Of a stretch of 64,000 nt of DNA, positions 1 to 64,000 are shown in pieces (the stretch's first letter is position 1; every line of letters starts with the position of its first letter). Position numbers and translations under genes: made by a program. Source of the stretch: an uncultured Bacteroidales bacterium (lineage in GTDB: Bacteria > Bacteroidota > Bacteroidia > Bacteroidales > F082); the NCBI GenBank assembly GCA_905234645.1, contig CAJOIS010000002.1, positions 59,326 through 123,325 on the forward strand, read 5' to 3'. The notes below the pieces were generated by a model. It was not told the DNA's origin. It ran no database searches and saw only the letters and a list, made by a program, of their open reading frames with translations.

Positions 1-869
1 AAAGGGAACACCCTCTTTGCTTTCAAAGCGTCCAACGCCACTGATTTCTCGCCATAAAAACACTCACTGACATATCCTATGATTGAAAGCGCGGTCTGTG
101 CAATCATTCCTTCAAACCACCGCTTATCAGTAACATTCCGCATTTGTTCTTGCAACGAATCAATAAGCAACAACTTGTCATCAAGCACCTTCTTTTTTTT
201 CTTTTCATCAATGCTTTGCGTAATAGACCCAATGCGCATCAGATAATTATATACCATCAAATCCGTCGAGGTTACTCTGCGCGCCCTACATAACAAGCGT
301 GGGGTCCAGTCCGTGTCCTCAAAATAGATGCCTTCTTTGAAACGACATCCATCAAGCAAGTCGCGTCGTATTACAAACTGCCACGCGTAGCAGCCAAAGC
401 CCAAACGCTCGGTGAGGAAGGTCGGGCCGTCACACACCTCGTCGCGGTAGTCCACGAAAGGTTTGCTCACCTTGTTGGGTTCAAACGCCTCATAATGTTC
501 GTTGACGTTTCGGTAGTTGAAACGGAGTACCTCCAAGTCTTCGGCCTCCACCTTGTCGACCAAGGCCTTCAGCACCTTGGGTTCGAGAGAGTCGTCGGAG
601 TCGACGAACATGACATAGTTGCCTCGCGCCATGTCAATGCCGCTATTGCGAGCCGCGCTGAGTCCGCCGTTGGGTTGGTGCAACACAACGACATGAGGAT
701 GGCGCGAGGCATACGCATCGCAGATGGCTCCACACTGATCTGTGGAACCGTCATCCACCAAAACTATCTCATATTCGTCCTCCGTCAGGTCCTGGTCGAG
801 CAGGCTGTCGACGCATTTACGCAGATAAGGCTCGACGTTGTAGACGGGAACGACGACACTCAGTCTCAT
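1..869 (-). CDS. Glycosyltransferase family 2 (3' end runs off the window start)
   Basis: Absent from the ORF track because there is no stop codon in the window. My translation from the ATG at 869 reads MRLSVVVPVYNVEPYLRKCVDSLLDQDL..VLVDDGSTD..MFVDSDD, which are typical GT-A/GT2 motifs. The ATG directly follows the TAA of the upstream ORF (870-872). Confidence 0.8.
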   Translation of the reverse strand, partial: MRLSVVVPVYNVEPYLRKCVDSLLDQDLTEDEYEIVLVDDGSTDQCGAICDAYASRHPHVVVLHQPNGGLSAARNSGIDMARGNYVMFVDSDDSLEPKVLKALVDKVEAEDLEVLRFNYRNVNEHYEAFEPNKVSKPFVDYRDEVCDGPTFLTERLGFGCYAWQFVIRRDLLDGCRFKEGIYFEDTDWTPRLLCRARRVTSTDLMVYNYLMRIGSITQSIDEKKKKKVLDDKLLLIDSLQEQMRNVTDKRWFEGMIAQTALSIIGYVSECFYGEKSVALDALKAKRVFP

Positions 870-1301
870 TTATTCCATGCGGGCGATGCGGAGCATAGCC
901 ATCTCGATCATTCCGTCTTCAACCTCCTTAAGTTCTTCCCAAGGACCGACCTTCTCGCCCATCACTTCGCCTTCCAGACCTGTGTCGGCCATGTTCTTTC
1001 CGCCTTCGACTTTCCAATGGTTCTCGCCCATGAGCATCATGCCGTCTTTCAACGTGATTTGGCCCGACTTCACTGCGGCATCCACCTCTTCCTGGGTAGC
1101 CTCCTCAGGGATTGGGGTCAACAGGGTGATAGTTCCGTCTTCGGCGAAAACTATCTGCATCCTCCCCATCAGGCGCGTGTCCTTATCGGCATCGTCTCGG
1201 GAAAGAAGAACCTCGACATTTGTCCATTCAAAGCGTTCCGTTTCGTTGTTGAAGTCCGGCATTTGGGCGACTCTCCATTTTCCGACTAGATTTGTCATCA
1301 T
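870..1301 (-). CDS. Hypothetical acidic cytoplasmic protein (143 aa)
   Basis: Same strand as the locus and tightly packed (its TAA abuts the next ATG). Composition is balanced compared with the overlapping plus-strand ORFs. I recognise no family. Confidence 0.55.
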   Translation of the reverse strand: MMTNLVGKWRVAQMPDFNNETERFEWTNVEVLLSRDDADKDTRLMGRMQIVFAEDGTITLLTPIPEEATQEEVDAAVKSGQITLKDGMMLMGENHWKVEGGKNMADTGLEGEVMGEKVGPWEELKEVEDGMIEMAMLRIARME

Positions 1302-1337
1302 TGTACCCTTTCTTTTTTAATGGTTAATAGTTTAGTT

Positions 1338-2177
1338 TTATTTTAAAATATTGGTTTTCCTGTCTTTTCGCTGTTCCATCTTGAACAGAACGCGTTCGAT
1401 GAAGCCTGTCAGTTTCAATGCCCAGGGATGTCTTTCGAGCCTTTGGTAGCGTTCGATCGGGTCGGCATAGCGCTCATAATCGGCCAGCAGCGCAGCGGGA
1501 TAGGCCTGGCGCAGCACTGCCTCCCTTTCTTCCTTCACCAAAGCAGCATTGCTCTCGCTCACCCCGGTCATGTCGAACAAGGTAACGTTGATGTTGACAT
1601 ATTGGGGTTCCTCTCCTCCCTCAATGATGGCTTGCATGAACCATTTCCAGTCAGAAACGATCTTCAGGCTTTCGTCATAGTAGCCGTATTTGTTGAACAA
1701 GGTCCTACGGATATAGGTCGGATCATGGTTGAGCGTGCCCAGATAGAAAAGCAGGAAGGTGACCTCCTGGCCCCCAATGCCATTGTCGACATAACGCCGT
1801 CCATCGGGGAAGCACTTTATCATGTTGCCGTATAAGATAGAAGGCTCGCCCATCTTATCCAGAGCCTCAAGCATGCGTTCCGTCACATCGTCGGCAGCAA
1901 GGCTGTCGCCTGAGTTGAGAATCTGGATGTAGTCGCCCGAGGCCCTGCGGATGCCCTTGTTCATGGCGTTGTAGATGCCTGCGTCGGGCTCCGACACCCA
2001 TTTCAGGTGGGCGAATTGCGACTCATATTTCTTGACAATCTCAACGCTGTCATCGGTCGAGGCACCATCAATGACGATGTATTCAAACTCCTTGAAAGAC
2101 TGGCTGGCGACGCTTTGCAGGGTCTTCTCAAGACCTGTAGCGTTGTTTCGATTGATGGTGATGATGGAGAGTTTCAT
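1338..2177 (-). CDS. Glycosyltransferase family 2
   Basis: MKLSIITINRNNATGLEKTL..VIDGASTDDS..NSGD motifs. Paralogue of 13578-14393. Confidence 0.85.
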   Translation of the reverse strand: MKLSIITINRNNATGLEKTLQSVASQSFKEFEYIVIDGASTDDSVEIVKKYESQFAHLKWVSEPDAGIYNAMNKGIRRASGDYIQILNSGDSLAADDVTERMLEALDKMGEPSILYGNMIKCFPDGRRYVDNGIGGQEVTFLLFYLGTLNHDPTYIRRTLFNKYGYYDESLKIVSDWKWFMQAIIEGGEEPQYVNINVTLFDMTGVSESNAALVKEEREAVLRQAYPAALLADYERYADPIERYQRLERHPWALKLTGFIERVLFKMEQRKDRKTNILK

Positions 2178-2198
2178 GACGCAAATTCAGATCATCAT

Positions 2199-3341
2199 TC
2201 AAACATGTTGAAGCAACCATAAATGGAAAAACTTGTCATACACTTGATAGACACCTTTATCCATGGTCAATAAACCTTTATCAATCAATGCCGGCACCGC
2301 AGATTTCACAGAATTTGGAGAGACTAGCCCATACTTATACGCAAATCTTCCTGAAGTCAGATTCTCAGCCTTGCCCTCCTTCCCGATAGCCACAAGAACC
2401 TGGCTTTGCTTTTCAGGCAACTGATACAACAAATCCTCATAGATCAACGAAGAATCGTCTATAATACCCTGAATGGCAACGTTCACCATGTCAAGCCTGC
2501 AAATACCACCTTCGGGTGTACGTGAATAAAGCTCATTCATCACACGCTGCAGGTAATAAGTAACGCCATCAAATTGAGAATACAAAGTTTCCACAACAGA
2601 GGGGTCAAGGTCTTTTTCCCTATTCCTGAAATGCCACAGGCAAAAAGCTTTGTATTTTTCCAGCGGTATGAGTCTCAACCCATAAATAGTAACACTTTGG
2701 TAGAAAGGCCTAGCCGGAGACGTAAACATCGTCCCCATCAAATGCTGGCGCGAACCTGAAAAAACGAAGTTCGCATTACTACAATATTGCACATGCGTTC
2801 GCAAGGCCGCCTCAATGTTTTTGTCTTCGTACTTTGTGATTTGCTGGAATTCGTCTATGGCGACAAGGCAAGGTCTGTCAGCTTGTTGAAGATAAGCAAA
2901 TATTTCGTCCAGCGTTGTTGTTGGCGACTTGATCTCACCCACGCCCATAGTCCATGAAGGTAATCCATTAATGTCGAAACTAATGCCTGGCTTAACCGAG
3001 ACTAAGGCCGAAAGGAATTTCTCCCAAACCTTGCGCCCTTTGGGTTTCAATGTCTCAAGAATCACGCTTCCAAGTTTGCCAACCATCTCTGCCGCAGACT
3101 TGGTTGAGTAAATGTCAATGATAAAAGTATAATAATGATCGGCGAGGACAGGTTGTGCGAAGCAATGTCTCAGCAAATCGGTCTTCCCGTATCTGCGAGG
3201 CGAAATTAAGGCCACGTTGTTCCCATTCGTCAACAATCTGACAAGGTCTTCCGTCTCCTTTTCCCTATCACAAAAAAACGCTGGACCTATATATCCAGTT
3301 GTCACAAATGGATTATCCACAATAGTAGGGTTTGTTTTCAT
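2199..3341 (-). CDS. Stand-alone AAA/Arch_ATPase-type NTPase with C-terminal winged-helix (DUF234-like)
   Basis: Walker A is SPRRYGKT and Walker B is LVAIDEFQ. The MKTNPTIVDNPF start at 3341 is preferred over the track start at 3395. The gene is more AT-rich than its right-hand neighbour and is flanked by GT2 5' stubs. Confidence 0.7.
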   Translation of the reverse strand: MKTNPTIVDNPFVTTGYIGPAFFCDREKETEDLVRLLTNGNNVALISPRRYGKTDLLRHCFAQPVLADHYYTFIIDIYSTKSAAEMVGKLGSVILETLKPKGRKVWEKFLSALVSVKPGISFDINGLPSWTMGVGEIKSPTTTLDEIFAYLQQADRPCLVAIDEFQQITKYEDKNIEAALRTHVQYCSNANFVFSGSRQHLMGTMFTSPARPFYQSVTIYGLRLIPLEKYKAFCLWHFRNREKDLDPSVVETLYSQFDGVTYYLQRVMNELYSRTPEGGICRLDMVNVAIQGIIDDSSLIYEDLLYQLPEKQSQVLVAIGKEGKAENLTSGRFAYKYGLVSPNSVKSAVPALIDKGLLTMDKGVYQVYDKFFHLWLLQHV

Positions 3342-3425
3342 CTTAACTAATTCATCCTGCAAAAATACAATTTTTTTCCATAAAACGGAAATCATAAAAT
3401 GGAAAAAACACCTATTTTCCTCTCA

Positions 3426-3497
3426 AGCCACGCTCTGCAGGGTCTTTTCGAGGCCAGCGGCGTTGTTTCAGTTGATAGTAATGATAGAAAGGCGCAT
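3426..3497 (-). pseudogene. Orphan 5' stub of a GT2 gene (MRLSIITIN*NNAAGLEKTLQSVA*)
   Basis: The reverse complement reads ATGCGCCTTTCTATCATTACTATCAACTGAAACAACGCC... It is homologous to the first ~72 nt of gene 1338-2177 but is interrupted by TGA at codon 10. Confidence 0.7.
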
Positions 3498-3530
3498 ACA
3501 ACTCGACAAAACTACACTATTTCTTTCAAA

Positions 3531-4460
3531 TTATCTTGTAGGTTTATGAAAAGTCTCATACAAATAATCATCAAAACCTTTCTCATTCCTATCCAACAAC
3601 ACAAAAGAAGAAAACTCTGACAACAAAATTCTCTCACCTTTATACCTCATAACACGAAGAGGGACATGGCCGTAATAGGAAGACCATTGCGAAAAGGTAC
3701 TGGGAGGACCTATAATATAATCGCACCTACTCAACGCATATAAATCAGTCATACAATCAGAAGGAGACAATGGTTTTATTTGAAACATCTCCACCATTTC
3801 ATCCTTTATAGCAAACGGCTCGTTAGAACAAACCAAAAAACGATGTTTCGCTTCACCCAGGTTCATTAACTGAATATGTATTTGTTGAATAGCATCCCAA
3901 TAGGTCTCATCATCAAAATACCATTTCCCTCCAAAATAAGTCTTATAATCACCTCTTCTTACATGTACTCCTACAGTTAACCCATCATAGGAATCGAATT
4001 CCTTTTCAACATTGGCCACATAACTCTCATCAGGCATAAACATATCCAAGACAGCGGCCCTCTCTTCTTCAATATACGATATGTCATTTCTATGTTCCCA
4101 GCCATCTATACAACAAATCCCTCTCTTATCATCAATTTCAGCCAAATCACCATTCACAACATATTTTGGATTATTCGCCAATCTAACCATTGCTCTCTCA
4201 AACTTATTTCCAAGGTTTTTCTTTGAACTTTTTGTAAAACACATCATAAGCCTCTCCAAACTTTGTCGGCCATCATTGTCTTTTGACAGCAAAAACTTCA
4301 CATATGGATTATGCAAAATATTGGGGAAGTAATCCAAATACTCTTTTCGCTCAAACAAAACATACACTCTCTTTTTGTTATGTATTGCATATGAGATTGT
4401 TGGAAGCAACGAAAACAATCTATTGCACAATTGACCACTATGTTTTATTTGAAGAATCAT
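3531..4460 (-). CDS. GT11-like (alpha-1,2-fucosyltransferase-type) glycosyltransferase
   Basis: Has an HVRRGDY motif (HxRRxD) and an N-terminal GQLCNRLF motif resembling GGLGNQLF. Very AT-rich. Confidence 0.6.
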   Translation of the reverse strand: MILQIKHSGQLCNRLFSLLPTISYAIHNKKRVYVLFERKEYLDYFPNILHNPYVKFLLSKDNDGRQSLERLMMCFTKSSKKNLGNKFERAMVRLANNPKYVVNGDLAEIDDKRGICCIDGWEHRNDISYIEEERAAVLDMFMPDESYVANVEKEFDSYDGLTVGVHVRRGDYKTYFGGKWYFDDETYWDAIQQIHIQLMNLGEAKHRFLVCSNEPFAIKDEMVEMFQIKPLSPSDCMTDLYALSRCDYIIGPPSTFSQWSSYYGHVPLRVMRYKGERILLSEFSSFVLLDRNEKGFDDYLYETFHKPTR

Positions 4461-4493
4461 TTTTTTGTAATCAATAAAAATATGCCTATTTAT

Positions 4494-4568
4494 CTAATTC
4501 CACGTTTTCAATGTCTTCTCAAGACCTGCAGCGTTGTTTCGGTTGATGGTGATGATGGAGAGACGCAT
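4494..4568 (-). pseudogene. Orphan 5' stub of a GT2 gene (MRLSIITINRNNAAGLEKTLKTWN*)
   Basis: A 24-codon ORF. Its first ~57 nt are about 90 percent identical to the 5' end of gene 1338-2177. Homology ends at the hairpin GGTCTTGAGAAGAC. It starts 3 nt after the stop of the upstream gene. Confidence 0.7.
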
Positions 4569-4571
4569 AAA

Positions 4572-5387
4572 TCATTCTTTGATATAATCCTTCCAAAAAG
4601 TATCATATTGGTACTTGGCCCAAGCATGGCAACCGAATGGCAGCGCGCCCCTTATGGCAAAGACCTCAGAAGGGAATCTCTCGAATGCAAACGACAAAGC
4701 CTCTTCAACACTTGGCTTTGTCAATTCATAATTGGATCCCTCCAGCAGTCCCGACCAAAAATCATCCTCGTTATATTGCCAACGCTTGGCAACAGAATAA
4801 GGTTTGTTCCTCCATCCCATCGCCATCAGCAGCCAAACGAGCCACCTTGAATAGGGCTTCTCTTTGAGTCCTATCCGTTCGGTGAGGTCTCCCGTTTTGT
4901 ACACATACTTCTTCCCGTTGAAGAAATCCATAAAGGCCTTGACACGACGGAGCGAAAAACCGCCATTGCCTACACGTGCCTGGTCGCGGTGAAACTCTAC
5001 ATCTGAAAACCTTCCGAAAATCGGAGCACCCACATAGTCATAACCTTTGCCGCACCATTCCATCAACTCGTCACGGAACACGTATGCATCGGTTTGGCAA
5101 ATTAGGACATACTCATAGTCGGCAAAGCGAGTATAAAAGTCCTTCGACAGCATTAGTCGGTTGTAGCCCTTTATCCCGTCAAAGAAGTATGGTTCAAACC
5201 TTTCATAATGCAAAACCACGCCCTCCGAACTGGCGAGATTGTCATATTGAGATGCATCCATTCCTTTGGGGCATACCAAGACCAAAGGATATTGGCCCAA
5301 CACACGCATCGTTTGACGCAGGGAAATCTCTTCCCACTTGTCAAAACTTGGCTTATAGACGGGTATGACTATGACGACTTTTTGCAT
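4572..5387 (-). CDS. Putative glycosyltransferase, DUF5672-like
   Basis: VIVIPVYKPS..., YDYVGAPI and GNGGFSLRR motifs that I recall from DUF5672-type proteins in glycan loci. Confidence 0.55.
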   Translation of the reverse strand: MQKVVIVIPVYKPSFDKWEEISLRQTMRVLGQYPLVLVCPKGMDASQYDNLASSEGVVLHYERFEPYFFDGIKGYNRLMLSKDFYTRFADYEYVLICQTDAYVFRDELMEWCGKGYDYVGAPIFGRFSDVEFHRDQARVGNGGFSLRRVKAFMDFFNGKKYVYKTGDLTERIGLKEKPYSRWLVWLLMAMGWRNKPYSVAKRWQYNEDDFWSGLLEGSNYELTKPSVEEALSFAFERFPSEVFAIRGALPFGCHAWAKYQYDTFWKDYIKE

Positions 5388-6325
5388 CAGTGACGGAACA
5401 AAGCATCAATCAACTTGAGCACAACCCGCATAAGGATCGACTTCTTCTTCGGGTTGTAGTATCTTTGGAACACCGCCCAATCAAACAAAGCATCCCGACA
5501 CACGGGAACCGTTTTCATCGGCATCGGAATCGAATAAAGCGGAAAATTGGCAAGGCGCGACGCTCCCAAGGTATGGGTGCCTTCCTCGTCAAATCCAATA
5601 TTGGAGACTTGGTTCCGTGACGCTACAATTGTAAGCGTATTGTTCAAGGTCTTGGCAAAGAACCACTGGTAATCCCACATGTGGGTCTGCTTCTCGTCGC
5701 ACTTGTCGAAAATCTTCTTATAATACTCACGATATACCTTCTTACCCAAAGCCTCCTCAACGGTTTTCCTCCCCTCTTCGGTATGCCATGCCTTTATGTA
5801 GTAATCAAACGATTTCCACGCCCGCGCCCATGAAGCCCAGCAGCCTAATGTGCCCGCACCGACTGTGGCAAAAAGATAAGGCGCACGATGGCTACGCCAT
5901 TTCAAATGCAAGTTGGTGGCCGTAATAGCCGACACCCGACTATCATCTTTGTATCGATCCAAGAGACATTCATAATAGGCAAAAGCCGACGGCGAAAGCA
6001 CACAATCGTCTTCAACAATGATTCCCTGCTCCACTTGGCCAAAGAACCATGTGATGCCTGATGTCGGGCCTGGCCCACAGCCCAAATTCTTTTCAGAACT
6101 ATTGAGATGCAACCGAGTTTGCGTCCCTGCCGTCAATTCTTCAACCACTTGGCGTACCTCGGCACATTTCCTTATATCTTCTTCATTCCAATCGCGTGCA
6201 CCGTCCTGAAACACATACAAATCCTGAGGTCGGGCTATCATGATAGCCTCCAACGCTCGACGCGTATGCTCGGGGCGGTTGAAGGCAACCAAAAGAACAG
6301 GGGTATGGAAGGGGATCATTCCCAT
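5387..6325 (-). CDS. Nucleotide-diphospho-sugar transferase (GNT-I/GT-A-like)
   Basis: [20 protein letters not shown] plus an EDDC acidic motif. Overlaps its neighbours by a few nt, so it is packed as part of the operon. Confidence 0.55.
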
Positions 6326-6981
6326 TTCTCAATCGTTTTGATGGGCTTGGCGGGATTGCCCGCCACCACCGTATTGCTTGGCACGTCTTTGGTCACCACC
6401 GAACCGGCGCCAATGATGGCACCGCTCCCTATGGTAACGCCTTTCAGCACCGTGACGTTCTTGCCAATCCAGACATGGTCGCCAATGACAATCGGCGCCA
6501 TCACCTTATCTTTTTTTCCGTCAATGCAATGCGTATCGGAATCAGCAATGCACACATTGTCTGAGATGGCGCAACCTTTGCCTATCTCGATATAATGGAA
6601 ACAATTCAAAGTGGCATTGGTATTGAGAAACGTACCTCCGTGCACCACCAGTTTGGCGCCTGGCGCCACGTAGATGGACGCGCCTTGGTAGAGTTTGAAG
6701 TCTCCCTCGCACACAAAAGTGCTGTCCCGGTCAAGTCTGAACTCAGAGACATAGCGACGCTTCCGCGTGGCAAACCAAGAATCGTTGACAACCAGTTCGC
6801 CAGATGCAAAACTCACCTTGGCAGTCTTGTCGATGTCGACAATCGACTTCGGACAAATATGGAACGAAGCCGCTCTGCCCAGATGCAGTTTCCTGCGCCA
6901 ACGGACAGACTTGTAGACATCAAATCTCTTGACAAACGCAATTGCCTTTACTATTTTCCTTTTCAAGCCCATAAGCATCAA
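6316..6981 (-). CDS. Left-handed beta-helix (hexapeptide) O-acetyltransferase
   Basis: C-terminal hexapeptide repeats: [38 protein letters not shown]. Confidence 0.8.
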
Positions 6982-7889
6982 GACAACCAGTTCCTACCTG
7001 ACAAAACATTAACTCTCCTGCTGTATTTAATAGCCTTGGCGTTCTTGCGCAAAAAGCAACAATCTTGCCAATGACTCTTCGCTTGTGACGTATTCAAAAG
7101 CAGGAGTTTGGACAACGCTTTTCTGAAATGATAGAAACACAATCTCCCAACGCTGACTTGTGAATTGATATCCGTGACTTCGGCCAACAATACGCTGTCT
7201 TTTGTTTGGACCTTTTTGTCTGTAGATGAAATACGACGCACCGTGTCGTGAACCGCGACACACATAGGGCATATTCCCGTTTTCATCTTATGGTATTTCA
7301 CTCTATGCAAATAATTGTCATCCTCGCCATAATGCGAAAAAATCGGATCAAAGCCGCCCACGGTCTCAAGTGTCTTTCTTGGCAACAGCCATGCCGCGGC
7401 ATTGACGTATCTCGTGTCATAGACCTCCTTTAGCCTGCCGAAATAAAGATCCTCAAACAATGCTTTATCGGTCACCCTACTGTCATCGAGGCATTTCACC
7501 AATCCCTTCTCCATCCCTGTCTTTTCCGCATTAAGATGTATCGGACTCAAAATACCGTATTCGGAGTGTTTCAGGTGAATATCAACCAATTTCTCAAGCG
7601 TATCCGCCTCCACCCATGCATCCTGATTGAGCAAGAACACATAGTCGCAACCATTTTCCAATGCATAGCGCATCCCAATATTGTTGGCCCTCCCGAACCC
7701 CAAGTTCTCCTTTGATTCAATCAGATGAATCTCCGGATAGTGTTCTTTGATGTATTCCGCCGTCCCGTCATTGGATGCATTGTCAACGACGACAGTCTGC
7801 ACTGGGATGGTGGACTCGCGCAACGAGGTGAAGCAACGATCGTACCATTGCTGGCCTTTATAGGTTACTATGATTACAAATAATTTCAC
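6978..7889 (-). CDS. Glycosyltransferase family 2 (rhamnosyltransferase-like)
   Basis: [23 protein letters not shown] motifs. Confidence 0.85.
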
Positions 7890-7899
7890 AACAATAGAG

Positions 7900-8853
7900 T
7901 TATCTCATACCAGCAAGAAGGCCGACCGAATCCAAATCATGGCACAGTTCCTTGGTAAACAATTCCGAGCCTTTCTTGTTCAGATGGTTGTAGTTATAAT
8001 AGTTGGAGCGGTCTTTGGTAATATCCGCATGGTAATAATCCAACACAGACACATTGTACCTCTTCGCTATTGCATCAAATATCGAATCAGTCACCCTGAG
8101 ATTACTTACCCTATCCACTATTGGATAACAAACAGGATACTTCACAAACACCAAAGGAATTCCTTCATTACAGCAATCCTCGGCAAAGTTCTCCAATTCA
8201 CGTACTTGTTTTTCGTCGATATCACTCTTCAAACTATCCTTCAGCATCTCTGTGGTTTCCCAACTATAGTCATTGCCTCTATAGCCCTTGTAAAGGCCAT
8301 CATCAGTAAATTCAGTTTTCCCGAAAAAAGATGCCAGCCCTGTCTCAACTTCCTCACGATAGCCAAAATACCTGTACAATGGGACATGCCGATCCATCCA
8401 AGTCAAGTGTTTCGTTTCGGCCACCAACCCCATCAATTCAGTATCATTTACATATGGAAAGAACTGTTCTCTCTCATATTGCACATCAGACATGATGTTA
8501 TAAGTACCAAAGAAACAAATATTGAGCAGTATGGTATGGGGTTTAGGATTAAAGCGCCTATAGATCTTGTAACGAATCAATTGAAACTGCAAAGAATGGC
8601 CGTCTATTCCAAGATTATACGAGTTAAGATTCAACATTGAATCCATCACATAAGTATTATAGCTACACCAAGCTTGCGAATTTCCCAACACAACCAAATC
8701 GGCATTGATTTCGTCCCCATAAATATCATTCCACGCAGCATATTTTCTCGTATTCACTTTTTTCAACCCCATGGTTATCATCACATCGACGGCCACTGCC
8801 AACAGCAGAAGTATCAACAACCACAAACAAAATCTACCAACGAACTGCTTCAT
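7900..8853 (-). CDS. Membrane-anchored SGNH-like protein, candidate DltD/AlgX-type acyl-transfer partner
   Basis: Has an N-terminal TM helix, block I-like VVLGNSQAW, GIDGHS and a C-terminal NHLNKKGSELF (block V-like). Sits directly downstream of the MBOAT gene. Confidence 0.5.
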   Translation of the reverse strand: MKQFVGRFCLWLLILLLLAVAVDVMITMGLKKVNTRKYAAWNDIYGDEINADLVVLGNSQAWCSYNTYVMDSMLNLNSYNLGIDGHSLQFQLIRYKIYRRFNPKPHTILLNICFFGTYNIMSDVQYEREQFFPYVNDTELMGLVAETKHLTWMDRHVPLYRYFGYREEVETGLASFFGKTEFTDDGLYKGYRGNDYSWETTEMLKDSLKSDIDEKQVRELENFAEDCCNEGIPLVFVKYPVCYPIVDRVSNLRVTDSIFDAIAKRYNVSVLDYYHADITKDRSNYYNYNHLNKKGSELFTKELCHDLDSVGLLAGMR

Positions 8854-8859
8854 TGTTCC

Positions 8860-10299
8860 TCAGAATTGGAAATAGATGAAACTCTCTGCATGACCGCCAA
8901 ACCAAAAGAGAGCGGCGACCAGCAAATAGTAGATGCCGAACTTCACGACATGGCTCTTCACGCCTCGCAAATCAAGCGCATGCTCTTTGTTGCGCTGCAG
9001 CCATTCGACAACAAAAAGAACCGTGATGCTTGCTAAAACAGGAATGTAATAGTGCCTTGTGTCAAGCCAAGGGATAGAGAAAAGACCATTTCCCAAAATA
9101 CCACTAAAATAACCCCAGGCTTGCGAAAGGCTTTCGGCTCTAAAAAGAATCAATCCGATACATATTATCATGAACGTTACCAGTCTCGAAACCCATTCGT
9201 AAGCCTTGTTATTCTTGAAGCCATGCTTCTTCTCAAAACGTTTCCTACCCTTGGCCGAATTCATCGAAATCACTATGAATATGCCCTGATAAAGGCCCCA
9301 CAACACAAAGGTCCAACCCGCGCCATGCCATAAGCCGCTGAGCAGGAACGTCACTATCATGCAGAGATTCCAGTATGCCAGTTTGTCGCTGGTGCCAATC
9401 ATCGGATAATACACATAATCCATAAACCATGTGGTCAACGAGATATGGTTGCGTTTCCAATAATCGGCAAAAGACGTGGCGAAATAGGGGTTGTTGAAGT
9501 TTCGCATCAGCCTAATGCCAAACAGTTTTGCCGTACCGATAGCAATGTCCGAATAACCAGAAAAATCACAATACAACTGGATGGCAAACAGGACTATGCC
9601 CAACACCAATGTGCTTCCACTTTGCGAGGCGAAATCAGGAAACACCCTATTCACATACACAGCGCAGTTGTCGGCCACCACCATTTTCTTGAACAGGCCC
9701 CAAAGCATCTGTCTCAAGCCATCGACCGCCAAATCGTAATCAAACTTTCTAGGCTTCTCAAATTGGGGCAACAGGTTGGTCGCCCGCTCAATGGGACCCG
9801 CCACCAACTGGGGGAAGAAACTCACGAAAGCAAAAAATTGCACAACATCCTTTGTCGGCTTCATTTTCCTTCTATACACGTCAATGCTATAACTTAACGC
9901 TTGAAAAGTATAGAAACTGATTCCCACGGGAAGGATGATATTGAGCAACAGCCCCTCTCTTTTTCCTCCGAGAAACACGTCGGCAAACGATCCAACAAAA
10001 AAGTCGTAATACTTGAAAATGCCGAGGATCAGCAGATTGAACACAATGTTCAAAACGCTCACCGCTTTCGCCTTTCTGGGCGTCTCCTTATACCTGTCAA
10101 TCAACAAACCGCTACCCCAACTGCAAAACGAGGTGAAGGCGATAAGGATGAGAAAACGCCAATCCCACCAGCCATAGAACACATAGGAAGCAATGACGAC
10201 AAACAGGTTTTGCAACTTCAGGTTCTTTGCAAACGCGAACCAATAAAGCAAAAACACTATCGGCAGAAAAATGGCGAATTCTATGGAATTGAACAGCAT
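8860..10299 (-). CDS. MBOAT family O-acyltransferase (AlgI/DltB-like)
   Basis: MLFNSIEFAIFLPIVFLLYW start, multi-TM, and the conserved His region LSGLWHGAGW. Confidence 0.85.
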   Translation of the reverse strand: MLFNSIEFAIFLPIVFLLYWFAFAKNLKLQNLFVVIASYVFYGWWDWRFLILIAFTSFCSWGSGLLIDRYKETPRKAKAVSVLNIVFNLLILGIFKYYDFFVGSFADVFLGGKREGLLLNIILPVGISFYTFQALSYSIDVYRRKMKPTKDVVQFFAFVSFFPQLVAGPIERATNLLPQFEKPRKFDYDLAVDGLRQMLWGLFKKMVVADNCAVYVNRVFPDFASQSGSTLVLGIVLFAIQLYCDFSGYSDIAIGTAKLFGIRLMRNFNNPYFATSFADYWKRNHISLTTWFMDYVYYPMIGTSDKLAYWNLCMIVTFLLSGLWHGAGWTFVLWGLYQGIFIVISMNSAKGRKRFEKKHGFKNNKAYEWVSRLVTFMIICIGLILFRAESLSQAWGYFSGILGNGLFSIPWLDTRHYYIPVLASITVLFVVEWLQRNKEHALDLRGVKSHVVKFGIYYLLVAALFWFGGHAESFIYFQF

Positions 10300-11298
10300 C
10301 TATCTACATTTTAGGAGGCAACCTCCCCATGAATAGCCTACACCGAACCCAGCAACAACCACATTCCCCAGCAATCTACCCTCTTTTCGTGCTTCCGATA
10401 AAGCGATCGGAATTGTTGACGACACCGTGTTGCCAACCTCGGACATATAGAAATAGGCCTTGTGCTCGTCAATCTCCATCAAATCGAACAAGCAATCCAG
10501 CATGTATTTGTTGGCTTGATGGAACACATAAAGGTCGACATCATCTTGACTGACATTATTTTTGGCAATTACTTTGTCGACGGCATCCGGAACCGTATCC
10601 AATGTGAAATTGAATATCTCCGAACCATTCATATACAAATGGTCCGAAGAGACCGGATTCCCCGATTTGTCGTAAGCCATGTCGCCGATCCGACCAGGAT
10701 GGCGCATCGCTCCCGACTTTACTATTAGGTCTTCTGCCCCTTTGCCATCCGTGCCCAATTCACAACTGCCTATCTCGGCAAATCCATCCGACGACACCAA
10801 AGTAGCCGTCGCTGCATCTCCGAAAATCGTTCGGTTGCCCTTATCGCGCTCATGTATGTATTTCGAATAGGTCTCCGCTGTCAAAAGCAAAACATTGCTG
10901 GCCGTATGGCTTTCGACCAGTCCCTTTGCCAACGCCAGACCGTAAACGAAACCCGAACACCCCAAATTGAAGTCCAAAGCGCCGCATGACGTCTTCAGCC
11001 CCAGACGACGCTGAAGCAAACAGGCTGTTGTCGGAAGGAAATAGTCAGGACTTTGTGTGCACAACAAGACAAAATCTATGCAATTCTTGTCGACATTCCA
11101 CTCGTCAAACAAGGATAAGGCCGCCTTTTCCGCTAAGTCAGAAGCGCACTCATCGCTCTTAACGACATGCCTATTGACCACTCCCACCTTTTTGGCAATC
11201 TTTTCCACCGACCATTCGGGGAAGTCCTCGACCAAGGCCTGGTTAGACAAGATTGTTTCGGGCAAATAGTAGGATATTGCCTTGATGAAAGTCGCCAT
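10300..11298 (-). CDS. FabH-like 3-oxoacyl-ACP synthase III family protein
   Basis: Cys-His-Asn triad motifs GCSGFVYGL, FHQANKYM and GNTVSSTIP. Its stop abuts the MBOAT ATG. Confidence 0.85.
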   Translation of the reverse strand: MATFIKAISYYLPETILSNQALVEDFPEWSVEKIAKKVGVVNRHVVKSDECASDLAEKAALSLFDEWNVDKNCIDFVLLCTQSPDYFLPTTACLLQRRLGLKTSCGALDFNLGCSGFVYGLALAKGLVESHTASNVLLLTAETYSKYIHERDKGNRTIFGDAATATLVSSDGFAEIGSCELGTDGKGAEDLIVKSGAMRHPGRIGDMAYDKSGNPVSSDHLYMNGSEIFNFTLDTVPDAVDKVIAKNNVSQDDVDLYVFHQANKYMLDCLFDLMEIDEHKAYFYMSEVGNTVSSTIPIALSEARKEGRLLGNVVVAGFGVGYSWGGCLLKCR

Positions 11299-11531
11299 TA
11301 TCCTAGTTTGTTCGTGACCAGTTCATACACATCCTGAATCGTATCGGCCTCTTGTATTTCGGCCCCACTGATTCTGATGCCATAGTTTTTTCTGCACATG
11401 GCAATAATTGTCAATCCTTGTAGAGAGCTCCATTCCTCCAACTCTTTGAACTTCAGCATTGGAGAAAACGCTTCTGCTTCAGTATCGTCAAAACACTCAG
11501 CAAAATTTGATACAAATTGATTGATATCCAT
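11298..11531 (-). CDS. Dedicated acyl carrier protein (77 aa)
   Basis: Small and acidic. EWSSLQGL matches the W-D/S-S-L phosphopantetheine-site pattern of glycan-locus carrier proteins. TAATG 1-nt overlap with the KASIII gene. Confidence 0.7.
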   Translation of the reverse strand: MDINQFVSNFAECFDDTEAEAFSPMLKFKELEEWSSLQGLTIIAMCRKNYGIRISGAEIQEADTIQDVYELVTNKLG

Positions 11532-11562
11532 TTCTAATTTTTTTAAAATGAAAACTTCATAC

Positions 11563-12549
11563 TCACTCGAACAAGCCTTTCAATTGTTCCATGAAATTCT
11601 CTTCAAGCCTCTCGACTTTGATTTTGAACGATTTAAAATCCACATTCTGCAAATCATAATTTACAAGCATTTCTGCTATTTTGCTCTCAATTTGCTCGGC
11701 ACACATCCCGTCTTCCATCTTATATTTCTGCGGTATGGCCACATCAAAATCGTTGGAGGCAGCATTATGATTGGCCACCAATATATTGCAGCCATAAAAA
11801 ACGGCCTCCTTCGGCATGCGTTCCGGTCCACCGAAATGGCCAAAATCTACATAGAGTTTCGATTTTTTGTATCTCTCAGCCAAACCTTCTGGAGTATACC
11901 CTTTCAACGGGACATAATTGAAGCGGCCTCTTTCCAACAGTTCCGTCATGATGGCCGACGGCTTGCTCGGGTTATACAGCACCACGTCCTCCCGTTCGGT
12001 GGGAAGATCCACATTGCCCATCCTCAGGAAGTCCAAACTGATGGGCTCGACCAAATAATCCACCTTTGATTGCTTATACGACTGACTGACATACAAATAA
12101 GTGTATTTCGATGCACACAAATGCCAGCAATTGTCGGGATTGAAATCGATATGGCGATAATGGCTCAGATCCTCATGCAAAAGTCTTCGTTTCATTAGAG
12201 TGGCACGCTCTTTCAATGTACCTTTCTTCACCTCGTTTGCATGAAGGCTCAGCCACCAAATGCATTTCTGTGCTTTCTTGAAACCATTAAGACACCATGG
12301 TGCATTTTCCGGAGCAATAATATAATTACCGACCTCATCCTCAATCTCTCCATACCTAACCACAGAAACCTCATATTGCTTATAGCGATCTATCGATTGC
12401 ACGTCTGGGAAACCCGAATAAGTATAATAAACTGTATAGACAGCCATTCCCAACTTACGCATGTAATACGCCAGTTGGTGCAATGCTTCGGGACCTCCCG
12501 AGCAGAAATGAGCTGGGGTGAATATATAATATCTTGCCTTATTACCCAT
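11563..12549 (-). CDS. Hypothetical, possibly GT-B fold glycosyltransferase
   Basis: C-terminal FGGPERMPKEAVFYGCNILV resembles the GT-B E..EA..G motif. The ATG at 12549 (MGNKARYYIF) overlaps the upstream stop as ATGGGTAA. Confidence 0.4.
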   Translation of the reverse strand: MGNKARYYIFTPAHFCSGGPEALHQLAYYMRKLGMAVYTVYYTYSGFPDVQSIDRYKQYEVSVVRYGEIEDEVGNYIIAPENAPWCLNGFKKAQKCIWWLSLHANEVKKGTLKERATLMKRRLLHEDLSHYRHIDFNPDNCWHLCASKYTYLYVSQSYKQSKVDYLVEPISLDFLRMGNVDLPTEREDVVLYNPSKPSAIMTELLERGRFNYVPLKGYTPEGLAERYKKSKLYVDFGHFGGPERMPKEAVFYGCNILVANHNAASNDFDVAIPQKYKMEDGMCAEQIESKIAEMLVNYDLQNVDFKSFKIKVERLEENFMEQLKGLFE

Positions 12550-13597
12550 TGTGATATAAACGCTTGGTACAAACCGTAAGCCACACATTCGTTAACCGCC
12601 TGGCAAAGCTTGGCAATTCATTGGCATAATAACGTGCCATCCAAATCGGGTTCTGTTTTACTAATAGCCACAAACCATACTCCCGTCTGTTTGACACCCC
12701 TTTTCGCATGATGCGCGCATCCTCTTTGTCCCAATACTTACGGTACTGCTTAATAAAACCAGTTTTATTTGCTTCATAAAACATATACACAATTTCCTCA
12801 AACAACATGTGGTAATAGGCGATGTCTTCAATTCCATTATCTTCCCACACGCTATCCGCGGTTTTCCTTATTCGCTGTTTGTCTGTAAAATTCTTCAAGG
12901 TTATCTTTGTGGTAGTCGACCCTTCCCGACCCACCCTATAGACATAGAAAGGCTCCTCAACATGAACAGTTTTAATCGTTCCGTCTTCTCTGACGAAAAG
13001 TTGGTAATTGAACAGGGCGTCCTCATATTTCAACCCTCCCTCATAATGCAACCCAATCTTCCTCCAATACGAACTTGAGTAAACATAGGAATATGGATTC
13101 GCCAGGATTCCCATGCCACAATTATAAGCATAACCGAAAAAAGACCTGAGATTCATCGTTAGAATAGATTTTTTTCCATGTGTCCACAGTCTCTTCCCTT
13201 GGTTGGTAACAACGCAATCGAGATAAACAACATCCACTTTATCAGCGACTTCAATGGCTTGTTTTATTGTTGCTATAGCATGAGATTTCAAATAATCGTC
13301 ACTATCCATAAAATAGAAGAAGTCTCCTTGGGCATGCTCTGCACCTAGATTTCTTGCCAACCCTTGTCCCCCATTAGCCTGATCAAAAACCGTAATAATA
13401 CTAGGATATTTCTCATTGTATTCTTGAAGTATGGCGCGACTTCCGTCAGTTGAACCGTCGTTGACGGCTATCACTTCACAGTTGTCCAAATCTTGGGCAA
13501 AAAGCGAATCAAGGCATTCCCTCAGGCATGACTCAACATTATAGACAGGTATGATGATGGAAAGAAGCATGGTTTGTTCATCTAAAGTATTTGTCAA
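12542..13597 (-). CDS. Glycosyltransferase family 2
   Basis: LLSIIIPVYNVESCLRECLDSL..VNDGSTDGS..MDSDD. The alternative start at 13570 is equally plausible. Confidence 0.85.
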   Translation of the reverse strand: MTNTLDEQTMLLSIIIPVYNVESCLRECLDSLFAQDLDNCEVIAVNDGSTDGSRAILQEYNEKYPSIITVFDQANGGQGLARNLGAEHAQGDFFYFMDSDDYLKSHAIATIKQAIEVADKVDVVYLDCVVTNQGKRLWTHGKKSILTMNLRSFFGYAYNCGMGILANPYSYVYSSSYWRKIGLHYEGGLKYEDALFNYQLFVREDGTIKTVHVEEPFYVYRVGREGSTTTKITLKNFTDKQRIRKTADSVWEDNGIEDIAYYHMLFEEIVYMFYEANKTGFIKQYRKYWDKEDARIMRKGVSNRREYGLWLLVKQNPIWMARYYANELPSFARRLTNVWLTVCTKRLYHNG

Positions 13598-14393
13598 AAA
13601 AGCGACACAATACCAGCGAAGCGGTTATCAGCTTATGGTACAGCTTTTTTTTATGACCATATTGCAACACACCCTCTACCTGATTATCGGACAACCGTGT
13701 TTGCATATTTTTTAATCTAGCATAGTCAGCCTGCACCATTTGAGGTATGTATTTTGCCTGAAGTCTCGCTCGCTCATCTTTGAGAAGTCCTTGATTAGTA
13801 GAACTAATTCCCGATGTGTCATAGACAGAAACAAGCTCATCAAGATGACAGAAACTACCGTTACTAAATGCCAACTTCAGCCAAAACTCATAGTCAGAAG
13901 CAATGCGCATATTCTCATCATAACCTTCTTTAACAAGCACCTCCCGCTTAATGAAAGAAGAACTGTGCGACAAGCAACTTTGATAAAGAAACTCAAAGGT
14001 CATGGGTGAAGGATTGTGCCATTCAGCATCATAATCTGTATAATGAAACAAACAATCTCCATACATCACGTCGGCATTAAACTCATGGGCAAAACACTTC
14101 TCCAAAGAATTCTCATTGTAAAGCCAATCACCACTATTCATAAACAAGAGATAATCACCTTTTGCCTGAGCCATGCCCTTATTCATGGCATTATAAACGC
14201 CCTTATCCGGCTCGCTCACCCAATAAGCAAAATTATCCGCATTCTGTTCAATCAGCTCACGGCTACCATCTGTGGAACCACCATCGATGACAACCCACTC
14301 AAAATCACGGAAGGTTTGGGACACAATACTATCGATGGTCTTTTGAAGACCGTCTCGATTGTTGAAGTTGATAGTTATTATTGAGAGTTTCAT
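13578..14393 (-). CDS. Glycosyltransferase family 2
   Basis: MKLSIITINFNNRDGLQKTI..VIDGGSTDGS..NSGD. The start at 14393 is preferred over the track start at 14411. Confidence 0.85.
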   Translation of the reverse strand: MKLSIITINFNNRDGLQKTIDSIVSQTFRDFEWVVIDGGSTDGSRELIEQNADNFAYWVSEPDKGVYNAMNKGMAQAKGDYLLFMNSGDWLYNENSLEKCFAHEFNADVMYGDCLFHYTDYDAEWHNPSPMTFEFLYQSCLSHSSSFIKREVLVKEGYDENMRIASDYEFWLKLAFSNGSFCHLDELVSVYDTSGISSTNQGLLKDERARLQAKYIPQMVQADYARLKNMQTRLSDNQVEGVLQYGHKKKLYHKLITASLVLCRFFDKYFR

Positions 14394-14411
14394 TGTTTCA
14401 AAAAAAAACAA

Positions 14412-15572
14412 CTACAGTAGTGAGTCATATATTCTTTTCAACATCTTCGCAGACTTTCCCCAAGAATATTGCTCCGCCTGTGCTCTCCCTTTTTGGATCA
14501 TTCTTTCCCTCAAGTCTGTTCCCGACAAATAAAAAGCAGCAAATCTTTCATACAAATCGCCAGGCTCATTGATATCAAAATAAAGAGCCGCATCTCCTGC
14601 CACTTCCGGAAAGCAACTCGCGTTATTTAGCATCACAGGACAATCATTGACAAATGCCTCAATAATCGGGAAGCCAAAGCCCTCGTACGCCGATGGGAAA
14701 ACAAAGGCTACTGCATAGTGATAAAGATTTCTCAAAGCCGCTTCATCAACAAAACGATGTACCACATTTGCGCCCATATCCAAATCGGCAAGCCTTCTCC
14801 TCTCGTTGTTGTTGAAATCCTTTCCCGTACATACAATGTGCATTTCTGGGAAACGTTGGATTATTTTTGAGCATTCTTCGATGAAAGAAGAATAATTTTT
14901 ATAACCATTCCGTTCCCCTACATACAAAATGTAAGGAAAATCAAACAAAGGATGCTTCAAGCAATCGTCATCTGCATACTCTGGTCTGCCATGCGGAATC
15001 ACCGTGATTCTCTCTGGAAGAATGTTGAGTATATTCACCAAATCCTCTTTAGTTCTTGTTGATGGCACATGAATGTGAGCAGCCAACGGACACAGTCTCC
15101 TTTTTTGGACAATCTGACAATCTGCCCCATACTGCGACGGCATTAACTCTGGAATCATATCATGAACCGTCGTTACGAAAGGCTTTTCTTTCAAATAAGG
15201 CAGAAAATAAGAATCAAAAAACGTTGGCTCAAACACATCAAAACGCTGCCTTTTTAACAATTTAACACAATAATCCTTATTAAAATGGAGACAATCATCT
15301 GTAATGTTCCACAACCCTAATGCTTTTCTAGTCAATACCCTTTGACCCTTAAACAAACGACGGCCTTCAAACAATTTTTCATGTCTATAATATAGCGGTT
15401 TGACCCCCTGCGCAATTCTTTTTTCTCGCAAATACACATTATCACTTTCCTTTATGCCGACAATACAGTCGGCACCCTCATTACAAAGATGAGAAACCAA
15501 CTCAGCATACGAGCGGGAGACACCTCCTATACGTTGCATTTCAAATGCCTGATAGTCAAAAAAAACACGCAT
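14412..15572 (-). CDS. Glycosyltransferase family 4 (GT-B)
   Basis: C-terminal FVFPSAYEGFGFPIIEAFVNDCPV (E-x7-E region). Confidence 0.85.
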   Translation of the reverse strand: MRVFFDYQAFEMQRIGGVSRSYAELVSHLCNEGADCIVGIKESDNVYLREKRIAQGVKPLYYRHEKLFEGRRLFKGQRVLTRKALGLWNITDDCLHFNKDYCVKLLKRQRFDVFEPTFFDSYFLPYLKEKPFVTTVHDMIPELMPSQYGADCQIVQKRRLCPLAAHIHVPSTRTKEDLVNILNILPERITVIPHGRPEYADDDCLKHPLFDFPYILYVGERNGYKNYSSFIEECSKIIQRFPEMHIVCTGKDFNNNERRRLADLDMGANVVHRFVDEAALRNLYHYAVAFVFPSAYEGFGFPIIEAFVNDCPVMLNNASCFPEVAGDAALYFDINEPGDLYERFAAFYLSGTDLRERMIQKGRAQAEQYSWGKSAKMLKRIYDSLL

Positions 15573-15579
15573 ATGAGAA

Positions 15580-16359
15580 TCAAATCCGTTTGCCTGTTAA
15601 TCTATAATAATCCTCTCCAAGAAGTGACTCCCTATCATTCAAGCCCAACACCAATCGTGCTATTATCGGATGATTGAACGCAAGGTTGATTTTCTTCTCC
15701 GGTATCGTTTTATCTGAAAAAATGATGATGCCATGTTTAGCATACAAGCATTTGTCAAACTTCTCAGCTATCACACTCAGACTCTTCCGGGAATAAAACG
15801 CTACATGTTGCCCAGTTTCAGTAGCATAATACCACCAATCCATTACACGAGGAGCTGGTTGTGGAATAATCTCAGAGGTACATATCAGAGTGTCAGACAA
15901 TGCGAACAACTTTTCAAAAACTTCCAACGGATTAGGCAAATGCTCAAGCAATTCAAAAGAAGTCACAACTTCATAATGATCCCGCTGCATTTCATGTCCC
16001 TTAGCAAACAGATTCTCACAATACTCATCATACCATTCAAAGTCCCATCCTTTATCACGCATCATTCTAACAAACATCCCATAACCTCCGCCAAAATCAA
16101 GCAGTTGTCCTGTCGGATTAATAATCTTCAGAACAGTATCAACCACATTTGAAAGATGGATATTCCTTGCAACCAAACCAATATCACTATCCGTGATTGC
16201 CGAGGAGTAAGCTTCCTTAAGCCAATAGGGTTCTTCTGTTTGTACGAATCCGCAATATTGACATGCGCAATAATGTACGGAATACTTACCGAGCACTGTC
16301 GCGTGGTCAAAACACTCTGTTTTTCCCCCACATATTTTGCATTTCAAATCCTTATTCAT
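15580..16359 (-). CDS. Class I SAM methyltransferase with N-terminal 4-Cys zinc ribbon
   Basis: CKICGG..CACQYCG followed by LLDFGGGYGMF (motif I). The ATG at 16359 overlaps the upstream TAA as ATGAATAA, which suggests translational coupling. Confidence 0.75.
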   Translation of the reverse strand: MNKDLKCKICGGKTECFDHATVLGKYSVHYCACQYCGFVQTEEPYWLKEAYSSAITDSDIGLVARNIHLSNVVDTVLKIINPTGQLLDFGGGYGMFVRMMRDKGWDFEWYDEYCENLFAKGHEMQRDHYEVVTSFELLEHLPNPLEVFEKLFALSDTLICTSEIIPQPAPRVMDWWYYATETGQHVAFYSRKSLSVIAEKFDKCLYAKHGIIIFSDKTIPEKKINLAFNHPIIARLVLGLNDRESLLGEDYYRLTGKRI

Positions 16360-17770
16360 GCATTTCTTTTCTTTTTTCACCGATATAAACAATCCTATTG
16401 GTTTCCAGCTCTTCACGATGAATTAAAACAAAAAACTCCTCGAAAGCACGCTTAAACGATCCCTCTGTATACCATTCCGGCATCGGAGACATCTTTTGAC
16501 CATCATGTACCCCCAGAGCTTCATATTCAACAACAATATATTTATTTGTGTATAATGAAAACCTTTCAAAAGCCGCATATAGAGGAACTCCTTGTTGTAA
16601 TACGAGGCGATTTGGCATAGTACAAGCTATTGCAATATCAGATTGAACTCGTGAACAGAGCGATGCCAGATCAAATGGAAAAACAATGTTAGAGTAAAGA
16701 ACATCTATGGGCAGTTCGTTCTCCTTGAAGTATAAATAAGTCCTGTCAACGGCAGTCCCATCATAATTAATGACGAAAACATGATCAAACTGTCCTGATT
16801 GATGCAACAAGACCGAAAGACTCCCAATATTTCCAGACAAATCAACGGCGCTTCTAGCATCAGAGCAGTGTGCTTTTATTAAATCGACAATTTTCACAAA
16901 TTGTGAAATTTGTTTCCCTTGTCCTACTGGACACCGATCATTTTTCCTGACATCACGATTCTTTTTACTCAGCTTTACGACATCCTCTATTGTAGGATTA
17001 ACGAACCCATAACTACAAGTAATATGGAAGACATCTTTCTTTAGTACACAATTCGAGACTCTGTTGACCAATTGGAACAACCATACCGGCGAACTTCCGT
17101 TGAAAGAAAACCTGAACTGTCTAATATGTATCTGGTATGAAGATGAAAGCAATACTTTTTGTCTGAAGAAGGGAGTATCAAGGAATGATTGTCTAGGAAG
17201 AAGGCGATTCTCGGAAAACATATCGTTTGCGTCAAGAATATTTCTAAGGATGCTGTATTCTTCATCAACCCACAATAAAAGCAAGAGATAACACTTTTGA
17301 AGGAATTCTTCTTTCGCGACCCATTCTTTTCCCTTCCTTTTAATAATACTACCAATATCAAAAAAAACCGGCCTGCCTTTATGGAAGGTTACATTAAATG
17401 GATGGGCATCTTTTAACTCATACCCATATTGATTGCACAATTCATTAACTTTTAAGATATGAATTGCTGCATCCTTGAACATTTCAAATGACCACTCATT
17501 TGGTTTACTAATGTAGCACGTTTCATGTTTCAAAACAAGAGGATTTCCCTCAATCTGAATCTCGTCCGTAATATAAGTATTGGGAATAAACCTCAATTGG
17601 ATTAGTTTCTGAAACAACTCCGATTCCAACAATTCCCTACAAAGAACTTCCGATGATTTATAAATCATACGGTAATACCCTCCCCCATATTCAAAAACCC
17701 GGCCAAAAGTATCCACAACAGAAGGGCCACAAAAATGAAGGTCTTTTATCTTAATCATCGAAAAGTCCAT
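16352..17770 (-). CDS. Two-domain protein: N-terminal kinase-like module plus C-terminal Rossmann methyltransferase-like module
   Basis: LKDAHPFNVTF..FFDIGS resembles the HGDLHPGN / IDxG catalytic motifs of APH/choline-kinase-type kinases. The C-terminal VDLSGNIG..VFVINYD resembles SAM-MTase motifs I/II. The alternative start at 17758 forms an ATGA overlap with wzt. Confidence 0.6.
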   Translation of the reverse strand: MDFSMIKIKDLHFCGPSVVDTFGRVFEYGGGYYRMIYKSSEVLCRELLESELFQKLIQLRFIPNTYITDEIQIEGNPLVLKHETCYISKPNEWSFEMFKDAAIHILKVNELCNQYGYELKDAHPFNVTFHKGRPVFFDIGSIIKRKGKEWVAKEEFLQKCYLLLLLWVDEEYSILRNILDANDMFSENRLLPRQSFLDTPFFRQKVLLSSSYQIHIRQFRFSFNGSSPVWLFQLVNRVSNCVLKKDVFHITCSYGFVNPTIEDVVKLSKKNRDVRKNDRCPVGQGKQISQFVKIVDLIKAHCSDARSAVDLSGNIGSLSVLLHQSGQFDHVFVINYDGTAVDRTYLYFKENELPIDVLYSNIVFPFDLASLCSRVQSDIAIACTMPNRLVLQQGVPLYAAFERFSLYTNKYIVVEYEALGVHDGQKMSPMPEWYTEGSFKRAFEEFFVLIHREELETNRIVYIGEKRKEMHE

Positions 17771-19026
17771 TTTTGATCAACAAGACACATACTTCTTCCG
17801 AGCGGATAAAATCCCGTCTTACAGAAAGTGCTTTGTATTACTTTAAACTCGATTGCGTGCTGCACATAATCGATCATATTGCCACTGGTGTCAAAACATA
17901 CCAAATTGACAAAATACTCACCTGCTCTTAATGCAAAATCCGGACTAATGTCGATTCTTACCGTTGTGTCCCTAGTCAATGTTACCGAGGTCCCCAATAC
18001 GGATTTCGAGTCCATCCAAAGAGCACATTCATTTTGCATTGTATAAATGCTAACCCCAATTCTCGGATTTATGATTTTCTCTTTAGGTGATAATACAATT
18101 TCAATAGAGAGAGGGGTATCATCATTGATTGTGCTAGCGCCAGATAATCCATCAATCCGTATAGCAGTAACTCGGCATATACCACTTCCCTCTCGGTCAG
18201 TCCTATCATTTATAGCAACAGCATTATTTGTCGTCTCGCACCTCAGATAATAATCCACACATTCATCGGCTTTCCCCGTAAAATCAACAATACCGTTTTT
18301 CAATACGACGCCATTGATACACAAATTCCTTACCGCCGCCATATTGTGGCTTACAAACAGAACGGTCCTTCCCTCTCCCTTACTTACATCCTGCATCTTT
18401 CCAATAGCTTTTTTCTGGAACTCAGCATCACCCACGGCGAGAACTTCGTCTACAACAAGAATTTCAGGTTCAAGGTGAGCAGCTACAGCAAAACCAAGAC
18501 GCACCATCATACCACTAGAATAGCGCTTTACTGGCGTATCAATATAGCGTTCGCAGCCCGAGAAACCAACAATTTCATCCAGTTTACTCTTTATCTCCTG
18601 TTTGGTCATTCCCAAAATAGCACCATTCATATAAATATTTTCTCGTCCTGTCAGTTCCCCATGAAAGCCCGTACCTACTTCCAAAAGGCTAGCGATGCGG
18701 CCCTTTGCCCGAATCGTACCCGTGGTTGGAGCCGTTACTTTTGAAAGGAGTTTCAGCAATGTCGATTTTCCGGCTCCGTTCTTTCCGATAATGCCCACCA
18801 CATCGCCCTGTTCCACCTTGAAATCGATGTCCTTCAAGGCCCAAACATAGTCGCTATCAGCGGCTTTGGATCGATCGTTCACCGAACCCACCTTAAGAAA
18901 CGGGTCTTCCTTCCCCAAGATATTCATTTGCCACCATCTTTGCAGATCACTACTCAGTGTGCCACTGGAGACCAAGCCCAGACGGTACAACTTACTAACA
19001 TTATTGAATTCTATTGCTGTTGACAT
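17755..19026 (-). CDS. wzt: Polysaccharide ABC exporter ATP-binding protein Wzt with ~170-aa C-terminal extension
   Basis: Walker A GKNGAGKST, signature YSSGMMVRL, Walker B ILVVDE. Residues ~250-423 form an extra beta-rich domain (coordinates ~17758-18279). Confidence 0.9.
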   Translation of the reverse strand: MSTAIEFNNVSKLYRLGLVSSGTLSSDLQRWWQMNILGKEDPFLKVGSVNDRSKAADSDYVWALKDIDFKVEQGDVVGIIGKNGAGKSTLLKLLSKVTAPTTGTIRAKGRIASLLEVGTGFHGELTGRENIYMNGAILGMTKQEIKSKLDEIVGFSGCERYIDTPVKRYSSGMMVRLGFAVAAHLEPEILVVDEVLAVGDAEFQKKAIGKMQDVSKGEGRTVLFVSHNMAAVRNLCINGVVLKNGIVDFTGKADECVDYYLRCETTNNAVAINDRTDREGSGICRVTAIRIDGLSGASTINDDTPLSIEIVLSPKEKIINPRIGVSIYTMQNECALWMDSKSVLGTSVTLTRDTTVRIDISPDFALRAGEYFVNLVCFDTSGNMIDYVQHAIEFKVIQSTFCKTGFYPLGRSMCLVDQKWTFR

Positions 19027-19041
19027 AACAACACCTCTTTA

Positions 19042-20031
19042 TCAAACAAATAGTTTTAATAGTTTATCTATGCATCGGACCCATATACTTGTAGCACGAG
19101 GCATGGTTTTCTTCAAATACAAATGAAGCATCTTTTGGATTCTGGTTCTTGGATCATTCAAGCCATTCCTTTTCATCCAATCCTCATCCCATATATCCAA
19201 AAGCGCATACTTCTTTAATCCATCTCTTTTGAAATAACCCAACACTTCTTTGGTATAATACTCTCCATCATCATCCAAATACACATATTTCCATATATCC
19301 AATCCATGGTTTTCATAGAAGCGATAGGCATTTTCTGGAACATCGAAATATTCCAGCTTCTCCTCTTCATGATAGTGTCGATATAAAGATATCTTGCTCT
19401 TTTTCGGGTCTTGTTCAACAGTAGACACCTGATAGAAACGCTCTTTATTACGTTGCCGTAATTGATTCACTCGAGCCAAATGAATGGAACAAAAATCATT
19501 AATCAAAAACTCATGGGATTTATCAGCTTGGGGGGACCAAGGGAGCCTCCATTCATGGATAAAGTTATCAGGAAACTCTCCCTCCCACAACGCCTCCGAC
19601 TCATGCACGCACCAATAATAATGTTGAAACGTGCTATACTTTGTAACATCGCCCTGTTTCAGATTCATCCACCGCCAGCAGAACGAATCGTCGGGTCTGG
19701 AATTGATGATTTTCTGCCAATCACTTGTGTTCACAAAGTCACCTGAAAGGAACTCGTCCGCATCCAAGGTGAATAGTAGTTTCTCTCCCTCAATCTTCTT
19801 TGCTTCTTCGAAGAGAAGTCGCCTGGTAGCCGCCTGGTGCATCTCCTTGCGTTCATTGTCAACCAGAATGACCTTGGGGTATTCCTTGGCAATCTCACGG
19901 CTGCCATCGGTCGACATTTGGTCGGCAATGATGATATAGTCTGCCCATAAAGATGTGGCTTCCAAGAAAGCACGCAGCACCCATGCCTCGTTGCGAACAG
20001 GGGTAAGAACAACGTATAACGGCTTACCCAT
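19042..20031 (-). CDS. Glycosyltransferase family 2-like
   Basis: LYVVLTPVRNEAWVL..IIIADQMSTDGS..LDADE motifs. Confidence 0.6.
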   Translation of the reverse strand: MGKPLYVVLTPVRNEAWVLRAFLEATSLWADYIIIADQMSTDGSREIAKEYPKVILVDNERKEMHQAATRRLLFEEAKKIEGEKLLFTLDADEFLSGDFVNTSDWQKIINSRPDDSFCWRWMNLKQGDVTKYSTFQHYYWCVHESEALWEGEFPDNFIHEWRLPWSPQADKSHEFLINDFCSIHLARVNQLRQRNKERFYQVSTVEQDPKKSKISLYRHYHEEEKLEYFDVPENAYRFYENHGLDIWKYVYLDDDGEYYTKEVLGYFKRDGLKKYALLDIWDEDWMKRNGLNDPRTRIQKMLHLYLKKTMPRATSIWVRCIDKLLKLFV

Positions 20032-20968
20032 AGTTTTTTAATAAAAGCGACAAAAAATAACAACTCATCGGGCCAATCAAATATCTAGCGTACTTTTTCT
20101 TGCGATACTGAATGGTACGTAAACTTTTCTTTATGCCCAGCGCTTCTTTCCATTTTTTTTCATGGATAGCGTATTGCAGTCTAATATAATCAGCTCTATC
20201 CAAAAAGACTTCTTCATCATAGCCGCAATACTTTGGAAACAGTTTGTGCTTCAGGCATTGGTTTTCAGCAACATAATCATTATACCTTAGTTCTTTTTCC
20301 AGTCCCGCATGTCCATTGGAAATACCACCAATCCTATACACCGCCATGGGCAACGTCCATCTGGCGAACATTGAGTGTTTGGCCAAAATAGCTTGTAGAA
20401 CATTATCATTGCCCGCTCCAATATAGGACAAATATGGCTTGATAATGGCATTACGAAAACAAATTGTAGGTGTTCTTGTCACAGGACCTATCGCCGCATA
20501 CTCAAACACATTGCCATCAAGCACCCACCGACCTTGTTGATACGCATCATCCTTTTCTCCGTTTATGATCATTCTTCCATCTGGATTCAGTTCATTACAC
20601 GCAGCACCAACAAAACCATAATCATCGTTAGCCCTTAGAAAATCAACTTGCCGCTGCAACTTATTCTCATCAATCCAATAATCATCTCCCTCACACATCG
20701 CCACAAACTCACCTTTGCAATGCGACAGAACCTTTATATTATTCTTTGACACACCTTCGTTCATTTCGTTCAGCAGCAGAACAAACTTTGAAGGATACTG
20801 ATTATCATAATCTGATAGAATTCTCCTTGTAGAATCCGTACTACAATCATCTCCAACAACAATTTCAAAATCAAAATCGGTCTTTTGCAACAGAATCGAA
20901 TCAATGCACTGTCGAACAGTCGCTTCGCTGTTGTAAGTTAATACAGCTACCGAAACTAATGGCTTCAT
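20024..20968 (-). CDS. Glycosyltransferase family 2
   Basis: VSVAVLTYNSE..VGDDCSTD..CEGDD. The start at 20968 lies 1 nt after the glf stop. Confidence 0.85.
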   Translation of the reverse strand: MKPLVSVAVLTYNSEATVRQCIDSILLQKTDFDFEIVVGDDCSTDSTRRILSDYDNQYPSKFVLLLNEMNEGVSKNNIKVLSHCKGEFVAMCEGDDYWIDENKLQRQVDFLRANDDYGFVGAACNELNPDGRMIINGEKDDAYQQGRWVLDGNVFEYAAIGPVTRTPTICFRNAIIKPYLSYIGAGNDNVLQAILAKHSMFARWTLPMAVYRIGGISNGHAGLEKELRYNDYVAENQCLKHKLFPKYCGYDEEVFLDRADYIRLQYAIHEKKWKEALGIKKSLRTIQYRKKKYARYLIGPMSCYFLSLLLKNYG

Positions 20969-20969
20969 C

Positions 20970-22100
20970 TCAAAAATCAAATAATTCCCAGATCTCCATC
21001 ACTCGCTCAATAATCGGAGCCATGTCATAGTATTTGTACTCGGCCAAACGACCACCAAAGACAACATTCTTTTCTTCATCAGCCATAGCTTTGTATCGCT
21101 GGTACAGCTGATCGTTTTTGGCATTATTCACAGGATAGTACGGCTCCATACCAGGCTTCCATTCCGTGCTATACTCGCGAGAGACAACTGTCTTCGGACA
21201 ATCATACACCGTTTGTCCAAACATCTCAAAATGCTTGTGTTCGATGACTCTTGTATAAGGCGCTTCGCGTTCAGTATAGTTCACCACAGCGTTGCCTTGA
21301 TAGTTGGGCATATCCAACGTCTCCTGCTCAAACGATACCGTACGAAAATCCAAATGCCCAAAACGGAAGTCATAAAACTCATCAATCTGTCCTGTATAGA
21401 CTATCTTCTCAGCCAAAGCCGACAGTTCAGCACGATGAGCAAAAAAATCACAATTGATCCGAGTTTCGACACCCTCAAGCAAACCATCTATCAGCTTATT
21501 GTATCCGCCAATGGGGATACCTTGATACGAATCGTTGAAATAGTTGTTGTCGAACACAAAACGCAAAGGCAACCTGCGGATGATGAAAGCAGGCAATTCG
21601 GTGCAACTCCTGCCCCACTGTTTCTCGGTATAGCCTTTGATAAGCGCTTCATAGATATCACGTCCTACCAAACTCAACGCCTGTTCCTCTAAATTGGCTG
21701 GCTCATGACCTTGCAATGCCTTCACAGCCTCGGCGCGTTGTTCCTCAATCTTGGCCTTAGCAGCATCAGGCGTGGTCACACCCCACATCTGATAGAACGT
21801 GTTCATATTGAAAGGCAAGTTATAGAGTTTGCCTTTGTAATTCGCCACGGGGCTATTGGTATAGCGATTGAACGGAACAATGCCATTCACGAAGTCCCAG
21901 ACCTTCTTATTCGAAGTATGGAAGATGTGCGCGCCATACTTGTGCACATTGATGCCTTCTATGCTTTCGCAATAGACATTGCCGCCCAAGTGAGGACGTT
22001 TGTCGATGACCAGACATTTTTTACCCGCCTTTTTGGCAAAGTATGCAAATGTGGCGCCAAACAAGCCTGAGCCTACAATAAGATAGTCGTATGCTTTCAT
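20970..22100 (-). CDS. glf: UDP-galactopyranose mutase
   Basis: YDYLIVGSGLFGATFA FAD motif, ..HKYGAHIFHT.., and C-terminal GRLAEYKYYDM. Confidence 0.9.
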   Translation of the reverse strand: MKAYDYLIVGSGLFGATFAYFAKKAGKKCLVIDKRPHLGGNVYCESIEGINVHKYGAHIFHTSNKKVWDFVNGIVPFNRYTNSPVANYKGKLYNLPFNMNTFYQMWGVTTPDAAKAKIEEQRAEAVKALQGHEPANLEEQALSLVGRDIYEALIKGYTEKQWGRSCTELPAFIIRRLPLRFVFDNNYFNDSYQGIPIGGYNKLIDGLLEGVETRINCDFFAHRAELSALAEKIVYTGQIDEFYDFRFGHLDFRTVSFEQETLDMPNYQGNAVVNYTEREAPYTRVIEHKHFEMFGQTVYDCPKTVVSREYSTEWKPGMEPYYPVNNAKNDQLYQRYKAMADEEKNVVFGGRLAEYKYYDMAPIIERVMEIWELFDF

Positions 22101-22107
22101 TTCAAAA

Positions 22108-23073
22108 TCAATTGGAGACCTTGCTAGTGTTTCTTAGTTTCTCCAACAACCAGAACAGTCTGTAAGGAAGTGTCTTGTATCGATGATACTTCTTTGTATG
22201 GATATGATCCAAACTGCCCAACAAAACAAGCTCTCTCATATAAGTCTTACTCAAACGATAGTCGGCCACAAAAGGGATCACATTAAACATTGTCCAACGG
22301 TTATGAGCCAACACTTCATCAACATAACTATCTATTTCACCTGCAGCATGCTTTTGAACGAAACCCCTCAAATGTTCATAGTTCCTAAACATATCCGGAA
22401 TCTTTTTTGTTTGAACCGCAACATTCATCGATTGGCCATCCCTGCCCACCAAATAATTGTACACCACAAAGTCAAACGCGATATAAGTATCGGCACACAG
22501 ATGTGGGACTATATAGAGGATGGAATCGTCATAGCTCACCCCTTCCAGAAACAATGGATGCAAGGGCTTCAACAATGACGTTTTATACGTTGCGCACCAA
22601 AAATTCGACATATTACCACCAAATTCTTCTGACTTTACTGGCATCTCCACCCCTATTGTCTTTGCCAACGACACGGCAACAGTTTCTCCACTGTGTTCAT
22701 CACAAGTATTCATCGCAGTTACCACCACATCGGCATCTGTCGCACTTAGCTTTTCCAATAACAGATCCAGATTTGTCAGCCAGTCATCCGAATCCAAAAA
22801 ACGCAAATACTTTCCTGTTGCTTCCTTCAAGCCTACATTCCATGCCGACCCGTGTCCACCATTTTCCTTGTCAATCTGGCGGAAAGTTTGCGGATAGCGC
22901 TTCGCGTACTCACGGCTCATCTCAGCTGAATTATCGGGAGTGCCATCATTCACGATGATGACTTCCAATTGGTTCATCAGGTTTTCGTTCTGCAAAATCA
23001 AAGAACCTAGACATTTGTCGATGTATGGCTCGACTTTGTAGACGGGGACGACTATGGTTAGGAGTTTGTTCAT
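22108..23073 (-). CDS. Glycosyltransferase family 2 (paralogue pair A, copy 1)
   Basis: LLTIVVPVYKVEPYIDKCL..VNDGTPDNS..LDSDD. The first ~103 aa are nearly identical to 23078-24094. Confidence 0.85.
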   Translation of the reverse strand: MNKLLTIVVPVYKVEPYIDKCLGSLILQNENLMNQLEVIIVNDGTPDNSAEMSREYAKRYPQTFRQIDKENGGHGSAWNVGLKEATGKYLRFLDSDDWLTNLDLLLEKLSATDADVVVTAMNTCDEHSGETVAVSLAKTIGVEMPVKSEEFGGNMSNFWCATYKTSLLKPLHPLFLEGVSYDDSILYIVPHLCADTYIAFDFVVYNYLVGRDGQSMNVAVQTKKIPDMFRNYEHLRGFVQKHAAGEIDSYVDEVLAHNRWTMFNVIPFVADYRLSKTYMRELVLLGSLDHIHTKKYHRYKTLPYRLFWLLEKLRNTSKVSN

Positions 23074-23077
23074 TCGT

Positions 23078-24094
23078 TTATTCGCTTATCCGCTTGTTTT
23101 TTAAGTACCTCAAGTGTTCAACCCAATAAAAAAGGAAGAATGGTAGTTTCGAATACCTTTTTAGCACTGGCCTACCCATATCTCCTTTGATATAATTCTC
23201 ATACAAATGCTTTAGATTCACCTTAGCCTTATTGTATGGTAAAAAGACCTCGTACCAAAACACGAACACGGCATAATCCGCAATCAACTCATCAATGCAT
23301 TTCAACAATTCTCGAGGAACGCCTCTTTCGTCTATCTTTTGCCTTTTTGCTTCATAGTGTCTGAAACACACATCGTATGAAGAAGCCCTTCTTTGCATTT
23401 GCGAAACCGACATTGAATTGCCCGGCCTTCCCACCAAATAATTATACAACACATAATCGAATGCAACACAGGTTCTTCCTTTTACCAATGAAGCCCAGGT
23501 CAAAATATAATCATCATACATCACCTTTTCTGCAAACAAGGGCCACAAGGGTTTCAAAATCTCCGTTTTGTAAGTCACACTCCAGAAATTGACATTACTG
23601 TACTTGTTTCCCTCTTTCATCCAAATCTCCCTCGTAATCGAATATGTTTGGCAGCCATCGGAAGAATCCGACTTCCCAAAAAGGACTGGGCATGGTATGA
23701 TTAAATTATCATCAGACAAACGAACAACCTCAAAAGGATTGAACACCACATCGGCATCACAATTCCTCAAATCGAGCATCAGCCTGTCCAAATTCGACAG
23801 CCAATCATCTGAATCCAAAAAACGCAGATACTTCCCTGTTGCTTCCTTCAAACCCACATTCCAAGCAGAGCCATGGCCTCCATTCTCCTTGTCAATCTGG
23901 CGAAAAGTTTGGGGATGACGTTTCACATACTCGCGGCTCATCTCAGCCGAATTGTCGGGCGTACCATCATTAACAATGACGACCTCCAATTGATTCATCA
24001 AAGCCTCGTCCTCCAGAATTAGCGAGTCTAGACATTTATTGATGTAGGGCTCTACTTTGTATACGGGGACTACTATGGTCAGAAGTTTATCCAT
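23078..24094 (-). CDS. Glycosyltransferase family 2 (paralogue pair A, copy 2)
   Basis: Same N-terminal domain as 22108-23073, but the C-terminal half has diverged. Confidence 0.85.
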   Translation of the reverse strand: MDKLLTIVVPVYKVEPYINKCLDSLILEDEALMNQLEVVIVNDGTPDNSAEMSREYVKRHPQTFRQIDKENGGHGSAWNVGLKEATGKYLRFLDSDDWLSNLDRLMLDLRNCDADVVFNPFEVVRLSDDNLIIPCPVLFGKSDSSDGCQTYSITREIWMKEGNKYSNVNFWSVTYKTEILKPLWPLFAEKVMYDDYILTWASLVKGRTCVAFDYVLYNYLVGRPGNSMSVSQMQRRASSYDVCFRHYEAKRQKIDERGVPRELLKCIDELIADYAVFVFWYEVFLPYNKAKVNLKHLYENYIKGDMGRPVLKRYSKLPFFLFYWVEHLRYLKNKRISE

Positions 24095-24118
24095 TTTCTT
24101 ATCATTTGCTTTTTTACT

Positions 24119-25051
24119 CTAAATTTCAAAAGCATACTTATAACGTTTTGCCATGCCAAACCCAACCAATGATTTTAGCCTATTTGGAGCTATCAACCTC
24201 ATAAGCATGCCAAAAGACGAAAAACCATATCGCCTAGCTATAAATAAACATCTTATCAAATTATTCCATTCTTTGTTTGTTACACAATCCGAGATAGGCA
24301 CTAATAAGAGTTTATCAAACAACGGAATTCTATGTTTATATAAGAATCGGTTTTTTTTTGCAAACACTGCCGTCCTTATATAATAGACTTTTTTCGTATG
24401 ATTCTTGGAAACAGTTCCTGGGGAATCAGTAACACAATAAACTATTGAATGGTTGACTCCAATGCTTTTAGCATAATACCCGACCATATAAGAAAACAAT
24501 GTATCGTTATGAATGGGAATCTCGTCAAAGCGGACCTGTCTACTACTAATCAATTCTCTCCGAATGATTTTGCACCAAGGTTCGCCAAATAAAAACCTGA
24601 ATTGGAGCGATGCCTTTTGTGGATTTGTATCGTACAAGACATGCATCTGATTAAGATGATCTACACGATGTGAATGACTTGAATCATCTATCCTAATAGA
24701 TGTCGCATTAAAAAAAGTAATATCTGGAGAATCAGCTGTTATTTCATCAAGTGCTTGTTGAAAATCAGTCGTAAAAAAATCATCTGCATCTGAAAACACA
24801 ACCCATGTTCCCTTAGCATATTGCAATCCGATGTTCCTTGCATAACCACTGCCTTTTCCTTTTTTGGTCAGATAATACTCATAATTATTGCCCTTCCAAC
24901 GAGGGAAACGCTCGAAATCCACCTTGTCAGCATCACTATTGTCGTCCACCACAATAACTTGTACATCATCGCGCACAGGTATAGAATCCAAACAACGTTG
25001 CAACAAGTCGGGAATGTTTTTATGTGGGATGATGATGGAATAGTTGATCAT
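24119..25051 (-). CDS. Glycosyltransferase family 2 (paralogue pair B, copy 1)
   Basis: MINYSIIIPHKNIPDLLQRCLDSIP..VVDDNSD..SDADD. The ATG at 25051 is preferred over the TTG at 25057. Confidence 0.8.
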   Translation of the reverse strand: MINYSIIIPHKNIPDLLQRCLDSIPVRDDVQVIVVDDNSDADKVDFERFPRWKGNNYEYYLTKKGKGSGYARNIGLQYAKGTWVVFSDADDFFTTDFQQALDEITADSPDITFFNATSIRIDDSSHSHRVDHLNQMHVLYDTNPQKASLQFRFLFGEPWCKIIRRELISSRQVRFDEIPIHNDTLFSYMVGYYAKSIGVNHSIVYCVTDSPGTVSKNHTKKVYYIRTAVFAKKNRFLYKHRIPLFDKLLLVPISDCVTNKEWNNLIRCLFIARRYGFSSFGMLMRLIAPNRLKSLVGFGMAKRYKYAFEI

Positions 25052-25053
25052 TT

Positions 25054-25980
25054 TCAAAACATCGTTTTACACAACACATAAGCTGTTCTCTTGATTCGGC
25101 TCACAGGTCTGTTACTTTTGAATAGTTCTTTCATCAACCATGATTTCTTATACCCCAGTTTTCGCATACGATCGAAATTCAACATAAAAGCATTTTTATC
25201 AGAAGAAAAAAGCAATCTTAAATACTCGAAGGCAAGCTTCTCATCCACTGGATAACCATGTTCGTGCACCACCTCCTGTGCACGAAAGAAAGCATCTGTC
25301 CTGATCTGAAGTTCTCCTGGCTTTTTCATGAAATTAGAGGTAAGCGTATTGCCAGATTCCGTAATGCAATAAAGCGGCTTTTCACGCACCTCTATCTTCC
25401 CTGCATTCACCCCAATCTTTACCGCAAACAGGTTATCATTGCTATATTGTATCTCGTCAAAGCGGATGCTCTTCTCCACAACCATTTTACGATTAATCAG
25501 CCTACCGCAAATTGAGAAATAACGGCAACGCAATTCCGTCTCATCGCCATAGGCAAAATACCTATCAATAATGGCATTATAGCAATCCGCTCTCTTTGAG
25601 TATGAAATCCTATCCGACAACATCACTGCTTTGGGACGAAAATACACCATATCCGCTTCCGTATCCTTTTCCTCATCAAAAATCTCATTTGGCAATGGCA
25701 ATAAATAATCGTCAGCCCCGACAAACAGGAGCCATTTGCCTATGGCGTACCCCATCCCTACATTTTCCGCATATCCAGTTCCGCCGCTCTTTTTCGTGAA
25801 ATAACACTCGTAGTTCTTACCTTTCCACTGCGGGAAATGCCCGAAATCCACCTTGTCTGCATTGCTATTGTCGTCAACGACTATTACTTGAACGTCATCA
25901 CGAATCGGGATAGAATCCAAACAATACTGCAACAAGTCTGGAGTATTCTTGTGCGGGATTATAATGGAATAGTTTATCAT
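25054..25980 (-). CDS. Glycosyltransferase family 2 (paralogue pair B, copy 2)
   Basis: MINYSIIIPHKNTPDLLQYCLDSIP..VVDDNSN..GADD. The N-terminal ~65 aa are nearly identical to copy 1. Confidence 0.8.
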   Translation of the reverse strand: MINYSIIIPHKNTPDLLQYCLDSIPIRDDVQVIVVDDNSNADKVDFGHFPQWKGKNYECYFTKKSGGTGYAENVGMGYAIGKWLLFVGADDYLLPLPNEIFDEEKDTEADMVYFRPKAVMLSDRISYSKRADCYNAIIDRYFAYGDETELRCRYFSICGRLINRKMVVEKSIRFDEIQYSNDNLFAVKIGVNAGKIEVREKPLYCITESGNTLTSNFMKKPGELQIRTDAFFRAQEVVHEHGYPVDEKLAFEYLRLLFSSDKNAFMLNFDRMRKLGYKKSWLMKELFKSNRPVSRIKRTAYVLCKTMF

Positions 25981-26879
25981 GATCTCAAATCAAGCCATTT
26001 TCCAAAAGTAAAGTCCCACTCAATAGGATCGAATGCGTCAAACCCACCGCCTGGATAAAATGTGTATTCTCCAAAATAGATTTTTCCTTCAATATCGTAC
26101 AAATCCACCCTAACAAACGCATTGTTCACCAATGCTGCCAGTTTAGTTGCAATTGCCAACATCTCCTCAAAGTTTGCGGGTTTCGGAACCACATAATCAG
26201 TGTTCTTTCTCGTCCCCCATACAACCGGTAGCAAATTCCAATTTATATCATAACAATTTGATCTCAATTCATTGAATCTACCTTCAAAGTAGAAAACAAC
26301 CTTACATTCACCATTAAATACAAAAAACTTATAATCCCTAAGCTGGCCATCTTGTTCTGCCATGTACTTCTCCACAAAAATAGAACGTTGAATGTTTTTA
26401 CACCCCCATGGTTTCCCATTGTAATGATAGTAATTTCTATGCAAAGCCTTTTCCAACTTTTGTTTTGCTTCTTGAAAATCAAAACTATTCTTATCCGCAC
26501 AAACTATCGTACTTTTCGAGTCATGATTACATTTCAATACAAATTGATTTGGTAATTCATCAAAAGGGATATCGTCAAAACTCGAAAAGCCTCCAGCTAA
26601 AGTAGGAATTACATACTCACCGCCAAATTCCTTTGATACGAACTCTTTAACTAGTAGTTTATCTGTAAGTTGTGTATACAAAGGATTTCTATCATGTAGT
26701 TTAATCCATTGTATCTTTTCGTTGAATGACCGTGGATTTTTCAGGTGGCACGAATAGCCCACCAATTTCTTGAAGCGATAGCGTATTTCCCATGAATCAG
26801 GAATCAGATAATAGAAAAACAAGTCATGAGCACGACTCTTCAACAACCTATAATATCTTCGTGGATGAACATGCTTCAT
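25977..26879 (-). CDS. TupA-like ATP-grasp protein
   Basis: RFKKLVGYSCHLKNPRSFNEKIQWIKLHDRNPLYTQLTDKLLVKEFV is the signature I associate with ATPgrasp_TupA (teichuronopeptide-type) proteins. Confidence 0.7.
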   Translation of the reverse strand: MKHVHPRRYYRLLKSRAHDLFFYYLIPDSWEIRYRFKKLVGYSCHLKNPRSFNEKIQWIKLHDRNPLYTQLTDKLLVKEFVSKEFGGEYVIPTLAGGFSSFDDIPFDELPNQFVLKCNHDSKSTIVCADKNSFDFQEAKQKLEKALHRNYYHYNGKPWGCKNIQRSIFVEKYMAEQDGQLRDYKFFVFNGECKVVFYFEGRFNELRSNCYDINWNLLPVVWGTRKNTDYVVPKPANFEEMLAIATKLAALVNNAFVRVDLYDIEGKIYFGEYTFYPGGGFDAFDPIEWDFTFGKWLDLRS

Positions 26880-26947
26880 AGTTCTCGGTTTAATAATTCA
26901 TTACGCATCAAAACTTTCTTGATATATAAGTTTGATTCTTTGTTCCG

Positions 26948-27976
26948 TCAGAATCCTAATTTTCTATATGTCAAATCACCTAGACGGCTTGAAAGCTTCC
27001 AAACAGGAGAAAGCAGTTGATTAATCAACAAGCAAAGCAATATTACAGCCAATGACATCAGGATTAGAGTACCAACAAACAACAAATAGTTGGATATATA
27101 TGGATATATTACAGATACAATATTTCGCTGAAAACTTGTAGCCAACGGATGATTACCATGTATAAGATACACTGCAAAAATGCCTGCCGACAAACCATTC
27201 AGGGCCGACGACGTAAACGACAGATGACCTATGATCACAAAAAGCAGTACCGCGTTGATTATCAATATAGGAGAATTATACCTGAAACTCAGCCTCCATA
27301 GCAATTCTCCACCCTGTGTTTCAATTGAGTAATAATATCCAACAACAAGCATTACATTTAGTAAAGCATAGGCGACTAACAACTTCCAGACCTTAATCTT
27401 TCTCCACTGTTCAGAGTAATACGACAACATTTGGCCAAGTTGATATAAAAACAAAAAATTAATTATGTTTGTGCCTTCAACGTACAAATAGTATCTACAA
27501 AAATTCCCCAAATAAACGGAAACAATTCCAGAAATAATCAGCATATACCACTTGGCCTTAATGGAAGAGTGATCTAGAAATACGTTGATCAAAGGAGAAA
27601 AAAGATACAGCCCAACATAAGTCCTTACATACCAATATTCGGTGCGTGAAATAAACATGAGCGAGTGCATAACATCATGCCAACCACTTGCATTCCTCAC
27701 CCCAATAATTATCTCTGGCAAACTATAAATCAGCACCATCACAATCAGTTTAATAAAACCTTTTGAAGATGGTTTAATCCTAAAATACCCAGAAATGAGG
27801 ACGAAACAGACCACCCCTACATGTAGAGGCAGCCAAAGAGCCTGCAAACCATTATGCGATGGATTGTCTTGTACAAACCAACGCAGAAAATGGTATAAGA
27901 CAATGAAAAACATGGAAATCAATCGAAGCAATTCGAAGCAACTTTGACGCTCCTTATGGCTATTGACTTCATTCAT
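26948..27976 (-). CDS. Acyltransferase-3 family integral membrane O-acyltransferase
   Basis: About 10 TM segments and an N-terminal FELLRLISMFFIVLYHF motif. Confidence 0.75.
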   Translation of the reverse strand: MNEVNSHKERQSCFELLRLISMFFIVLYHFLRWFVQDNPSHNGLQALWLPLHVGVVCFVLISGYFRIKPSSKGFIKLIVMVLIYSLPEIIIGVRNASGWHDVMHSLMFISRTEYWYVRTYVGLYLFSPLINVFLDHSSIKAKWYMLIISGIVSVYLGNFCRYYLYVEGTNIINFLFLYQLGQMLSYYSEQWRKIKVWKLLVAYALLNVMLVVGYYYSIETQGGELLWRLSFRYNSPILIINAVLLFVIIGHLSFTSSALNGLSAGIFAVYLIHGNHPLATSFQRNIVSVIYPYISNYLLFVGTLILMSLAVILLCLLINQLLSPVWKLSSRLGDLTYRKLGF

Positions 27977-28040
27977 AAACTTTCGTTTGGTCTTGTACTA
28001 AAAAACAGCCGTGTATTGGTTTCGTTTTTCCATTTTCCCC

Positions 28041-28082
28041 CGCCTACGCTTCGCCTATACTTCGCCTATGGATCGCCTATGG
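28041..28082. repeat. Four phased direct repeats of TCGCCTAT (10-11 nt spacing)
   Basis: CGCCTACGCT-TCGCCTATACT-TCGCCTATGGA-TCGCCTATGG, between the hipA stop and the acyltransferase gene start. Confidence 0.6.
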
Positions 28083-28108
28083 AATGCAACCGGATTTTCG
28101 GTTTTTTG

Positions 28109-28137
28109 TCACACAGATTTCACAGATGACACGGATT
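28109..28137. repeat. Three 9-nt direct repeats (CACAGAT-type)
   Basis: TCACACAGATT-TCACAGATG-ACACGGATT. Confidence 0.5.
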
Positions 28138-28169
28138 ATTGCTGCTGCGCAGCGGGGCGGCTTACGCCG

Positions 28170-29417
28170 CTAATTGTTCTTATTAACTATAACTTGAGCT
28201 ATCCTCTCCCTCCACAAGTCGGGCACTTGTGCCTCGGCAGCAAAAGTCTTCCAGTTGCTTATCGCATGACTCACCTCCCGAACCACGCCCTCAGCCTGTG
28301 ATATATCGTTCTCCTCGGCAAAACGCAACAGGTCAGCCTCGGTGATGCCGTCCGTCTTAATACCCAACGAAAGAGAATGCCTGTTAAAATATTTCGGTCC
28401 GTCCAAATCTATCGTAAACAGCATATCATACGCGGGAGCCAAGCTCCATGTGCCTTGCTTGTCCATCAAGAAGGAAAAATTCTTGCTGTGGTCATCCACA
28501 TTGCCACCCAACACGTTAAAGACCATACGACGGTACAGCTCCCTCTGCTGTGACTCAGGGAGGCGCAAACGACGACATACCGAAAACAACTCATCGTATG
28601 AGGTGGCATCAGGATCCATCGCCGCCAAAGTTAGCACATGCACTTTTTCCCCTTTTTGACGGTCGAACCGTTCTGTGAGAAAATGCCGCTTCCCCTCAAT
28701 CGTCATCAGTCGGCTGGGCATCATTGCGATACCGGCAGCACACGCCATCTTGTAGTAGGCATATTCAACCTCTGAGAAAGGAAATTCCTTGTCATCATTG
28801 AATTTCAAGATATAGTGGACATAATCACTTGACAAATCAGCCTGTCCCGACCTGATGTCACCTTCCTCATTGATGGCAATGACCGCCTTGGCCCGCTTGC
28901 CGCCAGCCGAGGTCCCCACCCGATACAAATCCTCCAGCAATATGTCGTCACCCTCCTTAAGCAGAATCTCTTGTCTTTCTTCCTGAATGGCAAGGGCAAG
29001 GTGATACAACTCCTCCACAGGAATAGGCATATTGCCCCCTGTCAACAGTTGCGCCGGCTGGAACTCCAATGCTCCCATGCCTCGTTTCCCTATGAATGAG
29101 AGGCGGTCGAGCGGGTTGAGTTGCTGCGAATTGATATTGTTTTGTTTAGCCCAAGCCTCAAACACGCGGTTACCCCAACGGTCGGGCAATGAATCCGCCA
29201 CAAAAGGAGGTAGGCCAGCATATAGTTTATCGCCATTACCATGCCGTGGCAACAAGGCAGACGGCGATTGTATCGAGCACCACAAAGGAGCCACTTCCCA
29301 CCCCGTCTCGAGAAATTCCTTCTCAAAGACGAACGTAGAGCAGCGTTTGTGGCTATCCCACGAAAGATAACCCAACACTTTTCCCCAAAGCCATATTGCT
29401 ATTGAGTTATTTCCCAT
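28170..29417 (-). CDS. hipA: HipA-family serine/threonine kinase toxin
   Basis: N-terminal coupling domain (WLWGKVLGYLSWD) and the catalytic GNVDDHSKNFSF motif. Confidence 0.85.
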   Translation of the reverse strand: MGNNSIAIWLWGKVLGYLSWDSHKRCSTFVFEKEFLETGWEVAPLWCSIQSPSALLPRHGNGDKLYAGLPPFVADSLPDRWGNRVFEAWAKQNNINSQQLNPLDRLSFIGKRGMGALEFQPAQLLTGGNMPIPVEELYHLALAIQEERQEILLKEGDDILLEDLYRVGTSAGGKRAKAVIAINEEGDIRSGQADLSSDYVHYILKFNDDKEFPFSEVEYAYYKMACAAGIAMMPSRLMTIEGKRHFLTERFDRQKGEKVHVLTLAAMDPDATSYDELFSVCRRLRLPESQQRELYRRMVFNVLGGNVDDHSKNFSFLMDKQGTWSLAPAYDMLFTIDLDGPKYFNRHSLSLGIKTDGITEADLLRFAEENDISQAEGVVREVSHAISNWKTFAAEAQVPDLWRERIAQVIVNKNN

Positions 29418-29715
29418 GCCTTACTCGTTTGGGCGTCGCTTTTTTGAAAAAAACATCTTTCGGGTTTTCTGGCAACTCGGGAAGCAATTGCTCAATTTGC
29501 TCTAATTGCCCTACGGCCCGCATCAGGGACAACAACACTTGCAACGACACATTGGCCGTCTTCCCATTCTCAAAACCCCTAATGGTAGGCACACTGACCC
29601 CCGTCTGTTCGGCCACCTCACTTTGAGTCAAGCGGCACTGTATACGATACGTCTTGAAACGCAAGCCCAAGCCTCTAATCAATTCCGTATTTGACAACGC
29701 ATAAATATCTTTCAT
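29407..29715 (-). CDS. hipB: XRE-type HTH antitoxin (HipB-like)
   Basis: LTQSEVAEQTGVSVPTIRGFENGK helix-turn-helix. 11-nt overlap with hipA. Confidence 0.75.
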   Translation of the reverse strand: MKDIYALSNTELIRGLGLRFKTYRIQCRLTQSEVAEQTGVSVPTIRGFENGKTANVSLQVLLSLMRAVGQLEQIEQLLPELPENPKDVFFKKATPKRVRHGK

Positions 29716-29795
29716 AACAAATAAATGAAAATATATTATCGTTTATATCAAATATCATACCATAACAAAAGAAATATTATAGGTATGGAAAGCGT

Positions 29796-30674
29796 TTACA
29801 CCGTATCCATAAAGCTCTTCTGCACCCTGTTGAAGATCAGGACACCGAGGGCGAGGACGACCAGCATGACGCCGAAGCTGTAGGCCAACCAGCCCCAGCC
29901 GACGAACTGGCCCGCACCCAAAGCACCGTGCTTGAAGGTCTCGATGATGGGCGTCACGGGGTTGAGGCACATGATGGTGGCCAAGTCGAGGCCGAACTTC
30001 TGCTTGCCCGCCACCTGGCTCAAAGGATAGACGATAGGCGTGGCATACATCCACAACGAGACCACAAAGGAGAACAGGATCTGCAAGTCGCGGTACTTGG
30101 TCGTCATCGACGAGATGATGATGCCGAAACCCAAAGCCAAACCCGCCATCATGACCACCAACAAGGGGAACAAGGCAAGATACCAATTGGGACAAGGCGC
30201 CTGCCCTATGATGACGTAGTAAAGGTAGACCGCCACAAACAAACCCAGCTGTATGCCAAAGCGCACCAAGTTGCTGATGACACTCGACAGCGGCATGATC
30301 AGCCTGGGGAAATACACCTTGCCGAAGATGCCCGCGTTGGACACAAAGGTGTTCGACGCCTTGCCGAGACAGTCGGAGAAGTAATGCCACATGGCCACAC
30401 CGCCCAGATAGAACAAAGGCTGCGGGATGCCGTCGGTGGGGATGCCCGCAATGCCGCCAAACACCACCATGTACATGATGACCGTGAAGGCCGGCTGGAT
30501 GATCCACCACAACGGGCCCAAGATGGTCTGCTTGTATTGCACCGTGATGGTACGCTTGACGAACAAGGTCAACAGGTCTCGATAATCCCAAATCTCCTTC
30601 AGATTCAACTCAAAGAGTTTGTTCCTTGGCTTGATGACGGTTGTCCAGTTTTCGTTCTCAATTGTCTGACTCAT
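29796..30674 (-). CDS. wzm: ABC-2 type polysaccharide export permease
   Basis: Six TM segments and the RTITVQYKQTILGPLWWIIQP motif typical of Wzm/TagG/KpsM. GC-rich. Confidence 0.85.
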   Translation of the reverse strand: MSQTIENENWTTVIKPRNKLFELNLKEIWDYRDLLTLFVKRTITVQYKQTILGPLWWIIQPAFTVIMYMVVFGGIAGIPTDGIPQPLFYLGGVAMWHYFSDCLGKASNTFVSNAGIFGKVYFPRLIMPLSSVISNLVRFGIQLGLFVAVYLYYVIIGQAPCPNWYLALFPLLVVMMAGLALGFGIIISSMTTKYRDLQILFSFVVSLWMYATPIVYPLSQVAGKQKFGLDLATIMCLNPVTPIIETFKHGALGAGQFVGWGWLAYSFGVMLVVLALGVLIFNRVQKSFMDTV

Positions 30675-30813
30675 TTCAAAGAAGTGTAAAGCTTCGCCAC
30701 TTGACTCACATCAAGACGGCATAACTATTTGCAACTAAACCACTTGCACCACACATAGAGAAGCGGTCGTTTGGTTTCCATTCAGGCTATAGCACACCTA
30801 AATTTACAATCTG

Positions 30814-30821
30814 CAAATGTA
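30814..30821 (-). promoter_or_regulatory. Possible -7 box (TACATTTG on the minus strand) upstream of wzm
   Basis: This is the only TAnnTTTG match in the 199-bp gap. It would give a long (~140 nt) leader. Confidence 0.3.
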
Positions 30822-30842
30822 AGAATTATTTTCCAAATAAAA

Positions 30843-30868
30843 CAAGAAAAAAAAGCGCTCGCTTTTCC
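30843..30868 (-). terminator. Weak intrinsic terminator after the sugar-transferase gene
   Basis: The minus strand reads AAAAGC-gagc-GCTTTT merging into a T8 run. The stem is short and AU-rich. Confidence 0.35.
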
Positions 30869-30873
30869 CCTTT

Positions 30874-32004
30874 TTATTTGGACCGCTTGCCTTTGAAAAG
30901 GATGTTGCCCACGATACGCCAAAAATACTTCCAATCGGTGCGGAAAGGATGCTCCTGATAGGCCTCAAGATAACGGCGTTCGCTTTCTTGGATCTCGTCA
31001 AGGCTATCCGGCATGTCGACATAGAACGGGGGCAGAAGACCGGGTTTGGTCTTGGTCCTAAGCTGCTGCATCTCTTTGGTATAGAGATTGAAATACTGCT
31101 GGCTCAAGGGCCTCACCCCCACCAACTTCATCTGCCCTTTGAGGAGGTTGATGAACATCGGCAACTCGTCGAGCCACGTCTTGCGCAGGAAGCGACCCCA
31201 CTCGGTGATGCGGTAGTCGTCGCTGAACTTGCCACCGACGTCAAGGTCGTTGTTCTCGTAGATATAGGTCTGGAGATACTCGGAATAGGCATACATCGTC
31301 CTGAACTTGAACACGTTGAACTTCTTTCCGTCCTTCCCCACCCTCCTCAATCGGATGAGCAGGCCGTAGGTGTGCTGCTCACGACTGGGCTGACGCTTTT
31401 TCTGGGCGATGACGCAATAGCGGTCGTGGATGTATTGCTCGCTGACCACGTCGAAGCCGCAATAATAGAGTCGTCCCAGCACCTCGGGACGGGGGAATAC
31501 CTTACGCACCTTGCGGGTGCAGAGGTAATAGAACCTTCGTGTCAAGCCCATCTTCGGGCATACCCTATGCCACAGGAAATCAAAGAAATAGGCAATATAG
31601 GCGAAAAATTTGGGGTACCTGCTGAAGAACTGCACGCGGCGTTTTTGGGACGTATCGAACCCGCAGACGAAATAGCCGTCCTGCTTCAGTTTGGCATTGG
31701 CACTGCGCAAGTAGCGGTTGAGGTAACGGATGGCGTTGAGATGGTCCTTAGCCAACAGCAACTCCGCCTCGCCGTCGGGTACGGCCCACGACTTCTCAGC
31801 GTAGTCGTTGAGCCATTTGGAACGCTCGGGGCCTCGAGGCGTCTCGGCCACCTCGATCAGTTCGCGCAGCTGTCCGGGGGCGTCGTCAAACTCGAACCTT
31901 GGAGCATGTTGGGTCTCGGTCACGGCAAGGTATTCCATCACCTCGTCGTAGTTGTCGCGAGCAATCATGTCGTTGAAAAAGGTCCTAACGCCCATACCAA
32001 TCAA
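30874..32004 (-). CDS. Bacterial sugar transferase (polyprenyl-phosphate phosphoglycosyltransferase) with atypical N-terminal region
   Basis: The C-terminal catalytic core is RRVGKDGKKFNVFKFRTM..LDELPMFINLLKGQMKLVGVRP (DE dyad). The first ~230 aa do not resemble the PglC re-entrant helix. Confidence 0.75.
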   Translation of the reverse strand: MIGMGVRTFFNDMIARDNYDEVMEYLAVTETQHAPRFEFDDAPGQLRELIEVAETPRGPERSKWLNDYAEKSWAVPDGEAELLLAKDHLNAIRYLNRYLRSANAKLKQDGYFVCGFDTSQKRRVQFFSRYPKFFAYIAYFFDFLWHRVCPKMGLTRRFYYLCTRKVRKVFPRPEVLGRLYYCGFDVVSEQYIHDRYCVIAQKKRQPSREQHTYGLLIRLRRVGKDGKKFNVFKFRTMYAYSEYLQTYIYENNDLDVGGKFSDDYRITEWGRFLRKTWLDELPMFINLLKGQMKLVGVRPLSQQYFNLYTKEMQQLRTKTKPGLLPPFYVDMPDSLDEIQESERRYLEAYQEHPFRTDWKYFWRIVGNILFKGKRSK

Positions 32005-32009
32005 TGGTT

Positions 32010-33143
32010 TTACTTCTTGTTCAGGAACTCACAAATAGCACCACAAATTCTATCCTGGTCCTCGTTGGTGAGGTAAGGATGGATGGGCAACGAAATCACC
32101 GTGTCGGCCAGCTGGTCGGCAACGGGGCAACGGTTGTCCTCAAGGTTCAGGTAGCTGAACGCCGTCTGACGGTGCATCGGGATGGGATAATAGATGGCCG
32201 TAGGGATGTCCAAAGCCTTCAAGGCAGCTTGCAATCCGGCACGCACTTCCTTGTTCTCCACCTGCAGCGTATATTGCGCCCAGCTGGAATAGAAGACTTC
32301 GGGGACGATAGGCGTCTTCACCACATCCTTCAGTTGCTCGGTATAGCGTGCCGCCACTTTGTTGACATCGTCAAGTTCATAGTCCTTGAAGGCCTTCAAC
32401 TTGACCAACAGGATGGCAGCCTGGATGCTGTCCATGCGCGAGTTCATGCCGATGCGGATGTTGTCGTAGCGGTCGCTGCCCTTGCCGTGGATATGGTAGG
32501 AGTCGACGAGTGCCGCCCATTCGTCGTTATTAGTGAACACTGCACCACCGTCGCCATAGCAGCCCACGGGCTTGGCGGGGAAGAACGAAGTGGTGGAGAT
32601 GTCGCCGAAAGTACATGCCTTTTGGTCACCGATGCGACCACCAAAACCCTGGGCACCGTCTTCGAGAACATAGAGGCCGTATTGGTCGGCCACCTTGCGG
32701 ATCGCCTTGAAGTCGGCAGGCAGACCGAACAGGTCGACGGCGATGACGACGCGAGGCGTGAGTTGTCCCTTCTTCAGGGTCTGCTCCACCTTGCGCTCCA
32801 GGTCGGCGACATCCATGTTGAACGTGTCCTTGTCGACATCGACGAAGACGGGCGTCGCGCCTTGCATGGCGATGACCTCCGCCGAGGCGAAGAAAGTGAA
32901 ACTGGGCACAAAGACAGCGTCGCCTGGTTTCACATCCCAGGCCTTGAGAGCCAACAACAAGGCATCGGTGCCACTGTTGCAGGCGATGCAATGCTTCACG
33001 CCGACATAGTCGGCAAAAGCCGTTTCCATCTCCTTGATTTTCGGGCCCATGACGTAAGCCGATGAGGCCACCACGTCGAGGATGGCCTTGTCCATGTCGT
33101 CCTTCAGGACGTTATATTGGGTTTTTAAATCTCTGAATTGCAT
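32010..33143 (-). CDS. DegT/DnrJ/EryC1/StrS family sugar aminotransferase (WbpE/PglE-like)
   Basis: CNSGTDALLLAL, FVPSFTFFASAE and the PLP-lysine region SFFPAKPVGCYGDGG. Confidence 0.9.
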   Translation of the reverse strand: MQFRDLKTQYNVLKDDMDKAILDVVASSAYVMGPKIKEMETAFADYVGVKHCIACNSGTDALLLALKAWDVKPGDAVFVPSFTFFASAEVIAMQGATPVFVDVDKDTFNMDVADLERKVEQTLKKGQLTPRVVIAVDLFGLPADFKAIRKVADQYGLYVLEDGAQGFGGRIGDQKACTFGDISTTSFFPAKPVGCYGDGGAVFTNNDEWAALVDSYHIHGKGSDRYDNIRIGMNSRMDSIQAAILLVKLKAFKDYELDDVNKVAARYTEQLKDVVKTPIVPEVFYSSWAQYTLQVENKEVRAGLQAALKALDIPTAIYYPIPMHRQTAFSYLNLEDNRCPVADQLADTVISLPIHPYLTNEDQDRICGAICEFLNKK

Positions 33144-33168
33144 CGTTTTATATCAATTGTATGGTCTG

Positions 33169-33196
33169 GTAGAGACGCAATGCATTGCGTCTCTAC
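33169..33196. repeat. GTAGAGACG..CGTCTCTAC hairpin, copy 1 (perfect 28-nt palindrome)
   Basis: GTAGAGACGCAATGCATTGCGTCTCTAC. It overlaps the TAG stop of the N-acetyltransferase gene, between two co-oriented genes. Confidence 0.8.
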
Positions 33197-33750
33197 AATG
33201 ATTCCAAATTTCCGTTGATTTCCTTATATTTTCTGCCACAATCGCATTGCAAGGTATGGTCGAGGCGTTTGCCGCATTCGCAAACCCATCCGATTTGACG
33301 GGCAGGCACGCCGGCCATCAGTGCATACGGCTTCACGTCTTTGGTCACCACAGCGCCGGCGGCGATTAGAGCGCTCTTGCCCACCGTATGGCCACACACC
33401 ACGGTGCAGTTGGCACCCAACGAAGCGCCTTCACAAATCCTGGTCTTGGCATACACGCCATGTACGGGGAAATGGGCGCGCGGCGTGGTCACATTAGTGA
33501 AGACGCAGCTGGGACCGCAGAACACATTGTCCTCGATTTCAACGCCTTCGTAGATGGAAACGTTGTTTTGGACGCGGACATTGTTGCCGATATGGACATT
33601 GTTGCCAACGTTCACATTCTGTCCGAACGAGCAGTTCTCGCCAATGACGGCGCCTTTTTGGATATGACAGAAATGCCATATCTTCGTCCCCTTGCCGATG
33701 CTCACGTTATCATCGACGTAACTGCTTTCGTGTATGTAATAGTCGTTCAT
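33193..33750 (-). CDS. Hexapeptide-repeat amino-sugar N-acetyltransferase (WbpD/WlbB-like) with C-terminal Cys cluster
   Basis: Hexapeptide repeats NVNVGNNVHIGNNVRVQNNVSI and a C-terminal CECGKRL..CDCG. Confidence 0.85.
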   Translation of the reverse strand: MNDYYIHESSYVDDNVSIGKGTKIWHFCHIQKGAVIGENCSFGQNVNVGNNVHIGNNVRVQNNVSIYEGVEIEDNVFCGPSCVFTNVTTPRAHFPVHGVYAKTRICEGASLGANCTVVCGHTVGKSALIAAGAVVTKDVKPYALMAGVPARQIGWVCECGKRLDHTLQCDCGRKYKEINGNLESL

Positions 33751-33773
33751 TTGATAGTCAATTTTACAGGCCT

Positions 33774-33811
33774 GCCCTTCGACCCTTCGACAAGCTCAGG
33801 GCTCAGGGACC
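33774..33811 (+). repeat. CCCTTCGACA..GCTCAGGGACC repeat family, copy 1
   Basis: GCCCTTCGACCCTTCGACAAGCTCAGGGCTCAGGGACC. It abuts the stop of the CCG-domain gene. Confidence 0.7.
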
Positions 33812-34534
33812 TTAATCCCAGCCCGAGGCTAGCACATCTGCGATGTGGATCACCTTAATGGGCAAACCTTCCTTTTCGATATAGGCCTTTTGATGCATCA
33901 GGCAAGTCATGTCAGTTGAAACGATATACTCAGCCCCTGTGTTCATTGCATTCTTCACCTTGTGACCTGCCATGCCCGACGCCAAAGTCTCGTGGTTCAC
34001 CTCCAAGGAAAAATCGGCGCCACAGCACATGTCGTTCTGTTTCATCTCCACCAGTTCAAGGCCTCTCACTTTGGAGAGCAGTTGACGTGCTTCCTTGCCT
34101 AGACCCAAGCCTCTCAGGGCACTGCAGCTATCGTGAAACGTCACCTTATACGGGAACTCAGCTCCAAAATCGTCAAAATGGACCTTGTTGACCAAGAAGT
34201 CGGTCAACTCGTAGACATTAGCCACCATCCGCTTGAAATTCAAGTGATTGGCAGTATTGAAGAAAAGTTCAGGATAACGTTTCTTGATATAATGCACACA
34301 TGCCGCCGAGGGAGCAACCACTGGGCCATCGTATGAGAAATCGTTGAGGAACTTGTCGCCCAGCTCCTTAGCTTCTTCAAGGAAACCGGCATTGAAGGCA
34401 AAGCGACCGCAGCAGGTCTGCTCCGGGTTATACTCCACTTCAACGCCAGTACGTTCCAACACTTTCATCGTATTGGAAGCCACCCTTGGAAAGAATTGGT
34501 CAATAAGGCAGGGTACGAAAAGTTCAACTTTCAT
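33812..34534 (-). CDS. (Fe-S)-binding CCG-domain oxidoreductase subunit (LutA/GlpC family)
   Basis: Two CCG motifs (EQTCCGRF and NDMCCGADF). Confidence 0.65.
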   Translation of the reverse strand: MKVELFVPCLIDQFFPRVASNTMKVLERTGVEVEYNPEQTCCGRFAFNAGFLEEAKELGDKFLNDFSYDGPVVAPSAACVHYIKKRYPELFFNTANHLNFKRMVANVYELTDFLVNKVHFDDFGAEFPYKVTFHDSCSALRGLGLGKEARQLLSKVRGLELVEMKQNDMCCGADFSLEVNHETLASGMAGHKVKNAMNTGAEYIVSTDMTCLMHQKAYIEKEGLPIKVIHIADVLASGWD

Positions 34535-34558
34535 CGCATTTTAAACATAAAAAACGGG

Positions 34559-34566
34559 CAAAAGTA
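34559..34566 (-). promoter_or_regulatory. -7 box (TACTTTTG on the minus strand) for the CCG-domain gene
   Basis: CAAAAGTA on the plus strand, 24 nt upstream of ATG 34534. Confidence 0.45.
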
Positions 34567-34613
34567 CGACTTTTATTTAAAATATATAAATAATATTCAA
34601 AAAACACGACATT

Positions 34614-35846
34614 TTACTGCCGAACAGGCAAAAATTCAGCATCATCCCAGAAGGTGGGATAGGACTTCCCCACTACTTCGGGATGGTCGAAACTGACAGG
34701 GCCGGCGAGCATAGAGAGCGGAGCCAAAGCCATGACGATACGATGGTCATTATGAGCGCAAAAACGAATCGGACGGCTATCCAATTTCGCTAACTCGGTT
34801 TGCATAGCCCGCACCCGATCCGACTCTTTGAACAGAAGGTTGTCAAGCCCCGTGAAAGTGGCTGTAACACCCAATCCGGCACAAGTGGCTGCCATGGTCG
34901 GATAGAGGTCAGGATGCTGGGAGAAATCGAAACGTAAAGGGCGTTTCTCAAAGGGAATCCTTCTCAAAACGAGGGCATCGTTTTCAACAAACGTCCCCAC
35001 ACCCAGTTGGGTCATCCACTCAGCGATAATGGCGTCGCCTTGTAAGTTCGCGGTCCCTGAGCCTGTCGAAGGAGTCGAAGGGCCGCCTAATCCTTGCAAA
35101 CAGACCTCACATTCCTCACTAAACGCCGCCATCTCGTACCAATAAGAGGCTGCGCTCCAATCGGATTCTATTGTAAAATATTGTTTCTCATATGGTTTTG
35201 GCCTGACGACAACCAGTTTGTCTTGTCTTTTAACCTGTGCCGAAAAATGGCACAACATTTTGATGGTCATGTCGAGATAAGGAAGGGAACTGGGACTGCC
35301 AACAAGCTCCATTTCAAGGCCTTGAGGAAACAACGGCGCCGCCAAAAGCAGGGATGAGGCGAACTGGCTGCTTTGGGTCATATCCACTTTCACTTTACCA
35401 CCTTGAAGGGCTTTGCCATGGATCCGCAAAGGAAGGCATCCTTCTTTTTCAACATACTGAATGTCAGCGCCTAAAGCCAACAAAGCATCAACTAAAGGCT
35501 GGATAGGTCGCTGTTTCATGCGCTCGGCGCCAGTGAGGAGCCAGTCGCCTTCGTGACATGCCAGATAGGTGGCCATGAAACGAGCTGCGGTGCCGCAGTC
35601 GGCAATGTTGATGATTGATGTACCTTGTTGAGTTTTATGAATGGCTTTAGAAAGCATAGATTCCTTGCCACGCGCTGCCCTATGCTGGAATGACATGCAT
35701 TCTAAAGCCTCTGCCAAAACCATGGTATCACCCGAATCCGAAAGGTTCCGGAAATCAGGCGCAAAGCCACCATACGCCGCAATCATCAAGGCACGGTTGC
35801 TCTCGCTCTTGCTGGCGGGTAGGGTGATGTCGCAATGAAGTTTCAT
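34614..35846 (-). CDS. aroA: 3-phosphoshikimate 1-carboxyvinyltransferase (EPSP synthase) carrying two in-frame repeat-element insertions
   Basis: LPASKSESNRALMIAA, DCGTAARF, RMKQRPI, SSQFASSLLLAAP, KESDR and NDHRIVMA motifs. See the repeats at 35052-35084 and 35643-35709. Confidence 0.9.
   Translation of the reverse strand: MKLHCDITLPASKSESNRALMIAAYGGFAPDFRNLSDSGDTMVLAEALECMSFQHRAARGKESMLSKAIHKTQQGTSIINIADCGTAARFMATYLACHEGDWLLTGAERMKQRPIQPLVDALLALGADIQYVEKEGCLPLRIHGKALQGGKVKVDMTQSSQFASSLLLAAPLFPQGLEMELVGSPSSLPYLDMTIKMLCHFSAQVKRQDKLVVVRPKPYEKQYFTIESDWSAASYWYEMAAFSEECEVCLQGLGGPSTPSTGSGTANLQGDAIIAEWMTQLGVGTFVENDALVLRRIPFEKRPLRFDFSQHPDLYPTMAATCAGLGVTATFTGLDNLLFKESDRVRAMQTELAKLDSRPIRFCAHNDHRIVMALAPLSMLAGPVSFDHPEVVGKSYPTFWDDAEFLPVRQ
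35052..35084 (-). repeat. CCCTTCGACA..GCTCAGGGACC repeat family, copy 2 (inside the aroA CDS)
   Basis: The minus strand reads GGCCCTTCGACTCCTTCGACAGGCTCAGGGACC, translated as GPSTPSTGSGT. Confidence 0.7.
35643..35709 (+). repeat. ATAGAT/ATGACAT palindromic element, copy E1 (inside the aroA CDS)
   Basis: GGCTTTAGAAAGC-ATAGAT-TCC-22nt-GGA-ATGACAT-GCATTCTAAAGCC. Confidence 0.85.
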
Positions 35847-36847
35847 GGATTCAGCGTCTTGGTCATAACATATTCCAATGCCGACCTCACCAGATCAGGT
35901 TCCACTTCGACATCCCAAACGGGTTTTTCAACTGCCTCAAGCAAAACGAATTGCGATTGCTCTCCTTTGTTCTTCTTGTCAAAAGCAAGGTATGAAAGGA
36001 TGGCGTCCGCATCGGATTCAGTCAACTTCATTTCCGATTCCGAAAGCAGCACGGGCAACTGTTTTTCATAGTCGATCAAAACCTTCTTATTCAGGCCACA
36101 TTGCTTCACGGAGAGCCACAACGCCGCAGCCATACCCATAGCCACCGCCTCGCCATGCAGCAAATGGCTTTCCTTCGTCAGGCTATGGCTTTCAATGGCG
36201 TGGCCGATGGTGTGGCCGAAGTTCAACACTTTGCGCAAACCTTTTTCGGTCGGATCTTGTGCTACAATCTCGCGTTTTATCTCACCGCAACGGAGAATGT
36301 AATCCTGATAATTCTCCAAATTGACATTCAGTAAATTCGCATCAGCGATGAAACCATATTTCAGCATCTCGGCGAGACCCGACAGGATTTCCCGTCTAGG
36401 CAACGTCGACAAAAACACTGGGTCGGCCAGCACTTCCTCCGCCTCGGCAAAAGTGCCGATTTGGTTTTTGGCGGCGCCAAAATCAATGCCGGTCTTCCCT
36501 CCTATCGCTGCGTCGACCATGGCGAGCAGCGTCGTAGGGATGTTGATAAACTTGATGCCGCGCTTGTAGGTCGAAGCTGCAAAGCCGCCCAGGTCGGTGA
36601 TAGTTCCTCCGCCAAGATTGATAATCAAGGCGTTACGGTCAGCATAGTGCTTCAGCAGGGTCTTCCAAATACGCTGCACAGTTTGCAGGTTTTTGTGTTG
36701 TTCGCCAGGCTTAATGATGATATCGACGGCATTTTCACAACCGAGCCAAAACTTTACTTCAGGCAGCCAAAACGGGGCTACATTCTCATCGGTCAGAATG
36801 AATACTTGAGAGGCTTCGGCTATGGTTCGTTTCAGTTTATCGTTCAT
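35843..36847 (-). CDS. aroB: 3-dehydroquinate synthase
   Basis: GGGTITDLGGFAASTYKRGIKFINIPTTLLAMVDAAIGGKTGIDF and LNFGHTIGHAIE motifs. 4-nt overlaps on both sides. Confidence 0.9.
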   Translation of the reverse strand: MNDKLKRTIAEASQVFILTDENVAPFWLPEVKFWLGCENAVDIIIKPGEQHKNLQTVQRIWKTLLKHYADRNALIINLGGGTITDLGGFAASTYKRGIKFINIPTTLLAMVDAAIGGKTGIDFGAAKNQIGTFAEAEEVLADPVFLSTLPRREILSGLAEMLKYGFIADANLLNVNLENYQDYILRCGEIKREIVAQDPTEKGLRKVLNFGHTIGHAIESHSLTKESHLLHGEAVAMGMAAALWLSVKQCGLNKKVLIDYEKQLPVLLSESEMKLTESDADAILSYLAFDKKNKGEQSQFVLLEAVEKPVWDVEVEPDLVRSALEYVMTKTLNP

Positions 36848-37347
36848 TTCAAACCCATTAAAAACGGATAAATGCTTCCGTATATCCTACTTGATTCCTC
36901 GTCGGTGTTCCAATTCAGGATTTCTCCTTTGCGATTGCACACCAACTTAACAGGAGTATAATTCACTCGTTTATAACCAGATAACAACTCTGCGCATTCC
37001 TTGTTGATGAACCTTTTGTCAAGAAGCGGATTGCGCGAAGACATGTTGCAAATCACCACATTCTTGTCAAGGCTTTCCAAACTTGAAACCTGCTCCATTT
37101 CACCCAGACCAACCAACACAATCGCCTTAGTATCTGAGGCTTTACTAAGATATGGTTTTAGATTATTTTCAAAATCGCTCTGACTCGCCTGGCACCAAGA
37201 TGTCATGAAATAAAGGATGGTCGTGTCATGGTTGTCAATCGTTTCCACAACTTTCTGACGGTCATAACCCGAATAGTTCTGATTACAGGAAACAACCATA
37301 ATCGCCATAACCGCACAAAGAGAAGCCATCAATTTTTTCATAATCAA
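36844..37347 (-). CDS. Thioredoxin-fold (TlpA/redoxin-like) exported protein with CxxS motif
   Basis: Signal/lipobox-like N-terminus (MVVSC) and YFMTSWCQAS, i.e. CxxS rather than CxxC. Confidence 0.55.
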   Translation of the reverse strand: MIMKKLMASLCAVMAIMVVSCNQNYSGYDRQKVVETIDNHDTTILYFMTSWCQASQSDFENNLKPYLSKASDTKAIVLVGLGEMEQVSSLESLDKNVVICNMSSRNPLLDKRFINKECAELLSGYKRVNYTPVKLVCNRKGEILNWNTDEESSRIYGSIYPFLMGLK

Positions 37348-37781
37348 TCCGTTATGATTTCACATTTTATAATTCTTTCATCATCCGTTTCGCCATGCCG
37401 AATCTCCACACGGATATATTTTTCAGGCATCAGCGGCTCTATCATCTCAGGCCACTCGATAAGGCAAAGGTTGCCGCTATCGAAATAGTTCTCGAAGCCG
37501 ATGTCGTAGGCTTCTTCCAGCTTTTTAATACGGTAGAAATCAAAATGATAGACCGAATCGCCTTCCTCAGTTATGTACTCGTTGACGATGGCAAATGTTG
37601 GGCTGTTCACCTCGTCGGTGACGCCCATGCGGTGGCACAGATTTTTGATTAAAGTCGTCTTGCCCGCGCCCATCGAGCCGTAAAAGGCGATGACGTCGGC
37701 CTCATCGCGCATAGAGAGCAAATAATCGGAGACCTCCGAGAGCTGCTCCACGCCACTTATATTGAATAGTTTATCCTTCAT
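37344..37781 (-). CDS. tsaE: tRNA t6A37 biosynthesis ATPase TsaE
   Basis: FYGSMGAGKTTLIK, NSPTFAIVNEY and YHFDFYR. The ATG at 37781 is chosen because the track TTG start (37802) lies inside a TAnnTTTG box. Confidence 0.85.
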   Translation of the reverse strand: MKDKLFNISGVEQLSEVSDYLLSMRDEADVIAFYGSMGAGKTTLIKNLCHRMGVTDEVNSPTFAIVNEYITEEGDSVYHFDFYRIKKLEEAYDIGFENYFDSGNLCLIEWPEMIEPLMPEKYIRVEIRHGETDDERIIKCEIITD

Positions 37782-37799
37782 TGCAAACGTTTTACGCTG

Positions 37800-37807
37800 C
37801 AAAGATA
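37800..37807 (-). promoter_or_regulatory. -7 box (TATCTTTG on the minus strand) for tsaE-aroB-aroA
   Basis: CAAAGATA on the plus strand, 19 nt upstream of ATG 37781. Confidence 0.45.
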
Positions 37808-37819
37808 GTGTTTATTTAT

Positions 37820-37956
37820 CACAAAACCTGCAAAACCCTCAAAACCTTTCGCTTAACACGGCGGCGGCTTGCAACCGCTTGCCGCCGGAAAGCCCGCCGG
37901 TTGGCGTGGCTTTCCAACTTCTATATCAAGGTTTTGTCAGTTTTGCTAGTTTTGTG
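37820..37956. repeat. Composite palindrome: CAAAACC-repeat arms enclosing two GC-rich hairpins, downstream of porX
   Basis: The left arm CACAAAACCTGCAAAACCCTCAAAACC and right arm GGTTTTGTCAGTTTTGCTAGTTTTGTG match at about 22 of 27 positions. The inner hairpins are CGGCGGC..GCCGCCG (37862-37887) and AAAGCCCGCC..GGCGTGGCTTT (37889-37913). Confidence 0.65.
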
Positions 37957-37968
37957 ACCAATCAATTC

Positions 37969-39522
37969 TTACTTCGCCGTGAGGTGCGTCACTGGGATAA
38001 GCATCTCATTCATCGAGATGCCGCCATGCTGGAAAGTGTTGCGGTAATAGCTGACGTAATAGTTGTAGTTGTTGGGATAGGCAAAGAAGTCGCTCTTGCC
38101 TGCGAAAACATAGGCCGTACTCAGGTTGACCTTCGGCAAAAAGATCTTCTCCGGGTCTTTCACCTCAAACACTTCTTTCGGATTGTATTTCAAGTTCTTG
38201 CCGTACTTATAACGCAAATTGGTGTTCACTTCGCGGTCGCCCAAAATGCGGACAGGGTCTTTCACATATGTGGAGCCATGGTCGGTGGTGATGATCATGT
38301 CACAGCCTTTTTCTGCGATGAAGCGCATCATGTCGAAGAGGCTGGAATGCTCGAACCACGAGTACATCAGCGAGCGGTAGGCTTCCTCGTCGTCGGCCAA
38401 TTCGCGGATGATTTCCATCTCGGTGCGGGCATGGGAAAGCATGTCAACGAAATTGTACACGATGACATTCAACTTGTTCTGCATCAGGTTCGACATCTGC
38501 TCAAAGAGTTTTTTGCCCGCCTGCAGGTTCAGCACCTTATTATAAGAGTACTTGATGTTCTTTCCGAAACGCTTCAGCTGTTCGCCTAGCAGCTCGCCCT
38601 CAAACTGGTTCTTGGTGCCTTCGTCCTCCTCGTCCACCCACCACTGACGATAGCGACGGCGGATTTCGAGCGGCATCAATCCAGCGAAGAGGGAATTACG
38701 AGCGTATTGTGTGGTGGTAGGCAGGATGCTGTAGTACACATCGTCGGCCTCCACATGGAAATAGTTTTCAACCAGTGGTTGAATGGCTTTCCATTGATCG
38801 TAGCGCAGGTTATCAATGACGATGAGGAATAACGGCTTATCGCCGCCATCAAGGCGTGGAATCACCTTGTCGCGCACCACTGTATGCGACATCACAGGCT
38901 TTTCGGAACGTCCTTGAATCCAATCCACGTAATTTCGTTCAATGTAACGCGTGAACTGCGTGTTGGCTTCTTGCTTTTGGTCGGCGAGGATGCCCTTGAT
39001 GCCTTCGTCAGTCGACTTTTGCAGTTCCAACTCCCAGCGCACGAGTTTCTTATACAGGGCGATCCATTCGTCGAAGTCGAGGTTGTCGTTCAGGTCCATG
39101 CTGATCTGTCGGAACTCCTGCTGGTATCGCATCGACGACTTCTCGTCGCGTAACGTGCGATTCTCGAGATTACGTTTCAGCGACAGCAAAATCTGGTTCG
39201 GGTTCACAGGCTTAATAAGGTAATCCGCTATGTTGGAGCCGATGGCGTCTTCCATGATGCGTTCCTCCTCGCTCTTGGTGATCATCACCACGGGGAGGTT
39301 GGGATATTCGCGCTTGATGACTTCGAGCGCCTCGATGCCCGAGATGCCCGGCATCTGCTCGTCTAAGAAAACAATGTCGAAATGACGTTGGCGCACAAGG
39401 TCGATGGCGTCGGAGCCGTTGTTGGCTGTAACTACCTCATAGCCTTTTTGTTCCAGAAACATGATATGGGGCTTCAGGAGATCAATCTCGTCGTCGGCCC
39501 AAAGTATTGTCGTTTTGTCCAT
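37969..39522 (-). CDS. porX: Response-regulator receiver plus PglZ domain protein (T9SS regulator PorX-type)
   Basis: ILWADDEIDLL..IVFLDEQMPG receiver domain and a C-terminal PglZ/alkaline-phosphatase-like region. Its size (517 aa) matches PorX. Confidence 0.8.
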   Translation of the reverse strand: MDKTTILWADDEIDLLKPHIMFLEQKGYEVVTANNGSDAIDLVRQRHFDIVFLDEQMPGISGIEALEVIKREYPNLPVVMITKSEEERIMEDAIGSNIADYLIKPVNPNQILLSLKRNLENRTLRDEKSSMRYQQEFRQISMDLNDNLDFDEWIALYKKLVRWELELQKSTDEGIKGILADQKQEANTQFTRYIERNYVDWIQGRSEKPVMSHTVVRDKVIPRLDGGDKPLFLIVIDNLRYDQWKAIQPLVENYFHVEADDVYYSILPTTTQYARNSLFAGLMPLEIRRRYRQWWVDEEDEGTKNQFEGELLGEQLKRFGKNIKYSYNKVLNLQAGKKLFEQMSNLMQNKLNVIVYNFVDMLSHARTEMEIIRELADDEEAYRSLMYSWFEHSSLFDMMRFIAEKGCDMIITTDHGSTYVKDPVRILGDREVNTNLRYKYGKNLKYNPKEVFEVKDPEKIFLPKVNLSTAYVFAGKSDFFAYPNNYNYYVSYYRNTFQHGGISMNEMLIPVTHLTAK

Positions 39523-39592
39523 AGTCTTAGTGTTTATGGATATAAAACGCGAAAATAGGCAATTTGTTTTAATAAGATGAACTTTTTTGGAC

Positions 39593-39659
39593 GGCTTTTA
39601 AAAGCATAGATTCCCTCTCTCGCACAAACCCTCGCAGGAATGACATACTTTTAAAAGCC
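39593..39659 (+). repeat. ATAGAT/ATGACAT palindromic element, copy E2
   Basis: GGCTTTTAAAAGC-ATAGAT-TCC-22nt-GGA-ATGACAT-ACTTTTAAAAGCC. Same 67-nt length as E1. Confidence 0.85.
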
Positions 39660-39682
39660 TAAATAAACAATACTATTCACTA

Positions 39683-39738
39683 AGCCTTCGATGTCATTCC
39701 AGCAGAGGAAGTGGGTAGGCTGGAATCTATCGAAGGCT
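39683..39738 (-). repeat. ATAGAT/ATGACAT palindromic element, copy E3 (inverted orientation)
   Basis: AGCCTTCG-ATGTCAT-TCC-21nt-GGA-ATCTAT-CGAAGGCT. Confidence 0.85.
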
Positions 39739-39789
39739 GGTCACGCGATGACATGCTTTCTGAAAGCTGCTTATACGGTTATAAACGCC

Positions 39790-39847
39790 CGACCTTCGAT
39801 GTCATTCCGACAGGGGAAGTGGGCTGGCTGGAATCTATTGGAGGTCG
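39790..39847 (-). repeat. ATAGAT/ATGACAT palindromic element, copy E4 (inverted orientation)
   Basis: CGACCTTCG-ATGTCAT-TCC-21nt-GGA-ATCTAT-TGGAGGTCG. It is part of a ~105-bp tandem duplication with E3. Confidence 0.85.
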
Positions 39848-39881
39848 GGCGATCATACGTATTGCTTTCTGAAAAAAACAC

Positions 39882-39889
39882 TATTTTTG
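39882..39889 (+). promoter_or_regulatory. -7 box (TATTTTTG) for the HD-domain gene
   Basis: Matches TAnnTTTG, 18 nt upstream of ATG 39908. Confidence 0.5.
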
Positions 39890-39907
39890 CAGCAAAATTC
39901 ATGGCCC

Positions 39908-41146
39908 ATGGCAAGCGCATCCAACAAAAAGAAGATCTTCAACGACCCCATCTATGGCTTCGTCAGCATCCCCGACGAGCTGCACTTCGACATCATCGAG
40001 CACCCTTATTTCCAACGCCTTAGACGCATCAAGCAGGTCAGTTTGACCAACATGGTGTATCCCGGCGCTAACCACACTCGCTTCACCCACAGCCTTGGCA
40101 CCATGCACCTCATGCGGCATGCCATACAGCTACTGCGAGGAAAGGGTTACGACATAACCGACGAAGAATTGGAAGCTGCCTCGTTGGCCATCCTGCTCCA
40201 CGACAGCGGACACGGGCCATTCTCGCACACATTGGAGAACAGCATTGTTCAGGGCGTCTCGCACGAGGAGTTGTCGTTGATGGTGATGCAGAAGTTCAAC
40301 GAGATTCACGACGGACGGCTCGATTTGGCCATCCAACTATTCAAGGGGGAATACGAGAAGGGCTTCTTGAGCAAACTCATTTCCAGCCAGTTGGACGTGG
40401 ACCGCATCGACTACCTAAAGCGCGACAGTTTCTTCACTGGTGTGGCAGAGGGCAGCGTCAACGCAGAAAGACTGTTGGAGATGGTTGAAGTGGTCGACAA
40501 CGAGTTGGCCATCGAAGCCAAGGGTATCTATTCCGTGGAGAGCTTCATTGTGGCGCGCCGCATCATGTACTGGCAGGTGTACATGCACAAAGCGGTGTTG
40601 AGTGCAGAATACATGTTACGCAACATCCTGAAACGTGCCAAAATGCTCAGCCAAGAGCGCGACTTGTTCGCCACCCCGGCCCTGTCGTTCTTTCTGAAAA
40701 ACCAGAATCCTTTTGCGAACGGCAACGATCCCGATTACGTCCTGGACAAGTTCTGCCAGTTGGACGACTACGATGTGATGACGGCAGTGAAAGCCTGGCG
40801 CGACGACAAAGACCGCGTGCTTTCCGAGCTTTGCAGGCGCCTGACCGACAGGCATTTGTTTAAAATAGAGATGCGGGAAGGGGAATTTGAGCCCCAATAT
40901 ATTGAGGACATCCGTAAAAAGATCGCCCAATACTATGGATGGACGTTGGAGGAGGCGGACTTTGCCTTGTTACAGGGCATTTCCTCGAACCACGCCTACC
41001 ACCCCAAGAAGCCCGCCATCAACATCCTTTACAAGGACGGCACGATGAAGGACATCAGCGAGGCCTCCGATCAACTGAACATCTCGGTGCTGAAACAGCC
41101 CGTGGTGAAGCATTTTATTTGCTATCCGAAGGAGCTGCTGGTATAA
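39908..41146 (+). CDS. HD-domain dNTP triphosphohydrolase-like phosphohydrolase
   Basis: NDPIYGFVSIP, RFTHSLGTMHL and LLHDSGHGPFSH. The ATG at 39908 is chosen because the track TTG (39887) lies inside the -7 box. Confidence 0.8.
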   Translation: MASASNKKKIFNDPIYGFVSIPDELHFDIIEHPYFQRLRRIKQVSLTNMVYPGANHTRFTHSLGTMHLMRHAIQLLRGKGYDITDEELEAASLAILLHDSGHGPFSHTLENSIVQGVSHEELSLMVMQKFNEIHDGRLDLAIQLFKGEYEKGFLSKLISSQLDVDRIDYLKRDSFFTGVAEGSVNAERLLEMVEVVDNELAIEAKGIYSVESFIVARRIMYWQVYMHKAVLSAEYMLRNILKRAKMLSQERDLFATPALSFFLKNQNPFANGNDPDYVLDKFCQLDDYDVMTAVKAWRDDKDRVLSELCRRLTDRHLFKIEMREGEFEPQYIEDIRKKIAQYYGWTLEEADFALLQGISSNHAYHPKKPAINILYKDGTMKDISEASDQLNISVLKQPVVKHFICYPKELLV

Positions 41147-41151
41147 TAAAA

Positions 41152-41179
41152 GTAGAGACGCGCCATGGCACGTCTCTAC
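41152..41179. repeat. GTAGAGACG..CGTCTCTAC hairpin, copy 2 (probable terminator of the minus-strand lipoprotein gene)
   Basis: GTAGAGACGcgccatggcaCGTCTCTAC. On the minus strand it is followed by TTTTATTAT. It lies between convergent genes. Confidence 0.75.
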
Positions 41180-41197
41180 AAAAAGTATATTTCAGTA

Positions 41198-42304
41198 TTA
41201 TTTATCTTTGCCCATCAATGAGCCCGTCCTAAAGTGCAGATTATCCACTGCCTTTCGACCTACCGGCTTGGAAGGCGTATTGCTGACACGCTTCAAATAT
41301 GCCTTCTCAATGCAATTCTGATAATACTCGTTTTCGTACACAAAAACATCGTCACTTATTTCCTTGATCTGAAGCCTAAAAGCACGTCCATCATCCATAT
41401 TTAAAAACAGGGCACTACTCTCTTCATCAAGGACATATGCATAGCTTGACACCAAAACCGTATCGGGACAAACAATGTGGGTTTCATAAGATTCAGTTTC
41501 CTCGTTCCAATCCAACCATAATTCTTCAATGGAACTATCGCGCATTTCACCAGAATTGTCTTCCCTAAAATACATTTGGATGCCGTTGTCGGTGGAATAA
41601 GGTTCGAATAAGAATGTACTCATTGAGGCTGCAATAGGATTACCTGCATAGTCAGTATTGTAATATTCAAACTTTTCAACACCCCAAACGCCAATGATAA
41701 GATTCTCTGGCTGCTCAACAATAACAGTTACGACATATTCAGCTTGAGAGCCATCCTCAGCGGTCACGGTATATGTTACAGGTTGGGAAAAGTCAGTAAC
41801 ATAATCCGAACAAGGCACAACACTATCATCGTCAGAAACAATGATGGTGGGGACTAAAACTGTAACATCTGTGCCATAAGGCACCGTGGCTTCTATTTCT
41901 TTCGTGTCTTCATTAATAACCGCATCGATATTCAAAGACACAAACCGAAATGCAAGAATTCTTTTTTCGCTGTTTTTTTCATTAGTAACAACTGCTAAAT
42001 AAACCGATTGCGACCCATCTTCCGCTGTCACCGTGTAAGTCACTGGATTTGTAAAATCCATAGGCTCACCAGACAGCGGGCTAATCGTAGCCTTATCCGA
42101 AATGGTGATAATGGGCGTCAAATTGGTGAGATCAGTTCCATAAGGCATTTCCGCTTCAATCCTTCCATCGGAGCATATATCGGCCGTCACATCAGGATTA
42201 GCAAACTGAAATGAGAGGATTTCTTTTTCGCTGCTCTTTTTTTGGCAACTCGATAATACCATTAGAATTGCCAAAATGACGATTGAATTGATCGCTTTTT
42301 TCAT
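41198..42304 (-). CDS. Lipoprotein with two tandem Ig-like repeats and a C-terminal domain
   Basis: Lipobox LSSC. There are two ~85-aa repeats, each ending PVTYTVTAEDGSQ..Y. Confidence 0.6.
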   Translation of the reverse strand: MKKAINSIVILAILMVLSSCQKKSSEKEILSFQFANPDVTADICSDGRIEAEMPYGTDLTNLTPIITISDKATISPLSGEPMDFTNPVTYTVTAEDGSQSVYLAVVTNEKNSEKRILAFRFVSLNIDAVINEDTKEIEATVPYGTDVTVLVPTIIVSDDDSVVPCSDYVTDFSQPVTYTVTAEDGSQAEYVVTVIVEQPENLIIGVWGVEKFEYYNTDYAGNPIAASMSTFLFEPYSTDNGIQMYFREDNSGEMRDSSIEELWLDWNEETESYETHIVCPDTVLVSSYAYVLDEESSALFLNMDDGRAFRLQIKEISDDVFVYENEYYQNCIEKAYLKRVSNTPSKPVGRKAVDNLHFRTGSLMGKDK

Positions 42305-42348
42305 AGTGATTGGCTTTTAATTGTATTCTATAAACTTCTTAATACATC

Positions 42349-42402
42349 GCAGGTATAGATCCCAAGCCTACACACATGCCAGCGTTGGGATGACACGCCT
42401 GC
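42349..42402 (+). repeat. ATAGAT/ATGACAY palindromic element, copy E5
   Basis: GCAGGT-ATAGAT-CCCAA-19nt-TTGGG-ATGACAC-GCCTGC, followed by a partial duplicate, TGACATGCCTGC. Confidence 0.75.
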
Positions 42403-42414
42403 TGACATGCCTGC

Positions 42415-42873
42415 TTAGGACCTCTGATTCATCGCTTTAGCCCGGCGCTTCGAGTCCTCCATCACCTCCAAAGCCTGTTGTTGTAAGAATTTCTCTTCTT
42501 CCGTTTCAGGCGCAAGTGTGATGCCATGGGGCTTGGAGTGGTGATTTTCATCAAGATAGGAGAAGGTGGCGAAACCGTCAGCGGCGATTTTTTCGGGCTC
42601 GCGGCTGCGGTACATTTTCGTGTAGACAGTGAGGGTGCTTCGCCCAGCGGCAATCACCTTGCTCTCGAAAGTGACGATGTCGCCGGCGAAAATCGGGAAC
42701 TTGAAGTCGATGCCGTGGAGCACGAGCAGGACGGTGTCCTTCGTATCAACATACTGCGCCACAGCAAAATAGGAACTCTCTAAAAACCACTCCGAGCAAC
42801 GACCAGCGAAGAAGGTCTGATGGTGGTTGAGGTCAGCGAGTTTGATCAGTCTTTGGGAATAGGTTGCTTTCAT
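42415..42873 (-). CDS. Hotdog-fold acyl-CoA thioesterase
   Basis: Its length and the HHQTFFAGRCSEW..VTFESKVIAAGRSTL pattern are typical of YciA/4HBT-type thioesterases. Confidence 0.7.
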   Translation of the reverse strand: MKATYSQRLIKLADLNHHQTFFAGRCSEWFLESSYFAVAQYVDTKDTVLLVLHGIDFKFPIFAGDIVTFESKVIAAGRSTLTVYTKMYRSREPEKIAADGFATFSYLDENHHSKPHGITLAPETEEEKFLQQQALEVMEDSKRRAKAMNQRS

Positions 42874-42914
42874 ATTCAGTTGTTCAGTTATTCAGTTAAT
42901 GAGTTGTTCAGTTG
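42874..42914 (-). repeat. Tandem octamer leader (CAACTGAA-like x5) immediately upstream of the thioesterase ATG
   Basis: The plus strand reads a-TTCAGTTG-TTCAGTTA-TTCAGTTA-ATGAGTTG-TTCAGTTG. Confidence 0.75.
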
Positions 42915-42978
42915 CCTATGGCTGATGGCTCATGGCCTATGGCTTGCCACTACAATGGGGCAGCCATTGGCCATAGGC
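42914..42978. repeat. GCCTATGG/CCATAGGC-rich imperfect palindrome at the 3' end of the MBL gene
   Basis: GCCTATGGCTGATGGCTCATGGCCTATGGC..GCCATTGGCCATAGGC. The right arm reaches the MBL gene's stop codon. Confidence 0.5.
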
Positions 42979-43751
42979 TATAGACCATTGTTTATTTCGA
43001 TTTTCAGTCCATCGTAAGCGAGCATCATGCCTTTGGGGAGCTCGCGGTTGACATCGGCGGCGAGGCCCATGCTGTGGCTGCAATGCGTGAACCAAGTCTT
43101 TTTCGCTCCCACCCTTCTGGAAATCTCTATCGCTTCATCCAAGGTGAGATGTGAATAGTGTTTCTTCTTTTGCAGCGCCTCAATAATCAGGTATTCAACG
43201 CCTTGCAATTTCTCTATCGCTTCTTCTGAAATCTCGCTCAAGTCGGTTACGTAGGCAAAGTTACCGATGCGAAAGGCGTAGCAAGTCAAAGTGAAATGTT
43301 TCAGTTTAATAGGCACAAAATGCAGGTCTCCGATATCAAAAGGCGTTTCATCAAGGCGGCGGATTTCGTATGTCGGAGCACCGGGATAGGGATGTTCCTC
43401 AAAGGCGTATGAATATTCGCGCTTGATTTCGGGCAAGGCGGTGTCGGCGACATACAGCGGCATAGGTTTTTGCTGCTTGAAAATGTAGGGGCGCAAATCG
43501 TCGAGACCACCGATGTGATCTTTATGCTCGTGCGAGATAATCACCGCATCCAATTTGGTGACGTTTTCCCGAAGCATCTGCTGGCGGAAATCGGGGCCGG
43601 CGTCCACAGCCACCGTCACCTCGTCGGTTTGGATCAAAATGGAAGTACGCAGGCGCTTGTCGAGTGGATCCGAGGACTGGCACACAGGACAAGTGCAGCC
43701 GATGACGGGCACGCCTTGCGATGTTCCACTACCTAATATTGTGACAATCAT
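42978..43751 (-). CDS. MBL-fold metallo-hydrolase (PhnP-like)
   Basis: ILGSGTSQGVP and the HEHKDH (HxHxDH) motif. Confidence 0.8.
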   Translation of the reverse strand: MIVTILGSGTSQGVPVIGCTCPVCQSSDPLDKRLRTSILIQTDEVTVAVDAGPDFRQQMLRENVTKLDAVIISHEHKDHIGGLDDLRPYIFKQQKPMPLYVADTALPEIKREYSYAFEEHPYPGAPTYEIRRLDETPFDIGDLHFVPIKLKHFTLTCYAFRIGNFAYVTDLSEISEEAIEKLQGVEYLIIEALQKKKHYSHLTLDEAIEISRRVGAKKTWFTHCSHSMGLAADVNRELPKGMMLAYDGLKIEINNGL

Positions 43752-43863
43752 GTTCTTATCCTTTCATAAACCCACAAAAGGGATTTCCGAATTCCATTTG
43801 CAAAAATAGCGATTTTTCAACAAAAAGGCATCCTATCTCATAGAATTTCCCTACATTTGCGGC

Positions 43864-44409
43864 ATGAAAATTTCTTCCTATCTTCGGAATAGAGCCTTAA
43901 AGCATGCTTTTGAGCAGTTTCTCGCCGAGAAGACACCCGCCAAAATGCCCAATCTTCAGCGGATTAACTCCGTGTTGGTCATCCTTGACGAGAACGACAA
44001 GAGCATCCATAAAAACATAGAAAGCAGCGTAAAAGCCCTTTTCGGCGCCGGCCGTTGTGGCTTCATCATCCTCTGCAATCAGATGTCGGACACCATCTTG
44101 CAAAGCGACCTCTATAACGAGATTACGCCCAAGGACTTCGGCTTTATGAGTGTGCTGAAACCAGAAAAGCACGAATACCTAAGGAAATTACCTTACAGTG
44201 CGATGATCATCAACATGGCCGGAAAGAGTTCCGAAATCAGCGACTATCTCTGCACCTTGCCGAAGTCTGACTTCAGGATCAGCTTCCAGCAGAGCAAAAA
44301 CGCCGGGCTTTATGATTTGGTCATTGAAAATCCCAGAAACACCGACCCTGTTTCCAACATCCACGTCCTGCACAACTACCTGAAAGCGTTGGCGGGGCCA
44401 CAACAATAG
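43864..44409 (+). CDS. Hypothetical protein
   Basis: Long ORF with plausible composition. The start is uncertain because a TAnnTTTG box ends only 4 nt before the ATG. Confidence 0.45.
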   Translation: MKISSYLRNRALKHAFEQFLAEKTPAKMPNLQRINSVLVILDENDKSIHKNIESSVKALFGAGRCGFIILCNQMSDTILQSDLYNEITPKDFGFMSVLKPEKHEYLRKLPYSAMIINMAGKSSEISDYLCTLPKSDFRISFQQSKNAGLYDLVIENPRNTDPVSNIHVLHNYLKALAGPQQ

Positions 44410-44422
44410 CAATGAATATACT

Positions 44423-44461
44423 TTAAGGTCCGGGCCCTTCGACAGGCTCTGGGACCCTTAA
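44423..44461 (+). repeat. CCCTTCGACA..GCTCAGGGACC repeat family, copy 3
   Basis: TTAAGGTCCGGGCCCTTCGACAGGCTCTGGGACCCTTAA. It is itself an imperfect palindrome, upstream of dapA. Confidence 0.7.
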
Positions 44462-44477
44462 GTCGAGAATAAAAACA

Positions 44478-45365
44478 ATGAAAAACAACATATTTAAAGG
44501 AACGGGCATTGCCCTAATTACTCCGTTCAAGCAAGACCAATCCGTTGACGTTGAGGCTTTAACCAATATTGTCAACCATGTTATTGATAATGGCGCGGAT
44601 TTCTTGGTCGTCCTTGGCACTACCTCCGAAGCCCCTACCCTTTCCTCCGAGGAAAAGAAACTGGTCATCAGCACGGTTTTGAAGGCCAACAATGGCCGTC
44701 TGCCTATCATGCTCGGTATGGGCGGCAACAACACGCAAGCTGTCATCGATGCCATCAAAGCACAAGACTTCACCGGCATCCAAGGCATCTTAAGCGTCGT
44801 ACCTTTCTACAACAAGCCCAACCAGCGCGGCATGAGAGCCCACTTCGAGGCCATCGCTGACGCCTGTCCCGTACCCGTTGTGCTCTATAACGTGCCCGGT
44901 CGTGTAGGCGTCAACCTGCAAGCTGCCACCTGTGTGGAACTGGCCAAGCATCCTAACATCATTGCCGTCAAGGAAGCCTCTGGTAACTTACAGCAAATCA
45001 TGGAGATATTGCGCGACAAGCCCGCCGACTTTGACGTGCTTTCGGGCGACGACGGCATCACCCAACCGTTGATGGCTTTGGGCGCAACAGGTGTTATCTC
45101 GGTGGCTGCCAATGCCTATACCCAGCCTTTCAGCCGCATGATGCATGCCTTGAAGGAAGGTCGTAATGACGAGGCTCTGCGTCTGCATTACGCCATGCTG
45201 AAGATGAACCAACTCATTTTCGCCGACGGCAACCCTGCGGGTATCAAATGTTTGCTGAGCAAGATGGGGTTGTGTCAGAATGTGTTGAGGCTGCCTTTGG
45301 TCTGCGTCAATGAAAAAGTGGAAGCGGACATTGTTGAAGAATGGAATTCATTAAAGAACAAGTGA
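44478..45365 (+). CDS. dapA: 4-hydroxy-tetrahydrodipicolinate synthase
   Basis: GTGIALITPF, LGTTSE, YNVPGR and AVKEASG (catalytic Lys). Confidence 0.9.
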   Translation: MKNNIFKGTGIALITPFKQDQSVDVEALTNIVNHVIDNGADFLVVLGTTSEAPTLSSEEKKLVISTVLKANNGRLPIMLGMGGNNTQAVIDAIKAQDFTGIQGILSVVPFYNKPNQRGMRAHFEAIADACPVPVVLYNVPGRVGVNLQAATCVELAKHPNIIAVKEASGNLQQIMEILRDKPADFDVLSGDDGITQPLMALGATGVISVAANAYTQPFSRMMHALKEGRNDEALRLHYAMLKMNQLIFADGNPAGIKCLLSKMGLCQNVLRLPLVCVNEKVEADIVEEWNSLKNK

Positions 45366-45384
45366 TAGACTGGATTGCTTCGCT

Positions 45385-45410
45385 TCGCTCGCAATGACGC
45401 GAAGCGACAG
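45385..45410 (+). terminator. Hairpin downstream of dapA (no T-run)
   Basis: CGCTTCGC-tcgcaatgac-GCGAAGCG, an 8-bp perfect stem. It may be a terminator or repeat-family member (the CGCTTCGCTCGCAATGAC type). Confidence 0.4.
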
Positions 45411-45440
45411 AATGATTGAAAATATTAAAACATACATACA

Positions 45441-47735
45441 ATGAAAGTATTACGCTATTTCATTATCCTTGTGGCCACGGTGGTTTGTGGCAACATCTAT
45501 GCTCAGAGGAGCCAGCAGGAGTTGAATGAACTCATGCAGCAACGCAACGAATACTACTTTACCTTTTCGCTGAACGGCAGCGACGACCTCAAGGCCATTG
45601 CACACACCATTTCCGTTGACCGTGTGGATGGCAATGTGGTCACGGCATACGCCAACAACGACAACTTTGCCAAGTTCCAGCAAATGGGATACGAGGTGAC
45701 ACTGCAAACGCCGCCATCGATGCTGGAGGAGCATGCGATGTGGGACGGCAGCAACCGCGCTGAATACGATTGGGACAGCTACCCGACCTATACGGCCTAC
45801 GAGAACATGATGTTCCAATTCGCCACCGACCATCCCGACAAATGTGAAATCATCACCCTTGGCACACTGCCCAGCGGCCGTAAGATTTTGATTGCTCACC
45901 TCAACAACGGCGTTGCCGATGGCAAACCCAAGTTCCTCTACACCAGCACTATCCATGGTGACGAGACCACGGGTTGGATTATGATGCTGCGTCTCATTGA
46001 CTACCTGTTGGAGAACCCAGACGAGCCTGAGGTGCAAACCGTGATGAACAACATCGACCTCTACATCGGTCCCAACACCAACCCTGACGGCACCTATCAT
46101 GGAGGCAACAACACGGTGGGCGACGCAAAACGCGAAAACGCCAACGGCGTCGATATGAACCGCAACTACCCCGACCCGCATAGCGGGCCGCACCCAGACA
46201 ACTACGATTATCAACTCGAGACCCAGTGGCTTATGCAATTTGCCGAAGACATCCCCTTTGTGATGGCTGCCAATTACCACGGTGGTTCAGAGGTGATGAA
46301 CTATCCTTGGGACAACTCCTATACGCTCCATGCCGACGATGCATGGTGGAAACTGGTTTGTCACGAATATGCAGACCTTTGCCATGCCCACAATCAGAAT
46401 TACATGGTTCTGTACGACGAAGATGCCGAGGACGGGATTATCAACGGAGCTTTATGGTACATGATTGGCGGCGGCCGTCAAGACTACATGAACGGCTATG
46501 CCCAATGCCGCGAGGTGACCATTGAGTGTTCCAACTCGAAGCTGCCCAACGGCAACCAACTTCCAACCTTTTGGACCTACAACAAAGAAGGTATTTTCGC
46601 CTATATGATCCAATGCCTTTATGGCATCCACGGCACTGTGACCGATGCCGCCAACGGGCAACCGCTTAATGCCACCATCACTATTGAGAACCACGACGAT
46701 GCTTATTCCGTTATTGAGAGCCATTTGCCCGTAGGCGACTATCACCGTCCCATCAAGGCTGGCACCTACAATGTGACCTACACCTGCAACGGCTATTATT
46801 CCCAGACCCATACCATCACCGTGGCCGATGGCGAGACCGTCATCAAAGATGTGCAACTTGTAGCTGGCGAAGGCCTCATCCCTGACTTTCATGCCAACAC
46901 GACCAATGTCGCCCCTGGCGAAAGCGTCAACTTCACTGACAACACTTGGGGTGTCAACCTCGTCAGCTGGGTTTGGACCTTCGAAGGCGGCACACCTGCC
47001 ACTTCCAACGTCCAGAATCCGTCGGGCATCACATACGACGCTGTCGGCACCTACGATGTCACTCTCACCGTCACCAAAGAAGGCGGCCAAACCGAGACCA
47101 TCACCAAGCACGACTACATCAACGTTAGCGAATCTTACAACATGCACAACGGCACCGTCACCACCTGTAACGCCATGTTCTACGACAACGGTGGCCCGAA
47201 CGGCAACTACAGCAATCGCAAAGACTACACGATGACCTTCCTTCCCGAAGACTCCAACCACAGGATCAACGTCACCTTCCTCAGCTTCGCTACCGAAGAA
47301 GACTACGACTATCTTTACATCTATGACGGCACCTCAACATCGGCATCCCTAATCGGCACTTACGACGGCAGTAACAATCCCGGATCGGTGACCGCCACCA
47401 ATGCTTCAGGAGCGCTCACCTTCCATTTTACCTCCGACGTGGCCGTGAACGCTGCAGGCTGGACAGCACAGGTCAAATGCGTCGACATCGAAAATGTTGA
47501 CGAACTGGAATGTCAAGCCAAGGTATACCCCAACCCGAGCCAAGGCACCATCAACATTGTGACTTCGGGCGAGACGGAATACCAGCTCTGCAACAGCCTT
47601 GGGCAGCTCATTCTCTCTGGCCGATTCTACGACGAGACGCAGATCCATGCCGAAAATCTGAGCGAAGGGGTCTATTTCCTGCGCATCATTGGCGAGCAAG
47701 GCATCCAAGTCGAAAAAATTCTCATCGAAAAATAA
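45441..47735 (+). CDS. Secreted M14 zinc carboxypeptidase with PKD, CUB-like and T9SS C-terminal sorting domains
   Basis: Signal peptide; HGDETTG and NRNYP M14 motifs; PKD-like segment (VNFTDNT..YDVTLTV); CUB-like segment (YDNGGPNGNYSN..YLYIYDG); CTD reads KVYPNPSQGTINI..GVYFLRI. Confidence 0.85.
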   Translation: MKVLRYFIILVATVVCGNIYAQRSQQELNELMQQRNEYYFTFSLNGSDDLKAIAHTISVDRVDGNVVTAYANNDNFAKFQQMGYEVTLQTPPSMLEEHAMWDGSNRAEYDWDSYPTYTAYENMMFQFATDHPDKCEIITLGTLPSGRKILIAHLNNGVADGKPKFLYTSTIHGDETTGWIMMLRLIDYLLENPDEPEVQTVMNNIDLYIGPNTNPDGTYHGGNNTVGDAKRENANGVDMNRNYPDPHSGPHPDNYDYQLETQWLMQFAEDIPFVMAANYHGGSEVMNYPWDNSYTLHADDAWWKLVCHEYADLCHAHNQNYMVLYDEDAEDGIINGALWYMIGGGRQDYMNGYAQCREVTIECSNSKLPNGNQLPTFWTYNKEGIFAYMIQCLYGIHGTVTDAANGQPLNATITIENHDDAYSVIESHLPVGDYHRPIKAGTYNVTYTCNGYYSQTHTITVADGETVIKDVQLVAGEGLIPDFHANTTNVAPGESVNFTDNTWGVNLVSWVWTFEGGTPATSNVQNPSGITYDAVGTYDVTLTVTKEGGQTETITKHDYINVSESYNMHNGTVTTCNAMFYDNGGPNGNYSNRKDYTMTFLPEDSNHRINVTFLSFATEEDYDYLYIYDGTSTSASLIGTYDGSNNPGSVTATNASGALTFHFTSDVAVNAAGWTAQVKCVDIENVDELECQAKVYPNPSQGTINIVTSGETEYQLCNSLGQLILSGRFYDETQIHAENLSEGVYFLRIIGEQGIQVEKILIEK

Positions 47736-47771
47736 TCAAGGAGAAGCTATCGTTAGTAAAGCAAAAATGAG

Positions 47772-47779
47772 TAATTTTG
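47772..47779 (+). promoter_or_regulatory. -7 box (TAATTTTG) for bamD
   Basis: TAATTTTGCAGCCCGATG. The ATG follows 7 nt after the box. Confidence 0.5.
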
Positions 47780-47786
47780 CAGCCCG

Positions 47787-48584
47787 ATGAAAAAGAGACT
47801 TTTGATACTGGCAGTTTTGGGTCTTATCGCCTTTGCCTCGTGCAACGACTTCAACCGCATGGTGAAAAGCACCGACAACGAGATGAAATACGAGGTGGCG
47901 ATGGATTTCTATGAGCGTGGCGACTACAACCACGCCCTACAGCTATTCGACCTGCTGCAAGCCTCATTCCGCAACACCCCAAAAGGAGAAGCCATCACCT
48001 ATCGGACTGCGCAATGCTACTATTGGCAAGGTGAATATGAAATTGCCAGTTATTACTACAACCGTTTCGTCCAGATGTATCCCTTCTCAAAAGACGCTGA
48101 GAAGGCGGCATTCATGAGCGCCTACTGCAGTTACATGCTTTCGCCTGAGTCGGGGCTGGACCAAACCAACACCCACGACGCAATCAAGCAACTGAGGAGC
48201 TTCATGGATCGCTATCCTGAAAGCGACAGTTTGAGCCGCGCCGAGTACCTTTTGACCGACCTTAACAACAAACTTGAAGAGAAGGACTACAACATGTGCC
48301 GTCTCTTCTACCGCATGGAGAACTACAGCGCTGCCATCACCTCGTTCGAGAACATGCTGAAGAAATATCCCAACACGACACACCGCGAGGAGATTCTCTA
48401 CCAAATGGCCAAGACCTATTACGACTTTGCCGAGAACAGCATCACCGAAAAGCAACGTGAGCGTTTCGAGTCGTGCGTCGAGCATTGCAACACCTTGTCG
48501 TACCTCTATCCCAACAGCAAATACCTGCAAGATGTGAACGGCATTGCCGCCAAAGCAAGAAAGAGATTAGAAAAACTACAATAA
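47787..48584 (+). CDS. bamD: Outer membrane protein assembly factor BamD
   Basis: Lipobox FASC and a TPR-like repeat body. The conserved neighbourhood has rpoZ downstream. Confidence 0.8.
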   Translation: MKKRLLILAVLGLIAFASCNDFNRMVKSTDNEMKYEVAMDFYERGDYNHALQLFDLLQASFRNTPKGEAITYRTAQCYYWQGEYEIASYYYNRFVQMYPFSKDAEKAAFMSAYCSYMLSPESGLDQTNTHDAIKQLRSFMDRYPESDSLSRAEYLLTDLNNKLEEKDYNMCRLFYRMENYSAAITSFENMLKKYPNTTHREEILYQMAKTYYDFAENSITEKQRERFESCVEHCNTLSYLYPNSKYLQDVNGIAAKARKRLEKLQ

Positions 48585-48586
48585 CC

Positions 48587-48925
48587 ATGGATTTCAAGAA
48601 AATTAAGACCGAAACGACGGTTGTCACCCGTCAGAAAGATCAGTTCTACAAAGGCACTGGCAACATTTACGAAACCGTTGCCATCCTTTCCATCAGGGCC
48701 AACCAGATTGCCTCCGAAATGAAAGCCGAGCTCAACGAGAAGATTGAATCGTTCGCCGCTGCCACCAACGACAGTTTGGAAGAAGTCTTCGAGAACAAGG
48801 AGCAAATCGAAATCGCCAAGTTCTACGAGCGCCTTCCCAAGCCCACACTGATTGCCATCCACGAGTTCCTGAACGACCAGATCTATTTCCGTAATCCGGC
48901 CAAGGAACAACAGGACGCTTTCTGA
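48587..48925 (+). CDS. rpoZ: RNA polymerase omega subunit-like protein (Bacteroidota type)
   Basis: Called from its position right after bamD, the IYETVAILSIRANQIA motif, and the terminator that follows. The ATG at 48587 is chosen over the track start, which overlaps bamD. Confidence 0.6.
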   Translation: MDFKKIKTETTVVTRQKDQFYKGTGNIYETVAILSIRANQIASEMKAELNEKIESFAAATNDSLEEVFENKEQIEIAKFYERLPKPTLIAIHEFLNDQIYFRNPAKEQQDAF

Positions 48926-48942
48926 GTCCTCCATGAAACAAG

Positions 48943-48973
48943 CGCCAAAGCCTTAGGCCTTGGCGTTTTTTTT
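48943..48973 (+). terminator. Intrinsic terminator after rpoZ
   Basis: CGCCAAAGCC-tta-GGCCTTGGCG followed by T8. Confidence 0.7.
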
Positions 48974-49006
48974 GACCGCTAAACAACCCAAAGAAGAAAC
49001 AACGCC

Positions 49007-49924
49007 ATGAAAAGAGCATTATCCGTCATACTCATACTTTTCGGCATCTTGATGACCGCTAACGGCTTGAAGGCGCAAGAACTGCAGTGCAATGTACGCG
49101 TCACCTCCAACAAGGTGGAAGGCAGCGACAAGACCATATACCAAAACCTGCAAACCGCCATCAACGAATTCATCAACAACACGAAATTCACGGACATCAA
49201 TATCAAGACGGCGGAAAGGATTGAATGTTCAATGCTTGTGGACGTGAAAAGCAGGGAAGGCGACTACTTCTCTGCCGAAATCAATCTGGCTTTGCGCCGA
49301 CCCGTCTACAAGTCGAACTACAACACGCCCTTATTCAACTACATCGACCGCAAGTTCTTCTTTGAATACACCGACGGACAGGCTCTCGACTTCAACCCCA
49401 ACACCTATATCACAAACATCACCAGCACCTTGGGGTTTTATGTTTACCTCTTCCTCGGCATGGAATTTGACTCTTTCTCCCCCAACGGTGGAGACCCCTT
49501 CTTTGCCATTGCAGAGACCATTGCCAATGCCGCACCGCAGGAAGCCGGAACCGAAAACGGATGGAATTCAACGGGACGTCAGAACCGTTATGCCATCATC
49601 AGCGAGATCAACAACCAAACTTACCAACCGCTGCGTCAGTTCATGTACGATTACCATCGCAGAGGACTCGATGTCATGGCAGAACATCCCGAGCAAGGCC
49701 GCGAAGCCATATTGGAGGCGTTGGCACAGCTTCAAGGTGTTTATGAACGCAATTCCATGTGCTACTTCCTTCAACTGCTTATCGAAAGCAAACGCGACGA
49801 GATCATTCAGATCTTCTCACAAGGAGAGCAAAAAATCAGGGTCGAGGCTTCCAACATAATGAAGCGAATCGACCCGTCGCAGTCGTCACGCTACGACGCC
49901 ATGCTTCAGAATCCAGGCTACTAA
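49007..49924 (+). CDS. DUF4835-like exported protein
   Basis: Signal peptide. The conserved bamD-rpoZ-X-recN position matches what I recall for Bacteroidales. Confidence 0.6.
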   Translation: MKRALSVILILFGILMTANGLKAQELQCNVRVTSNKVEGSDKTIYQNLQTAINEFINNTKFTDINIKTAERIECSMLVDVKSREGDYFSAEINLALRRPVYKSNYNTPLFNYIDRKFFFEYTDGQALDFNPNTYITNITSTLGFYVYLFLGMEFDSFSPNGGDPFFAIAETIANAAPQEAGTENGWNSTGRQNRYAIISEINNQTYQPLRQFMYDYHRRGLDVMAEHPEQGREAILEALAQLQGVYERNSMCYFLQLLIESKRDEIIQIFSQGEQKIRVEASNIMKRIDPSQSSRYDAMLQNPGY

Positions 49925-49939
49925 CCAGCCCCTAGTTTT

Positions 49940-51595
49940 ATGCTTAAGCAATTGCATATCAGCAATTACGCATTGATTGACGAGCTGGATGTCAGCTTCG
50001 AAAGGGGATTTAATGTCATCACTGGAGAGACCGGTGCCGGCAAGTCCATCTTGCTCGGCGCTTTGAGTTTTGCTTTGGGCGAACGCGCCGACACAGGCGT
50101 ACTTTACGACAAGGAGAAGAAATGCGTGGTAGAGGCTCTGTTTGCGTTGGATGACGATAACCTCAAGCCGTTATTTGCCGAAAACGACATCGATTTCGAG
50201 AAGGAATGTCTCTTCCGCCGCGAGCTCAACCCACAAAAGAAAAGCCGCGCTTTCATCAACGACACACCTGTATCACTTCAGACGATGAAAGGGATTGGAG
50301 ACCTGCTGGTCGACATCCACTCGCAACATGACTCCCTCCTACTCACCGATGCCGACTTCCAACTAAGGCTTTTGGACGAAATAGCACAAAACGAAGCAGT
50401 GTTGTCGGATTACCAAGCGGAATTTGGCCATTACAACGTTTACAAACGGAAGCTGAGCGAGCTGAAGGATGTCGCCACAAAAAACACAGCCGAAAACGAC
50501 TATCTGAAATTCCAGCTGGAGGAACTTGATAAGGCGGAACTGAAAGAAGGCGAATACACCGACATTGAGCAAACACTCAGTGTAATGGAAAACGCCGAAG
50601 AGATCAAGACGTTGCTCGTCACTGCCAACGGCTTGCTGGATGGTTCCGAGGACGCCATGCTGGGGCAATGCAACGAACTCGCTTCCTCTCTCCATAAATT
50701 AGGGCTGCTGTTGCCCGACACGGCAGAGTTGGCAGAGCGTATTGAGAACTTGAAAGTCGAGCTGAAAGACATCGCTTACGACCTGCGCCGCAAGGAAGAT
50801 GAGACTCAATTTGACGAAGGACAGCTGCAAAGCTTACAAGAACGCTACGATCTGCTCAGCCGTCTGATGATGAAACACCATGCCGCCGACTTCGAAGCGC
50901 TGATTGCGTTACGAGATAGCATAAAAGAAAAAGTGAGCGCTTTCGAGAACATCGACGAGGCGATTGCCAAGGCGCAGCAGCAGTTGGATGAAAGCATGAG
51001 GCTGCTCTCGCAAAAAGCGAAAGTCCTTCACGATAGGCGTTGCATGGCGGCAACGGCTTTCGGAGAAAAAGTCAGCGCATTGGTAAAACAACTGGCCATG
51101 CCATTTGCCGTGTTTCAGGTAGAGGTGCAGCACCAAGAGGGCTTCGGCAGCAAAGGCAACGATGAAGTCAGGTTCCTCTTTTCCGCCAACAAAGGCATCG
51201 CTGCCGATGACATCCGTCGAGTGGCATCGGGCGGTGAACTGTCGCGCCTGATGCTTGCCATCAAGAGTGCCGTTTCGGACTACAACTACATCCCCACCCT
51301 TATCTTCGACGAAATCGACACAGGCGTCTCGGGCGAGGTGGCGGCCAAGATTGGTGGCATCATGCGACAGATGGGACAAGCATTGCAACTCATCTCCATC
51401 ACTCACCTGCCCCAAGTGGCGAGCCAAGCCGAGCACCATTACTTCATTTACAAAGACAACGAAGGCGAACGCACGCAATCGCACATTCGCCTGTTGGATT
51501 CCGCTGAGCGCATCGGCGAAATCGCCAAGATGCTCAGCAACGACAAGGTCACTCCCGAAGCTTTGAAAGCAGCGGAAGTGCTGTTGAAGAACTAA
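49940..51595 (+). CDS. recN: DNA repair protein RecN
   Basis: N-terminal GETGAGKSIL, long coiled coil, and C-terminal SGGELSRLMLA..FDEIDTGVSG. Confidence 0.9.
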   Translation: MLKQLHISNYALIDELDVSFERGFNVITGETGAGKSILLGALSFALGERADTGVLYDKEKKCVVEALFALDDDNLKPLFAENDIDFEKECLFRRELNPQKKSRAFINDTPVSLQTMKGIGDLLVDIHSQHDSLLLTDADFQLRLLDEIAQNEAVLSDYQAEFGHYNVYKRKLSELKDVATKNTAENDYLKFQLEELDKAELKEGEYTDIEQTLSVMENAEEIKTLLVTANGLLDGSEDAMLGQCNELASSLHKLGLLLPDTAELAERIENLKVELKDIAYDLRRKEDETQFDEGQLQSLQERYDLLSRLMMKHHAADFEALIALRDSIKEKVSAFENIDEAIAKAQQQLDESMRLLSQKAKVLHDRRCMAATAFGEKVSALVKQLAMPFAVFQVEVQHQEGFGSKGNDEVRFLFSANKGIAADDIRRVASGGELSRLMLAIKSAVSDYNYIPTLIFDEIDTGVSGEVAAKIGGIMRQMGQALQLISITHLPQVASQAEHHYFIYKDNEGERTQSHIRLLDSAERIGEIAKMLSNDKVTPEALKAAEVLLKN

Positions 51596-53578
51596 TCAAT
51601 TCCGTTTCAAGAACTTCACCGTCAAGACTGCGTCGTTTTCATCCACAATGCGGACGAAATAAACGCCTACGGGCCATGCGCTCACCTCAACAGTATTTTC
51701 TGCTCCTTGATGCATCATCTGTCCAAGGGCATTGAACACCTTGACTTCCTTTACATTGCCTTCGATAGTGAAGCGGTCAGCGGCAGGATTGGGATAAATT
51801 GCTTGCGTTAGCTCTTGTTCAGCAACGCTATTGGGATCGCAATTCATCTCATATTCAGTGATTTCACCTACTGTCGGATAGCCATTGGAAGCCGCAATCA
51901 AGATGTCATTCCAGTCATAAATTTCGTATGAGACCTCTTGGAGGCTGCCATGCGAATAGCAGGTGTTGTCGTAAGTCCAGAAGAACGTCACCGTCTGGTC
52001 GCTAGGCAATTGGGCAGTGATAGTGGCGGAGCCACCATCCCACAAGCCCACACGTTGTGAAACCTTACCATCCTCATCCAGCACGGCGATGGACGACAAA
52101 TCCCAGCCATTATTGCCACTGTCGGCAAGTTCGAAGCGGACATCGCAGGTGTTGCCTACCATAACGGTGTCGCGGGCCACCTTACTCATGCCCTCCTGGT
52201 TTCCGGCATACACCGTATAATAATAGGTGCCGTTTTTCTCCACCTCATCCTTATAAATTACCTGAGGCTCTGTCACATCCATCAAGACATCGATCAACAC
52301 GCCGTCACGCATGATACAGATGGATTCAATCATAGTAGATTCGCCTCCACGGGTTTCAAAGACGGGATTGAAGGTCAATGTTACAATCATCGAATCCGCT
52401 GTAGCTTCCAGGTTTTCCACCGCCTTCGGTGCATCGTAATATTCATCCACGGGATGCAGGTTAAAGACGGCATTATGCCACCAAGGGAAAGAATAGAATG
52501 TCAGATAGAAGCCGTCGATGGCAAAATAGCCATTATCGAAACCTCCCCAACCCCAATTGACATGGAAGAAATACCAATCGTCATAACCGTCCACCACATA
52601 GGCGTGACCACCATCAGAACCGGAAGAGGCATAATACAGCGGCATCCCGCCGTCAAGATTATTCATCAGGTCTTCTTCCCAACTATAGGAATACTCTTGA
52701 TAAGTATGCCAATAATCGGAGCTGTATCTGAAATGGCTTTCCATGGCGGGTCCGACATTCTCCGAATAGGCACCACTGCCATTGGGGCCGTACATCATGT
52801 CGACGCTCACGCCTGCATGATATTCTAGTAATGCCGTGGCATCCACCTCGGCTTGAGGGCTGGCGAAATCGAGAAAGTCAGGCATTAACTCGAAACGGTA
52901 GGTAGCCGCGCCAAAGTCGGCCTCCTGCCAACCATAACTGCCATAATCGGTGTCGGCATAGTAGCCATACGTGCCTTCACCCGAGCGGGGCCATTCCCAA
53001 TAACGCATGATTTGGCTCATCGTGTTGGCGACACATCCTGACTTGCAATGGCCGCTGTAGACCGAGTTGGGGTCTTCAGGCGCCATGTTGTTATAGAGGT
53101 CGGTCTGGTTCCAAATGGAAGCCAGTAAAGGCTCAACGCTGCGGTTCGCTTTTCGGGAACTCAACATACCTGTTTTTGCCAAACTTGTCCAATCGGCAAC
53201 AGCTTCTGCGGTACGCTCGTCGTTATTAGCAAACATCTGGGTAAAGCCTGCTTGGTAGTTGTCGAAGAAGGTCATCAGGCCATCGGGCAACTGGGCAGAG
53301 AAGTTGCTCTCTGTGGAATAGCCCAAGATAGGTTTGGCGCGGTCGTCGGCCGACACAATAACAAAGCCCTTGGGTCGCACGGCAAATACATAGAACGCCG
53401 GTTGTCCATTCTCGGCATAAGCCGTATAGGTCAGTTCAGCGGCATTCGCCTTGACAGCCGTATTGGCTTTCATAAACTTGACACCCAACGACTTGGCCAT
53501 TGTGACATCTACAGGGCTGGCTTGCATGGCACCCGACAACAGGGCAACACACAATAGCGTTAAGATAGTTCTTTTCAT
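51596..53578 (-). CDS. Secreted C10 (streptopain/interpain-type) cysteine protease with T9SS C-terminal domain
   Basis: Signal peptide, catalytic Cys region SGCVANTMSQIMRYW, His region GGHAYVVDGY, and CTD IYPNPAADRF..GVYFVRI. Confidence 0.85.
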   Translation of the reverse strand: MKRTILTLLCVALLSGAMQASPVDVTMAKSLGVKFMKANTAVKANAAELTYTAYAENGQPAFYVFAVRPKGFVIVSADDRAKPILGYSTESNFSAQLPDGLMTFFDNYQAGFTQMFANNDERTAEAVADWTSLAKTGMLSSRKANRSVEPLLASIWNQTDLYNNMAPEDPNSVYSGHCKSGCVANTMSQIMRYWEWPRSGEGTYGYYADTDYGSYGWQEADFGAATYRFELMPDFLDFASPQAEVDATALLEYHAGVSVDMMYGPNGSGAYSENVGPAMESHFRYSSDYWHTYQEYSYSWEEDLMNNLDGGMPLYYASSGSDGGHAYVVDGYDDWYFFHVNWGWGGFDNGYFAIDGFYLTFYSFPWWHNAVFNLHPVDEYYDAPKAVENLEATADSMIVTLTFNPVFETRGGESTMIESICIMRDGVLIDVLMDVTEPQVIYKDEVEKNGTYYYTVYAGNQEGMSKVARDTVMVGNTCDVRFELADSGNNGWDLSSIAVLDEDGKVSQRVGLWDGGSATITAQLPSDQTVTFFWTYDNTCYSHGSLQEVSYEIYDWNDILIAASNGYPTVGEITEYEMNCDPNSVAEQELTQAIYPNPAADRFTIEGNVKEVKVFNALGQMMHQGAENTVEVSAWPVGVYFVRIVDENDAVLTVKFLKRN

Positions 53579-53600
53579 AGTATTGTTTTTTTTATAATTA

Positions 53601-53966
53601 TCAGTCCGTATTCTTCACCAACAAAAACGCATCTTTATCATTCTCTTTCGGCACATAGCCTTGGTCGTAGACGAAATGGTAGACGGCACCCGCCTTGGTG
53701 GTGTACGTGCTGGTAAAATACTTGAAGTCAAAGCCTTTCTCGGTGAGTTGCTGTCTGCTGGCGAAGCCTTTCCCATTGGGATTCAGTTCTTGCAGGATAG
53801 TATGGTTTCTGGCCAAGATGCCGTTAATCTTCCTGACCACGTTGATTTGCTTGTGGGTCTTTTCGTAGTTATAGCTGTTGCGGCACGAGTCGCAGCAGAA
53901 CTTCTTGTCCATGCGGCCGATGATGGGTTCACCGCAATAGAGGCATTTTCTTTTCTCTTCTTCCAT
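53601..53966 (-). CDS. Zinc-ribbon (DUF2116-like) protein
   Basis: CLYCGEPI..CCDSCRN N-terminal ribbon. Confidence 0.5.
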   Translation of the reverse strand: MEEEKRKCLYCGEPIIGRMDKKFCCDSCRNSYNYEKTHKQINVVRKINGILARNHTILQELNPNGKGFASRQQLTEKGFDFKYFTSTYTTKAGAVYHFVYDQGYVPKENDKDAFLLVKNTD

Positions 53967-54009
53967 ATTAGTCAGTTGTTCAGTTAGCAGTTGTTCAGTT
54001 GTCCAGTTT
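53967..54009 (-). repeat. Tandem octamer leader (CAACTGAA-like x5) filling the whole gap upstream of the Zn-ribbon gene
   Basis: The plus strand reads atta-GTCAGTTG-TTCAGTTA-GCAGTTG-TTCAGTTG-TCCAGTTT. Confidence 0.75.
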
Positions 54010-54655
54010 ATTTGGTAAAGACATAACGCAAGATGTTCGCACCCATCTTCAAGGCTTTTTCACGCGTCTCTTGCGAGTCGTGGTGAACGCGTTGATCTTC
54101 CCAGCCGTCACCGAGGTCGCATTCGTAGGTGAAGATGCAAACGATACGCCCTTCATAAATTAAGGCAAAGAGTTGGGGCGGCTTGTTGTCGTGTTCATGG
54201 ATCTTCGGCAAACCATTTGGAAACGAGTATGGCTTTTGGAAAATCTCATGCGTATAGGGCAGCTCCACGAAGTCCAGCTCAGGAAACACCTTCTTCATTT
54301 GAGGCTCTATGTATTGCCGGATACCGTAGTTGTCGTCGATATGGAGGAAACCGCCTGCCAGCATATAGTTGCGGAGATTCTGTGCCTCGGCAGCATCGAA
54401 GACCACGTTGCCGTGACCCGTCATATAGACGTAGGGATAGTTGAACAGATCCGGACTCGAAGGCTCCACGGTAGGCACGTTCGGGTTGATGTCCGTGCCA
54501 ATCTCCTGGTTGCAGAACCGCACCAAATTGGGCAACGAAGTCGGGTTGCCGTACCAGTCTCCTCCCCCACGGTATTTCAGCAAGGCAATGTTGAGTTGCT
54601 GGGCCGAGGCAACAAAGGAAAACGACAGTAATATGACGATCAACAACTTCTTCAT
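54008..54655 (-). CDS. DUF4159-like exported protein
   Basis: The signal peptide starts at MKKLLIVILL (ATG 54655, ATGA overlap with the rsmE stop). Has the LKYRGGGDWYGNPTSLPNL motif. Confidence 0.65.
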   Translation of the reverse strand: MKKLLIVILLSFSFVASAQQLNIALLKYRGGGDWYGNPTSLPNLVRFCNQEIGTDINPNVPTVEPSSPDLFNYPYVYMTGHGNVVFDAAEAQNLRNYMLAGGFLHIDDNYGIRQYIEPQMKKVFPELDFVELPYTHEIFQKPYSFPNGLPKIHEHDNKPPQLFALIYEGRIVCIFTYECDLGDGWEDQRVHHDSQETREKALKMGANILRYVFTK

Positions 54656-55359
54656 TTCATTTGGTTGATAAGTTGAATGGTATGGCAAGCCACCATGGCT
54701 GCTGTTTCGGTACGTAGTCTCGCCTCGCCTAAACTGCACGGCACGAAGCCGTTTTCTTTGGCTAGGGTCACTTCCTCGGGACTAAAATCGCCCTCAGGAC
54801 CGATGAGCACCATGACGTTCTCGCCTTTCTTATATAGGTCGCAGAGACAGTCTTTCACTTCGTCGTCAATCCAAGCGATGAACTTCTGTCCCTCAAAAGG
54901 TTGTTTTACCAGTTTATCGAATGGCACCAGATCCTCGACCTTGGGCAATCTCGACTTGATGCTCTGCTTCATCGCTGCAACCATCACTTTCTGAAAACGA
55001 TCCACGTTGGCGGCACGGCGTTCGGAATGATAGGAGGTGAAGAGACGCACCTTGTCGATGCCTATCTCCGTGGCCTTCTCGAGAAACCACTCCGTTCGCT
55101 CGTTGAGCTTGGTGGGCGCGATGGCAATTTCGAGGGTGAAGCCCCAGTGATCATACCCTTTGCGCTGGTTCGTCAGGTTGACGGTGGCCCGCTTCGGCAA
55201 GGCCTCTACCAGCTCGGCGTCGAAGATATAGCCTTCGCCGTTGGTGACACAGAAACGCTCGCCTTCGGTCATGCGCAGCACCTTGACGCAGTGCTTCGAC
55301 TCGTCCTCGGGGAGGGTCGTCAGGCCTTCGGTGGCTCCAGGTATGTAGAAAACGTTCAT
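54652..55359 (-). CDS. rsmE: 16S rRNA (uracil1498-N3)-methyltransferase
   Basis: HCVKVLRM.. PUA-like N-terminus and the C-terminal IGPEGDFSPEE..LG.RLRTETAA motif. Confidence 0.85.
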   Translation of the reverse strand: MNVFYIPGATEGLTTLPEDESKHCVKVLRMTEGERFCVTNGEGYIFDAELVEALPKRATVNLTNQRKGYDHWGFTLEIAIAPTKLNERTEWFLEKATEIGIDKVRLFTSYHSERRAANVDRFQKVMVAAMKQSIKSRLPKVEDLVPFDKLVKQPFEGQKFIAWIDDEVKDCLCDLYKKGENVMVLIGPEGDFSPEEVTLAKENGFVPCSLGEARLRTETAAMVACHTIQLINQMK

Positions 55360-55402
55360 CTATTCTGTCTTTCGGCTGCCACGATGTGACAGCCCTACAA
55401 CA

Positions 55403-57214
55403 TTACATTCGTTCGGGCATTCCAATGCCTAACAGTTCTGACGCGTTACGCAACAAGGCAGCCACCATGTCGCAGACCTGCAAACGGAACATGCGGCGGT
55501 CGGCATCGGCCTCCTTCAGGATGCTGCATTCCTGATAAAACTGGTTGAATTCCTTGGCGAGGTCGTAGATGAAGTTGGCGACCATGGCAGGGCTGCGGTT
55601 CTCGGCGGCCAGATTCAACACCATCGGCCAGCCGTACATCATCACGATGATTTCCTTCTCCTTGGGTTGCAGGTCGCTGACCTTCACCTCGCTTTCGAGC
55701 TTGATACCTTGCTCCTCGGCCTTGCGCAACACCGAGCAGATACGAGCATGGGTGTATTGCACAAACGGGCCTGTGTTGCCGTTGAAGTCGATGGACTCCT
55801 CGGGGTTGAACAGCATGGTCTTTTTCGGGTCGACCTTGAGGATGAAATACTTCAAAGCGCCCAGACCAATGGTGTGATACAGCTTGTCGGCCTCCGCGGG
55901 CGAGAGATCCTTGGCCTTGCCGAGCTCCTCAGAGACACCCTTGGCGGTAGCCACCATCTCGTCCATGAGGTCGTCGGCGTCGACCACAGTGCCTTCACGG
56001 GATTTCATCTTGCCGTTAGGCAACTCCACCATGCCGTAGGACAGGTGTTCTATATCATTGCCCCACTCGCGACCGAGGCGCACCAACACGCGCTTCAACA
56101 CGTCGAAGTGGTATATTTGCTCGTTGCCCACAACATAAATCAGTTTCTCAGGGTCGTATTCCTTCACACGCAGCTGGGCGGTGCCGAGGTCTTGGGTCAT
56201 ATAGACCGAGGTGCCATCGCGACGCAGCAGGAGCTTTTCATCGAGACCCTCATCGCGAAGGTCGCACCACACGGAGTTGTCCTCACGGCGATAGAGCACA
56301 CCTTTGTCAAGGCCTTCCTGAACGAGTTCTTTTCCCAAAAGGTAGGTCTGGGATTCATAATATATCTTCTCAAAGGCCACGCCGAGACGCTTGTAGGTCA
56401 CATCGAAGCCGTCGTACACCCATTGGTTCATCGTCTCCCACAGGTGACGCACCTCGGGGTCGTTGGCTTCCCATTTACGCAGCATCTCACGGGCTTCCTG
56501 CATCAGTGGGGATTCGGCCTCGGCCTTGGCTTTGGCTTCTTCCTTGGCTTTGTCGTCCAGAGTATCGAAATCAGCCGGCAGCAACGCTTTCACCTCTTCC
56601 TTGAACTTCTTGTCGAACAACACGTAGAAATCGCCGATGAGGTGGTCGCCCTTCTTGCCTGTCGACTTCGGTGTGCAGCCGTTGCCCCACTTCTGCCAAG
56701 CCAACATGCTCTTGCAGATGTGAATGCCGCGGTCGTTGACCAGGTTGACGCGCACCACGTTCTTGCCGTTGGCCTTCATGATCTCCGACACGCTCCATCC
56801 AAGGAGGTTGTTGCGGATATGGCCTAAGTGCAGAGGCTTGTTCGTGTTGGGCGAGGAATACTCGATGACCACGTTCTTGCCTGAGACGGGTTTACGACCG
56901 AACTCACGGTTCTCGTGGTTAGCCTTAAAGAAATCCATCCAGAACTTATCGGAAATCAGCAGGTTAAGGAAGCCTTTCACCACGTTAAACTTGGCGATCA
57001 TGTCGGATTCATTAATCATCTCGGCGCCCATTTCGTTGGCCAACTGCTCAGGGTTGCGGCCTGCCAGCTTCACGAAGGGAAACACCACGATGGTCATGTC
57101 GCCCTCAAACTCGGGGCGCGTCTTCTGGAAATTCACCTGCTGCACAGGCGGTTCCTGTCCGTATAAATTCTTGAACGACTTTATGAAAAGTTGTCTTAAT
57201 ACTTCTTCTAACAT
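55403..57214 (-). CDS. argS: Arginine--tRNA ligase
   Basis: SSPNTNKPLHLGHIRN (HIGH region), class I fold, and C-terminal anticodon-binding DALR region. The ATG at 57214 is 20 nt downstream of a -7 box. Confidence 0.9.
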   Translation of the reverse strand: MLEEVLRQLFIKSFKNLYGQEPPVQQVNFQKTRPEFEGDMTIVVFPFVKLAGRNPEQLANEMGAEMINESDMIAKFNVVKGFLNLLISDKFWMDFFKANHENREFGRKPVSGKNVVIEYSSPNTNKPLHLGHIRNNLLGWSVSEIMKANGKNVVRVNLVNDRGIHICKSMLAWQKWGNGCTPKSTGKKGDHLIGDFYVLFDKKFKEEVKALLPADFDTLDDKAKEEAKAKAEAESPLMQEAREMLRKWEANDPEVRHLWETMNQWVYDGFDVTYKRLGVAFEKIYYESQTYLLGKELVQEGLDKGVLYRREDNSVWCDLRDEGLDEKLLLRRDGTSVYMTQDLGTAQLRVKEYDPEKLIYVVGNEQIYHFDVLKRVLVRLGREWGNDIEHLSYGMVELPNGKMKSREGTVVDADDLMDEMVATAKGVSEELGKAKDLSPAEADKLYHTIGLGALKYFILKVDPKKTMLFNPEESIDFNGNTGPFVQYTHARICSVLRKAEEQGIKLESEVKVSDLQPKEKEIIVMMYGWPMVLNLAAENRSPAMVANFIYDLAKEFNQFYQECSILKEADADRRMFRLQVCDMVAALLRNASELLGIGMPERM

Positions 57215-57233
57215 AGGGATGAAATTAATTGCA

Positions 57234-57241
57234 CAAAAATA
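57234..57241 (-). promoter_or_regulatory. -7 box (TATTTTTG on the minus strand) for argS
   Basis: CAAAAATA on the plus strand, 20 nt upstream of the argS ATG. Confidence 0.5.
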
Positions 57242-57274
57242 GTAAAAAAGCTGGTCATGGAATAAAAAAAACCT

Positions 57275-57282
57275 TATTTTTG
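57275..57282 (+). promoter_or_regulatory. Bacteroidota -7 box (TATTTTTG) for the pyrBI leader
   Basis: Matches TAnnTTTG. The context TTTGCAGTCCGATG is almost identical to the bamD promoter-start context. Confidence 0.55.
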
Positions 57283-57289
57283 CAGTCCG

Positions 57290-57433
57290 ATGAGATACCA
57301 AAACAAGCCATCGGAAAAGATTTTCTCCACGGAATCAATTGGTTCCATCAAAACGAATTTCCCTTTATCCCATATTGACGGTCACATTGTTGGCCGTCTT
57401 TTTTTTGCCAAATTCAACAAATCAAACAGATAA
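57290..57433 (+). promoter_or_regulatory. Candidate 47-codon pyrBI leader ORF ([47 protein letters not shown])
   Basis: The ATG lies 7 nt after the -7 box. The ORF reads through the terminator hairpin and T-run and stops 4 nt before the pyrB ATG. Confidence 0.45.
57377..57406 (+). terminator. Intrinsic terminator/attenuator in the pyrB leader
   Basis: GACGGTCA-cattgt-TGGCCGTC (8-bp stem with one G.T) followed by T8. It sits 31 nt upstream of the pyrB ATG and its orientation only fits the plus strand. Confidence 0.7.
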
Positions 57434-57437
57434 GCCT

Positions 57438-58358
57438 ATGTCAATCTCACTGAAAAACCGCAGCCTGATTTCCATCAGCGACTACACGCCGGAAGAAATC
57501 TGCCATGTCCTCGACATCGCTGAAGACTTCGAGAAAAACCCGCACCAGAACCTGCTGAACGGGCGCATCATCGCCTCGCTGTTCTTCGAGCCTTCCACCC
57601 GTACGCGTCTGAGCTTCGAAACCGCCATTCAGCTCCTGGGTGGCAATGTCATCGGCTTCAGCAGCACCGCCGGAACGAGCATCCAGAAGGGCGAATCCTT
57701 GGCCGACACTATTACCATGGTGGCCAGCTACGCCGACCTCATCGTCATGCGCAACCCCATCGAAGGCTCGGCCCGCTTTGCCTCCGAGGTTTCGAAGGTG
57801 CCGGTCATCAACGCGGGTGATGGTGCCAACCAGCACCCCACGCAGTGTATGCTCGACCTTTACAGCATCCGCAAGACGCAGGGCACACTTGAAAATCTGG
57901 AGATTACCCTCGTCGGCGACCTGAAATACGGCCGCACCGTCCACAGCCTCGTCGAGGCCATGTGCAACTTCAATGCGAAGTTCAACCTCGTCTCGCCCGT
58001 CGAGCTGAAGCTGCCGAGCGTCGTCAAACAGCACATCAAGGACCGCAACCTCGAATATCATCAATACACTGAGTTGGAGGATGCCATTCCCCACTCCGAC
58101 ATCATCTACATGACTCGCATCCAGCGCGAGCGCTTCCCCGACCCCGAGGAATACGAGAAGGTGAAGAACTCATACGTACTTCGCAACTACATGCTCGACG
58201 CCTCCAAACCCAACTGCCGCGTACTGCACCCGCTACCGCGCGTCAACGAGATCCACGTGGACGTCGACGCCAACCCGAAAGCCTACTACTTCCAGCAAGC
58301 CCAAAACGGCGTCTATGCCCGCCAGGCCTTAATCGCATCAATCTTAGGACTTAAATAA
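57438..58358 (+). CDS. pyrB: Aspartate carbamoyltransferase catalytic subunit
   Basis: [17 protein letters not shown] and HPLPR motifs. The ATG at 57438 is chosen over the track TTG at 57339. Confidence 0.9.
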
Positions 58359-58366
58359 TCACAACC

Positions 58367-58834
58367 ATGGAAAAGAAAAAAGAACTGACCGTCAGCGCCA
58401 TTGAGAATGGCACCGTCATCGACCATATTCCCGCCGACAAAGTCTTCCAAGTCGTCAAAATCTTGGGCTTGGAGAAAGTCAGCACCCCCGTGTATTTCGG
58501 CACCAATGTCGAAAGCAAGAAATACGGCACCAAGGGCTTCATCAAAGTCTCCGACAAATACTTCGAACCCGAAGATGTAAATAAAATCGCCCTCGTCGCC
58601 CCTACCGCTTCCATCATCGAAATCAAGGACTTTGAGGTCATCAAGAAGCAAACCGTCACTATCCCTGAGCGCATCGAGCACATCGTGAAATGCTTCAACC
58701 CGAACTGCGTCACCAACAAAGAACATGATGTGCCGACCAAATTTACCGTCATCAAGGATGCACAGGGCAACATCAAGCTTCACTGCCATTATTGCGAGAA
58801 GAACACCACGCAAGACAAGTTGGAATTCATCTAA
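58367..58834 (+). CDS. pyrI: Aspartate carbamoyltransferase regulatory subunit
   Basis: VSAIENGTVIDHIP and C-terminal Zn site CFNPNC..CHYCEK. Confidence 0.9.
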   Translation: MEKKKELTVSAIENGTVIDHIPADKVFQVVKILGLEKVSTPVYFGTNVESKKYGTKGFIKVSDKYFEPEDVNKIALVAPTASIIEIKDFEVIKKQTVTIPERIEHIVKCFNPNCVTNKEHDVPTKFTVIKDAQGNIKLHCHYCEKNTTQDKLEFI

Positions 58835-58841
58835 TTAAGAC

Positions 58842-58872
58842 GCGGGACTACGGGACTGCGAGACGCGAGACT
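58842..58872. repeat. Short tandem GGGACT/GAGAC repeats downstream of pyrI
   Basis: GCGGGACT-ACGGGACT-GCGAGAC-GCGAGACT. Confidence 0.5.
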
Positions 58873-58909
58873 GTCTGCTGCCCTGAAATCCATCATAAAA
58901 ACGTGACTT

Positions 58910-59491
58910 ATGAAGAAAACAGGTATCATTATCGCCATTATTGTGGGTGCCATCCTCATCTGGGGTGTTGGTACCTACAACGGCCTCGTGAAGAAGCAGG
59001 AGAACATGACCAAGGCTTGGGGACAGGTGGAGAACGTCTATCAGCGTCGTGCCGATCTGGTGCCGAACCTCGTCGCTTTGGTGAAGAACTATGCCGAATA
59101 CGAGCAAAGCACGCTCATCTCCATCACGGAAGCGCGTGCCCAAAAAGCGGCCAACACCAGCGTCAACATAGAGAGCTACACGGAGAGCGACCTGCAGAAC
59201 TACCAAGCTGCACAAGACGAACTAGGCGAGTCGCTGAATCGTCTCATCGTCTCGATCGAAAACTACCCCGACTTAAAGGCAAGCGAGAACTACCTCACCT
59301 TGCAGGCACAGTTGGCAGGCTGCGAGAACCGCATCATGACGGAGCGTGAACGCTTCAACGAGGCGGCCAAGGTCTACAACCAAAGCGTCCGCAAATTCCC
59401 GAGCAGCATCATTGCCAACATGTTTGGTTTCGAGAAGCGGCCTTATTTTGAGGCTCAAGCTGGGGCCGATACAGCGCCGGAGACGTTTTAA
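58910..59491 (+). CDS. lemA: LemA family protein
   Basis: N-terminal TM segment plus YNGLVKKQENMTKAWGQVENVYQRRADLVPNLV. Confidence 0.85.
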   Translation: MKKTGIIIAIIVGAILIWGVGTYNGLVKKQENMTKAWGQVENVYQRRADLVPNLVALVKNYAEYEQSTLISITEARAQKAANTSVNIESYTESDLQNYQAAQDELGESLNRLIVSIENYPDLKASENYLTLQAQLAGCENRIMTERERFNEAAKVYNQSVRKFPSSIIANMFGFEKRPYFEAQAGADTAPETF

Positions 59492-59511
59492 CGGTGCATT
59501 CATTAAAAACA

Positions 59512-59558
59512 GAATCGACCGCCTATAGATCCCCAAGGGGATGACATAGGCGGTCGAT
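59512..59558 (+). repeat. ATAGAT/ATGACAT palindromic element, copy E6 (minimal form)
   Basis: AATCGACCGCCT-ATAGAT-CCCC-aa-GGGG-ATGACAT-AGGCGGTCGATT, between the convergent lemA and DUF3467 genes. Confidence 0.85.
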
Positions 59559-59580
59559 TTCGGTAATGTCTATAATAGTT

Positions 59581-59886
59581 TTATGCCTGAGCTGTTGGGG
59601 CGCCCATCGAAAACGGAGCGATGCCGCCGCCGTCGGTAATGGTGCCGAACTGCTGCTCGTATTTGGCGATGTTGTCGGCCAAAGCCTTATAGAGACGCTT
59701 GGCGTTCAAGGGGTTCATAATCACTCTCGAACGGACCTTGGCCTTAGGCGTGCCAGGCATCATCTGCGCAAAGTCAACGATGAACTCATTCGGTGAGTGG
59801 GTGATAATGGCGAGATTGGAGTAAGTGCCCTCAGCCACCTCGTCGCTGATCTCGATATTCAACTGATTTTTTTGGTTGTTTTCCAT
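59581..59886 (-). CDS. DUF3467-like protein
   Basis: YSNLAIITHSPNEFIVDF motif. Its position immediately downstream of rpoC matches other Bacteroidota. Confidence 0.65.
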   Translation of the reverse strand: MENNQKNQLNIEISDEVAEGTYSNLAIITHSPNEFIVDFAQMMPGTPKAKVRSRVIMNPLNAKRLYKALADNIAKYEQQFGTITDGGGIAPFSMGAPTAQA

Positions 59887-59952
59887 AATGTTGTCCTTTC
59901 TATCAAAAAAAGCGGGGACAACCTTTCGGCCGTCCCCGCAATGGTTAACGAA

Positions 59953-64000
<4,048 letters not shown>

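Follow-up and report, generated by a model that had tools for sequence, protein, structure and literature searches.

Six copies of a hairpin element in the window

Between the convergent genes lemA (58910-59491, + strand) and a DUF3467 gene (59581-59886, - strand) lies the hairpin AATCGACCGCCTATAGATCCCCAAGGGGATGACATAGGCGGTCGATT (59513-59559, + strand). It is the minimal copy, here called c6, of an element that occurs six times in the window, i.e., in the whole 64-kb stretch of Bacteroidales DNA that was analyzed. Three of the other copies crowd one divergent spacer, and another lies in a gene. Contigs identical to that of the window are present in the ENA metagenome ERZ27234819. The copies and fragments are, in the order of their positions:

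35643-35709, + strand: c1, inside aroA (ORF 34614-35846, - strand)
39593-39659, + strand: c2, in the divergent spacer between a PglZ response-regulator gene (37969-39522, - strand) and an HD-domain gene (39887-41146, + strand)
39683-39738, - strand: c3, also in the HD-PglZ spacer, in the orientation opposite to c2
39748-39765, + strand: partial copy with an ATGACAT box and the right arm GCTTTCTGAAA, left half missing
39780-39857, - strand: c4, in the HD-PglZ spacer, with two outer-stem mismatches adjoining the core
39864-39874: second right-arm fragment, in the HD-PglZ spacer
42349-42402, + strand: c5, between a DUF5018 gene (41198-42304, - strand) and a 152-aa ORF (42415-42873, - strand)
59513-59559, + strand: c6, the minimal element

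The first-pass annotation had located c6 at 59512-59558; the hairpin is indeed there, one base further to the right. The arm sequences quoted in it are correct, and its six copies with invariant ATAGAT and ATGACA boxes were recovered. The pattern ATAGAT-N(5-35)-ATGACA matched the window seven times compared to 0.28 expected matches (seven were reached in 0 of 100 shuffles), and both helices were present in six of the seven matches. The seventh match (4082-4109, - strand), which lacks the helices, is probably due to chance. A relaxed scan of the window with up to 3 mismatches gave no additional copies, and the density of the element in the window is 0.94 per 10 kb. The partial copy at 39748-39765 and the fragment at 39864-39874 are remnants of rearranged or duplicated copies. 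The view that all copies are intergenic had to be abandoned, since c1 is located inside aroA.

The layout of c6 is AATCGACCGCCT-ATAGAT-CCCCAAGGGG-ATGACAT-AGGCGGTCGATT, with the boxes at 59525-59530 and 59541-59547. When folded as single-stranded DNA (ssDNA), it forms a 14-bp outer stem (59513-59526 with 59546-59559) and a 5-bp inner stem (ATCCC/GGGAT) closed by the 4-nt loop CAAG, and the internal loop between the stems is AG/GAC. Alternatively, an inner stem of up to 6 bp with a 2-nt loop can be formed. The fold energy is -18.8 kcal/mol for either strand (z = -6.9 for the + strand and -7.9 for the - strand); indeed, ssDNA folding revealed that both strands of the element fold equally well. 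On the - strand, c6 reads A-TGTC-ATCCCC-TT-GGGGAT-CTA-T. The weakest fold among the six copies is that of c5 (z = -1.5), which has a box ending in C (ATGACAC) and the inner stem ATCCCAA/TTGGGAT, and c1-type hairpins are very stable. A k-turn or loop-E interpretation of the internal loop was rejected by hand: the bulge comprises 1 nt, not 3, and a canonical k-turn is obtained in no register.

A repeat family with covarying stems in rumen Bacteroidales

Scanning of GTDB genomes with ATAGATTCC-N(15-30)-GGAATGACAT matched at least 119 stretches. Among the matches listed, most were metagenome-assembled genomes of rumen or ruminant-gut Bacteroidales (RUG, RGIG, Ca. Limimorpha), and as many as 6 copies were counted per 8 kb. 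Core matches in other phyla (Caldilineaceae, Anaerolineales; TGTCATTCCCGC..GCGGGAATCCA) turned out to be canonical CGTC members, arranged in inverted doublets of ~130-143 nt. No copies were found in IMG/VR viral contigs. When 423 neighboring ORFs were clustered, only orthologous housekeeping sets recurred.

In the family, an inner stem of 5-7 bp is enclosed by an outer palindrome of 6-20 bp. The outer arms are variable among the aligned copies while the core is invariant, and the arms group into families, for example GGCTTCAGAAAGC and CCGCCTCCC. The loop measures 19-25 nt in most of 236 cores, and most cores belong to the length classes 37/40/43 and 38/41/44. Minimal cores of 22 nt, of which there are 4 among the 236, occur in other genomes, too. 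In line with these minimal cores and with the loop tolerance of the Neisseria nuclease SsnA (PMC11893778), the apical loop is dispensable, as had been proposed, but it is not arbitrary: the long loops are C-rich (36-46% C) and have a conserved CGCAC(A) center. Many copies form -/+ doublets of ~160 nt with a conserved spacer, and comparison of two loci (L135 and L136) revealed that arrays expand by tandem duplication of a 159-nt -/+ dimer.

For the analysis of covariation, we used 103 different copies from genomes of related rumen Bacteroidales, with loops trimmed to a fixed length. Eighty percent of the stem cells were paired, compared to 61% in shuffles (0 of 500 reached the observed value) and 36-42% when the partner column was slid, confirming that the helices covary. 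At the seven outer-stem positions nearest to the core, pairing reached 88-97%, and each position showed 4-6 types of pair, of which 3-4 were common. At the Y-R pair of the inner stem, 85 T-A, 17 C-G, and 1 T.G were counted. Altogether, G.U (G.T) accounted for ~1% of the paired stem cells, which is the signature of a DNA palindrome and not of an RNA helix.

In-frame copies and insertion polymorphism

Among 116 copies, 26 (~22%) are located within ORFs having at least 60 codons on each side. The reading frame is kept by all in-gene copies, and both orientations occur in coding sequence. The frame ATA GAT TCC ... AAT GAC ATG (I-D-S ... N-D-M) is used by 20 of the 26, and 5 are antisense. The insertions comprise 57-66 nt (19-22 aa). 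Avoidance of stop codons in the loop is modest, with 0.62 open in the main frame versus 0.55 in shuffled loops.

The host gene of c1, aroA, encodes EPSP synthase (PDB matches down to 2e-52), and c1 is translated in the antisense orientation as part of the sequence ..AEAL-ECMSFQHRAARGKESMLSKAIH-KTQQG... Compared to the empty site in locus L123, aroA of the window has a net gain of 63 nt, with GC at both junctions. Among close homologues (70-97% identity), the site is empty in P0023, P0076, P0063, P0085, P0059, P0062, and P0117 and carries a fill identical to that of the window in P0001, P0003-5, P0013, and P0026. Independent fills, including one in reverse orientation, were found in P0065 and P0100 (LPFIDSRQRTNPCRNDI). 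A single AroA loop is thus found in empty, filled-antisense, and filled-sense states across homologues. In the AlphaFold model of the window's AroA, pLDDT falls below 50 at three segments, namely, the element peptide (residues 53-66), a second, unrelated repeat insertion (254-269), and the N terminus (1-10). The low values at the two inserts suggest that they act as tolerated disordered loops.

Further polymorphic sites were detected. A +/- dimer (~40 aa), with GC at each junction, is present in aroB of L031, L056, L058, and L122 and absent from the window. Two copies lie in a 619-aa GT39-like membrane glycosyltransferase of L074. The number of copies in the HD-PglZ spacer varies: none in L123, one (orthologous to c2) in L122, and three plus fragments in the window. 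GC is found on each side of all four insertions that were reconstructed, namely, the antisense and the sense insertion in aroA and both units of the aroB dimer. The termini of 101 copies are heterogeneous (GG..CC in 19, GC..GC in 18, others in 64). The GC flanks can be explained by duplication or, equally, by a nonduplicating insertion at the center of a G|C or GGCC-like site.

Excision at the RNA level, in the manner of BHB introns, was considered and rejected. For this, 90 copies outside long ORFs were deleted in silico with 49 boundary variants each, and in only 7 cases did ORFs of >110 codons result on both sides, a yield that does not exceed expectation for this number of trials.

In summary, the element is a multicopy palindromic DNA repeat that is, or recently was, mobile in uncultured rumen Bacteroidales. 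That it is a DNA and not an RNA element follows from the ~1% G.U, the folding of both strands, the lack of orientation bias toward flanking genes (detailed below), and the 26 of 116 copies in long ORFs.

A single-domain GIY-YIG gene is embedded in the repeats

Using the GIY-YIG ORF of locus L124 as a tblastn query, we detected a 92-aa homologue in L090, a locus of the rumen MAG RUG13515 (ORF 110-388). Measured from the hairpin ends, one element copy is located 32 nt upstream of this gene and another, in inverted orientation, ~11 nt downstream. The L124 gene itself is flanked by short CTCC-ATTCCC-GCA-GGGAAT-CTG hairpins.

A metagenome scan with the L090 protein yielded 80 loci. At 14 of 15 metagenome loci with proteins 79-94% identical, the gene is embedded in element arrays, with up to 9 copies in 1.3 kb. 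At 15 of 16 loci from relatives of the window genome, a copy is present within 200 nt downstream of the gene, and copies are present on both sides at 10 of the 16. The density of the element per 10 kb decreases from 70 (within 200 nt of the gene) to 14.8 (200-700 nt) and 1.06 (>700 nt), corresponding to a 70-fold enrichment near the GIY-YIG gene. As a unit, gene and repeats recur at 6-7 or more genomic locations with unrelated surroundings. More distant homologues (50-58% identity; soils, sediments, and guts) have other hairpins at their flanks, with (T/C)GTC-AT..AT-C upstream and the inverse downstream.

The 92-aa protein consists of a single PF01541 domain (residues 4-76, E = 2e-15). Residues Y7, Y18, R28, H32, and E65 are identical wherever the alignment covers them (78-80 of the 80 homologues; one has C at position 7). 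Of these, Y7, Y18, and E65 are at positions equivalent to Y6, Y17, and E64, the catalytic residues of SsnA of Neisseria meningitidis (PMC11893778). Searching NCBIfam gave no family for the protein. Its nearest PDB entries are the UPF0213 structures 1zg2 (E = 4e-8) and 1ywl (1e-6). The Ssn family is defined by the CDD family cd10448, and UPF0213 corresponds to cd10456. Judged by its sequence and surroundings, the element-associated gene points to a single-domain GIY-YIG nuclease of the Ssn kind.

A tblastn search of the whole 64-kb window gave no GIY-YIG homologue. The enzyme in the organism of the window is therefore deduced from relatives with ~80-86% nucleotide identity, and this organism may itself encode it.

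The element resembles Ssn-associated and CGTC-tagged repeats

SsnA, a 94-aa nuclease with GIY-YIG as its single domain, binds and cuts the Neisseria repeat NTS (CGTCATTCCCGCGMAVGCGGGAATCYRG; CGTC-ATTCCCGCG..CGCGGGAAT-CYRG), and copies of NTS flank its gene (PMC11893778). SsnA acts on ssDNA only and on one strand only, and it does not bind RNA. The key base for binding is the C directly after the palindrome, and cleavage depends most on the 3 nt before the palindrome (GTC). The NTS loop can be removed or extended, and its identity is not needed for cleavage by SsnA in vitro (all from PMC11893778). In Neisseria, the Ssn system restricts incoming transforming ssDNA.

On the opposite strand, the core of our element reads A-TGTC-AT-TCC..GGA-AT-CTA-T. 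Like NTS and the Ssn-related motifs (SRM), it has a (C/T)GTC tag and an AT-bounded palindrome (ATTCC..GGAAT) followed by C. The TGTC tag is invariant in all six window copies, and in 103 of 103 aligned copies, where the search pattern fixed it. Similarly, AT-YCC..GGR-AT with the following C corresponds to the invariant columns 17-20 and 33-37 of the alignment, though these were set by the search pattern. Since the bases critical for SsnA (GTC and the following C) coincide with the invariant positions of the element, the two are alike in architecture. They also have in common tens to hundreds of copies per genome, a dispensable loop, and repeats on both sides of a gene for a small protein with GIY-YIG as its only domain (92 aa in the Bacteroidales, 94 aa in Neisseria).

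There are also clear differences. The stem is 5-7 bp in our element, compared to 8-12 bp in NTS and SRM, and the loop is usually 19-25 nt and C-rich, compared to 4-8 nt. The additional outer palindrome of 6-20 bp encloses tag and tail, so that both look like an internal loop. Approximately 1 in 5 copies is located in frame inside a gene. The hosts are rumen Bacteroidales, a group not named in the main text of PMC11893778.

In line with these differences, none of the six window copies matches the published SRM string, HGTCWYN(0-2)YYVSBRHN(0-5)WNVSBRGN(0-2)RNCYNB, because their stem is too short and their loop too long. In the window, the string matches only at 18300 (- strand), a site unrelated to the element. 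The string also fails on the hairpins flanking 65 distant homologues. At the level of sequence, the element fits the SRM architecture but not the published SRM regular expression.

The superfamily of CGTC-tagged REP sequences, which includes dRS3 of Neisseria and RPE-4/-6 of Rickettsia, is present in Bacteroidetes and contains intragenic units (Di Nocera et al. 2013, PMC3733652). Its members have the tag CGTC, frequently altered to TGTC, followed by a stem with AT at its start and by a tail of 3 nt; stems of 8-9 bp, loops of 4-5 nt, and a CCA tail are the canonical geometry. Head-to-head dimers predominate, and neither a RAYT nor another transposase is associated with the class (PMC3733652). 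Our element shares the TGTC tag, the AT-starting stem, a 3-nt tail, the head-to-head dimers, and the intragenic units. It differs by its CTA tail, shorter stem, long loop, and outer palindrome. The copy nearest to the canonical geometry is c6, with its 5-bp stem and 4-nt loop.

Rickettsia RPEs are likewise palindromic repeats found between genes as well as in frame in still-functional genes, where they add a short surface-loop peptide. However, they are 100-150 bp long, unrelated in overall sequence, and found in obligate intracellular alpha-proteobacteria. Here, the insertions are 57-66 nt (19-22 aa), the hosts are free-living gut anaerobes, and one frame (ATA GAT TCC, giving I-D-S ... R-N-D-M) is strongly preferred.

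Together, these comparisons lead us to assign the element, at a probability of about 0.75, to the CGTC/TGTC-tagged REP class that includes dRS3/NTS of Neisseria and SRM, with an Ssn-family nuclease as its partner. CGTC/NTS/SRM repeats with an Ssn nuclease are a known kind, and so are in-frame palindromic elements, as in Rickettsia. New are the geometry (short stem, long C-rich loop, and outer palindrome), the failure to match the SRM string, the host lineage, and the large proportion of copies that lie in frame within genes, one frame being preferred.

Other explanations

Classical REP or REPIN sequences moved by a RAYT, an HUH Y1 transposase, have much in common with our element: ssDNA hairpins with covarying stems and a conserved unpaired foot, doublets and clusters, and a single-copy enzyme gene amid its own repeats. 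ATAG, directly 5' of the hairpin, could then be a guide tetranucleotide similar to GTAG, and the many -/+ doublets of ~160 nt with a conserved spacer would be REPIN-like. In addition, Bacteroidetes RAYTs of subclass 2.6 are described as flanked by "atypical secondary structures" (PMC6006769). However, none of the subclass-2.6 structures listed in the consulted part of the supplement of PMC6006769 resembles the element. Tag and tail place it in the CGTC class, which is not associated with a RAYT (PMC3733652). The foot is TGTC/ATAG and not GTAG, and the gene amid the repeats encodes a GIY-YIG enzyme and not an HUH tyrosine nuclease. The first-pass annotation had suggested looking for a linked Y1/HUH gene elsewhere in the genome. 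A six-frame search with a regular expression found no ORF with an HUH..Y motif in ~0.94 Mb of related loci, which cover each genome only in part. In agreement with the first-pass annotation, no transposase domain was found within ~4.4-25.6 kb and 37.8-58.6 kb, the stretches of the window that were annotated. Thus, the comparison with REP sequences stands as far as a palindromic DNA repeat is concerned, while a RAYT as partner is improbable. We give slightly less credence to a MITE derived from an insertion sequence (IS), in which the outer palindrome would represent TIRs and a DDE transposase would duplicate a GC dinucleotide. The GC on both sides of the four reconstructed insertions and the grouping of the outer arms into families are consistent with it. 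Nevertheless, the GC repeat is equally well explained without duplication by a G|C or GGCC-like target, and GC termini are not universal, as the counts for the 101 copies show. Moreover, variable outer arms around a fixed core are the reverse of a MITE, whose TIRs are read by the transposase, and no full-length IS with such ends was seen in ~1.2 Mb.

The strong covariation of the stems around an invariant internal loop would also suit a structured RNA module under selection at the RNA level, either as an internal loop that binds a protein and contains sheared G.A pairs, as the first-pass annotation had suggested, or as an element for processing or stability. Transcribed spacers contain several of the copies, and stable 3'-end hairpins could incidentally stabilize mRNA. 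In RNA families, however, many G.U pairs are usual, in contrast to the ~1% observed here. The copies show no bias in orientation relative to the flanking genes (22 ++, 17 --, 9 convergent, and 9 divergent) and are translated through in both orientations. Rfam gave no match at the gathering score for the whole window, and a permissive scan of the region at 35-43 kb gave nothing relevant at E <= 5. Finally, SsnA does not bind RNA (PMC11893778). Hence, we regard an RNA module, sheared G.A pairs included, as highly improbable. Host-selected terminators or attenuators of transcription, in which the conserved boxes would belong to the binding site of a factor, are scarcely credible. The position of c6 between convergent genes and the high stability of c1-type hairpins fit such a role, but a T-run is absent, and scanning revealed no terminator-like site, in line with the earlier statement that this is not a plain terminator. 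Furthermore, three copies are located between divergent genes, upstream of both, and 22% of the copies are in ORFs, including essential genes, in which termination would be lethal.

A possible mode of action

Returning to the assignment to the CGTC/TGTC-tagged class with an Ssn-family partner, we propose that the element acts as ssDNA and that the strand 5'-TGTC|AT-YCC..loop..GGR-AT|C-TA-3' is the one that would be read. The cognate GIY-YIG nuclease of the Ssn family would be encoded elsewhere in the genome, inside a repeat cluster. By analogy with SsnA, it may bind the AT-flanked stem together with the C just 3' of the stem and may cut within an arm of the outer palindrome, a few bases 5' to the GTC tag. 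With such an SsnA-like reading, what appears as an invariant internal loop would be tag plus tail for the enzyme. The stems would need pairing only, and the loop would be free to lengthen. The earlier idea of a hairpin recognized by a protein is supported in this form, by analogy with SsnA.

We infer from the same analogy that the Bacteroidales enzyme binds and cleaves the element hairpin. Its putative nuclease activity, or the subsequent repair by the host, may underlie the spread or maintenance of the repeats. For a role in restriction, as in Neisseria, the entry of conjugative ssDNA would be an obvious candidate in Bacteroidales.

As a counterpoint, the predicted cut site is base-paired in the outer arm of the folded element, and SsnA does not cut duplexes. 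Since GIY-YIG nucleases form no covalent intermediate, a mechanism of transposition is not obvious.

A more far-reaching proposal is that the element is an actively spreading, Ssn-dependent, nonautonomous mobile element, which would insert at G|C or GGCC-like sites and leave GC on both sides. The C-rich, stop-poor strand and the core-length classes three bases apart would then represent an adaptation to coding sequence. We consider this proposal possible but doubtful.

Implications

CGTC-tagged repeats such as dRS3 and RPE-4/-6 were described without a dedicated enzyme (PMC3733652), and Ssn nucleases were linked to CGTC-type repeats only in 2025, mainly in Proteobacteria (Chenal et al. 2025, PMC11893778). 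In uncultured rumen Bacteroidales, our analysis adds a further case of this pairing of repeat and nuclease, and the motif there differs in structure. Variants of this Bacteroidales type are overlooked by the published SRM search string. For ssDNA-cutting tools, which have been proposed on the basis of Ssn enzymes, the element represents a new candidate specificity.

The many natural insertion polymorphisms, including the in-frame ones in aroA, aroB, and the gene for the GT39-like glycosyltransferase, offer material from which the choice of targets and the mechanism of copying could be derived. The repeats add loops of 19-22 aa, predicted to be disordered, to enzymes, and they inflate and fragment protein families in rumen metagenomes. 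If the element is indeed an Ssn-dependent mobile element, a GIY-YIG ssDNA nuclease would remodel surface loops of essential enzymes in a dominant rumen lineage, and this would provide the first handle on the multiplication of CGTC/NTS-type repeats, including the RPEs of Rickettsia.

Rearrangement and growth of repeat arrays

Between about 500 and 29400, the window carries a long series of minus-strand genes. Pfam calls among these, at about 4.4 to 25.6 kb, include family-2 and family-1 glycosyltransferases, UDP-galactopyranose mutase, a Wzt-type ABC transporter, an MBOAT protein and a KAS III-like protein. This stretch is a locus for polysaccharide biosynthesis, from which the element is absent. 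The DUF5018 gene (41198-42304) adjoining copy c5 is missing from the orthologous region of the red-deer MAG L049, where a 152-aa ORF directly abuts the HD gene. Therefore, c5 borders a gene-content indel.

Incomplete copies were detected among c2 to c4:
39748-39765, partial element copy consisting of a box and the right arm only
39864-39874, right-arm fragment of the element
These partial copies point to nested insertion, or to rearrangement by template switching, in the HD-PglZ spacer. Of the near-identical contigs L135 and L136, one has a tandem duplication of a 159-nt unit (L135, 2283-2441), which is composed of a minus copy, a conserved 36-nt spacer and a plus copy. We conclude that unequal recombination, besides insertion, enlarges the arrays. 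The GGCTTCAGAAAGC-type and CCGCCTCCC-type outer-arm families correspond to the two halves of this doublet.

Related hairpins and GIY-YIG genes in other genomes

Canonical TGTCATTCCCGC..GCGGGAATCCA hairpin doublets were found in two Chloroflexota loci:
L034, 6863-7005
L004, 3359-3485
The inverted doublets are about 130-143 nt long and are repeated within these genomes. The hairpins are near-identical to the Neisseria NTS, yet their hosts belong to a different phylum. The related locus L124 harbors a 119-aa GIY-YIG gene (2033-2392, in region 1700-2525), with short CTCC-ATTCCC-GCA-GGGAAT-CTG hairpins and the inverses of these on its flanks. In addition, aroA of this genome contains a long-loop element. 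One genome may harbor two Ssn-repeat pairs. When the published SRM search string was applied to the GTC-AT..AT-C hairpins flanking GIY-YIG homologues of soil, sediment and gut origin (65 homologues, L139-L204), none was matched. The diversity of Ssn-associated motifs therefore exceeds the reach of this string.

Repeats in coding sequences

Close to the N terminus of DHQ synthase (aroB), a plus/minus element dimer is present in four related loci, with aroB located as follows:
L031, 4079-5206
L056, 3455-4588
L058, 696-1820
L122, 2883-4001
The dimer is translated as ..IDSRQRT..WNDM..ESMS..GS(I/M)LS.., and the dimer-containing proteins comprise 372-377 aa, in contrast to 334 aa in the window and in the related loci L123 and L124.

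A second repeat, CCCTTCGAC..CCTTCGACAGGCTCAGGGACC, which is unrelated to the hairpin element, occurs twice in the window:
35045-35085, minus strand, inside aroA
33775-33815, plus strand
The aroA copy is read through in frame as GPSTPSTGSGT; at this site, close AroA homologues have LRQAQGSGT or lack an insert. The AlphaFold pLDDT of the peptide in the window AroA is below 50. This looks like a further repeat family tolerated in coding sequence.

Among 163 Bacteroidales-type cores from all loci, the core length modulo 3 was 1 in 95, 2 in 59 and 0 in only 9, and the main length classes (37/40/43 and 38/41/44) are 3 nt apart. This spacing may reflect a coding constraint on the evolution of the element.
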